Positions 1-64,000 of a stretch of 64,000 nt of DNA are shown here, in pieces. The translations under genes and the position numbers were made by a program. Below the pieces are notes generated by a model, which was given only the letters and a program-made list of their open reading frames with translations, did no database searches and had not been told where the DNA came from. Source of the stretch: Eledone cirrhosa (taxonomy: Eukaryota); NCBI GenBank assembly GCA_964016885.1, contig OZ024742.1:89900001-89964000 (forward strand). The letters are read 5' to 3'. Each line of letters starts with the position of its first letter. Position 1 is the stretch's first letter.

Positions 1-53
1 TGACCGGTTTCAGTACGAATCCGGTGATATCATCAGGTAATCGAAATATAACA
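1..53 (-). ncRNA. Type I hammerhead ribozyme (cut by window edge)
   Basis: Minus strand reads CTGATGA-tatcaccggattcgtact-GAAA-CCGG-TC, with a palindromic minimal stem III. Confidence 0.6.
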
Positions 54-589
54 AAGGAATATAATAGACAAAATCCATGGGGCTGAAAATATTTTCAGGG
101 CTTTTGGGATTCACTTTGGATATTCAGACTCGAACATACACTAGGTATCACCTGATACCATTCCTACTCTTCCATCCTGTATATCTATATGTATAACATT
201 GCATTCTCCAACCGTGCTATATATTGCCCATTTACTGCACCTTGATCTGTATTTTATTTCTTCTGTATTGTGATTTCTTCTATGTTCTTATATACTTCCT
301 TTTTACTCCCTACATCACCACCCTAGGTATGACTGTATTTTGTATTTTACTTATGGTATTACTTATGCATTTATTTACTCCCTTTACTCTCATTATATAC
401 GTATCCTTGTACTCATTAGCACACGACCCTATAATATTGCTCTCTGTACCCTTATATCTGTCTATCTTTATTTACTCCCCCTACCCACCCAGGTATCATA
501 CTACATATAACCGGACTAACTATAGTCTATTTGCACATTTCATCAGATTTTATCACTTTCAACTTCACATCACGGGTGTGAATAACTAA

Positions 590-1085
590 TAATCGTTTGG
601 TACACGCGATGATCCGACTGATGTGGCGGCTTTTCCGACAGCACACCAGTCGCTTGGGTCGATCAGCCTTCCTTGAGTGCTTGGAAAAATAAATTTCCCC
701 TTCTTTCGGTAAACGAAAATACTCGGAACGGCTGCTTCGCCCTGGGGCCCTGTCGGACTTGGAACCCGCCTCGACACCGGTTATTGACTGCCAAACAGTA
801 CCTTTAAATTCTAGGCTTAATCATAACTTTTAATTTTATCTGGCCTCCTTCTACTAGCACTTAACTAAATCCCCCACCAGTGTGAATCACTAGTAGTCGT
901 TTGTTATATACGATGTCCGGCGGACGGTGGCGGACTTCCCGCTGGCACACCCGACGCTTAAGACAGTTAACATTCCTGGGGTGCGCGGAAAAATAAATGT
1001 CCATTTCTTTCGCTATACAATAATACTCGGAACGGCTAACACGCCGTTGGGCCCCGGGCTGGTCGGGGGTACGCTACGTCGCTAA
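590..1085. ncRNA. Two diverged tandem copies of an unidentified GC-rich structured RNA motif
   Basis: Copies at ~590-780 and ~893-1085 share gtggcgg, cacacc, ggaaaaataaat and atactcggaacggct, and keep the same helices despite substitutions. Confidence 0.5.
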
Positions 1086-1621
1086 GCATGGGTTTAATCT
1101 TTACTCTGTATTTTACCCTGAAACTTTATCGTGACTATCTATAATACACTTAAACTTTTTCATAACAGCCTCCTTCTGTAAATTCTTTAACTAAATCTCA
1201 CAACTTCAAACTTAAACCTTATTTTTCTAATTTCATCTTAAATGTCATCTTCTAACTCTAAACATAAATTTAACGTTTCTAATTGTTAATCGAAATTTCT
1301 GTCCATACATTATACCATGCAGACGCCCACTATATATTACTAAATATAGTATTGTTAAGATATATGTTCTTTGATAAAATATTTTTCGCGGCACTTCTAG
1401 CACGCATGACCAGCTTGATTGTGACCTGACTTCAACGCTGGCCTCTGTCTTTGAAGGGATAGTAGTATTACACTATAAACCTACGCCCCTTCACAAAATA
1501 GTCATATGTAGGCTTAATAATGACCACATGAGGGCGGCCGACTGGGGTAGAAGGTGATAAATGTTCGGTCGCCTTCATGTCCCTGATTTTCAGCCTCATG
1601 GATTTTGTCTATTATATTCCT

Positions 1622-1690
1622 CTGTTATATTTCGATTAGCTGATGATGTCACCGGATTTATTCTGAACCCGGTCATTGAAATGATAATAG
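1622..1690 (+). ncRNA. Type I hammerhead ribozyme, mutated (GAAC for GAAA)
   Basis: CTGATGA at 1640-1646, GAAC-CCGG-TC at 1665-1674, and stem I atttcgat/attgaaat extended by ctgttat/ataatag. Confidence 0.55.
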
Positions 1691-1880
1691 TATAATAAAC
1701 CTTTTAATGAATTACACAAGTCCAGCCTCTGTAATTTTATAATAATTAACTCCGTACTCGCAACACCAACTACACAAACGAAGACGGGTGAGTTACATTA
1801 CGTTGAGTGCTCTCCATAATATTACATCGAGGTTGACGATACGGAATGACCAGTTCTATCCAGTGGTGAACCAACAAACC

Positions 1881-1926
<46 letters not shown>

Positions 1927-2047
1927 GGAGGTGAGTTTTATTGTAGTACAATAAAGCAATGCAGATATCGGATAAGAAGCACTCTACAGTTTGTAGGACT
2001 GGAGTATACGTAATATAAGATCAAAAGATGGTTAAAGGAGTTCCATG

Positions 2048-2117
2048 TATTTTATTATGCGCATTTCAAAAACAAACATCATCATGCAATAATATTTGTG
2101 TTTTCATCAGATAAAAC
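2048..2117 (-). ncRNA. Type I hammerhead ribozyme
   Basis: Inverted copy of 5380-5449. Confidence 0.85.
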
Positions 2118-5100
2118 AGGAGAACATGATATGAAGGCTAAAAAACACTTGTGGATAGTGCAGTTTTAAATCAACATATGAAAAGTGGTTTTAGATTGAT
2201 GTGTGATATTGGAAAAAATATTTTATTTAGAGAGGGGGGGGTGGAAAGGATGAAAAAGGGGAGGAGATGAGAGGGAGAGATGGGTGATAGAGAGAAAGAG
2301 ATAGTTTTTATAACTGAGAGAAGATATATTGTTTTACATAGAGAGGTTGAAAACCGTTGGAAGATAATGTATAAATTAAAAGAATTTGAAAATTAACGAA
2401 GGGAAAGATATGTACGAGGAAAAAATATTTTATTTAGAGAGGTGGGATGGAAAGGATGAAAAAAGGGGGAGGAGATGAGAGTGAAGGTGGAGAGGGAGAG
2501 ATGGGTGATAGAGAGAAAGAGATAGTTTTTATAACTGAGAAAAATATATTGTTTTACATAGAGAGGTTGAGAACCGTTGGAAGATAAAAGAATTTAAAAA
2601 TTAACGAAGGGAAAAATATTTGCGAGGAAAGAGAGGGAGTTGATGTATGAAGATAGAGGGAAAAAAATAATAATTGTGGATGAATATTCTAACGTCAAAA
2701 AGGTGTATGTTGATAAGTATTATGGCAATTTCAAAATTAACGAAGAGAAAAAATTATTAAGGTTTGTGTGTAGAAGGATTTGAGAAAAATAATGTGAAGT
2801 TAAAGTTTGTATATTGAAGGAATTGATAATATGTGCGAAGAAAGAGTTAATATGTATTAAGAACGAGTTCGTTGATGGGGAGAAAAAAATAATAAATTAA
2901 GGATGAAATTGAGATTAAAAAGTGTTATGATAGAGAGAAAAAATAATAATAATTGCGGATGAATATTCTAACGTCAAAAAAACAAATGTATATGTTATGA
3001 AGGATTTTACAAGGTGAAGATAGAAAGAGGGTAATGAGTAAACAAGTATTATAGAGTGTATAATGCCCTTTGAAGTAAGGTAGGAAGATGGGTATATTTT
3101 AAAGAGGTGTATGTATATGTGCCTTTGAGAAAAGATTCTAAATTGATAAAGAATTGAATATTAACTGTATACTTTGTGAAAAGTCCTATGGAATTTATGC
3201 AGGCAGATAGAAAACAAATCTGTACGTCTATTTATTATAGAATCTAGATTAGAGATAATGGTAAATTTTTCATTTAGGCAGAGATTACAGATTTTAGATA
3301 GAGAGCTGTTCAAGTATGAGGATGCAGAAGAAACCTTCTTCCAAAAGATGGTATATTTAATGTTTTTGTCTTTCAAGGACCATATGAGTTCTGAGAGAGC
3401 CGTGTTGGTTCTTTTCAGTTTGTATTTGAAAGATGAATGGTGATTATAGAGACGAGCTTTAAAAGAGGTGGAAGTGGAGCCAAAATAGGTGAAGGAATTG
3501 GTGCTAGTTATAACTTTACATTCATAAATTAAGTTTTTATCAAGACAATGGTTGTTGAGAGGACATTTATTTTTAATGCGGCAGTTGCAATTAGAGAGAT
3601 TATTAATGAGTGACCTAGTGTTATCTATAGAAGGAATTGGATTGGAGAAGTTGTTTGCGATAGGAATAATAGGAATAATAGTTTCTTGATTTAGAGTTGG
3701 ATTATGAACATTTAGCGAAGTTGTGTTTGACGTTGTATTTGGGTTTACAGAAGTTAGCCTAGGGTTTACAATGACGTCGGGAGTATTATTACTGCTATTA
3801 TGAAATTCAATGTTGGAAGGAAGAGATTTAGTATTTAGTATTTTATTGTTGTGTTTAGAGATGATGTTGGAAATATTGGAGGATGTAGAATAAGAAAATT
3901 TGATGGTGTGTTTGTTAAATATTTTACTATAGATATGTGAGGGAGGGAAGCATTTATTTAAGGCACTAAAAAATAATTTAGGAATATTGTTATTAATAGA
4001 GATGGAGAAAGGAGCATTATACCAGATTATGTTTTTGTATCTAGGTCTTTTATTAAAATTATTGGAATGATCATGATTAATTATTCTACTGTAAGTTTTT
4101 CTAGAATTTGTTTCTTTACTATATTTGATTTTATCTGGATAGCCGGCTTTAGAAAGTGCGTTATTATAGTAATTGGCGTTAGCATCAAAGATGTTTTTAT
4201 TAGAAGATATGTTAGATATTCTTTTTCCAATATTACTAACTATAGCATTCTATTATAACCAATTCAACTAAAGACATTCCTATACATTCTATCTGCCTGC
4301 ATAAATTCGATAGGACTTTTCACAAAGTATACAGTTAATATTCAATTCTTTATCAATTTAGAATCCTTTCTCAAAGGCACATATACATACACCTCTTTAA
4401 AATATACCCATCTTCCTACCTTACTTCAAAGGGCATTATACACTCTATAATACTTGTTTACTCAGTACCCTCTTTCTATCTTCACCTTGTAAAATCCTTC
4501 ATAACATATACATTTGTTTTTTTTGACGTTAGAATATTTATCCGCAATTATTATTATTTTTTCTCTCTATCATAAAACTTTTTAATCTCAATTTCATCCT
4601 TAATTTATTATTTTTTTCTCCCCATCAACGAACTCATTCTTAATATATATTAACTCTTTCTTCGCACATATTATCAATTCCTTCAATATACAAACTTTAA
4701 CTTCACATTATTTTTCTCAAATCCTTAATAATTTTTTCTCTTAGTTAATTTTGAAATTGCCACAATACTTATCAACATACACCTTTTTGACGTTAGAATA
4801 TTCATCCACAATTATTATTTTTTTCTCTCTATCTTCATACATAAACTCCCTCTCTTTCCTCGCAAATATTTTTCCCTTCGTTAATTTTCAAACTCTTTTA
4901 ATTTATACATTATCTTCCAACGGTTCTCAACCTCTCTATGTAAAACAATATATCTTTTCTCAGTTATAAAAACTATCTCTTTCTCTCTATCACCCATCTC
5001 TCCCTCTCCACCTTCACTCTCATCTCCTCCCTCTTTTTTCATCCTTTCCACCCACCCTCCCTAAATAAAATATTTTTTCCTCGTACATATCTTTCCCTTC

Positions 5101-5379
5101 GTTAATTTTCAAATTCTTTTAATTTATACATTATCTTCCAACGGTTTTCAACCTCTCTATGTAAAACAATATATCTTCTCTCAGTTATAAAAACTATCTC
5201 TTTCTCTCTATCACCCATCTCTCCCTCTCATCTCCTCCCCTTTTTCATCCTTTCCACCCCCCCTCTCTAAATAAAATATTTTTCCCAATATCACACATCA
5301 ATCTAAAACCACTTTTCATATGTTGATTTAAAACTGCACTATCCACAAGTGTTTTTTAGCCTTCATATCATGTTCTCCT

Positions 5380-5449
5380 GTTTTATCTGATGAAAACACA
5401 AATATTATTGCATGATGATGTTTGTTTTTGAAATGCGCATAATAAAATA
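5380..5449 (+). ncRNA. Type I hammerhead ribozyme
   Basis: TTTTAT-CTGATGA-(stem II acaaatattatt/gatgatgtttgt)-GAAA-TGCGCA-TA-ATAAAA. Predicted AUA cleavage after 5441. Confidence 0.88.
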
Positions 5450-5593
5450 CATGGAACTCCTTTAACCATCTTTTGATCTTATATTACGTATACTCCAGTC
5501 CTACAAACTGTAGAGTGCTTCTTATCCGATATCTGCATTGCTTTATTGTACTACAATAAAACTCACCTCCTACATTAACTTGCTCCTTAACGG

Positions 5594-8055
5594 TTGAGCG
5601 CTTACTCTCATATTGGATACCTTTTGATGGTCTTTTACCTCTTCTTCTACAACACGGATTATTACAACATAACCAATTCAACTAAAGACATTCCTATACC
5701 TGGTAAATCTGAATTCACCAAACTTCTTATTGAAAAAACTGACTCCTTCATAAGAAGACTTAGATGGACAGCCTATTTCTATGACCAGCGCCTAAAAGGG
5801 AACTTCCATACCAAAGAACATAACTTCCTCGATCATCTATTTAATTCTAGACGAAATCCTCCTTCCAACAAAAATCTAGTACAATTCGAGGAAGAATTAA
5901 CTGAAATAATAAAAAATCTTAAATTCAAGAGATACCCTTACAAAGGACAAGAGCACCTTGTAAATCTCAAGAACACAATTTCTAACCTAAATTCCTCAAA
6001 AAATGTTTTAGTCCACTCTGACAAAACCAATAACTTATATGGTATTTCCAAGGATAATTATAACAACCTTATCCTAAAGGAACTAAGGAAAAAGTATCGT
6101 AAAACCAACCATGAAAATTTAGAATACATAAACCTTGAAGCCTCTGAGATTATGTCAAAACTTAGCATTGAAAAAAAGACCGAACCATTCCTCCCAAGGT
6201 CTCCGAGGATAAATCTCAAGGATCACAAAAACAATTTTCGCACTGAACTACCTGTTAGATTAATCGCCCCCTCTAAATCTGATCTGGGGGTTGTTAGTAA
6301 AGCCATCTTGGATAGAATTATCCCACAGGTTAGTTCTAATTGCTCTTCTTTGAACTTAAATTTATGGTTTGGTACTTCTGAAGTGATTGGCTGGTTCAAC
6401 AAATTGGATAATAAAAACAAACTAAAATTTATTCAATTTGATATTGCCAGCTACTATTCCTCCATTTCGCCTTCACTTCTCAATAATGCTCTATCTTTCG
6501 CACTTAAATATGCTGACATCACCACAGATGAACTTCACATCATCCTCGCCGCACGTAAAACCATCCTAGAGTTCAACAACGAATATTGGACCAGAGCCGA
6601 TACCTCTAACAACTTCGACATCACAATGGGAGCATCCGATTCATCCCAATTGACTGATTTAATTGGTATCTTTATTTTGAACTCTTTGAGTCGGAAAATT
6701 CCTCAACTTCGCGGTGGAATTTATCGTGACGATGGACTCTTTACTATCTTAAATTGCAATATAGTTAACCTTAATATTATTAAGAACAATATACGTAATC
6801 TCTTTAACCAACATAACCTAAAAATTAAATTTGATAATAGTATCAAACTAGCTAATTTCTTGGATGTATCTCTTAATCTTGACACTGGCCTATATTACCC
6901 TTACCATAAGAACATGAGAACCTAAATTATGTTAACTTTAAATCTAACCATCCTACCAATATCAAGAATGCTATAGTTAGTAATATTGGAAAAAGAATAT
7001 CTAACATATCTTCTAATAAAAACATCTTTGATGCTAACGCCAATTACTATAATAACGCACTTTCTAAAGCCGGCTATCCAGATAAAATCAAATATAGTAA
7101 AGAAACAAATTCTAGAAAAACTTACAGTAGAATAATTAATCATGATCATTCCAATAATTTTAATAAAAGACCTAGATACAAAAACATAATCTGGTATAAT
7201 GCTCCTTTCTCCATCTCTATTAATAACAATATTCCTAAATTATTTTTTAGTGCCTTAAATAAATGCTTCTCTCCCTCACATATCTATAGTAAAATATTTA
7301 ACAAACACACCATCAAATTTTCTTATTCTACATCCTCCAATATTTCCAACATCATCTCTAAACACAACAATAAAATACTAAATACTAAATCTCTTCCTTC
7401 CAACATTGAATTTCATAATAACAGTAATAATACTCCCGACGTCATTGTAAACCCTAGGCTAACTTCTGTAAACCCAAATACAACGTCAAACACAACTTCG
7501 CTAAATGTTCATAATCCAACTCTAAATCAAGAAACTATTATTCCTATTATTCCTATCGCAAACAACTTCTCCAATCCAATTCCTTCTATAGATAACACTA
7601 GGTCACTCATTAATAATCTCTCTAATTGCAACTACCGCATTAAAAATAAATGTCCTCTCAACAACCATTGTCTTGATAAAAACTTAATTTATGAATGTAA
7701 AGTTATAACTAGCACCAATTCCTTCACCTATTTTGGCTCCACTTCCACCTCTTTTAAAGCTCGTCTCTATAATCACCATTCATCTTTCAAATACAAACTT
7801 AAAAGAACCAACACGGCTCTCTCAGCACTCATATGGTCCTTGAAAGACAAAAACATTAAATATACCATCTTTTGGAAGAAGGTTTCTTCTGCATCCTCAT
7901 ACTTGAACAGCTCTCTATCTAAAATCTGTAATCTCTGCCTAAATGAAAAATTTACCATTATCTCTAATCTAGATTCTATAATAAATAGACGTACAGATTT
8001 GTTTTCTATCTGCCTGCATAAATTCCATAGGACTTTTCACAAAGTATACAGTTAA
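5594..8055 (+). pseudogene. Penelope-like RT-GIY-YIG polyprotein with one frameshift near 6913
   Basis: Motifs STKDIPIP, FIRRLRW, QFDIASYY, ITMGA, YRDD and FLDV. A second frame is open 6916-8055 with SNHP, WYNAPF, IYECK..YFGST, CNLCLNEK and CLH. The first ATG is at 5627. Confidence 0.9.
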
Positions 8056-9112
8056 TATTCAATTCTTTATCAATTTAGAATCTTTTCTCAAAGGCACATA
8101 TACATACACCTCTTTAAAATATACCCATCTTCCTACCTTACTTCAAAGGGCATTATACACTCTATAATACTTGTTTACTCATTACCCTCTTTCTATCTTC
8201 ACCTTGTAAAATCCTTCATAACATATACATTTGTTTTTTTGACGTTAGAATATTCATCCGCAATTATTATTATTTTTTCTCTCTATCATAAAACTTTTTA
8301 ATCTCAATTTCATCCTTAATTTATTATTTTTTTCTCCCCATCAACGAACTCATTCTTAATACATATTAGCTCTTTCTTCGCACATATTATCAATTCCTTC
8401 AATATACAAACTTTAACTTCACATTATTTTTCTCAAATCCTTCTACACACAAACCTTAATAATTTTTTCTCTTCGTTAATTTTGAAATTGCTACAATACT
8501 TATCAACATACACCTTTTTGACGTTAGAATATTCATCCACAATTATTATTTTTTTCTCTCTATCTTCATACATCAACTCCCTCTCTTTCCTCGCAAATAT
8601 TTTTCCCTTCGTTAATTTTCAAATTCTTTTAATTTATACATTATCTTCCAACGGTTCTCAACCTCTCTATGTAAAACAATATATCTTTTCTCAGTTATAA
8701 AAACTATCTCTTTCTCTCTATCACCCATCTCTCCCTCTCCACCTTCACTCTCATCTCCTCCCCCTTTTTTCATCCTTTCCACCCCCCCCTCCCTAAATAA
8801 AATATTTTTTCCTCGTACATATCTTTCCCTTCGTTAATTTTCAAATTCTTTTAATTTATACATTATCTTCCAACGGTTTTCAACCTCTCTATGTAAAACA
8901 ATATATCTTCTCTCAGTTATAAAAACTATCTCTTTCTCTCTATCACCCATCTCTCCCTCTCATCTCCTCCCCTTTTTCATCCTTTCCACCCCCCCCTCTC
9001 TAAATAAAATATTTTTCCCAATATCACACATCAATCTAAAACCACTTTTCATATGTTGATTTAAAACTGCACTATCCACAAGTGTTTTTTAGCCTTCATA
9101 TCATGTTCTCCT

Positions 9113-9182
9113 GTTTTATCTGATGAAAACACACATATTATTGCATGATGATGTTTGTTTTTGAAATGCGCATAATAAAATA
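9113..9182 (+). ncRNA. Type I hammerhead ribozyme
   Basis: Direct copy of 5380-5449 in the 3' pLTR. Confidence 0.85.
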
Positions 9183-9210
9183 CATGGAACTCCTTTAACC
9201 ATCTTTTGAT

Positions 9211-9256
<46 letters not shown>

Positions 9257-9539
9257 GGAAAAATTTGAACAGGGACAAAACAGAGAGGCAGTACAATGGA
9301 TGTTTATTAATTTCACGCTATGGAGAGTGGGGTGTTGGTGGGGGACGACGCTTTGGGCATAAGCCCTTCCTCAGGTGAGAAGTGTGTGGGAACAGAGTTC
9401 AAAGGGTGTGTAGGGGAGTGGTGGAGAAACATATAGCGAAAGGAAACGGTGCGAATGAAAAAAATAAAATATATATATATATATATGTAAGTATGTGTGT
9501 ATACGTACATACATATATGTATACAGACGTACAGTAGCA

Positions 9540-9629
<90 letters not shown>

Positions 9630-9788
9630 CAGGTACACATACATATATGCACGTATCAGTTTAGCGGACGCTAATTATAACGCCGCTTTGTTCGTTTGTA
9701 AACAAACTGAACAGCCTGAATTTTTATGCCGTACGGTGTTAAGGCAACCACGTCACATTTTTTTTCTTAGTTCAACACTGACACAGGA

Positions 9789-9831
9789 ACGATGTACTAG
9801 TTTCAAGCTTGTTAGCTATCATCAGCACCGT
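9789..9831 (-). ncRNA. Minimal type I hammerhead
   Basis: ACGGTG-CTGATGA-t-AGCT aaca AGCT-t-GAAA-CTAG-TA-CATCGT on the minus strand. Confidence 0.88.
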
Positions 9832-10067
9832 ATACCCATGTGCCAGATAGTTGAACGTTCGAAAGTACATACTCTCCTTATGAAAATTAACGGCTGAGCA
9901 GCCTAATTGGCATATCGAGTGAGCTAAGTCGGTCAGGCATACCGAAAACGATAAGTTGAAATAAAATGAAAATGAAATTTCATTTCTCACTCTTAGTACG
10001 GCACTTACCTAAATGTAAGTATGTATGTATACGTACATACATATATGTATACAGACGTACAGTAGCA

Positions 10068-10167
<100 letters not shown>

Positions 10168-10344
10168 CAGGTACACATACATATATGCACGTATCAGTTT
10201 AGCGGACGCTTATTATAACGCCGCTTTGTTCGTTTGTAAACATATATATATATACAGAGGTATCCACTGTAAGTTGTGGGGTCTATTCTGCATGAAGAAC
10301 TCGATGTAATCCATATGTTGAAAATGTTGTAGGTTAAGATAAAT

Positions 10345-10403
<59 letters not shown>

Positions 10404-10639
10404 TGCTACTGTACGTCTGTATACATATATGTATGTACGTATACACACATACTTACAGTTAAGTAAGTGCCGTACTAAGAGTGAGAAATGAAATTTCGTT
10501 TTCATTTTATTTCAACTTATCGTTTTCGGTATGCCTGACCGACTTAGCTCACTCGATATGCAAATTAGGCTGCTCAGCCGTTAATTTTCATAAGGAAAGT
10601 ATATACTTTCGAACGTTCAACTATCTGGCAGATGGGTAA

Positions 10640-10682
10640 ACGGTGCTGATGATAGCTAACAAGCTTGAAACTAGTACATCGT
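10640..10682 (+). ncRNA. Minimal type I hammerhead
   Basis: Same motif as 9789-9831, with GUA cleavage. Confidence 0.9.
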
Positions 10683-11094
10683 TCCTGTGTCAGTGTTGAA
10701 CAAAAAGGTGACGTGGTTGCCTTAACACCGTACGGCATAAAAATTCAGGTTGTTCAGTTTGTTTACAAACGAACAAAGCGGCGTTATAATAAGCGTCCGC
10801 TAATCTGATACGTGCATATATGTATGTGTACCTGTATGTATATATATATATATATGCATGCTACTGTACGTCTGTATACATATATGTATGTACGTATACA
10901 CACATACATACATTTAAGTAAGTGCCGTACTAAGAGTGAGAAATGAAATTTCGTTTTCATTTTATTTCAACTTATCGTTTTCGGTATGCCTGACCGACTT
11001 AGCTCACTCGATATGCCAATTAGGCTGCTCAGCCGTTAATTTTCATAAGGAAAGTATATACTTTCGAACGTTCAACTATCTGGCAGATGGGTAT

Positions 11095-11137
11095 ACGGTG
11101 CTGATGATAGCTAACAAGCTTGAAACTAGTACATCGT
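11095..11137 (+). ncRNA. Minimal type I hammerhead
   Basis: Same motif, 455 nt downstream of the 10640 copy. Confidence 0.9.
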
Positions 11138-11291
11138 TCCTGTGTCAGTGTTGAACAAAAAGGTGACGTGGTTGCATTAACACCGTACGGCATAAAAATT
11201 CAGGCTATTCAGTTTGTTTACAAACGAATAAGGCTGCGTTATAATAAGCGTCCGCCAAACTGATACGTGCATATATGTATGTGTACCTGTA

Positions 11292-11367
<76 letters not shown>

Positions 11368-11504
11368 TGCTACAGTACGTTCTGTATACATATATGTATG
11401 TACGTATACACACATACTTACATTTAAGTAAGTGCCGTACTAAGAGTGAGAAATGAAATTTCGTTTTCATTTTATTTCAACTTATATATATATATATATA
11501 TATA

Positions 11505-11545
<41 letters not shown>

Positions 11546-11550
11546 ATACC

Positions 11551-11606
<56 letters not shown>

Positions 11607-11786
11607 GGTATCCACTGTAAGTTGTGGGGTCTATTCTGCATGAAGAACTCGATGTAATCCATATGTTGAAAATGTTGTAGGTTAAGATAAATCTCGGAAA
11701 ACAATAAAACATTAAAAGGAAAACAGAGTCATGATATAAGTTAAAACAATGAAATAAAAAATCAAGTCATAAGAGATATACTTCCA

Positions 11787-11922
11787 TGCTTTACGATCGT
11801 TTCTGGATGATGATAATACATTGTAGCTATACTCAGTAATTGATCTATGTAAGGTTATTTACAAACTATCAGATAAAGAGAATATTTACTTACATGCATA
11901 TCACCAGCTGTTTTCAAAAGCA
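11787..11922 (-). ncRNA. Variant hammerhead (UUGAAAA core, long stem II)
   Basis: Inverted copy of 15019-15158. Confidence 0.55.
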
Positions 11923-13204
11923 ATAATAATTTTATTCAATAATGATTTTATTCAGAATTAGTAGTATGTTAGTATCATGTACTTATTTGGAGTTAGTTGA
12001 AGAACTAACGAATCGAATTGTTTTTTTCATATGGTGTTAAGATGAAAAGTAATATACTTTAGTTGAAGAAAAGTAATATACTTTAGTTGATGTCAAAAGT
12101 AATATACTTTAGTTGAGGTCAAACTATTGGACAAATCCCAAAAAAATTCTTTGAAATTCTACATAAACATTTTCCACCAAACCACAGATACCACCAAATA
12201 TTTAACAAATATACTGTTAAATTCTCATACTCTACATCAAGCAATCTCAAACAAAAAATAAGCAACTACAACATTTATAAATTTTAAAATAATATGACTA
12301 CACCACCGCAGCATAAAAAGGCAAATAATACAATCCTTCAACCTAGAAAACACAACCACCCAAATCACCAAAACAAAAACAACAGAACACAAAATCACAA
12401 TACAACCCTAACACCAAACCACCCACAAAGCAACCTTCATTCTCCTGCTACCATTAATTACAATAGAAATAGCTCAAGGATTAAGGAGAATAATATAGGC
12501 ACCCCTAATAACCATCTTACGTATGGCTGTAATTGCAGAAATAGAAGCATTTGCCCTTAAATGGAAACTGTTTGATTGATAATGTAAGATATAAATGCAC
12601 TGTGTCTACTACAGACTCCAACAAAACATATATAGGATCTACATCAAACACATTTATAAAAAGATTTTACGCACACTCTAGTAGTTTCAACAATACTAAA
12701 CTAGCTAACACCACATCTTTAGCTGAAGCGGTAAATAATTATAAAAAGAAAAAAATAGATTTCAAGTTATCATGGGACACCAATCTACAAAGAACTCCAT
12801 ATCTTGGGAACAGGAGGGAATGCAGATTATGTTCAGGGGATATCTTGGAAATTACTAAATCTAAGGACGATTTATTAAATAAAAGACAGGAATTGATCAT
12901 AGTTTGTAATCACCGTATACGAAAAACATTTAAATACTATAAACCTAATTAAATATTCTAAATAACAACTCACTATAATTCCATATAGAGTAACATGTAT
13001 TAGTACCTCTTTCCCCTAATTATATGCATTCATGCTTAACTTTTGCCTTTTAATGTTTTAGCTTCCTTAGATTTATGCGTTAATGACTAATGGCAACAAG
13101 ATACACAACCACCCGTAATTGCATGAGTAAATATATATCTATGTATGATATGGAAATATATTTATGTGTGGGAATGTATATATATGTATATGTTTGTATA
13201 TGTA

Positions 13205-13235
<31 letters not shown>

Positions 13236-13509
13236 TTGTATATTTGTGTATGTATGTATGTGTATGTATGTATATATATATACATGTGTGAATATATATA
13301 TATATGTATATATATATATGTGTGTGTTTGTATGTGTGTATGTGTGAGTATAAGTGTATGAGTGTTTATGTGTGAGTATGTGCACATGTATGAGGAGTGT
13401 ACATATACTCACACATGTATATATGTATATATATGTGTATGGGTGTGTGTGTCTATGTATATATATGTGTATGTATATGTATGTCTATATATATATAAAT
13501 ATATATATC

Positions 13510-13576
<67 letters not shown>

Positions 13577-13667
13577 ATATATATATATATATATTTACCA
13601 TCCACTGAATTATTTTTGTAAAAGTTCCCTGTGTCCACGCATCGCCTGGGAACTTAGCTGAGAATTG

Positions 13668-13748
13668 ACTTCCTGTCGACGAAAGGTATTCTCCATGTTC
13701 CATTCGGAAACCATGTTTATTCCCTTTCAGAAACTAATTAGTTGGAGT
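13668..13748 (+). ncRNA. Hammerhead-like motif (core CUGUCGA)
   Basis: ACTTC-CTGTCGA-c-GAAAGG..CCTTTC-a-GAAA-CTAATTAG-TT-GGAGT. Confidence 0.65.
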
Positions 13749-14194
13749 GAAATTTTAGTAAGTAAGTTAATTTTTATAATTTTCTTATTTTACGTCTTTC
13801 ATATAATTGTTCTGCATCCCCTTGCATTGAACCACAAAGTTACTAAGACAACACCTATATATTTGCTAGCATAGGTATTCATCTGTATATATATGTTGGT
13901 AGATATACTAATTCTTTATAATTATCTCCAAATTATTTGTTGAGCAAAAATGTGCCAACACTGCTACTATAGTTCATAGTAATAGTCCGGATACTGTCTT
14001 ATTAACACCCCACTCATCACTGATTAACCTCGATGTCACGTGATTGATTCTTTTGAATTTGCCACCAACCAAGTAGGCAGTGATTTATTCAATGTCTTGG
14101 AATTTAGTCCTCGCTTGCTTTTTTCCATTCACTGAATTATTTTTGTATAAGTTCCCTGTGTCCACGCATCGCCTGGGAACTTAGCTGAGAATTG

Positions 14195-14275
14195 ACTTCC
14201 TGGTGACGAAAGGTATTCTCCATGTTCCATTCAGAAACCATGTTTATTCCCTTTCAGAAACTAATTAGTTGGAGT
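14195..14275 (+). ncRNA. Hammerhead-like motif (core CUGGUGA)
   Basis: Second copy of 13668-13748 with the same stems. Confidence 0.65.
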
Positions 14276-15018
14276 GAAATTTTAGTAAGTAAGTTAATTT
14301 TTATAATTTTCTTATTTTACGTCTTTCATATATATATATATGCATGCGTGTAAATGTGTATTTAGACTAGCATCTATTTGTGCGTATGTATATTTTTGGT
14401 TAGATATCAATTTAACTGTACCTCTCTATATATATAGTGTGGGTATATGCACTTTGTAATCTATGAAATTTATCTGTTTTAACTATGCCAGCATGTATTT
14501 ATCTGAGTTTGATTATTTATGCATTAACCTACCTGATAGTATTATAGAGCGTATCATATTCTATGTTATACTAAATGCAATTTACCACACAGAACTATAT
14601 TGTGTTGGTTAAGTTGTATATAATCGCATTACTGTATTTCATTATCTTATTATAATTTTCATCTTTTAATATACTATCTTTCCTAGCCATAACATTAATT
14701 TATATTCACCTTAAAACTCAATACAACACTAATCACCATTTATTTGACATTCCTTTTAAATTCACTATACCAGATACATTCAACTATCAGTTTGACAATC
14801 CCTTTCCTCCTGATAGATTTTTATACCAAATCTACTATTAATACCCTTCAACGATTCCTTTCAAAGGGTCAGGACTTCAACTAAAGTATATTACTTTTCA
14901 TATGAACACCATATGAAAAAAACAATTTGATTCGTTAGTTCTTCAACAGCCTCCAAATAAGGACATGATACTAACATACTACTAATTCTGAATAAAATCA
15001 TTATTGAATAAAATTATT

Positions 15019-15158
15019 ATTGCTTTTGAAAACAGCTGGTAATATGCAGGTAAGTAAATATTCTCTTTATCTGATAGTTTGTAAATAACCTTACATAGAG
15101 CAATTACTGAGTATAGCTACAATGCATTATCATCATCTAGAAACGATCGTAAAGCAGT
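15019..15158 (+). ncRNA. Variant hammerhead (UUGAAAA core, long stem II)
   Basis: ATTGCTT-TTGAAAA-(~107 nt)-GAAA-CGATCG-TA-AAGCAGT. Stem I is 7 bp; the base of stem II is imperfect. Confidence 0.55.
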
Positions 15159-15206
15159 GATGTATATCTCTATTAAGTTGATTTTTTATTTCATTGTTTT
15201 ACCTTA

Positions 15207-15304
<98 letters not shown>

Positions 15305-15444
15305 GAAATATCAGTGATGCATCCGAAGGATCTATGGGGAACACTACGCGATAGAGTGGTGTGTAGTTCGTATGTCACAGAGTCACTCAAGCTAGAGCTA
15401 CTACTTCTCCGAATATATGGTTAGAATGTCTTAGGAAAGAATCG

Positions 15445-16233
15445 TTGGGCAGATTTTATGGAAGTGGTTAAAAAGAAGAGACATTAAAAAAGCTACAGAA
15501 GGAATGCTAATGGCTGCGCAAGAGCAAGCCCTCAGAACGAAATGGGTGAAACACCATATTGACAAAGAGGAGACTAGCCCACTGTGTAGGATCTATGTAG
15601 AGAGAGGAGACTGTGGCTCACATTGTATCCGAGTGTAAACACCTAGCCAAGACTCATTATAAAGGCTGGAGACATGATGTGATAGGCAGGGTGATCCACT
15701 GGCATCTATGCAAAGTAAACAATTTACCACATTCTGAGAAGTGGTATGAGCATAAGCCAGAGTCGGTGATAGAAAACGACCAGGTGAAGGTGCTATGGAA
15801 CTTTAGGATACAGACGGACAAGAAATTAGAACACAATAGGCCTGACCTGGTGGTTTTGGACAAGGAAAAAAGGATCGTGCCTTATTATAGATGTAGCCTG
15901 CCCATTTGACACGAGAGTGCATGAAAAGGAGAGGGAGAAAATTAACCGATACCAGGACTTAAAGTGGGAGGTAAAGATGATTTGGAACTGCCATGAAGTC
16001 AAAGTGATCCCGATTGTCATAGGCCCACTAGCGACTATCTCAAAATATTTCCAGGGATGGTTAAAGAAAATTGGCCCCTTCACGCTTTTTGGAACGCTTC
16101 AAAAGGCATGCTTGCTGGGAACAGCAAGAACCCTCCGATACGTCCTGAATATCTGAGGCTGCAGGTAGTGGCTTGATATTCATTTCAACAAACTTTCCAG
16201 TTAACTAACATCAATGACTGAGACTCAAAGAAC
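15445..16233 (+). mobile_element. R4/Dong-like non-LTR retrotransposon 3' fragment (CCHC plus restriction-like endonuclease)
   Basis: AAQEQAL, CR..ETVAHIVSEC, RHD, NRPDLVV, IIDVACP, EKINRY and LQKACLLGTA. It ends at (AAT)n. Confidence 0.85.
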
Positions 16234-16254
16234 AATAATAATAATAATAATAAT

Positions 16255-18585
16255 GCTTTCTTTATTAACCACAAGGGTTTACATAAAGTAGACATTAAGG
16301 GCAGTACAGGACAATACAGGACGGTATAAATGGGCATTTCTGCGTGTAAAGAAAACAGAGGATGTAATAAAAAGAAAATAACAATGAAAAATTCCCCAAT
16401 AGGGGGGAGACTTCCGAGGGGCATTTGTGGAGAAAGCCCATTAAAAGGCCACAGTGACCCTGACCACCAGGGCAAGTGCCCTCTCCCAGTTTCCACCTTT
16501 AATTTACAGACACATACTCAGAGTAGGCCCATTCACTCGGGCCATACTTGCTTCTCTCACCCATCTTTCAACAAAATGCTGGGAAGAGAGCACTTCCCTC
16601 TCTACCCTGATTTTCCTTTTCAAATGAAATTTGAAAAAGTTAATCAGGGCATCACCGAAGAGGTAAGTGCTCGTCTTCAGCCTTTTCAAACCCGTCCACC
16701 ATACTATCTCTTTCGCCATGGCTACCAGACAGATAAAAACTGCCTGCCCTTCCCGTCTAAAAGAAGAGGGCGGGGCAATCCTCACGATGGACTCAGCTGA
16801 TAGCCGGATCCTTTCTACACGCGACAGCATGTGTTCGACATAAACCCACAAGCCACCAATTCTCGGACACTGGACGAGTGCGTGCAGGACGGTTTCGTCG
16901 CCCTGCGCGCATCTCGGACATGCCCGATTGACGGCACCTCCATGCCTGTAGAGTTTATCCCGAACTGACAAGGCTCCTCGGTAGCACTGCCAGGCCAGGG
17001 ATTTCTGGAAGCTGTCCATAGGCCCGGCCCGAAATTTCTTCCGAAGAGATTGGCTAGTTGATTTTGGTCGACGCCTAGAGTTTCCCCAAGTACGTCATGC
17101 TCTTCCCCTCCACTAATCCTCTATAGAAGGCCGAGGTGGAGTTTCCACCGATCACATTGCCCGATTGGTCGAGGACTGTGAGCGCCTGAAGACATTCCAA
17201 TCTGCAAGCGCTCCCTCTTGGTCTTCGCTTGACCCAGGACTGCAGCCCCGCAAGGAGACGAGCTGGAGAAAGACGTGTCTAGCAAACGGAGACCACACCT
17301 GATCACCGTCGAGGAAGTGGTGGAGATGTCGTAGCCTGAGCGCGTGTCTGCGCATCATCAGCCAACGGCATGCTCAGCCCTCCACGTAGCGGGTGTTGAC
17401 AGCAGATGGACCGCCTGACCATTGGAGCGCGTCCCTTCCTCAAAAAGCGAAAGAGCAAACGCTCCAGCGCAGTTAGGCGGGGCTTAGGACAAGGTACGAC
17501 GGTCAGGCGGTAGTAGATGACGGACGCGATGTACGCGTTAGCCACCTCCGCTCGACCTTTCAGGGATAGTTTCCTCTCCGCCCATTTCTGGGTGAGAGAA
17601 GCCACCCTGCTCGTCACCTCGTCCCAGTTTTTGTACGATTATCTTGGTGTTGGCTTCGATGCCGGCGTGGACGGCAGCTATTAACCAGGGAATTTCGATG
17701 GCTGGTGGAACGTGGGTCACCCTGATCTTCACGAGTCTCTGGCTGCAATAGCTTGGGACGAGTGGTAAGTCGTCACATCTTAATGGGGACATGGAGTGTT
17801 CTCTGGCATCCTGTGGTGCTTCAAAGAACACGTCCATGGTTCCATATTTCTGCCCACGTCTGATGTGGGGTTTCTTTGCTCACACATGTCCCAAAGCTTT
17901 TTGGATTTAGGACTCGGATGCCCGTTCCACTCGGCGCGATTTTATGCTAATCGTCCGGTGGATAGGCGCCGATGCTCCATTTTATTAGGGGGGAGCTGAA
18001 CCTGTACCCATCTTTCTTTACCATTTTTTTGGCTTCTTCTATTTCCTCCTGAGTTACCTGGAATGCTTCGCACTATTTTGCTACTCTGGCAAAACTCAGG
18101 TTGTTTTCTTAATTTCATTGTTGCTGTTGGTGTTATCGTTATTTTTGTTATTGTTAATTTTAGTTTCAGTTGTGGTGGTGGTGGTGGCGTCAGTGGTGTT
18201 CGGTGTGGAAGAGTTCATTTTGGTTGAATTCATTTCGATATCACAAGTTAATTTATTTTTTTCTTTTATTTCTGTTGTCGCGGTGGTGGTGGGGGGTCGT
18301 GGTTGACGCAGTGGTGGTGGGGGTTGCGGCTTTAACACCTGCAGTCATTGGTAATGGCGGGAAATGAATGTCTGCCTGAGACAAATTTAAAATATTGCTA
18401 CTGCTTATATTTTTAGTGTTGGCAAACGTAGTAATATTTACAATGGTGGTGTCGGTGTGAAGTATTAGTTTGTGAGGAAGGAGTGACCCTGAGTCGTCCA
18501 TGATTTTTCAAAGAAAGACTTTTGTTTGATAATTATAAAAGTTTAAATTTTGGGCTCAAGGCCCCAATCTTTTTGGGTGTCCTTT
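16255..18585 (-). mobile_element. Internally deleted Tx1/L1-clade LINE
   Basis: ORF2 C-terminus LSLKGRAEVANAY and CPRC..ETVLHALVQC. An ORF1-like piece (KIRVTHVPP) is joined at ~17634. AATAAA then (ATT)n at the 3' end. Confidence 0.75.
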
Positions 18586-18715
18586 TCAGATAACAATGTA
18601 TGTACACTTGTATACAGTTAACAATAAAAAATTTCCATAAATGGCAATTTTAAACAACTGAAAATACCAAACCATTGCGGAGCTCACGATGATATGATTT
18701 ACTACGTATGTCGCC

Positions 18716-18753
<38 letters not shown>

Positions 18754-18754
18754 T

Positions 18755-19920
18755 TTCTTTATTGGCCTCAAGGGCTGACATCAATGAAATCATTACAGAC
18801 GGCACAGGACGGTACAGGATGGTACAATGTGAGTTTTGTGCGTGTAAATATTTTTATTATTTATATAAGAAAAGAAAAAAAGGACATAAAACGTATATAT
18901 ATATAAACAATAAAAATGAAAATTGAAACAATGAAAAATTCCCCAATAGGGGGGAAACCTCCGAGGGTTACTCGTGGCGAAAACCACACAAAAGACCACG
19001 GCCACCCTGACCACCAGGGTAAGCGCCCTCTCTCAATTTTTCCATTCCTCAAACTACAAGCGTATATTCAGAGCAGTCCCGTTCACTGGGACCATTCTCG
19101 CTACATTCACCCACCTTTCAACAAACTTGCTAGAGGACAGCACTTGCCCCTCCACCCTGATTTTCCTCTTCAAGTGAAACTTGAAAAAGTTAATCAGGGA
19201 TTCGCCGAAGAGGAAAGTGTCTGTCTTTATCCCTTTCAACCTTGTCCACCACAAATCTCTTTCGCCATGGCCACCAGGCTGATAAAAACCGCCTGCCCTT
19301 CCTCCTCGAAGGAAGACGGCGAGACTATCTGCACAATGGACTCAGTCGATAACCGAATCGGTCCTACACGCGACAGCACGACGGTTTCGTCCATCTGCGC
19401 GCATCTCGGACAGGCTCGGCTGACGGCACTTCCGTGCCTGTAGAGCTTATCTCGAACCGGCAACGCTCCCCGGTAGCATTACCAGGCCAAGAATTTCTGG
19501 AAGTTATTCATAGGACCTGGGCTGAAAGTTCTCCGGAAGAGAGCAAACAGCTGATTTTCTTCGACGCCCAGGATCTCTCCGAGAACGTCGACGCTCTTCC
19601 CCTCCACTAGTCCTCTATAGAACGCCGAGGTGGATGTTCCACCGATACTGATGTCCAGCTGGCAGAGGGCAGTGAGCGCCTGGAGACATTCCAGTTTCCA
19701 AGCGCTATCCCTCGGTCTTTTCCTGACCCAGGACTGCAGTTCCGTCTAGTAGACGAGCTGTGGGAAAACGTGCCTGGCGAACGGCGAACACACCTGTTCA
19801 CCGTCAAGGAAGCACAAGAGATGTCGCAGCCTCAACGCATGTTTGCGCATCATCAGCCATGGCATGCCCAGTCCTCCACGCAACGGGTGTTGGCAGCAGA
19901 TGGATCGTCTGACAACGGGA
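18755..19920 (-). mobile_element. Second Tx1/L1-like 3' fragment
   Basis: Diverged paralog of 16255-17420 (LPVRDKLYRHG, CPRC, FFKFHLKRKIRVE), flanked by (AAT)n. Confidence 0.8.
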
Positions 19921-19930
19921 CAATAATAAT

Positions 19931-20121
19931 AATTGTTTGTACTTTTGGCACAAGGCCAGCAATTATCCCAATGTATTACTGGTACTTTATTTAATCGACA
20001 CCGTAAGGATGAAAGGCAAAGTTAACCTCGGCGGGATTTGAACTCAGACCATAAAGGGCCGTAACTCTAAGCTGCAAAGCATGGCGTCCGACTCTCTACC
20101 GATACTGCCAATCCACCGCCC
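19931..20121 (-). mobile_element. tRNA-derived SINE
   Basis: Minus strand shows an A box TGGCAGTATCGG, a B box GAGTTCAAATCC, a central ctttgcctttcatcc..tcga..aaataaagtacc core and an (ATT)n tail. Confidence 0.85.
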
Positions 20122-20150
20122 AATAAATAATAATAATAATAATAATAATA

Positions 20151-21280
20151 AACGGCTGTATGTCAAAACTTCATTATATTTTGAAGGAGAGCAAAAAATA
20201 TGCTACTGATCTCATGCTTGATCCCCAGGTTGGACAGACTGAGGAAACTGTTGCAATTGTTGTAGCTAAGCACATAAAATTAATGGCAAAACAAAAGGGC
20301 AAGGGCATTTAGCATCAAAGTGGGAGGAGAAACCTCTGCATGGCAAATATGTGACCCGTTGCAAACAAGCTGATGTTGACCAAACGCACACCCATCAGTG
20401 GCTACGTAGCTCAGGGCTAAAAGTAGAGAGCGAAGACTTCATCTTAGCTGCCCAAGTTCAAAGCTTACTGACTCGGAATTACCAGGCCAATGTGATGAGA
20501 AATGGAGTAAATCAAAAGTGCCGATTCTGTAATTTTGAGGTGGAAACAGTGGACCACCCAGTTTCTGGATGTAAAGTTTTAAATATAGACATGACAGAGT
20601 TGGCCAATATCTACACTGGGTAACATGACGGCATTATAAAATCAAAGCTGCTGACAAATGGTACAATCATCATCCTGAGGCTGTAACTGAAGGAGAAAAA
20701 GTAACAATTCTTTGGGACTTTCCTATACATACTTACCGGACCATTAAAGCAAATAGACCAGATATCATTGTAAAATCCAACATATCAAGGTCTGTTTGCT
20801 GACTGATATGAGCTTCCCATGTGATCACAATATCCCGGCAAAAGAATTCGACAAGCAAAGAAAATATAAAGATCTGCTTATTGAAATCGAAAAAATGTGG
20901 CACCTCAAGGACGTTACAATACCAATGATTGTGGGAGCACTGGGAATGATCAAGAAAGGAACAGAACAGTAATTGAGAATGATTCCTCGTCTACCCTATC
21001 TGCAAGAGGTGCAAATAATTGTCTTGACTGGTACTGCCCACGTATTGAGAAGAGCACTATCTCTGTGAGAATGATACCCCCCACTCTTGTGTGTTTGTGT
21101 GTGTGTGTGAGTAGAGCACTACCCTGTAAGAATAATATCCCTTTGTAAGAATGATAAGCTGTAAATTATATTCAATGTGGTGTATTGACTGGCTTACCAA
21201 TGTATACAATGAATTTATTTTCCTAGGTGTCAAGAAGACACTCGGCATATATCAGAAACAATACTGAAGGAAAAGGAAAA
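20151..21280 (+). mobile_element. R4/Dong-like LINE 3' fragment, degenerate
   Basis: KPLHG, ILAAQ, CRFC..ETVDH..SGC, LWDFPI, NRPDI and VGALG. Confidence 0.8.
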
Positions 21281-21288
21281 ACAATAAT

Positions 21289-21719
21289 AATTGTTTCTAC
21301 TTTTGGCACAAGGCCAGCAATTATCCTAATGTATTACTGGTACTTTATTTTATCGACCCTGTAAGGATGAAAGGCAAAGTTAACATTGGCGGGATTTGAA
21401 CCAGATCGTAAAAGGCCGTAACTCTTTGCAAAGCATGGCGTCAGACCCTCTCCCGATACTGCCAATCCAATAGTAATGTTTTCATTTATTGGCCATAATT
21501 GTTTCTGATTTAGGCACAAGGCCAACAATATTTTGGTGGGGAGAGAGGGCAAAGTCGATTAAATCAACCCCAGTGCATTACTGGTTCTCTGTTCTATCGA
21601 CCCCATAAGGATGAAAAGCAACGCTAACCTTGGTGGGGTTTGAATTCAGAACGTAAAAGGCCTTAACTCTATGCTACAAAGAATGATCTCCGACGCTCTA
21701 CTGATACTGCCAATCTACC
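21289..21719 (-). mobile_element. Two adjacent tRNA-derived SINE copies
   Basis: Same family as 19931-20121, at ~21289-21468 and ~21497-21719. Confidence 0.8.
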
Positions 21720-24558
21720 AAGGTATTTAGTCAGCCCAGTTGTGGTGTTTTTGATCAGACATTTCAAACTGGGTCATGCCTCGACTTCATTGAGTTCTGG
21801 GATTGCATAAAGAATTACAGTCGTAGTCCCCTCATTGATGTGCGGCAGCGAAAGACAGAATATGCCATCCCTTAGCATGCGCCCTCTTCTTGATATCTTA
21901 GCATTTTAGCCTTTGGTGAAGGATGCTAGATAGCTGTATTTTATCAGCAGATTTTCAAACTCTTTGGCGCTGTGTCTGTTTGGTCTATAACTACACTGTG
22001 TCTCTTTCTTATCCGGGAATCCATGTTGGATACATAAGCTCTTTTTGCTCATATGGGTAGGGCTGACGCGTAGTGCATATCACCATGTTGCTGAATTTTG
22101 TATAGAAAGATTGCTTTTATGTGTGATAATGTTGGACATCTAGTAAGGAATGAAACCTGATGTTGACGGGATGCTTAACCTTGTGAACCCTATTGACATT
22201 CTTGTGCATTCTGCAAGATTGGCAGGTAAGTATTCATATATGTGGTTGCTGAATAAACTTGGCAATTATCACAGTCTCGAATTCTGTTTGTAGATATAGG
22301 TCTCAGACTAGAAGTTTACATTGATTGCACGGGATGATTTAGTAAGTTGAAACAGAAAGATTCTCGTTTGCGTAGTGTCCTGTCTCATCAATCAGCTATT
22401 TCGTATTGAAATTGTGTCCGAAATATCTGAGAAATAGCAATTGAACTTAATCGTCTGCATGAACATCTGTGATCTCGCCTTGGCATGATATGGATTCAGA
22501 AATAAGCCTAAGATTCCATGTGCAAACAGATATACACAGTTACCGTGTTTATGTATATACGCTGAGACAGACACATATATGCACACACATAACGTGTAAA
22601 GCGCTGTGTATATGTGTGCAAAACATAAAAACATCATTAAAACATAGACTTGCTGAGAAGCAATAATTGAAATATTGAAAATTGATTATTGTTTCGATGT
22701 TAAACTCTACTATGAACACCCTTCTCTAGCATACGATATATATACAGGAAATCTGGATAGAAGTGAGTAATTCATATTTATTTTCTTCGGTCTCCTCGAT
22801 TCTGTACTGGATATTCGTGCTAAAAGGTTTGGGGTGCTAAGCTGTCAATTACTGACCATCTAGTTATCTGCAAACTCAGGATGCCTAAAATAAAGGTAAT
22901 CTAAAAATTGGTAAGTACAGATCTATCCAGAGCTATAAAGTGGGAAATGCTGGCTGATGAAGAGGTGTCAACCAGGTATGCGGGTGATATTGCATCCAAA
23001 TCCAGAGAAGTTCCTGAACAAACTGAGGACCTGGCAGTGTCTATTTCAGCTATTGAATTATGCAGATGAAAGCGGCACTGTGTGTCTCCGGCTGACTAGA
23101 TATCTTGGTCATTCAGACATTTAAATGTTCCAATCGAGTAATGAAAGAGTCTGACAAAGCTTGGCTTGGAAATAAGTCTCCCTTTTAATTAAAGATGATT
23201 CACCCCGTTAATCTTCCCTTGCAAAGTTTACACTAAATGGCTGGCAAAGAGATGTAAAGATATTGTTGCGTCCAAATTAGCTGGCGAACTGTGAGGCTTA
23301 TAAGAGTTATACAGGCCCCTCAGACAATACCCACAAAGAGAAAACGGACGTGCAGAGTTTTGTCAAGGAGACATTCTTTGCTCTCGTGCTCGAGGGTGCG
23401 TTGAAAGGCGATTAAGTAAGTGCGTGTGTAGCATGCCCGCGTAGGATTGCCTGATTTGGGGTCTACGAATGTGTGTATTGGATGTACGGGTGTACTTGCG
23501 TGCGTGTGGGCTGGTAGCTTGGTGTATGGGGTGGGCCTAATTTTCGTGATACTGTGTTTGTGCATCCATCATTGGCTGAATACTAACATAGCAACATCAC
23601 TACTAAGAAGAATACATAGATGTATGTACCACACCTAAGCAGAACGCGTATGCACGTAGTGCTGTCACCCATACCCCGCCCCCACCGCCCGCCCCGCGTC
23701 AGAAAGCATACAAAATAACTCTTCCACCTTTAGCCTCCTCCTCTCTTTTTTGTACACACAATGATGCATACCAAAACCAGGGTCTCAGAAAGCAAACCAC
23801 CCAATCCATCTATCAAAACTGACATGAGAAATGCGTACGCATGGAAATATACACACCCACCACATAGGCAGAGGGAAGGACGCGACACCCATACAAAATA
23901 ACCTCAACTACACACTTACACACACTAAAATTAGTTACCTACACGCCCACTACCACAACAACGAAAACACCCACCAAAATAAAAGAATAGGGCAGGAAAA
24001 GAAATGAGGGGATCTGCGAGTGAGAAGAGAAAGAGATAATACTACCCTCAACTAGCCCCGAAACCAGATTCTCTTGACCCCGTTTTCGACAATGTAGTAG
24101 TTTGCTTCCTTCCAAAATTTTACCCATCACCATTTACGACCATAACAGAGCTAACATACGACGACACAAATACATGAAGACGTAGATTTAGACACGCGCA
24201 CACATCTAGGGAATGATGGTGAATAATACATAACTGAAAGTGCTATGAGGGCGACTGTGCACAAGAACGCAGTGATCACGATAGAGCCTTCACCTCTATG
24301 CGACTATCGGCCACAGCCCCCCATCTACACCACGTTTTTTCCCACTTACCCCACATACCCTGTTAAAACAGTTTATAGAAGTAGCTGAAAATTAAAAATG
24401 AATTCAGTTATCCCCTCTCCTTTGAAACAGCGTGAACTCAGCCACCCGGCACTAACTTTTATCTCCACATACAATCTACTTTCCCAAGCACCGCGTACGG
24501 GGCTGAATATGGTCTTACTAGTTTGACTGGTAACTCCAAATCCCCCCCCCCCCTTTCA

Positions 24559-24590
<32 letters not shown>

Positions 24591-25052
24591 TTTTTTTTTT
24601 TTTTAATACATAAACAGAGAAAGCCTTAAGCGATACTCCGACCAACTCCATCTCACTCAACAAACATTAGGATATACCTAAGTATTATCACAATTTAGTG
24701 TTTGGGGTGCTAACTAATCAGTATTTCGTGGATAGCTGGTTGTATTATTTTATATGAGACATTATTAAATAAATATCTCTTTCCTTCCAGACGGCCGTTT
24801 CGTTATAAGATTTCTACAATTTGGGATAAATAATTTCCAGGTTATGTAGAAACTTGTATATAATCCATAGTTTCATACACAAGCAGGCTCTTATAAGCTC
24901 ATCAGTGGATACCCAAATAATATCGATATAAGAATCATATCGACATTAATAGAATAGTGATGGTCTCCCTCAACGTTAAGAAGAGACTGCGAGATTAAAA
25001 AACCCAGCAGTCTTCCCAATCGCATGTAGACATTTATAAATATATATATATA

Positions 25053-25763
25053 CCAGAAGTGTATCCCGGCGTTGCACGTGTAAGAACATTGGTAATAGCA
25101 CCTTCAATGAGAAACTTTTATTTGTGAGTGCCGGTTAAAAACTCACGAAAATATACCCACAGGAAACTTCTTTTATTTGGAGAAAATTAAGAAGTTGAAA
25201 GTACAGTTTAGCTGTCTACGTGCATTGTTCATAGAAATATTGTTGAGCTCCTTCGTTTCATAGTCTTCTATTTTGGCCTTTTGGGCGTAAATGTGAGAGA
25301 GAAAGTCACAGGTTAAGTTGGAAGAAGGCTCCAGTACAATAACAGTAAGGCGTAGGCTACTTACCTCAAAAGTTCATTCGCACTTTTTCCACTAAGATAC
25401 TCTTTCTCTGTATCCCTCTCAGTGCTGTCCCTTGCGAATTTCTCGCGTAGGCCTGGTGTAGATTTGCACCCAATCCCTCTGCCCGATGCACATGTCCGCT
25501 TTTAGGGTTTTGGAGGAAGCAGTGACCAGCAGTACGTTGTTCAGTATTTTTACGAAAAGGTATAGCAGAGAATCCCGCGTGAACTAACAGTTCGGGAGGA
25601 AACTGTTTACCTCGAAGATTCATTCGCCATCGTTCTTGTCAACGCTCCGTTTACATGGTATGTGTTGGTCTACAGTTAGATGAATGGCGCACAAAGGGTT
25701 AATGTTTATTGGCAAGAAGATTTTGAATAATAAAAGACGGGTTAAAGCGACCTACAATGTTTC

Positions 25764-25800
<37 letters not shown>
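25053..25800 (-). mobile_element. Non-autonomous Helitron
   Basis: The minus-strand 3' end has an imperfect hairpin (cacgtgcaacgccggg) followed by CTGG, a CTRR terminus, and then T. Confidence 0.55.
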
Positions 25801-25801
<1 letters not shown>

Positions 25802-25893
25802 ACGAAGGAAATGTGGTAAGGAACCAGGTGGACCATAACGCACCAAAGTACTCAATACTTGAGGTAGTAGAGTGGGTAATAGGAACCAGTAAG

Positions 25894-25987
25894 ACCCCGA
25901 CAGCTGAGCTCAAGCCGTTTCGACGGCTAATTCTGGACTAAATGAAAATTTATCCTGGTATTTAAATAGCCGATCTTCTCAAGGGGT
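25894..25987 (-). ncRNA. Hammerhead, U3:A8 core variant
   Basis: Inverted copy of 27394-27487. Confidence 0.85.
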
Positions 25988-27393
25988 AATTCCATATATG
26001 GTCAAAGTGATTGTCAAAAATCAGTAGTAATTCTGTGGTTGCAAATTAGTAGGGGAGATGGTGGCTAAACCTGCCAGTAGGAGAAAGAGGGGCGGGGGTG
26101 GAGTAGACCCAATCAAGCGTTGGTAGTGCCAGCTACAGCTGGGCATGAGGTCAAAGAAGATACAGGGGAGGGGGAGGGGGAGGAAGTCGGAACGGTAGGT
26201 AGAACAATGGGGGGTAGAAGGGGTAGAAATATATAGGAAAGAAAATATACTGAGAGTGAAGAAAAGCAAATAAGTGTAAAGAAAAAAGTAAAGTAAATTA
26301 AATTCTACGACCTAGGTCTCAGGCTATTGTTAGGCTAGAATAAAATAAAGAAAGAAAGAAAGAAGTAAAGAAAAAAATAAATAAAGAAATAACGAAATAA
26401 GTAAAAGAACTAGGTGGGACGGATTAGGCAAGGACCCGTTTAAGAGGTATAAGTACGTAAATGATACGGTGACGGGTCAACAAAAGGGGCCAAAATACTA
26501 AAGAGACTACCACGAAATAAACAATAAAGGTTTCCATCCCGGGCCAGCAACGGCCCAGTGCAGCAAAGTGAACTTGTACAAGATAATAATTCTGAGTCCC
26601 GAGAAAAATATATACTAATGCTAACTCTAAAAGATCTAAAACAAGCTACATGAAAGTTCGTACGAAATAAAGGTAGAATACGGAGAAATAAATTCAGAAT
26701 CCACCCCGCCCAGAAGAAAAGCGGAGCAAGAAATACTGAAACGAAAAAATAAGGCATAAGTGCCACTAAGAAATATAGAGGGCACAGAGAATAGTGGGAG
26801 CGGTCGGAAAAAGGGGGCAAGTATCTGGGGTCTAAGCCAACTGCTATAAAGGGCGGAGTCCGCCAAATCTATCATAGACTAGGGGAGGGAGTGGTGGGTG
26901 TACTAAGGCTACATGGGGCCAAAGGGCAGCCTCGGGTGGGCGAGAAAAGACGCCGACAAAGGAGAAGAGCTGGGGTAGAAGGACTAAGGAGAGAGGGGGG
27001 AAGGAAATAAAGGAAGCGATAAAAGAATACAAAGAAGATCTTACGTCTTCCTTGGCAAGCAGGGGTTACCCATTGCAAAATCGGCAAGTGGGGTGTTTTT
27101 CTTTACACTTATTTGCTTTTCTTCACTCTCAGTATTTTTTCTTTCCTATATATTTCTACCTTTCTACCCCCCATTGTTCTACCTACCGTTCCGACTTCCT
27201 CCCCCTCCCCCTCCCCTGTATCTTCTTTGACCTCATGCCCAGCTGTAGCTGGCACTACCAACGCTTGATTGGGTCTACTCCACCCCCGCCCCTCTTTCTC
27301 CTACTGGCAGGTTTAGCCACCATCTCCCCTACTAATTTGCAACCACAGAATTACTACTGATTTTTGACAATCACTTTGACCATATATGGAATT

Positions 27394-27487
27394 ACCCCTT
27401 GAGAAGATCGGCTATTTAAATACCAGGATAAATTTTCATTTAGTCCAGAATTAGCCGTCGAAACGGCTTGAGCTCAGCTGTCGGGGT
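27394..27487 (+). ncRNA. Hammerhead, U3:A8 core variant
   Basis: ACCCC-TTGAGAA-GAtCGGCTA..TAGCCGTC-GAAA-CGGCTtgagctcAGCTG-TC-GGGGT, with GUC cleavage. Confidence 0.88.
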
Positions 27488-27497
27488 CTTACTGGTT

Positions 27498-27559
<62 letters not shown>

Positions 27560-27562
<3 letters not shown>

Positions 27563-28352
27563 CTGATTGGTGCAAGAAAATAACTAAAGAAAGTTATTGG
27601 GACACGTAAAATAGGGTGAAACGAGCGAGACATGTAAACAAACATAGATGGTATGGCAACGGAAAGATAAGTAGAGAGGAGAAAAGTCCGTGAAATCTTA
27701 TAAGCTTAAGCTTGGTGAATCATACACGAGAGATACAGACCATTCGACCTGGGTGAGAATTGAGCGAGAAAAGGATTTCACACAGGTCAAACTGGAGGAA
27801 GTGAGAGATACAGAGAAAGGGGAAGCAGTAAGAAAGAAACAGACAGGTCACGGCGGAGGAAAAAATATAAATATATGAAAAATGGAGTGCTGCGTTACAC
27901 ATGGGTTACATATGAATACAATTAGTCCTTCAGTGATCTTCCAGCCTTCATTGGTATTTCATCGGTTTAAAGATCATATACCTCTGGTTGATGCGAGCAA
28001 AAACTAAAGAAAGTTATTGGGACACGTAAAATAGGGTGAAACGAGCGAGACACGTAAACAAACATAGATGGTATGGCAACGAGAAGATAAGAAGAGAGGA
28101 GACAAGTCTGTGAAATCTTATAACCTTAAGCTTTGTGAAATCATAGACGAGAGATACAGACCATCCGACCTGGGTGAGATGTGGGCGAGAAGAGGATTTC
28201 ACACAGGTCAAACGGGAGGAATTGAGAGAGGGGAGAAGCAGAGGGTGAGTGAGTGAAAGTGTGAGGAAGAGGCCAGCTGAGAGAGAGTGACTGGCAGAGG
28301 GGGTAAAAAGAAGGTGAGAGATACAGAGAAAGAGGAAGCAGTAAGAAAGAAA
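27560..28352. repeat. ~420-bp diverged tandem duplication of an unclassified repeat
   Basis: aactaaagaaagttattgggacacgtaaaatagggtgaaacgagcgagac occurs at ~27582 and ~28002. Confidence 0.7.
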
Positions 28353-28353
28353 C

Positions 28354-29190
28354 GACTCTGGCTTATGCTCATACCACTTCTCAGAATGTGGTAAATTGTT
28401 TACTTTGCATAGATGCCAGTGGATCACCCTGCCTATCACATCATGTCTCCAGCCCTTATAGTGAGTCTGGACTAGGTGTTTACACTCGGATACAATGTGA
28501 GCCACAGTCTTCTCTCTCTCTCTCCACAGATCCTACACAGTAATCTAGCCTCCTCCTTGTAAATATGGTGTTTCACCCACTTCGTTCTGAGGGCTTGCTC
28601 TTTCGCAGCCATTAGCATTCCTTCTGTTGCTTTTTTAAGGTCTCTTCTTTTTAACCAGTTCCATGTCTGTGGATCTCTAAATTCAGTTTTCTTAAAGAAG
28701 GTACTATGAAGGTATTTTTCATGAAGGTTGCTCTTCCTCCTTGTTGTGATTTCCTCCTTGGACATCCCCTGGTCTATTGTCTTCTCCTTCAGTACAATTT
28801 TGGGCATTGGCTCCCTACTGTCAGTCACGTATTTGTACAGGTTGTTTTTCTCCATCTGAACACAGTCTTCTAAGCTGATAAGACCTCTTCCACCTTAATA
28901 TCTATTTAAGTAGACTCTATCGACATCAATCCTCTTGTGGAACATGCTGTAGATAGTCAATAGCTTCCTAGTCTTCCTATCCATTTCCTTTTTGTTCAGC
29001 AACATTCCATTTCAGAATTCCCGCACTTTACCTAATAATAGACACAGCTCAGGAATTCACTGCACTTATGACATTCCTACTATTTAGATGTGACTTTAAC
29101 ACGCTCCTTACTCTCCTTATGTACTCAGATCTCATCAGTTCCTTCATTTTTTGTTCTTGGTGTCATCTGCCTCCAGAACACCTAAATATT
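28354..29190 (-). mobile_element. R4/Dong-like LINE fragment, same family as 15445-16233
   Basis: Near-identical HIVSECKHL..RHDVIGRVIHWHLC, plus YLGVLE at the RT end. Confidence 0.85.
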
Positions 29191-29269
29191 TATTATTATT
29201 ACTAATTTATTTTTATTTTATTTTTAGATGGTGATGATGATGTTTTCTTTATTAACCAATAATAATAAT

Positions 29270-29665
29270 AATTGTTTCTATGTTTTGGCACAAGGCCATC
29301 AATTACACAGTGCATTACTGGTACTTTATTTTATCGACCCCGTATGGATGAAAGGCAAAGTCAACCTCGGAGGGATTTGAACTCAGATCGTAAAGGGACA
29401 TAACTATGCTGGAAAGCATGGCGTCCGAGCCTCTACCGATACTGCCAATCCACCGCCCTTAAACCAATAATAATAATAATTGTTTCTACGTTTTGGCACA
29501 AGGCCAGCAATTAATCAGTGCATTACTGGTACTTTATTTTATCGAGCACGTAAGGATGAAACAAAGTTACCTCGGCGGGATTTGAACACCGAATGGCAAG
29601 GGCCGTAACTCTATACGTCAAAGCATGGCGTCCGACCCTCTACTGATACTGCCAATCCACCGCCC
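29270..29665 (-). mobile_element. Two tandem full-length tRNA-derived SINEs
   Basis: ~29270-29458 and ~29478-29665 have A/B boxes and (ATT)n tails. Confidence 0.88.
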
Positions 29666-30048
29666 TTAATAATAATAATGATAGCGATAACGATGATGGC
29701 GATAACGATGATGGTGACTCCGACAACGGCGATCCTGTTGAGAACGACGATAACGAGGAAGATGATGGTGATAGCGATGATGCTGATGATGATGGTGTTA
29801 ATGAAAAGGCAAATGAATATGATGATGATTATTATGAAATCTTACGATCTAATAAATATCTGGAACAGAATTAATTATCCCACGATTCAGGTTTATTGTA
29901 CATTTACCTAATTTCAATAATCCATTTAATTATTTAATTTATGATAAAGTATCTATTGAAATTATGCAAAGCCGTGAGAAACTCTTAAACATCAAAGTTA
30001 ATTTTAACACATGCGTGGGAATTAAAGGAATTTGCTTCTGTGCTAGAA

Positions 30049-30060
30049 CCCCATAAATAT
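30049..30060 (+). promoter_or_regulatory. TATA-like element
   Basis: CATAAATA lies ~50 nt upstream of the ATG at 30105. Confidence 0.3.
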
Positions 30061-30104
30061 GTCTCCCAGTTCAATATTAAATTGAATTTGGAGTCAAAAA
30101 CAAA

Positions 30105-30252
30105 ATGTATAACATCATGTCGCAGATCCTTGTTATCACTGTTTGTATTCTACTGACTGTTGTTGGAACAACTGCATTGCATTATCCATGGAAAACAACA
30201 TGGTATCCAACTCCTATACCACATTATTGGCCTCCTTACAGTCCTCAAACAA
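30105..30252 (+). CDS. Probable first coding exon of a secreted host protein (signal peptide plus Pro/Tyr/Trp-rich segment)
   Basis: CAAA-ATG, then MYNIMSQILVITVCILLTVVGTTA|LHYPWKTTWYPTPIPHYWPPYSPQT, then the donor AA|GTAATT (phase 1). It sits in non-repetitive context. Confidence 0.6.
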
Positions 30253-32499
30253 GTAATTATTCTATATTTTATTTAAATATTTAAAAGTTAGTAATAATGT
30301 TACTCTAATTTTAAACTCTGAAACATTTTTTAAAAATCTATCTGTATACCGAGGTTGATATAATTTTAACGATTTTGAAGTGATATTTATATTTATAGAT
30401 ATTTATTGGTTTTATATCGTGTAACGTGAATTCAATTTAAATTCCTAATTATCAATATTTCACCTGGTACGTCTCATATTTCCTGTACACCGAAGTATTG
30501 GTCGTTCGGTGTCGGTAAGTTCAAACAAATTAATATATTTATGCCATATATTAGATTACACCGTGTAATAATTGATTTTGTTCTTGTCTATGATGTCTTC
30601 TATTCGATACTGACCCTCTAAAGATTTAATTTGGGGGTTTGGCTACTAAGTTTATTGAAGTTGTGGAACACTTTTGTCGGAACATGATGGGATGAATTTA
30701 TCTCTTTTTACAAATATCTACCTTGAGACAGAGTGTTGTCGGTTATATTGGTAACAGTGTGTGATATTTTGTGAGAACCTTTACTCATAAAAATCACTAT
30801 ACCGAACTTGCATCAATTGTGATTGTCAGTTTTATGGGTGCGAATGATAAGTTAAAATCAAATTATAATTACATAGTTTCCAGTACTGAAAAAAAAGAAA
30901 ATAATGCTACTATAGTTAGGAGTGTGGTGGCGTTTAGAAAACCATAAAATGACAGTAAATGTACATTGTTGTATACAGTTACATCCCATTAACTTTCCGA
31001 GTTCAAATCGCATCGGTGTAAATATTGCTCTTCATCTTACCCAGGTCGATAAAATAAGAACTATTCAAATACTGGGGACTATAGATTGCCCTATAATTTA
31101 ATGCTATGAACCTATCTTATATACTACAGTCAATAATATCTTTACATTTTGAGTTTAAGTACCAAACTTAGGGGAGTTTGTGTACACAGATAAACAGATA
31201 TACAGTGATTATACCATTGGTTTTGGGACATAATTGATTTTTCTCCTAATCTATATGATGAGTTGCAGGTTGTCACCTAGACTCGTAAACTATATTTCTT
31301 TGTAGGCATTCATTTTTCAGTGGGCACTTATTAGAGTCTCTGCAGTTGCATGTTCTGTTCAGTACCGTTGTATCTGCAGTGAGTTGTTATTTTTCTGTGG
31401 TAGAATGTGTTACCTCCTGGTTCATGCTCATGTTAAGGGATGGATATTTGCCGTTGTCTCGTACCACCCGCTTTTGTTCTGTCCATGGGACTTGCTCTGT
31501 CAAAGGTAATCCGGTCCACTCTTTGGTTTTTCGGCTGATTACTGTTGTATCTTAACATATTGTGATTGTTATTGATATTATTGTTATTTCAGTTGTAGGG
31601 AATTTTAACGGAATAGGAATTTTAGAATGTATTATTTCCATTCATTGTTATGTTCACCACTCGCTTTTGCACGGGATACGATATGCTGGGACCGTAATTT
31701 ACAAAGCCAGGATCGTTGTTCATGTTGTGGTTGTTGCTGTTAGCTTTATATCTATTTTTATTGTTATTTTTATTGCCTATTTTGATGACTGACCAAATAC
31801 TATAAACAATGACCAGTTCACTCGTCTGAAGCCAACCATAATGACAAAACATACTTTCTGTGAAATATGAACTGATTAACCGAGGACTGCCCTAAGTATC
31901 AAATGAAACAATAAACTGGAGAATATTTTGGGGTGACAAAAATGTGAATGTGCAAACACGAACCACGTCCAAATATAGACCAAAGAAAGTCCACGCCCGA
32001 CGTAATATATAAAAGGAAATACATCTGTGGGTAACTCCATATTCATGCTGAGCAGTGAAGAAACAACACCTAAGCCCGCCAACTACTGTATCGGATTGAT
32101 AATGACACCACTAATGATTATATAAGTAAAGTACTAACTGACGAGATCGTGTCTGATTATTATATAACTGATGCCATCTAAATACGTATCAAAGGATTAA
32201 GTATTAAATAGAATTTGATGAAATTATAACATACTCTCATCTAATTCATTATTATAGTAATACTCTGCTGTGCACACACTTCCGTTATACATAACGGTGG
32301 AACTACACCACGTCGAGTGCTCAATCCTGCTTACGATATTGATTATAGATATGTACCTAAAAACTAACAAATCATTTATTCACACTTATTTAACATAACA
32401 TAATCATATACATAGAGAAAGAGACGGAGTGAGTGGAGGGGGGGGGGGGGGGAGATACAGAAAGTAAGCGGAAAACGATACAGCGCATGGTGGTGGAGA

Positions 32500-33270
32500 G
32501 CTGAAATAATTTCGGATGGTGATTCTAGGAAAGATTACTACTTGGTCCTGGTGCGAGTCACTAGAGATGCTTGATGTAATATAATGGTTGAGACAGAGAG
32601 ATGCTGAGCTGAATGATTGTGGGAAACGGAAGTGACGATGTGTTTTTGCTAATCCTAGGTCAGGTGTTCTGCGAATCGATGTGTGTCTGCCTTGAGAACT
32701 TGTTGGTAGAGGTCAATAAGATACATTTGATAGAATATCAGTTTTTTGTACAAGTAGCCGACAATAATGTCTCTTCCTGGTGTTTTCTTATGTTGGAGTT
32801 TTCCTATCACAGTATCAAGGGCATCCTCATTTATTTCGTATGTTTGTGTTGTAGTGTAGGAGCAATAGTTCGTTTTGATTTAGTTTATCCACACTGCATC
32901 TTTGTTGAAATTCTTCTTTTCACCCCATATTTTTCTCCAGAAGGAATCTGTGTCTTTCTAGGATGGGGCATCAGTGACCTTTATTACTTTGCCCTTCATA
33001 TCTCTCTAGACTGATGTTTGGTTTCGTCTGAATCTTTAATGAAGTACTTTTCTTTCATCTACCCTCTTCATCTATCGGTGTTTCTCACTGACAACTCTCA
33101 ATTCTTGTTTGAGTGTGATCAGCTTATTTTGAAGTTTTCTGGTTGTACTGTCACCAAACATCGTTTCTATTTTATTTTTAACTCTTTGTTGTTGAGGAGT
33201 GAAGTTTTATTTTTGTTTTTGTTTGCATGTAAGGAGCATTGTCACATATCCTATAGTTTTTCGTAGGTCA
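32500..33270 (-). mobile_element. Degenerate R4/Dong-like pre-RT fragment
   Basis: DSFWRKIWGEKKNFNKDAVWI with stop codons. Confidence 0.55.
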
Positions 33271-33378
33271 ACAATCTGAAAACGAAAAAGAAGAAAATTA
33301 GCGACAGAAATATAAACCTTATATAACGATGAAAATATATGAACGTTTACATAAGCAATGTAATAAGTGTTATGATAT

Positions 33379-33502
33379 AATTGTTTCTACTTTAGGCACA
33401 AGGCCAGCAATTACCCAGTGCATTACTGGTACTTTATTTTATCGACCCCGTAAGGATGAAAGGCAAAGTCAACCTCGGCGGGATTTGAAATCAGATCGTA
33501 AA
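33379..33502 (-). mobile_element. 5'-truncated SINE
   Basis: B box, core and tail of the same SINE family. Confidence 0.8.
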
Positions 33503-34079
33503 GTGTTATGATATAATGAACGCTAACCGGAAGTGTTGACATTTCAAAATTTTAAAAGAAGTGAATCTTAAAATAAGCAATTATTATATATAAGAACAAC
33601 TATATTTAATCAACAGCTAAGAAATTTAGTACATAAATTATGTAATATTCAATCATTATTTATTCAAAGTAATCCAACTTATTTTACTAACTGGATAAAC
33701 AAATATATGTAGGACGCAGTCCCTCACTCCTCCTTTTATTATATTATGATATGATGGTGTTTTTGTGGTGTTTTGTTCTTAATATCTCTGCTCTCACCGA
33801 TATAAGGCTTCATTGTCGTTGCTATATATAAACAGGCGTTGATTTTCCAAAATATGGGGGTTTTAATCCGTCGTTAATATTCATCCCAATTTTGTAAATA
33901 GCACGTAAGATTTCATTATTTGGTTTTATTTTTTTTGTATTGTTGTTTTATTACGTTCAGCAAGAGAAATGTTTATACATGAATTAATTTCTTTCTTGGA
34001 GATTTCGTTGCGAGAACATTTTAATTATTTATACTTTTGATTATTATTATCGATAGTGTTTCCACAACAGTCAAGGCAG

Positions 34080-34560
34080 ACTCAGATGGTACACGTGGTC
34101 AAATTTCTTACGGGCATAGTTGCTTCAAGGCACTGTTTGACCTGGCTTCTAGAAGGTCTAGTAGCATAACGACCTGTAGAACGTGTTGTTGATTCCATGT
34201 TTGTTCTGGGGGACTTACAATTAATAATATTTATCTTATTTTTATTTTTAACAAAATTCGTTTGTTGGCGTAATTGTTTGGCTGTGAAGTGATTTAGCTC
34301 TAGATGTATTTTCTCCCAGTTAGGCTTCATTCTATACATACATATAGCCAATGGAGGGATTATTTTCACCATTTTATAATAATTAAATAAATCATCATTA
34401 AGTTGGCAACTCCAAGAGAACTGCGATTTATAATTTCGGTTTCTTCTGTAGCTACAACCAAATAAGTTTATTTACATTTCTCATTGATTTTCTCACTGGT
34501 TTTATTCGCTAAATTATTTTTGTTCCTTGTGTTCAGTAAATTGTTACTGTTGATGCTGTG
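34080..34560 (-). mobile_element. Degenerate R4/Dong-like N-terminal fragment
   Basis: YRMKPNWEKIH..TAKQLRQQ resembles the N-terminal region of this clade. Confidence 0.4.
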
Positions 34561-35014
34561 TCCACCCATACTGTTTATACCAAACCCTTATAAAATGAAG
34601 TATATATTTAGTCAGATATCTCTACGAATTCGAATAAAAGGTGTCATCAGTGGATATAGTCAGAAGAATACCCAGTTATTCAACACGACTGTTAGTTGAG
34701 GCATTTCTGTCGGAGATATCATTCATCATAAATTCAATAAATAGTATCCCCGCCAAAATGTGCGAATGATCGCGTTAACTTACTGTGTATGTATGTTCTT
34801 CTGGTTTTATAATTTCACAAATGTTTACCAATAGAGAGAGAGTCGGTTTCTAACATAGACACAAGACTCTCATTGGAATTTAGACAACATCAACGAGGTA
34901 GATTATGTATGCATGTCTAGATATGGATGTTATTGTATGTGTGGATGTGGATGTTTTGAGTTGTATGTGTGCATGTGTATATGCTTTGTATCTGTACATG
35001 TGTATATGCAGTTA

Positions 35015-35290
35015 TTAGATGCAAAATCTTTGGAATGTTTTACATATTTTTACTGTTCCATTAATGGATTGCACTTGTAATTTCCTAACTAGTTGTGTTC
35101 CTTCTGTTCCTGTGAAGCCTAGCTTCTCAAAATTCGTATTGAGGCAGTTATTAACATAACCCAGTGCCCCAATAATCACAGGTATAAATCTGAAGGTGTA
35201 ATCAGGGTGGAGAATCTGCAGATTTCTCATCAGTTCTGCATAAATATTCTCCTTTTCGCTAATCTTTGTTATTATATTGGCATCTGCTGT
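35015..35290 (-). mobile_element. R4/Dong-like RLE C-terminal fragment
   Basis: EKENIYAEL..FIPVIIGALG..GTVKICKTF. Confidence 0.7.
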
Positions 35291-35445
35291 GCATACACAC
35301 CCACGCACGCATAATAAAAATGTATATATATATACATAAATAGAATAGACACACAAAATCATATAAAGATACACAATGTGTCATACATGAAAGGATGCAG
35401 CTTGTTATAAACATGTACATACATAGAAAATACATACATACACAC

Positions 35446-35515
<70 letters not shown>

Positions 35516-35562
35516 GTTTATATAAATGTTTATATATATAAAAGAATAGAGGTGTAACACAC

Positions 35563-35948
35563 GCGTTGTGATATATTAGTAAAAGGAAACGAAAATGCTG
35601 ACAAATTTTTCCCAGTGAAAAATAGTTTAATTAGGAATAAGTATTGGTTATCAGTTTTAGGTTTAAGTTTTCACCGGTTGCGCATTTCTAATGCTTTTCA
35701 ATAATGATTTTGAGGTAGAGCGTCCGTGATGTTTGCTCTAATCTGTTATAATTGTTATTCTAATCTGATTAGAGCAAACATCACGGACGCTCTATCTCAA
35801 AATTATTTTTGAACCGGTAAAAATTAAAACTAAAACTGAATACTAACCAATACTTATTACTAATTTTTACTTATTCCTAATTAAACTATTTTTCACTGGG
35901 AAAAGTTTGTCAGCATTTTCTTTTCCTTTTACTAATATATCACAACGC
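35563..35948. repeat. Foldback/MITE-like long inverted repeat
   Basis: gcgttgtgatatattagtaaaagg pairs with ccttttactaatatatcacaacgc. Inner arms are agagcgtccgtgatgtttgctctaatc and gattagagcaaacatcacggacgctct. Confidence 0.8.
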
Positions 35949-35965
35949 TCAGCTTTATAATAATA

Positions 35966-41530
<5,565 letters not shown>

Positions 41531-41790
41531 ATACAAAAGTACATCATATTCGAAGTTCAAGTAGCAGCTACGCCAACGAATGCCTTCACCAGTGCAGCCA
41601 AGCACTCGACGAGGTATAGATCTCAGAGTAATGACATACTGTTTAAAGGGCTTTGCAAATAGAAAATAGCGACCGCTAATTCAGCTGCGTGATATGTAGT
41701 AACGAAAGAACTGACTAGTGAGAAAAAAATGCACACACACACACACATCCATACACACACATATATGTATACATACATATCTATACATAC

Positions 41791-41821
<31 letters not shown>

Positions 41822-41856
41822 TTACAGTAATCAAAGTTCAGTTTAAGTCATTTATT

Positions 41857-41903
41857 TGCTTACAATTGTTTCCTCCAAACCGAGGTTTGGTTTCTTCGGA
41901 GCA
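41857..41903 (-). ncRNA. Hammerhead, U4C core variant
   Basis: TGCT-CCGAAGA-CCAAACC/GGTTTGG-GAAA-CAATTG-TA-AGCA. Confidence 0.75.
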
Positions 41904-44900
41904 GCTATTTATAACATACTTGACCTCCTTTTCAACCCAAGAGACACATAAAACATATGCGCATATTGATCAACAGTGGGGCGATATTCATCAAATGAAA
42001 TAGCATGGCAATTTACATATAAAGTGTTACATGATAAAAATAAAATAAAATAAAAGCAAGAGTGAAAATAAGAGTGAAAATAAAGATAAACATGAAGCGT
42101 TGGCAGTCTATGAAGATAAAGCAAGAGGAAAGCTTAGAGTAGTCAGTGCATGAAGCAATCTCCCGTGTAGCATGCACGCTTGTCTTATCTATACATGATT
42201 AGAGTGCGTCAGAATGATATTTGCAGGGTCAGGCAGTTGAAGCAGGCAATCGATCTTATTATATAGGCTGAATTATTAAGTAGTTTATTCTCATACATCT
42301 GTATGATATACAGTCTCGGATGCGGGGGAACACCAAAATATCAAAAACCTTCAACATACTATAAACCTTATTGTATCGTAGGCAAGGTCGTACCACTGTC
42401 CTTGCTCACACCACCACTCACATAATCCATGAGACGCAATATATATATAGAGAACACGCGTCTATCGTATAATTCGCAGTGGTTCAGCATATAGTCAAGC
42501 TATAAACCGTATCCAGTCGGTTCTTAATTAATATATCATGCTGTCCAAGTTCCGGAAGTGTCTGAATAATTAAGGGGAATTAATGCGTAAGGGGAGGTAA
42601 CTAGCTAGTTATTTTAGTTACATTACTATGCTAAACTACATTAATGGTGATTCAAATACGTGCCTATCATGTGAAGTTATAACTAATATCTAGAGTATGG
42701 TACCCATTTATAGGTTAGAGAGTTGTTCATTAAGAAGTACAAGGGTGTATATACTAGGATGATTGCCAACCATTAATTAAGGGGTGTCATATCTGAACGT
42801 TCTATAAGAGGAGTCAGACTCTCAAGTCACTGTTCCATGCAAATGTAATATAACAGTAGGACCTGGTATGGTCCCACTATTATATATGCCACCCGGTAGG
42901 CTCCGGGTCATTGCTTGCCTGCATCTCCAGTAAATCTTCGGTATGGTCCGGAGATCCGATCTCTCATATAAATGCACTAGTCTGGCCATCAGGTAATAGA
43001 CAACCCCCGTCTCAAATATAAATCAATTATGTATCACATCTCCAAGCTAGAGTGGAGTCTATTAATAGGTATTAAAGGAGTCCACATCAAGATGATTACG
43101 AGCATAATTCAATGAACTGATCGCTTACAGTATATAATCACTTAACAATACGATTATCTATCTAATCATCAATCTATCTCTTGGTGGTAATCCATGCACA
43201 GGACTATGCTATCACAACCAGTACCGTGTCCCCAGTTTATAATAATCTTATATTTGTGCAATGCAGAATAAGTAGTCCACGGTCGGGATATCAGTATTAG
43301 AGGTACAAGGGGGTATTCCCAGGGTAGGTGGCACTCAAATGCTGTCAGTATTATCTTTAGAGTATAGAGATGGGTGTGGATGTGAGGTGTAAGGTGTGCT
43401 ACTGATGTTCATTGCTAGGGGTGGTGCCGGTTCCAGTCTGACATTATTATATATAGGGTTTAAAGTTTTGGAACGAGTGTCGGAAGCGGTGTTGGCAATT
43501 TGCCAACACTTCTGATTTTTTATTAAGGAGATTATGTTTAGAGAAGATGATAGTATGGGTCTCTAGTAGACAGAGGTTACAAAATTTATCAGGTGGTTTG
43601 TACGATGTTGCACTACCTACCACTTCCCATTTAAGTGTTTATATTTTATTTTTAGTTTTTAGATAGTGTATGTAGCTAGATAGTGAAGTGGAGTTGGCTA
43701 GACTGTGTTTTTTGAAAGAGTGGAGGTGCGAATTGTATCTAGTTTTGAAGCAGTTAGAATTGGAGCCTATGTAGGTTTCAGAAGAGCTGTTAGTTGTGAC
43801 TGTACATGAGTATATGATATCCTTGGTTAAGCATTTTTTATCTAAAGGGCAGGTTCTACTTGATCTACAGTTACAATTACTCTGGGTGCTAGTCTGCCGG
43901 TTACTATGCTGTGTAGAAGTTTGGAGGTTAGCTATAGGGTTATGGTTATGCGGGTTGTGGTACGCAACGTTAATGTTTACACTAGTGCTATTACTACTAT
44001 TTCCATTGATATTACGGTTATTTGTTATAATGTTACTTTGACTGTTATTTTGAATGTTATTTTGAAGGTTTATCGACCGTTGTGATTTAGTTTGTTGGAA
44101 GTAAGAATTAATTTTTCTTTTATTTGTACTAGCTATGTGGTATGCTAAGTTAGGCGTAGTAGAGTATGAGATCTTAATAGTGTTTTTTGTTTAAAAGGCC
44201 GTGGTACCTGTGGCCGGATGGGAAGTGTTTATCTAGTAGTGAGAAGAAAGCCCTAGGAAGGTTGGTAGAGACGTTTAAATTGAAAGGAGGGTTGAAAAAT
44301 GTATTATTTCTTCTTCTATTTCTGTTTTTTATGTCTGGTGATTTGTTTCCTTTAATGTTCCTATGGTCATTTCTGTGGTGCGGGTTTCTCTTGTTGTTAC
44401 AATTCCTATTAGTGTGTGTGCAGTTGCTATTCTTATTATTAAATTTTCCCATGGACATGTTGTGTGAAATGATGTTGTAGCTATGTGTTTTTGTAGGTAG
44501 GAACTCTATCCCTGTATTATGGCCTGATCTAGCTAATGCCTGATTATAATACTGCGAGTTATTGTTAAATGTGTTTATGTCATAGGATAGATTAGAGATT
44601 CTATTAGATACTCCCTTAGAGATAGAGTTCAATATAGATTTAGGGTGGTTAGACTTGGTATCTACGTAGATGAGTTTTTCATTAGGTTTGTGGAAAGGTG
44701 CATATATCATTGAGTCTAAGTAGAGTGTGGCGTCTAGGAAGTTGACGTTTTTGGTGTGTTTGTCCATGGTAATACTAAGGTTAAAGTTTTTGAATGTTTT
44801 GTGCAATAGTTTTCTAGTCCTTTCTATATTGAATTTTTTATAGTCTATAAGTAGAAGTGCATCGTCGCGATACAAACCACCGCTGAGGTACGGAAGTTCC

Positions 44901-45281
44901 CTGTGGATTAGGTTAAGTAAGTATAGGCCAACCAAATCAGTGACCTGCGCCGAGTCACTAGACCCCATAGTAATGTCGAAGTTGTTTTGCGTATCCTTGC
45001 CGGTCCATAATTGGTCCTCAAAGGTGATTATTGTTTTACGGGCCGCAAGTATGACATCAATCTGGGGTCTAGTCAAGTCACTATTGTCCATGGCCATTAT
45101 AAGTGCCTTATTTAGTAGGATAGGGGAAATAGAGGTGTAGTAAGAGTTGATATCAAATTGGATACATTTTTTATCCTTGTTATCTATGATATTTTTGAAC
45201 CATTCAATCACTTCACCCGTATTTCCCCATTGCCCCAGTGTCTCTTGGGTTGAAAAGGAGGTCAAGTATGTTATAAATAGC

Positions 45282-45328
45282 TGCTCCGAAGAATCCAAAC
45301 CTCGGTTTGGAGGAAACAATTGTAAGCA
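45282..45328 (+). ncRNA. Hammerhead, U4C core variant
   Basis: Inverted copy of 41857-41903, with stem II TCCAAACC/GGTTTGGA. Confidence 0.78.
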
Positions 45329-45534
45329 AATAAATGACTTAAACTGAACTTTGATTACTGTAATCTCTATATAACTGCTCTGTATAACAACGGATGTTAT
45401 TACATTGAGCTATTTATCTTACTGGTAATAGGATAGTAATTAAAGACTATCTCTCACTATTTAGGGTTTGTGTATATATAATATATTATCATCAAAGGTC
45501 TTATTGCATACATAACCATAAATAGTACCCTTAA

Positions 45535-45666
<132 letters not shown>

Positions 45667-45667
45667 G

Positions 45668-45700
<33 letters not shown>

Positions 45701-45732
45701 GTATATATGTATATATATATATATGTATATAA

Positions 45733-45797
<65 letters not shown>

Positions 45798-45999
45798 TGT
45801 ATACATATTGTTGATGAATCAAGGAGTGGTTCACACTGTTGTTGTCGTTGTTGTTGTTGTTGCTATTGCTGATGTTGTTGTAGCTGTTGTTGTTGTTGTA
45901 GCTGCTGTTGTTGTTGTTGCTGCTGCTGGACAGCATTCGAAGAGAAAACACACCGTAGTTTATCCAAATGTTTATTGATTAATTTAAAAGCAATTAACT

Positions 46000-46144
46000 C
46001 CGGTTAATACATTTACATACATCTATATTATTATATATTTGAACATTGACCGGTTAATACATTTACATACATCTATATTATTATATATTTGAAAATTGAC
46101 CGGTTAATACATTTACATACATCTATATTATTATATATTTGAAA
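46000..46144 (+). repeat. Three 50-bp tandem repeats in the LINE 5' UTR
   Basis: ccggttaatacatttacatacatctatattattatatatttgaa starts at 46000, 46050 and 46100. Confidence 0.9.
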
Positions 46145-46404
46145 CCACGTGTTTTCGAACTTGTGAGTACATTTTCCTTTAACTACAAATTATTATTATA
46201 TACTTTCGTCTTTTCATTAACTTAATTAATTTCAAATTACCAGAATATACATATATATATATATATATACTCATATTTATATATATACTCTTCTCACTCA
46301 CACACAAGAAAAACAAAAAACAAAAATAAATCAAAAATAAATTTAAAAAAAAATATATATATATTGAAATACTTAACTAAAACACACACACACTCAAAAC
46401 TAGA

Positions 46405-47516
46405 ATGGCTAACCAGCAAAAATCCAAACAGAACTGGTCTGATAATGAAATCGACATTCTAATAAACACATGGCATTGCCTTTCCCAAACAGAAGATATA
46501 GATGCTTCATCTCTGAACGACATTGCTAAACGTACAGTTCAATTTTTGAAAACTCGATCTGAACAACAGATTCAAAATAAATTAAAGCAAATCGAAATTG
46601 CTTTTAAATTAATCAATAAACATTTGGATAAACTACGGTGTGTTTTCTCTTCGAATGCTGTCCAGCAGCAGCAACAACAACAACAGCAGCTACAACAACA
46701 ACAACAGCTACAACAACAACATCAGCAACAGCAACAACAACAACAACGACAACAACAGTGTGAACCACTCCTTGATTCATCAACAATGGCCGATCTACTA
46801 AATGAAACTATTGACCCCCCCCAGTAGCCTCTGTCTCACAGCATGAAACGCCACATCCTTTCTCTGGCCCAGTAGTCCAATCATCACCTCTGCCTACTAC
46901 TACTACTACTACTACAACATTTTTGTCTACTGCTATGTCAAGGAATTTACCTTCTAATACAGTCCACAAAGGTCGTCAAATCCTACCCAAACCATCATCT
47001 ACACCTCTCACAGCACACACACCCACATACCCACCCACTCGAAACCCCATCATTTGCCGCTACTCTCTACGCTATAGAATATGTACGGATAGTGGCTGCA
47101 AATTCACCCATTTACCTAGGACAAAACGATCTATCCCCACAAACAGCCACCACCATAATACATACTCTAATTTAACACCAACACAACCACCAATAACTCA
47201 AACAAGGAATCCACAAATCTGCCGTTTTTCCCTGCGAGACAGATTGTGTTTAGACCGGGATTGTCCCTTTACCCATCTCCCGGGGACCCGTCGGACAAAT
47301 GAAAATAAAATTAAAAATAAAAGCAAAAACAAAAACCATAACCTACATAAAAATAACCACTACCACAGTCACCAACAGTCTTCTAAACAGGAAACTTCTT
47401 CCTCTTTTTTAGCCATAATGAATCTGGCAAAAGAACTGGAAAAAAACATTCGAGCTATCACCCAGCACCACCCTCCACTATCACCCCACTGCACAAACTC
47501 CCATTGCTGCCATTAA
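46405..47516 (+). CDS. LINE ORF1: Myb/SANT-like domain, poly-Q and two CCCH zinc fingers, broken by a -1 shift in a C8 run (46815-46822)
   Basis: NWSDNEIDILINTW..RSEQQIQNKLKQI, CRYSLRYRICTDSGCKFTH and CRFSLRDRLCLDRDCPFTH. The -1 frame is open from 46815. Confidence 0.75.
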
Positions 47517-50500
47517 CAAACAAACAAATTAACAACACACCAAAACAATTAAAACCATCCACTCTCGCCTCTACATTTTTGCTTAACGCCCAAGGCATCA
47601 GCCCTTCCACCAATACTCAAAAATGGAAGATCAAATTCCTGGAGGACTGGATTGATGTCCATCCAAACCACATCCCTTTCTTCGTCCTCACTGAAACCCA
47701 TCTCAGTAACCTCCACTTGGAAGCCGAGGTGAAAGTGAAAAATTTCAAAGCCATCCGTGCTGATCGCGCTGGCAGAAGAAAGGGCGGAACTGCCATTTAT
47801 GTCCATAATTCTTTCTCAACAGAGGCTATGAACATATTCACTAATGGATACTGTGAAGCAGTCACTGTATTCAGTCAAACCAACAACCTATTAGTAGTTG
47901 GGCTCTATAGGCCACCCCAAACGCCTGTACCATGCTTCAAGGAATGCCTCAACAGCATAAAGTGTTTCATCCAAGAGTGTCACCCTGACAACATCTTAAT
48001 GATGGGGGACTTCAACCTCCCCGGAGTTGACTGGTCCACAAACAGCCTGCCACCAGGTTCTTCTGCCTCAACCTCTGACAGGGAAGCTGTGGAATCGCTT
48101 CTTGACTTCATGGATGATTTCTTCCTATCCCAACTGGTGCTCGAACCAACGAGGTGCCACAAAAACGTCCTAGACTTAATTTTCAGCAATCACACTGACA
48201 ATATCCACAATATTGCAGTGGAGAAAACTCTACTCTCTGATCATGACATGGTTCTCTGTGATCTGAGATTCCACCGTCCAATATGCAAACCCAATGTCAT
48301 CTCTCCTGTCCATCCGTTTGACGCTATGGATTTCCACAATGCAAACTGGGAAGCGATCAGTCATGATCTTGCACATGTCGACTGGTCCTTCACGCACACT
48401 CATACACCCACTAACATCAAAAAGTCCTGGCAGACATTTGTGGACACTGTTACAAACATATGTGCTAAACACACCCCATTAAGAACTATAAACAAATCTA
48501 AGAGCAGAATCCCTAGAAATAGAAAAACGCTCATCAGAAACATTAAGAGAACGAACAAAAAAATCAACAAGCTGAAATACTGTCAGCAGCAACACATCAA
48601 CGTGACTGCCATTTCATCACTAGAGATTAAAAAACATAACCTCCAAAACAACATAATGTCCCTCATCAACAATCAGAGAAGAGCTGAAGAGGCCTGGGCC
48701 ATTGAGAAGATCAAACTCAATCCCAAAGTGTTCTTTTCATTTGCAAAAAAACACAAAATCACTGGCTCTACTGTTGGCCCTCTAATTGATGAAAATGGCA
48801 CTCTTCAAGACAATGCTAAAACCATGGGTGAGATACTGCAGAAACAATACTGCTCTGTTTTCAGCAATCCTGATATGGCCGATCTGGGCTGTATCGGCGA
48901 TGTTACTCCCCATTACACCTTATCGGACATAACGTTTGGCGCCCCTGATGTCTTGGCGGCAATAAAGGAAATCAAGCATAATTCAGCAGTAGGTCCCGAT
49001 AGGTTCCCTGCTTGTGTCTTGAAGGCGTGTCAACACCAACTTGCATCTCCTCTTGCCAATCTGTGGCGGAACTCACTGGATGCTGGATATGTGCCAGAAA
49101 ACCTTCTATCCCAGTCTGTTGTCCCAGTTTTCAAAAAGGGAAACAAATCCCTTGCCGTGAATTACCGTCCAATCTCACTCACCTCTCATATCATTAAGGT
49201 ATTTGAGCGAGTGGTGAGATCGCGAATGACCCACTTCCTTGAGAGTAACAATATGCTGAACTCCAACCAGCATGGATTCCGTAATGGAAGGGATTGCCTG
49301 ACGCAGCTACTGCATCACTTTGATGACATTTTGAGAGCCTTGGGAGAGGGTTCCAACACTGATGTTATCTACCTTGATTTCAGCAAGGCCTTTGACAGGG
49401 TTGATCATAACATTCTACTGAGAAAGCTGTCCAATATTGGTGTCACTGGAAAGCTGCTGCAGTGGATCAAGAGCTTCCTGTCAAACAGAACCCAACATGT
49501 TGTAGTTGAGGGAGTCAAATCAAGCCCAGCCAAAGTCAGTAGTGGGGTCCCACAAGGCACTGTGTTGGGCCCACTTCTCTTCATCATCTATATTAATGAC
49601 ATCACTGACATCATCAAACACAGCAACATTAAAATTTTCGCTGATGATTCCAAGCTCCAAAAGGTCATCAATGGCGTGGATGACCGGATAAGCCTTCAGT
49701 CAGACCTACTGGCTGTTACCCAATGGGCAGAAAAGAACAACATGTTACTGAACGAAGACAAATTCGAACTGATCCACTTTGGAAAAGAGGATGCTCTGAA
49801 ACTCCCGTACTCCCTTCCCTCCGGGGAAACTCTCGTGGCATCTAACAACATCAGAGACTTGGGAGTAACCGTGGACAGCAACATAAGCTGGACCACGCAT
49901 ATAAGCAGCAAAGTTGACATGGCCCGCAGAATGTGTTCCTGGATCCTCAGAACCTTCCAGTCGAGAGATTCCCGCACCATTATCCTTCTCTTCTCTACTT
50001 TCGCCCGACCACACCTTGAATACTGTTGTCCACTGTGGTCTCCCCACACGAAACAAAGTATCATGAAACTTGAAGCTCCTCAAAGGGCAATCACGAAAAA
50101 GATAGATGGCATGTCAGACCTTGACTACTGGGGTCGATTAGAAAACCTGAAACTTTACTCACTCCAACGTCGCCGTGAGCGTTATATTATCCGCATGATG
50201 TGGAAAATGTTCCATCATCACTGCCCAAATGATGTTGGCATCGCCTTCAAGATACACCCAAGGCTTGGGCCCCGTGCTATCCGTCCCATTCAAAAATCTA
50301 AATCGCAACTAATAACAACAATACGGCACAATTATTTCACCTCAATCGGCCCTGCTCTCTTCAACATCACACCAGGACACGTCAAAACAGAAACTGACCA
50401 CACAAAATTCAAGAAGTCTTTGGACAAATTCCTCCAGGTAATCCCGGACAAACCACCCACACCCGGATATGTCTCCGCAAACAGTAATTCTCTTCTCGAA

Positions 50501-50524
50501 TGGGCCATGGTGCCCAAATCCTGA
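47387..50524 (+). CDS. LINE ORF2: APE endonuclease plus reverse transcriptase, uninterrupted
   Basis: LTETHL, YRPP, GDFN, LDL, SDH; NYRPISL, QHGFR, LDFSKAFD, GVPQG, FADD. The frame opens at 47387 with no ATG before the endonuclease domain. Confidence 0.95.
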   Translation, partial: TGNFFLFFSHNESGKRTGKKHSSYHPAPPSTITPLHKLPLLPLTNKQINNTPKQLKPSTLASTFLLNAQGISPSTNTQKWKIKFLEDWIDVHPNHIPFFVLTETHLSNLHLEAEVKVKNFKAIRADRAGRRKGGTAIYVHNSFSTEAMNIFTNGYCEAVTVFSQTNNLLVVGLYRPPQTPVPCFKECLNSIKCFIQECHPDNILMMGDFNLPGVDWSTNSLPPGSSASTSDREAVESLLDFMDDFFLSQLVLEPTRCHKNVLDLIFSNHTDNIHNIAVEKTLLSDHDMVLCDLRFHRPICKPNVISPVHPFDAMDFHNANWEAISHDLAHVDWSFTHTHTPTNIKKSWQTFVDTVTNICAKHTPLRTINKSKSRIPRNRKTLIRNIKRTNKKINKLKYCQQQHINVTAISSLEIKKHNLQNNIMSLINNQRRAEEAWAIEKIKLNPKVFFSFAKKHKITGSTVGPLIDENGTLQDNAKTMGEILQKQYCSVFSNPDMADLGCIGDVTPHYTLSDITFGAPDVLAAIKEIKHNSAVGPDRFPACVLKACQHQLASPLANLWRNSLDAGYVPENLLSQSVVPVFKKGNKSLAVNYRPISLTSHIIKVFERVVRSRMTHFLESNNMLNSNQHGFRNGRDCLTQLLHHFDDILRALGEGSNTDVIYLDFSKAFDRVDHNILLRKLSNIGVTGKLLQWIKSFLSNRTQHVVVEGVKSSPAKVSSGVPQGTVLGPLLFIIYINDITDIIKHSNIKIFADDSKLQKVINGVDDRISLQSDLLAVTQWAEKNNMLLNEDKFELIHFGKEDALKLPYSLPSGETLVASNNIRDLGVTVDSNISWTTHISSKVDMARRMCSWILRTFQSRDSRTIILLFSTFARPHLEYCCPLWSPHTKQSIMKLEAPQRAITKKIDGMSDLDYWGRLENLKLYSLQRRRERYIIRMMWKMFHHHCPNDVGIAFKIHPRLGPRAIRPIQKSKSQLITTIRHNYFTSIGPALFNITPGHVKTETDHTKFKKSLDKFLQVIPDKPPTPGYVSANSNSLLEWAMVPKS

Positions 50525-50609
50525 ATTGAAAGACTTCGCCAGGTGGTGCTATTAAGTTAGACATGGCCTGGGCCAATACTGGCCAAAACATTTCAAAGTT
50601 ATTCAAAGT

Positions 50610-50644
<35 letters not shown>

Positions 50645-50664
50645 GTATATATATATATATATAT

Positions 50665-51272
50665 GTCAGGTCACCAGTTGGTGCTACTGGTAACATGTAT
50701 CCCAGTACAACCTGTCTCATGGTCGGGTCGTTGGCGACTAAACTGGCAACCCCACCAAGGTTTCTTGGTGAGGAGGGTGACTTTGGACATCCTGCAGGAC
50801 TAAAAACAAAACCTGTCAAAGGTCAAAGGAGCTCTTAAGAGTCAATGGCCATCCAAAATCACCGGGAGAGATGACCCCTTAGCCTTAGTCAAGGTAGAAT
50901 TCTAGGAGAAGGAAAACTCTGATATAACACCTGCAACCCTGATGATATCCAATGATGTTGACTTGTTCTTCTTTTTGGTAAATATCATCTTGGTTAAGAG
51001 AGTGGGACTGGCTTTGTGCAGTGCCTTTGCTCACTATAAAAGCTTCACGGCACAGGCATTGCTTTATATCTGGAGATCTCTCTGCATTTGTCGTCACATG
51101 GTACCATGGGCCCAGCACTATGTGTCAATAATTGTCACAAGTGTAGTGTTTGTACCAGAGTTTTGAAGTCGCTGGTTAGACTAAAAAGTCACACTCGTTC
51201 AGCGTATCGGTAGGGGTTCTCCTACATGGATATAAAGTAGTGGCCGTACTCGAAAACGAGTTGGCAGCCACC
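50665..51272 (+). mobile_element. Non-autonomous bipartite RTE derivative (5' UTR joined to the 3' end)
   Basis: RTE-like leader (ggagaaggaaaactctgat), a C-terminal finger remnant [20 protein letters not shown], and a 3' hairpin actcg-aaaa-cgagt followed by (TA)n. Confidence 0.6.
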
Positions 51273-52093
<821 letters not shown>

Positions 52094-52580
52094 CATATAT
52101 ACACATACATACGTACATGCACATATCTGTATATATAACATACCTGGACCGCAAACTTCGAAACTATTGAATATCTAAGTGAGGTTTCTCTAAATCCGAA
52201 ATCAACAAAATCCACTGGTGGTGTATACAAGTTAGGTTTCTGGAAGATCGAACAGAGTATTTACTTTCTCAACAGGCTTTCGTTCTAACCCAAATCCCGG
52301 TGTGATAGCACATGTTACTACAAAGGGAGGTAACCCCGGTTTATAGCGGTCAAAATCAAATTATGATCAATGGAAAAAATTCCATACACAAACTGAATTA
52401 AGCACTCAACCAGACCGTCATTAAACAAACTTAAATAATTAACCAATCAATGGAATTGTCAAATTAAATTAATCAATTAATCATTAGGTCAAGGAGATAG
52501 TAATGCAAAAGTACATATCTGTATATATAACATACCTGGACTGATATTCGAAATTATTGAATATCTAAGTATATATATAT

Positions 52581-53648
52581 ATAAACGGAAAAAATGAAAC
52601 CAAATTTCATTTCCACATCTTAGTACGGCTGTTACTTAAATATGAGTATGTACACGTACATATATATATGTATACAGACGTACAGTAGTATGTATATATA
52701 TATACATACATGCACACATATATATATGTACGTATGGATTCACCGAACATTTATTATAATGCTGGGTGTGTTTGTAAACAAACATCCCGTATTAAGCCGT
52801 AGTGTCTAGCAACCATTGTTGCTCGTTTGTTCAACACTGACAAAGGAACGCTGTACTAGTTTCAAGCTTATTAGCTATCGTCAACAACGTATACCTATCT
52901 GCCAGATTGTTGAACGTATATACTTACCTTATGCATATTAACGGCTGAGTAGCCCGATTTGCATATCGAGTGGCTTAATCCGCCGGGTGCACCGAAAATG
53001 ATAAACGGAAAAAATGAAATGAAATTTCATTTCCACCTCTTAGTACGGCTGTTACTTAAATATAAGTATGTACACGTACATACATATATATATATATATA
53101 GACGTACAGTAGTATGTATATATATATACAAACATGCACACATATATATATGTACGTATGGATTCAGCGAACATTTATTATAATGCTCGGTGTGTTTGTA
53201 AACAAACATCCCGTATTAAGCCGTAGTGTCTAGCAACCATCGTTGCTCATTTGTTCAACACTGACAAAGGAACGCTGTACTAGTTTCAAGCTTATTAGCT
53301 AGCGTCAGCAACGTATACCTTCCTGCCAGATTGTTGAACGTATATACTTATCTTATGCATATTAACGGCTGAGTAGCCAAATTTGCATATCGAGTGGCTT
53401 AATCGGCCGGGTGCACCGAAAATGTTAAACGGTAAAAATGAAACGAAATTTCATTTCCCTCTCTTAGTATGGCTGTTACTTAAATATAAGTATGTACACG
53501 TACATACATATATGTATACAGACGTACAGTAGTATGTATATACATACATGCACACATATATATATGTACGTATGGATACACCGAACATTTATTATAATGC
53601 TCGGTGTGTTTGTAAACAAACATCCCGTATTAAGCCGTAGTGTCTAGA
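52581..53648 (-). mobile_element. Second retrozyme-like array (~424-bp unit, ~2.5 copies), a diverged relative of 9485-11484
   Basis: Hammerhead motifs at 52848-52890 (core TTGACGA) and 53272-53314 (core CTGACGC), with stem I ACGTTG/CAGCGT. Confidence 0.8.
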
Positions 53649-56600
53649 TCCCAAATTGATGTCAAATTGATGTCATACTCGCGGCCAGTAAAACCATAGT
53701 TGCATGTGAAGATCAATTATGGACCCGCAAGGATTCACCTAACAACTTCGACATAACTATGGGAACTAGTGACTCGGCGCAGATCACAGATTTGTTAGGC
53801 CTGAAATGAAAATCATAAGAATTTACCCTACCTCAATGGTGGTTTACATCGTGACGATGCACTACTACTTAATGACTATAAAAAAATTAATATAGAAAGA
53901 ACTAGGAAACAATTGCATAAAATGTTTAAAAGCTTCAACTTAAGTATTACGTTAGATAGAAACACTAAAAACGTTAACTTCCTTTATGCTACCCTTTGCT
54001 TGGACTCTAAAATGTATACACCCTTTCATAAACCAAACGAAAAACTACTTTATGCAGATACCAACTCTAACCACACTAAATCTATATTAAACTCAATTAC
54101 TAAAGGAGTATCTAATAAAATTGCCACACTATCTTATAATGAAACTATATTTAACAGAAATTCCCAATAATATAATGAAAGTTTAGCTCGCTCAGGCCAT
54201 AAAAATAAAATAAAATTTTTACCGAAAAAATCACCTAGTTACAACATTATTTCTCACAATATGGCCATGAATAAAGGTAATAAATGTACTGACCACTCTA
54301 ACTCTAGTATGAAGAGTAATAACAAAGTTAACTCTCGCTAGAATAAACACCCCAATAATAATAATGTAAACAGAAATATAAACAATACTTCAAATAACAT
54401 TACAAAAAGTAATTACAAAAATAGAAGAACTAATACATTTTTCAATCCCCTTTCAATCTAAACGTTTCCACCAACTTGCCTAAGGCTTTCTTCTCAATCT
54501 TGGAAAGAAACGTCTCAGTCGGCCATAAATACCATAATCTTATCAATAAAAATACCATCAAAATATCTTACTCTACCACACCTAACATCGCGAACTATAT
54601 AGCTAGTACTAATAAAAGGAAGATTAATAATTATTTCCAACTAATTAAATCGCAACAGGGAGTGAACTTACATAACAACAGAGTACCAGAGAATTATAGT
54701 AGCAGTAATAATAATAGTAATAGCACTAATGAATTTAATAACAATGGGAATTATAATCATCATTACCCAAATGCTCTCCCTAACATCCATGCACCTACAC
54801 ACCCTATTAACCAGCTAGTAAACAACCAAAATAACTGTAATTGTAGAACAAATAGAAACTGCTCCTTGGGAAAAAATTGTTTAAACAAAGTGATCATTTA
54901 CTCATGCACAGTCGTTAAAAATAACACTTCGAAAACATATATCGGCTCTACTTCGATCTGCTTCAAGACGAGATATATGCGCATCTTCACACTTTAAAAA
55001 ATCGCAACCTAGCCAACTCCACTTCTTTATCTAAGTACATACACTCTCTGAAAACTAGGAATAGACCATATACACTTCAATGGGAAGTAATAGATAAGGC
55101 CAGCTCGTATAGACCACCGAAATTATTATGTAACCTCTGTCTTCTAGAGACTCGCACAATATTCTATTCTAAGCTAAAGATTTTAAATAGAAAATCAGAA
55201 ATGTTTTCCACGTGCCGACACTACCACCAACACTTTTTCCACAATTTTAAACCTAGCTGCTAATATATAACAATGTCATATCTTGATTCCTCACCACCGT
55301 TAACACTTTACCTCTAGGTTTTATCAGTATATAATACCCCCATAGCATCACATTCGTGTATCAGCTCATCCCTCCACTTATCTCCTGTTTATCTCAGATC
55401 CTATGCTCAATGATAATTATAGAGAATAAACATAACTTTACCACCACTTAATATAACTACAATACCTTCCTTACCAATAATTCATTCATTTAATTAGTAT
55501 ATGGGTAGGTAGTGGTAAATTGAGACCTTTGACATATTATATAGCAAACAGATTGTATATAAAATTAAATATTAAAATATTAAAATATTAAAATAAATAG
55601 CATTATATAAATGGATTCACTTATAATATAATATAGTGTATATTAACACATAGAATCTAACTAATTGGAGTCATAAACAACTAACACCAGATTATACATT
55701 TTTCTCTTATACACAAATTAATCAGCAATTACCTCCCCTTTCCCATTAGCTTCCCTTAGTGTAGATCTCTAATCACTTCCTGAAATTAAACCGTTAGACA
55801 GATCACTCCAGAACAACTCTAATCTTTGATAAGATTGTAGTGAGACCAATACACAATCCATAGTTGTAGCTACTGAGAAATATTTCCCGAAATATAACCA
55901 ACGTAATGGAAAGGAAAACCTTGGTATTAACACTCACAACACATATACATTTGAACATTACCGGAACAATTTTAACATTGCATCCACCATAAACTATCAT
56001 AGAAACTGCTTTTCATACCCAGGCATCTCTGTCTGCTTGATATGCGTTTACACCTGTATTGTATTATGTGATACCATTGCCATACTGTGATCTATATGCT
56101 TAGTACCATTGCTCGTGTTTCACCTTGTTACTCTGTACATGCATAATACCTCTGAACTCTTTCACTATGTTTGCCTATGTACCGCTAAAGTCCTCATTTT
56201 GCGAGTAACTTTCTTCTTTAATTCTTCTATAATTGTTGTATTATTCTTTTATAATCTTTGTCGCATCCAATGATACTAACCACATCACCTTCACTCTTTA
56301 AATATGACACCGTTAGTGACAACAGTAATATCTACGTGTGTGTACTGTGGAATATGAGGTTAATTACATGTGTAAACTTTGCTAATGCTCCGAGGATTCC
56401 AAACAAAAGTTTGGAAGAAAAGATTGTCAGCAACAAAATGTTTTGAACATAGTTTTGATTATTCTGTAATTTATATTCCTACTCTGTAAGACATCTGATG
56501 TATTTACATTCAGCTATTTTTCATCCTGGTATTAAGGTGGCATAAAAAGAATACTGACCTTTCCTGTTTATAATTATATATAGTGTATATATAATTATAA
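53649..56600 (+). mobile_element. Degenerate 5'-truncated Penelope-like element related to 41820-45240
   Basis: NNFDITMG, HRDD, CNCRTNRNC, IYSC..YIGST, CNLCLLE and CRH, followed by a 3' UTR with a hammerhead. Confidence 0.85.
56386..56432 (+). ncRNA. Hammerhead, U4C core variant with a damaged stem III
   Basis: TGCT-CCGAGGA-TTCCAAAC aaaa GTTTGGAA-GAAA-agattg-TC-AGCA. Confidence 0.65.
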
Positions 56601-56699
56601 ATATTATTATTATTATTGTTGTTTTTATTTTGTTTCATTATTGTTTCTGAGATATATGCTGAGTGTCTTTCTGACACCTAGGGTAAATAAATGCGCAGT

Positions 56700-59251
56700 G
56701 TGTATTGGTAAGCCAGTTAATACAGCACTTTGATTATAATTTAAAAAAAAAACAATATACATATATACACATGTGCATATGCATATGTAAATAAAAGGAG
56801 GGATATCAATCATACAGAGATAGTGCTCTTCTCAATATGTGTGCAGTACCAGTCAAAACAATTTTTTGCACCTTTTTTTCAGTACGTCATCATCAGACAA
56901 AATATATGATTTGATACATGACATACCGCTACGATCTTGATTGTTCAATTCCAGTATTGGCAGTGATTTATTTCATCAAATTTCAATGTTTATATACCAC
57001 AAATAATATGATAAACTTAAATAAGAAAAGGACGTAGAGAAAATTATAGATATGAGAGAGGGTGTAAAGAAGAGGAAAGGCAAGATAAAAAAATAATAAT
57101 AAATAAATACGTACATAAATAGATAAATGAATAAAAAATAAATGGATGAATGAGTAAAAGAAATATATAAAAAAGAAAAGAGGAATAACGACAAAAGAGG
57201 GAAGATGTGAGGAAAGTAAAGGGAACAGAGGGGGGTAAAGAAAATAAAGAAAAATAAAGGAACATCAAAAAGAGCGGGATAGGGAAAGGAACCGTTGTTT
57301 TCAAATGCTAGATCAAATAGGACATCCAATCAATTCACATAATCAATTGAATATCTTTTGTATTTGATTATGCTTTAGCTAATTATACTTATATATTAAA
57401 CCAAAATTAATCAGTATACATTACTTTCTATAGCAATCACATATATAGTTTAATTAAGAATTTATATAATTTAATTTAATTCATTATAGATCATTATTTT
57501 TAATTTTAAGGTAAGATATTCTATAAATATTTTGTTACAACTTTAAAAGAATTAATCTTTAAAGCGTATTTAAATAATTATTAAATATTGATTAAAATCT
57601 AATACCATGCATATATCACCATCAATACATTTAATATATTTCGATCATCTATTACCCAAATTCTTTTATTCAATTATGATATTCTCTTTATAAAATCTTA
57701 CTATTCTTTAATTTTCATTTAATTCCTTGGATTAAACTGCAGTTACATTTAATCTAAAAAGTTGTTACATTTATTAATGATAGGTTATATTTACTACTAT
57801 ATTTACTTATTTTCATATATAGTTTCCTTTTAGTGATAGTCTATATATTATTAATCTACATATTTCATATCGAATATAACTTAGGAAGCTAGTCAAAAAG
57901 AAAAAGAAATTTACGGACAATGTAAACAAAAGGAAGATAACTCATTCACCATATGCAAACATTTATAACATATCTCTATCTCACGTTCCGCGATATTTCG
58001 AAAACCGTAAATCATCTATTGTATATATCATAAATAATGTCTAGTTACATATTGAACTGACCTAATCAAAACATAGGATAACGAGACTCTTAATGAGATT
58101 ATTCTAAAGATATAAATATCACTAAATTATTACCACAATAAGGCAAAAACTTATATATATATATAAAATTATTAATTGTCAATATTTTTCCGAAACTTGT
58201 ACATTGCCTGGAAAGTTTTACCGATTTTATGGTAACAACTACTAAATAATTCATTTTTTTGTTGTTGATTAAATTGTCATAATTTGTAATTATCTGTAGA
58301 GTCTCAATGTTACAAAGATTGCAATTTTGAGAAATAGTTGAGTTCCGATAGGGGGTAGCATTATTTAATTTTGTGCAAGAGATGGAGTATTTAATATTAT
58401 TGTCCTTTAAAGGCCATATTAATTGTGAAAGTGAAGTTGAAATTATCTTATCTGGTTTACTGAGAGATTGTCTATGATTTTACCAACGTTCCTTAAATTT
58501 AGATGAAGTGGCACCAGTGTAGTTATATATATTATTATTTGTTTTAATGGTACATTTATATACTATATTCCTGTCAAGGCAATTATTTTCTAAAGGACAT
58601 TCGGACTTCTTACTACAATTACATTTCTTCTCAATATTATTTACATTATTATTTAAATGTGTTCTACTATTATTCATGTTTAAACTATTATTATTGTTAT
58701 TCCCATTACTAATGTATTGTTATTATTATTTTATTTATTGCTAATTAAACGTTGGTTCAAATTAAGATTTTTACTATTTATTTTTGCTATATTTTGAGCA
58801 ATACTTATAGTTGTTGAATAAGAGTGTATAACTGTGTGTCTATTGAAGATAGATTAATATTTATGTGCCCCAGGGAAGCATTATCCAAAGCTTTAAAAAT
58901 GAATGTGCTACAGATGTTTTAATAGCTAATGATGCTGGCGGAGCATACCAAATTATAGATCTAGTTCTTATATTTTCCCCGATTTATGCATCAAGTTGTT
59001 GTTTTTATATTTATTTTTATTATGATTACTATGCTTATAATTAATCTTATTTTCAGTATCTTTTTCTATATATAATCAATACTATTGTTATATCCAGCTT
59101 TATGTAACGCTTCATTATAATATACAGCCTTACTATTAAATAGGGATCTATTAGCAGATAGCCTGGATATTCGTTGTTGTACACTGTTGACTATTGCATT
59201 CTTAACACTTTTAGGATGATTAGAATAAAAACTAACATAATTTAAGTTCAA
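56700..59251 (-). mobile_element. Degenerate Penelope-like 3' fragment
   Basis: SNHPKSV..YYNEAL..GY, CNCSKKSECPLENNCL..VYKC..YTGAT and CNLC on the minus strand at 58200-59251. Confidence 0.8.
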
Positions 59252-62200
59252 TAAAATAAATGAATAAATGCTAATAAATAAGTGCTAATAAACAATTTAC
59301 ATCTAGGATCATACAAAATAATACAAAATAAGAAAATAAAATAAATAAAACATGTTTATATGTAAAAAAAAGTAAACATAGTAAGAATATTAAGAGTAGT
59401 TGTGGTGTTGGTGGTTAAAATATAGAGATACAAAGGTATATACATGAAAATGTTAAATATATTTATGTGTTTATTGGTTATTTTAATAAATTAATTATAT
59501 AATTAATTATTTTATTAATGAATTGCAAGTTTTATTAGAAGTGAAAATAATATGATAAGATAAAATGCAAGAGATGAAATAAATTTAGGGAGAGAAATAG
59601 AAAGATAGAAAGTGAAAGAGAGACATATATAATATAAAATATAAAAGGTTGTGATGTGGGTTCATTGACAGATGATGACAATTATAATAATAATGATGAT
59701 AATTGGATATTATAACAGATCTAAGTGGTACAATTAGAGTTATGGAATAGATGGGATGAATTAAGTTGGTCTAAAGTTATCAAATATGGTCGCCGTTTTA
59801 TGCCTACAGAAAATAGTTCTTTCAATTTTGCTGTTAAGTAGCATGTTGTTGTATTTTAAGATTTGGAATAACTCCATATTACAAAGACCACACTGGGACA
59901 TGCCAATTCTATAGGCTATTGCCGTGATAACTTCATCCAGCTGATTCTTTATTCCTGGTTTGCTTCATTGATCTGCCAGATTTTATTGGCAAAATTAGCT
60001 AAGTTAACAAGTATATATTATATAGAATAATACCACAAATTAAAGAAAAACTAATAATTAACCTCTGGGGTAACACTAACGAAGCAATAGATCGGTTTAG
60101 CAAACTAGACAATAAAGAATCTTCCGACTTCATACAATTTGAAGAAAACTACAAAGTATACACTCAGTAACATTAACAAGGAAGGATTTAATATAGAAAA
60201 AAAAAACTTTTAATATCTGATAGAACCCTTGTAAACCCACCTGTAAACCCACTTTTAATTTGAAGGACCATAAATGCAAGTTCGAAAATGACCCTACTAT
60301 TAGATTAATATATCCATCAAAATCTGATATAGGCAAAATTAGCATGTATATACTAGATAGAATAATATCACAAATTAAAGAAAAAATCATAATTAAGCTC
60401 TGGGGTAACACTAACGAAACAATAGAGTGGTTTAGCAAATTAGACAATAAAGAATATTCCGACTTCATACAATTTGAAGAAAACTACAAACTCTACACTC
60501 AATAACATTAACAAGGAAGGACTTAATATAGTAAAAAAAACTTTAAATATCTGATATAACCCTTGTAAACCCACTTGTAAACCCACTTTTAATTTGAAGG
60601 ACCATAAATGCAAGTTCGAAAATGACCCTACTATTAGATTAATATGTCCATCAAAATCTGATATAGGCAAAATTAGCAAGTATATACTAGATAGAATAAT
60701 ATCACAAATTAAAGAAAAAATCATAATTAAGCTCTGGGGTAACACTAACGAAACAATAGAGTGGTTTAGCAAATTAGACAATAAAGAATCTTCCGACTTC
60801 ATACAATTTGAAGAAAACTACAAACTCTACACTCAATAACATTAACAAGGAAGGACTTAATATAGTAAAAAAACTTTAATTATCTGATAGAACCGAACGT
60901 CTAACCCCTTGTAAACTCACTTTGAATTTGAAGGAACATAAATGCAACTTCGAAAATGACCCTACTATTAGATTAATATGTCCATCAAAATCTGATATAG
61001 GCAAAATTAGGAAGTATATACTAGATAGAATAATACCACAAATTTTTATAAAATCATAATTAAGCTCTGGGGCAACACTGACGAAACAATAGATTGGTTT
61101 AGCAAAGTAGACAATAAAGAATCTTCCGACTTCATACAATTTTACATCAATGTCTACTACTCTTCTATTTCCTCAGTAACCCTAAATAAGGCATTAACCT
61201 TTGCACACAAAAACTCTGACCTACCACTAGAGGAAATTAAAATAATACTAGCTTCTAGAAGAACAATCATTAGGTTCGATAAGAGTTACTGGGAAAGAGA
61301 AAATAGACAAAATAACTTTGATATCACTATGGGATCGAATGATTCAGCCCAAGTAACGGACATTGTCGGAATATATATAACACATATTTTACATAGGAAT
61401 TTGATAACCTACAGGGAGGAATTTATAGAGACGATACATTACTTTTAGCTAAAAACCTACATAATCAAAACTTAGGAAGTTTACGGAAATGGATTAGAAA
61501 ATTATTCAATAAATTAGGCTTTAGCATCACTTTTGAACTCAACTCTAAAAAAGCTAACTTCTTAGATGTATCACTTAACCTAAACACTGGATTAATAGAA
61601 CCCTTCCATAAAAATAATGAAAATCTAGCTTACATTAATTATAACTCTAATCACCCTCGCCCCATAATTAACTCCATAGCACATAGTATATCCCTTAGAA
61701 TCTCGCGCTTATCTTCTAATCTAGAGATTTTTAACGAACACGCTAACTACTACAACATAGCTTTACTTAAGGCAGGCCATAAAGAGTGACTCAAATACAT
61801 ACCAGATACAAAAAATAACAACACACTTAACAGAAATAACACTCTCCACACCTATAGAAGCAACAAATCTAGGATTAAACATAGAAATTGGCAACAAGCA
61901 CGAGAATTAATTGAACCGAATATTAATATAAAGACCACTAGAAACTATAGAAGATGCAGAGATAGAAAATACTTATGGTTCAATCCAATATTTAACTCTA
62001 TAAAAATAAAACTACCTTATAATTTATTTAAATTAGTTGACAAACACTTCCCTAAACTTCATAAATATCATAAAATCTTTAATAGAAAAACTATCAAACT
62101 ATCTTACTCCACTGCCAACAGCATAGAATCGCACATACATGAAATTAACTATAAGAGAAATCTCTAATACAATTAGCCCGCAAACAAGTACCAGAACACC

Positions 62201-62872
62201 AAATATAAAATACAAACACATTACATCATGAAAACAACATACCCGTCAGAACACATCACCACAATACATCAACAAACCCAATTCTCAGCCCATATATAAC
62301 AACATACTAAACCATATCGAGGAACCGGCACATAGGATGGCATCAAAATGTAACTGTCATCTACCTGATAAATGCCCATTACAAAATAGATGCCTGGAAT
62401 CAAATATAATGTACCTATGTACTATAAATTCAGGCAACTTAGCATGGCACTACATAGGGCCCACAGCGGGGGGGGGGGCGGGGCGGGGTTCAAGAAAAGG
62501 TGGTTGTCCACAGACACTCTATAAATAACAGGAAGCTTATGAATACAACAACGCTCGCCAATAAAATCTGGCAGATCAAAGATGCACACCAGGAATACAG
62601 AATCAGCTGGATGCAGTTATCAACTACAATAGCCTATAGAATTGGCATGTCCCACTGTGGTCTTTGTAATATGGAGCTATTCCAAATTTTAAAATACAAC
62701 AAAATGCTTCTTAGCAGTAAAATTGAAAAACTATTTTCTGTAGGTATAAAACGGCGACCAAATTTGATAACTTTAGACGAAGTTAATTCATCCCATCTAT
62801 TCCATAACTCTAATTGTACCACTTAGATCTATTATAATATCCAATTATCATCATTATTATTATAATTATTAT

Positions 62873-62970
62873 GAGGTTAACTTTGCCTTTCATCATTACG
62901 GGGTCGATAAAATAAAGTACCAGTAATGCACTGGGTATTAGCTGGCCTTGTGCCAAAAGTAGAAAGAATT
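62873..62970 (+). mobile_element. 5'-truncated SINE inserted in the PLE 3' UTR
   Basis: SINE core and tail flanked by duplicated attattataatt. It is absent from the inverted copy near 59685. Confidence 0.85.
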
Positions 62971-63649
62971 ATTATTATAATTGTCATCATCTGTCAATGA
63001 ACCAACATCATAACCTATTATATTTTATATTTTATTTTATATATATCTCTCTTTACTTTTCACTTTCTATCTTTCTATTTCTCTCCCTAAATTTATTTCA
63101 TCTCTTGCATTTTATCTTATCATATTATTTTCACTTCTAATATAACTTGCAATTCATTAATAAAATAATTAATTATATAATTAATTTATTAAAATAACCA
63201 ATACACGCATAAATATATTTAACATTTTCATGTTTATACCTTCGTATCTCTATATTTTAACCAACAACACCACAACTACTCTCAATAATCTTACTGTGTT
63301 TACTTTTCTTCGCACATATAAACATTTTTTATTTATTTATTTTCATATTTTGTATTATTTTGTATCATCCTAGATGTAACTTGTTTATTAGCATTTATTT
63401 ATTAGCATTTATTCATTTATTGTTGATATCATTATTTTTCCCTTTATTTTTATTTTTATTTCCCTTTATTTCTTATTTATCCTTTTCTGTTCTCTTTCTA
63501 ACATCTATTCTCTCTGTCTTTTTCTTTTTTCCGTTCTCCTTTGTCTTTCTTTCGTCTCTCTATCTCTCTTTCGTTTTTCTCTCTATATCTTTATTATTAA
63601 TATTATTAATGATGCTGTAATTTGAATTCGTAAAGATACTGGAAATATA

Positions 63650-63764
63650 ACAGTTATCTCCGATGATCTGGTTAAGCTAACAACGTATTGAAAATTGAGT
63701 AGCACTGCTTCAAGTGTTCAGCAATATTTAGACAACTTAATCAGTGAAACAATTGTGAGGCTGT
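63650..63764 (+). ncRNA. Hammerhead-like motif, U4C core, long stem II, GUG at the cleavage site
   Basis: ACAGTtatCT-CCGATGA-t-CTGGTTAAG..CTTAATCAG-t-GAAA-CAATTG-TG-AG-GCTGT. Confidence 0.65.
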
Positions 63765-64000
63765 AAATAAAAACCCTTTTTTGTAATTGACCATGTTGTT
63801 CTTCACTCTTTCAATATTATTACTCCAGGATAAAATAACATAGGGTTACAAGAGAACTCATAAACTCGCCACCTACGTAAACCTCTTGTTGAGTCAAATA
63901 ACGCCGTGCGCCAAACTATCCATAATACGAAGTATTCACAGCCTCTACCTGGATTACCTATAACGATATTTTGTTATCTGTCATATATATATACCCCCTC

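Follow-up and report, generated by a model that had tools for sequence, protein, structure and literature searches.

In the LINE analysed here, ORF2 is probably expressed by a -1 ribosomal frameshift at the heptamer U UUU UUA, which would give a fusion of ORF1 with the endonuclease (EN) and the reverse transcriptase (RT); the slip, its rate and the fusion product are what we infer from the sequence. The observations behind it are that ORF2 overlaps the end of ORF1 in the -1 frame, that the heptamer sits in ORF1 phase, that no ATG of the ORF2 frame precedes the endonuclease and that the site is conserved: across the junctions of eight LINE families no block other than TTTTTTAG is invariant, and it is always in phase. 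The most likely interpretation is that of a known mechanism in a new setting, a conserved slip site in CR1-type LINEs. Most ribosomes would stay in frame 0 and add the C-terminal helix before terminating 36 codons further on, producing an excess of ORF1 protein, and a minority would slip back one base on U UUU UUA, pass through a low-complexity linker of 60-217 residues and continue into the endonuclease and RT. In intact copies of the family (family A, see below) the ORF1-EN-RT fusion would be ca. 1,390 aa long.

The element and its family

The LINE occupies approximately positions 46405-50610 of the window (the whole stretch of 64,000 nt that was analysed), and its parts are listed in Table 1. 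The N-terminus of ORF1 resembles the Pfam model PF13837 with an E value of 6e-4, which is below the cut-off of that model, and a search with the ORF1 protein found no real relatives (best E 0.046). A 3' tail of short tandem repeats and a stem-loop in the 3' UTR are features of the CR1 group. The window LINE has a tandem-repeat tail, a predicted 3' UTR stem-loop and an ORF2 with APE endonuclease and RT; two adjacent 3' UTR hairpins are predicted in four of the families described below (A, B, C and L122), with similar folds and different sequences. The label "CR1-type" for its clade is in part our assumption, and our trees hold no named reference CR1 elements. An assignment to Zenon, which PMC13343379 defines by a missing ORF1 and a poly-A tail, was rejected, since the element has both an ORF1 and a tandem-repeat tail. 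Upstream of ORF1 there are three tandem copies of a unit of ca. 50 bp (window ca. 45998-46145).

The first-pass annotation of this DNA had described a 130-nt overlap in the -1 frame, a first ATG inside the endonuclease after the TETHL motif, and two heptamers in exact ORF1 phase. All of this holds: ORF2 extends from stop to stop over 47387-50524 and the ORF1 frame ends at 47516, the ATG (47828) comes after TETHL (47690), and both TTTTTTA (47405-47411) and AAAAAAC (47441-47447) are in phase. This first Met of the ORF2 frame lies 141 codons 3' of the U UUU UUA heptamer, beyond both NAQG and TETHL, so that initiation there would yield a protein with an incomplete endonuclease. A heptamer in the phase of the upstream ORF and inside a -1 overlap is what is expected of a -1 frameshift site. 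Heptamers of the form X XXY YYZ are common (20 within 46405-50524), so that the case rests on conservation and not on the presence of one heptamer in the overlap.

We searched the genome (3.0 Gb) for family A, the family of the window LINE itself. For the region 47300-47750, the best 40 of 1219 candidates were 100% identical. The junction pattern of the family was found in 584 genomic copies, with TTTTTTA kept in 100 of the 100 copies listed, and 16 copies had an extra A in the downstream A run, by which the frames are fused. The conservation of heptamer and phase that the first-pass annotation had asked of family members is thus present, in all the listed copies of family A and across the eight families, and siblings with a single fused ORF, which would count against the slip, are rare next to the 584 normal junctions.

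The ORF1 of the window copy ends after 140 aa owing to a run of eight C's. In a survey of 30 loci the run was C6 in 17 others and C8 in one, the window copy, the pattern being unmatched in the remaining 12. ORF1 extends for 383-395 aa to the same stop in 10 of the 13 loci that reach its ATG. A second programmed shift at the C run was considered and rejected, because C8 is a mutation of the window copy only. This copy is unable to use the slip site because its ORF1 stops upstream; given the intact ORF1s of its siblings and the conserved junction, we regard the overlap as the working design of family A and the window copy as a damaged member.

Table 1. Features of the window LINE (window coordinates) and loci of the second junction type.
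Feature	Position	Strand	Basis or remark
ORF1: Myb/SANT-like N-terminus, poly-Q, two CCCH-type fingers, C-terminal FL..L.KE helix-like motif	46405..47516	+	broken copy; intact siblings 383-395 aa
C8 run breaking ORF1	46815..46822	+	specific to this copy; 17/18 pattern-matching loci have C6
ORF1 3' frame	46815-47516	+	reading-frame list
CCCH-type finger 1 (C-x8-C-x4-C-x3-H)	47055..47111	+	label from sequence, without Pfam hit
CCCH-type finger 2	47220..47276	+	sequence
ORF1/ORF2 overlap, 130 nt, ORF2 in -1	47387..47516	+	reading frames
ORF2, 1045 codons stop to stop: low-complexity linker, endonuclease, reverse transcriptase	47387..50524	+	RT = PF00078, E 4e-31
U UUU UUA G, predicted -1 shift site, ORF1 phase, ORF1 residues F-L	47405..47412	+	conservation
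GCCA...TGGC mini-hairpin, weak, from +1, kept in families A and A2 only	47412..47428	+	folding
A AAA AAC, in ORF1 phase, family A-specific	47441..47447	+	not conserved
APE endonuclease domain of ORF2; NAQG (first-strand motif) 47585, TETHL 47690	47585..48253	+	PF03372, PF14529
First ATG of ORF2 frame, within endonuclease	47828..47830	+	sequence
3' UTR with two predicted local hairpins	50540..50584	+	folding
Tandem-repeat tail, TTCAAAGTT x2, then (TA)n microsatellite	50591..50610	+	sequence
Family D loci	L108 (minus strand), L101, L115, L119, L253, L254		G GGA AAC-TAA junction

A single invariant block in eight families

The eight families are A, A2, B and C from this genome, the last three found by endonuclease-only queries, and L122/L124, L123, L125 and L128 from metagenome contigs. 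Their endonucleases are 27-52% identical between families (69% for A and A2), and in the alignment of the eight junctions TTTTTTAG supplies 8 of the 10 invariant columns. In families B and C, too, ORF2 overlaps in -1 and its endonuclease is preceded by no ATG, and the block is in phase. For B, the overlap is 271 nt, the block is in phase in 25 of 30 loci and the site is kept in 85 of the 100 copies listed out of 214, the heptamer being changed in the other 15. In family C, 17 of 20 loci (19 readable) have the block 6 nt past the last stop of the ORF2 frame, and it is found in 4 of 8 decayed copies of the older family A2. Family C was first met as a truncated copy, and its junction was read from longer ones.

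The metagenome scan gave 75 loci, six of them scoring at least 200 bits on the profile. Five of these six, making up the four metagenome families, have TTTTTTAG in phase within -1 overlaps of 202-742 nt, and the sixth (L121) ends before the junction. Lower scorers near the clade (L127, L129, L131, L133, L135 and L138) are truncated or broken, with unreadable junctions. A U6AG found in L174 was excluded from the count, as it is missing from its closest relative, L166. The eight families form one clade with a support of 98 (FastTree, 20 rows), and the clade is recovered with a support of 97 in a second tree lacking family C and L128; both trees hold only loci fetched in this analysis. The places matched in a search with the CCCH region of L128 were mostly common to family C.

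Only one of the two slip heptamers originally proposed stands up to this comparison. U UUU UUA is conserved in the eight families and A AAA AAC is not, since A2 has G AAA AAC and the heptamer is absent from B, C and the metagenome relatives.

Codon choice and the open -1 frame

In ORF1 the site specifies the residues F-L, with which a conserved helix-like stretch begins. With each element's own codon usage and the ORF1 residues x-F-L given, the chance of NNT TTT TTA is 0.002-0.038 per family; with the ORF1 residues fixed, that of a -1 frame without stops all the way between the site and the end of ORF1 is 0.0008-0.60 per family, and this open-frame test is singly weak in A (0.24) and C (0.60). 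The combined probabilities, ca. 1e-13 over seven families for the codons and ca. 1e-10 for the open frame, are approximate, as they assume independence and saturated synonymous sites and the families share ancestry. Synonymous codon choice explains the conservation of TTTTTTAG poorly, and nucleotide conservation beyond what the protein needs, here in eight families, is another property expected of a -1 frameshift site.

From the site to the ORF1 stop the ORF2 frame is open for 36-201 codons. Going 5' from the site it closes within 6 codons in A, 26 in B, 2 in C, 2 in L122, 5 in L123 and 0 in L128, these being the six intact families with a complete junction (L125 is cut). With the frame open 3' of the site and closed 5' of it, decoding of ORF2 should therefore start at about the heptamer and not after the ORF1 stop. 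There is no Met between the site and the first motif of the endonuclease in seven of the eight families (A2 as read from the translation), the exception being L122, with a Met 14 codons ahead of the motif. Apart from this one Met of L122, the families have the open -1 frame devoid of a separate start that goes with such a site.

Search for a stimulatory structure

No conserved 3' structure was found in A, A2, B, L122, L123, L125 and L128, with fold z-scores from +1.3 to -2.6 in folds computed without pseudoknots. Local folds 3' of the site were unremarkable in A, A2, B, L122 and L128, and only L123 and L125 reached a z of ca. -2.6. In these folds no stable hairpin was seen at the distance of 5-9 nt from the heptamer at which retroviruses have a hairpin or pseudoknot. 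The small GCCA/TGGC hairpin, which the first-pass annotation had noted after the U UUU UUA heptamer, is no better than shuffled sequence (z -0.23, with 78 of 200 shuffles folding as well), lies too near the site (+1) and is conserved only between A and A2, and we have discarded it as a stimulator.

A long-range pairing between the site and the 3' end was also rejected. In family A a 9-bp match between +53 and the 3' UTR beats 51 of 51 control windows. However, in the same test control windows were as good in B (3 of 51), C (11 of 51) and L122 (34 of 51), A2 has an altered 5' partner for which its 3' UTR does not compensate, and the motif is already engaged in a local hairpin. With no 3' RNA element found that could stimulate it, the shift would depend on the U6A run and the sequence around it, which has been suggested for Semliki Forest virus.

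Alternative explanations

Also against a frameshift speaks the G after the heptamer, which is invariant, is not demanded by the X XXY YYZ rule and forms a TAG acceptor pattern. The main alternative, owing to this invariant AG, is that TTTTTTAG is a 3' splice acceptor and that splicing from an upstream donor sets ORF2 in frame. With such an acceptor, too, the phase should be fixed and the ORF2 frame should open close to the site; the AG is inside the invariant block and, in family A, a pyrimidine-rich stretch lies just 5' of it. However, the 20 nt upstream are just 25-65% pyrimidine and contain another AG in six of the eight families, and the six T's, with F-L plus AG imposed, have a chance of 0.008-0.18 per family. 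Genome-wide, the downstream sequence had a base other than T at -5 in one copy, itself 5'-truncated, in a test that is blind to spliced forms with T at -5, and the contigs of runs X1, X2 and X3 (kind unrecorded) showed no joint or listed loose end at the AG; runs X6, X8 and X9 gave no coverage there. The splice-acceptor reading is weakened by these results, and we consider it highly improbable. We see as extremely improbable that the T6 run is a polymerase slippage site, where an extra base acquired in transcription or reverse transcription fuses the frames. HIV reverse transcriptase does yield indels at U6A (part of PMC5737442), single fused-frame genomic copies occur, and 16 copies have an extra A in the A7 run, but fused copies are rare against 584 normal junctions, no indel of the T run was among those listed at a 1% share in the contigs of the three runs, and run length, phase and the next A are all fixed, as a site for tRNA re-pairing predicts.

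Translation of ORF2 might also begin close to the ORF1 stop, by termination-reinitiation or at a non-AUG codon, and the heptamer would then simply follow from the F-L helix that ORF1 encodes. L1 and SART1 are established to take this route (in parts of PMC2881922 and PMC5972666), the ORF1 stop is placed 2-71 nt 5' of the endonuclease start in most families, and in family A the ORF2-frame codons TTG CTG come right before the ORF1 stop. Reinitiation nevertheless seems very unlikely to us: the fixed codons (approximately 1e-13) and the ORF2 frame that is open from the ORF1 stop back to the site (approximately 1e-10) are left unexplained, and no common start codon was seen at the junctions, either in the junction sequences or in the family alignment. 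The ORF1-ORF2 fusion by a -1 slip at U UUU UUA, as predicted in the first-pass annotation, is strongly supported by the conservation of the site in eight diverged families.

Other LINEs and neighbouring elements

Another branch of LINEs in this genome, family D, has an ORF2 of 957 codons with no ATG before the endonuclease and, in six loci, an ORF1 that ends in G GGA AAC followed by TAA, with a -1 overlap of 52 nt. Among the metagenome loci, 43 had a readable ORF2 start and 31 of these an upstream ORF, which was in -1 in 26 (two of them doubtful), in +1 in 2 and in frame in 3; many of these 31 loci are closely related and many have no strict heptamer. A separate clade (L136, L143, L146, L152, L158-L160, L163, L164, L166, L168, L169, L171, L172, L174, L176 and L181) has steady -1 overlaps of 79-283 nt, with A AAA AAC, C CCU UUA or G GAA AAC in some members and no single conserved site. 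In the distant LINE L177 (1221-1228), TTTTTTAG comes directly past the last ORF2-frame stop, in a -1 overlap of 22 nt; this locus is on a long branch and its placement is unsure. Three other loci (L126, L147 and L161) have N-terminal extensions of ORF2 with a motif ending in NPGP, which we take to be 2A-like, followed by a Cys-rich domain.

The window also holds other coding sequences. On the minus strand, 43639-45409 contains two ORFs with YRDD-like and GIY-YIG-like motifs, the longer one without a Pfam hit, suggestive of a broken Penelope-like element, and 37563-38330 encodes a Helitron helicase-like N-terminal domain (PF14214, E 8e-32). At 5591-8055 there are two long overlapping plus-strand ORFs of 444 and 381 codons without a significant Pfam match. 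The summed contig depth of run X2 rises to ca. 10,000 at ca. 47160-47500, against 70-400 on either side; run X3 has no such rise there, and contig depth is a poor measure.

Implications

How ORF2 of LINEs is translated without a start codon is a long-standing question, and the answers have mainly been reinitiation (L1, SART1). A defined and conserved shift site makes the matter testable by one synonymous change. If the frameshift is real, the working enzyme of these abundant elements would be an ORF1-EN-RT fusion, ORF2 annotations that begin at an internal Met would be wrong, engineered versions would need the junction, and there would be one more natural U6A site apparently without a 3' structure. 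We give an even chance to a broader proposal, namely that much of the CR1 group normally makes its RT by a Gag-Pol-like -1 frameshift, using U UUU UUA G without RNA structure in this clade and G GGA AAC directly 5' of the ORF1 stop in another family of this genome. The active enzyme would then have the RNA-binding fingers of ORF1 covalently attached, and the ratio of ORF1 to RT would be set at the ribosome.

Comparison with known systems

Overlapping ORFs were noted in older papers on mosquito CR1-type elements. Our literature search found no description of a slippery site in CR1-group LINEs, Repbase reports, subscription papers and supplements being outside its reach, and the terms "frameshift", "overlap" and "CCCH" are absent from the main text of PMC13343379 and PMC4120745. 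The elements described there are like ours in having APE plus RT in ORF2, an upstream ORF1 and no poly-A tail, and differ in that the ORF1 here has CCCH-type fingers and not an esterase.

The statement of the first-pass annotation that well-studied LINEs use reinitiation is right for human L1 and silkworm SART1 (parts of PMC2881922 and PMC5972666) and does not extend to Dictyostelium TRE5-A and TRE3-A, for which a -1 frameshift is stated to be needed (passages of PMC5911963). L1 and SART1 share with the present elements a bicistronic LINE RNA in which ORF2 depends on the translation of ORF1; in those parts of the two papers they reinitiate after the ORF1 stop and give a free ORF2p, whereas here ORF2 is open far into ORF1 and a fusion is predicted. 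TRE5-A and TRE3-A resemble the present elements in having an APE-RT ORF2 that is said to require a -1 frameshift out of ORF1. They belong to the L1 group and come from amoebae, and the passages of PMC5911963 give neither a slippery sequence nor evidence, whereas the present site is a defined one that is kept across LINE families taken to be from animals. Elsewhere, part of PMC5009743 mentions HeT-A and TART by name and, for mammalian LINEs, prefers initiation, and a +1 shift or reinitiation has been proposed for Paramecium LINEs (part of PMC5405496).

The closest parallels are viral. HIV-1 and alphaviruses shift at U UUU UUA, and there the argument was made from a similar conservation (part of PMC2569925). 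HIV-1 gag-pol and alphavirus 6K/TF have the same heptamer, phase and zero-frame F-L, a site that lies early in the -1 ORF and a conservation that exceeds the needs of the protein (parts of PMC2569925 and PMC5009743). They differ from the present case in that the host here is a LINE, the shift is predicted and no hairpin or pseudoknot was found 5-9 nt downstream; the nearest system is in this respect Semliki Forest virus, which shifts at a U6A site without a 3' structure (parts of PMC5009743 and PMC2569925).
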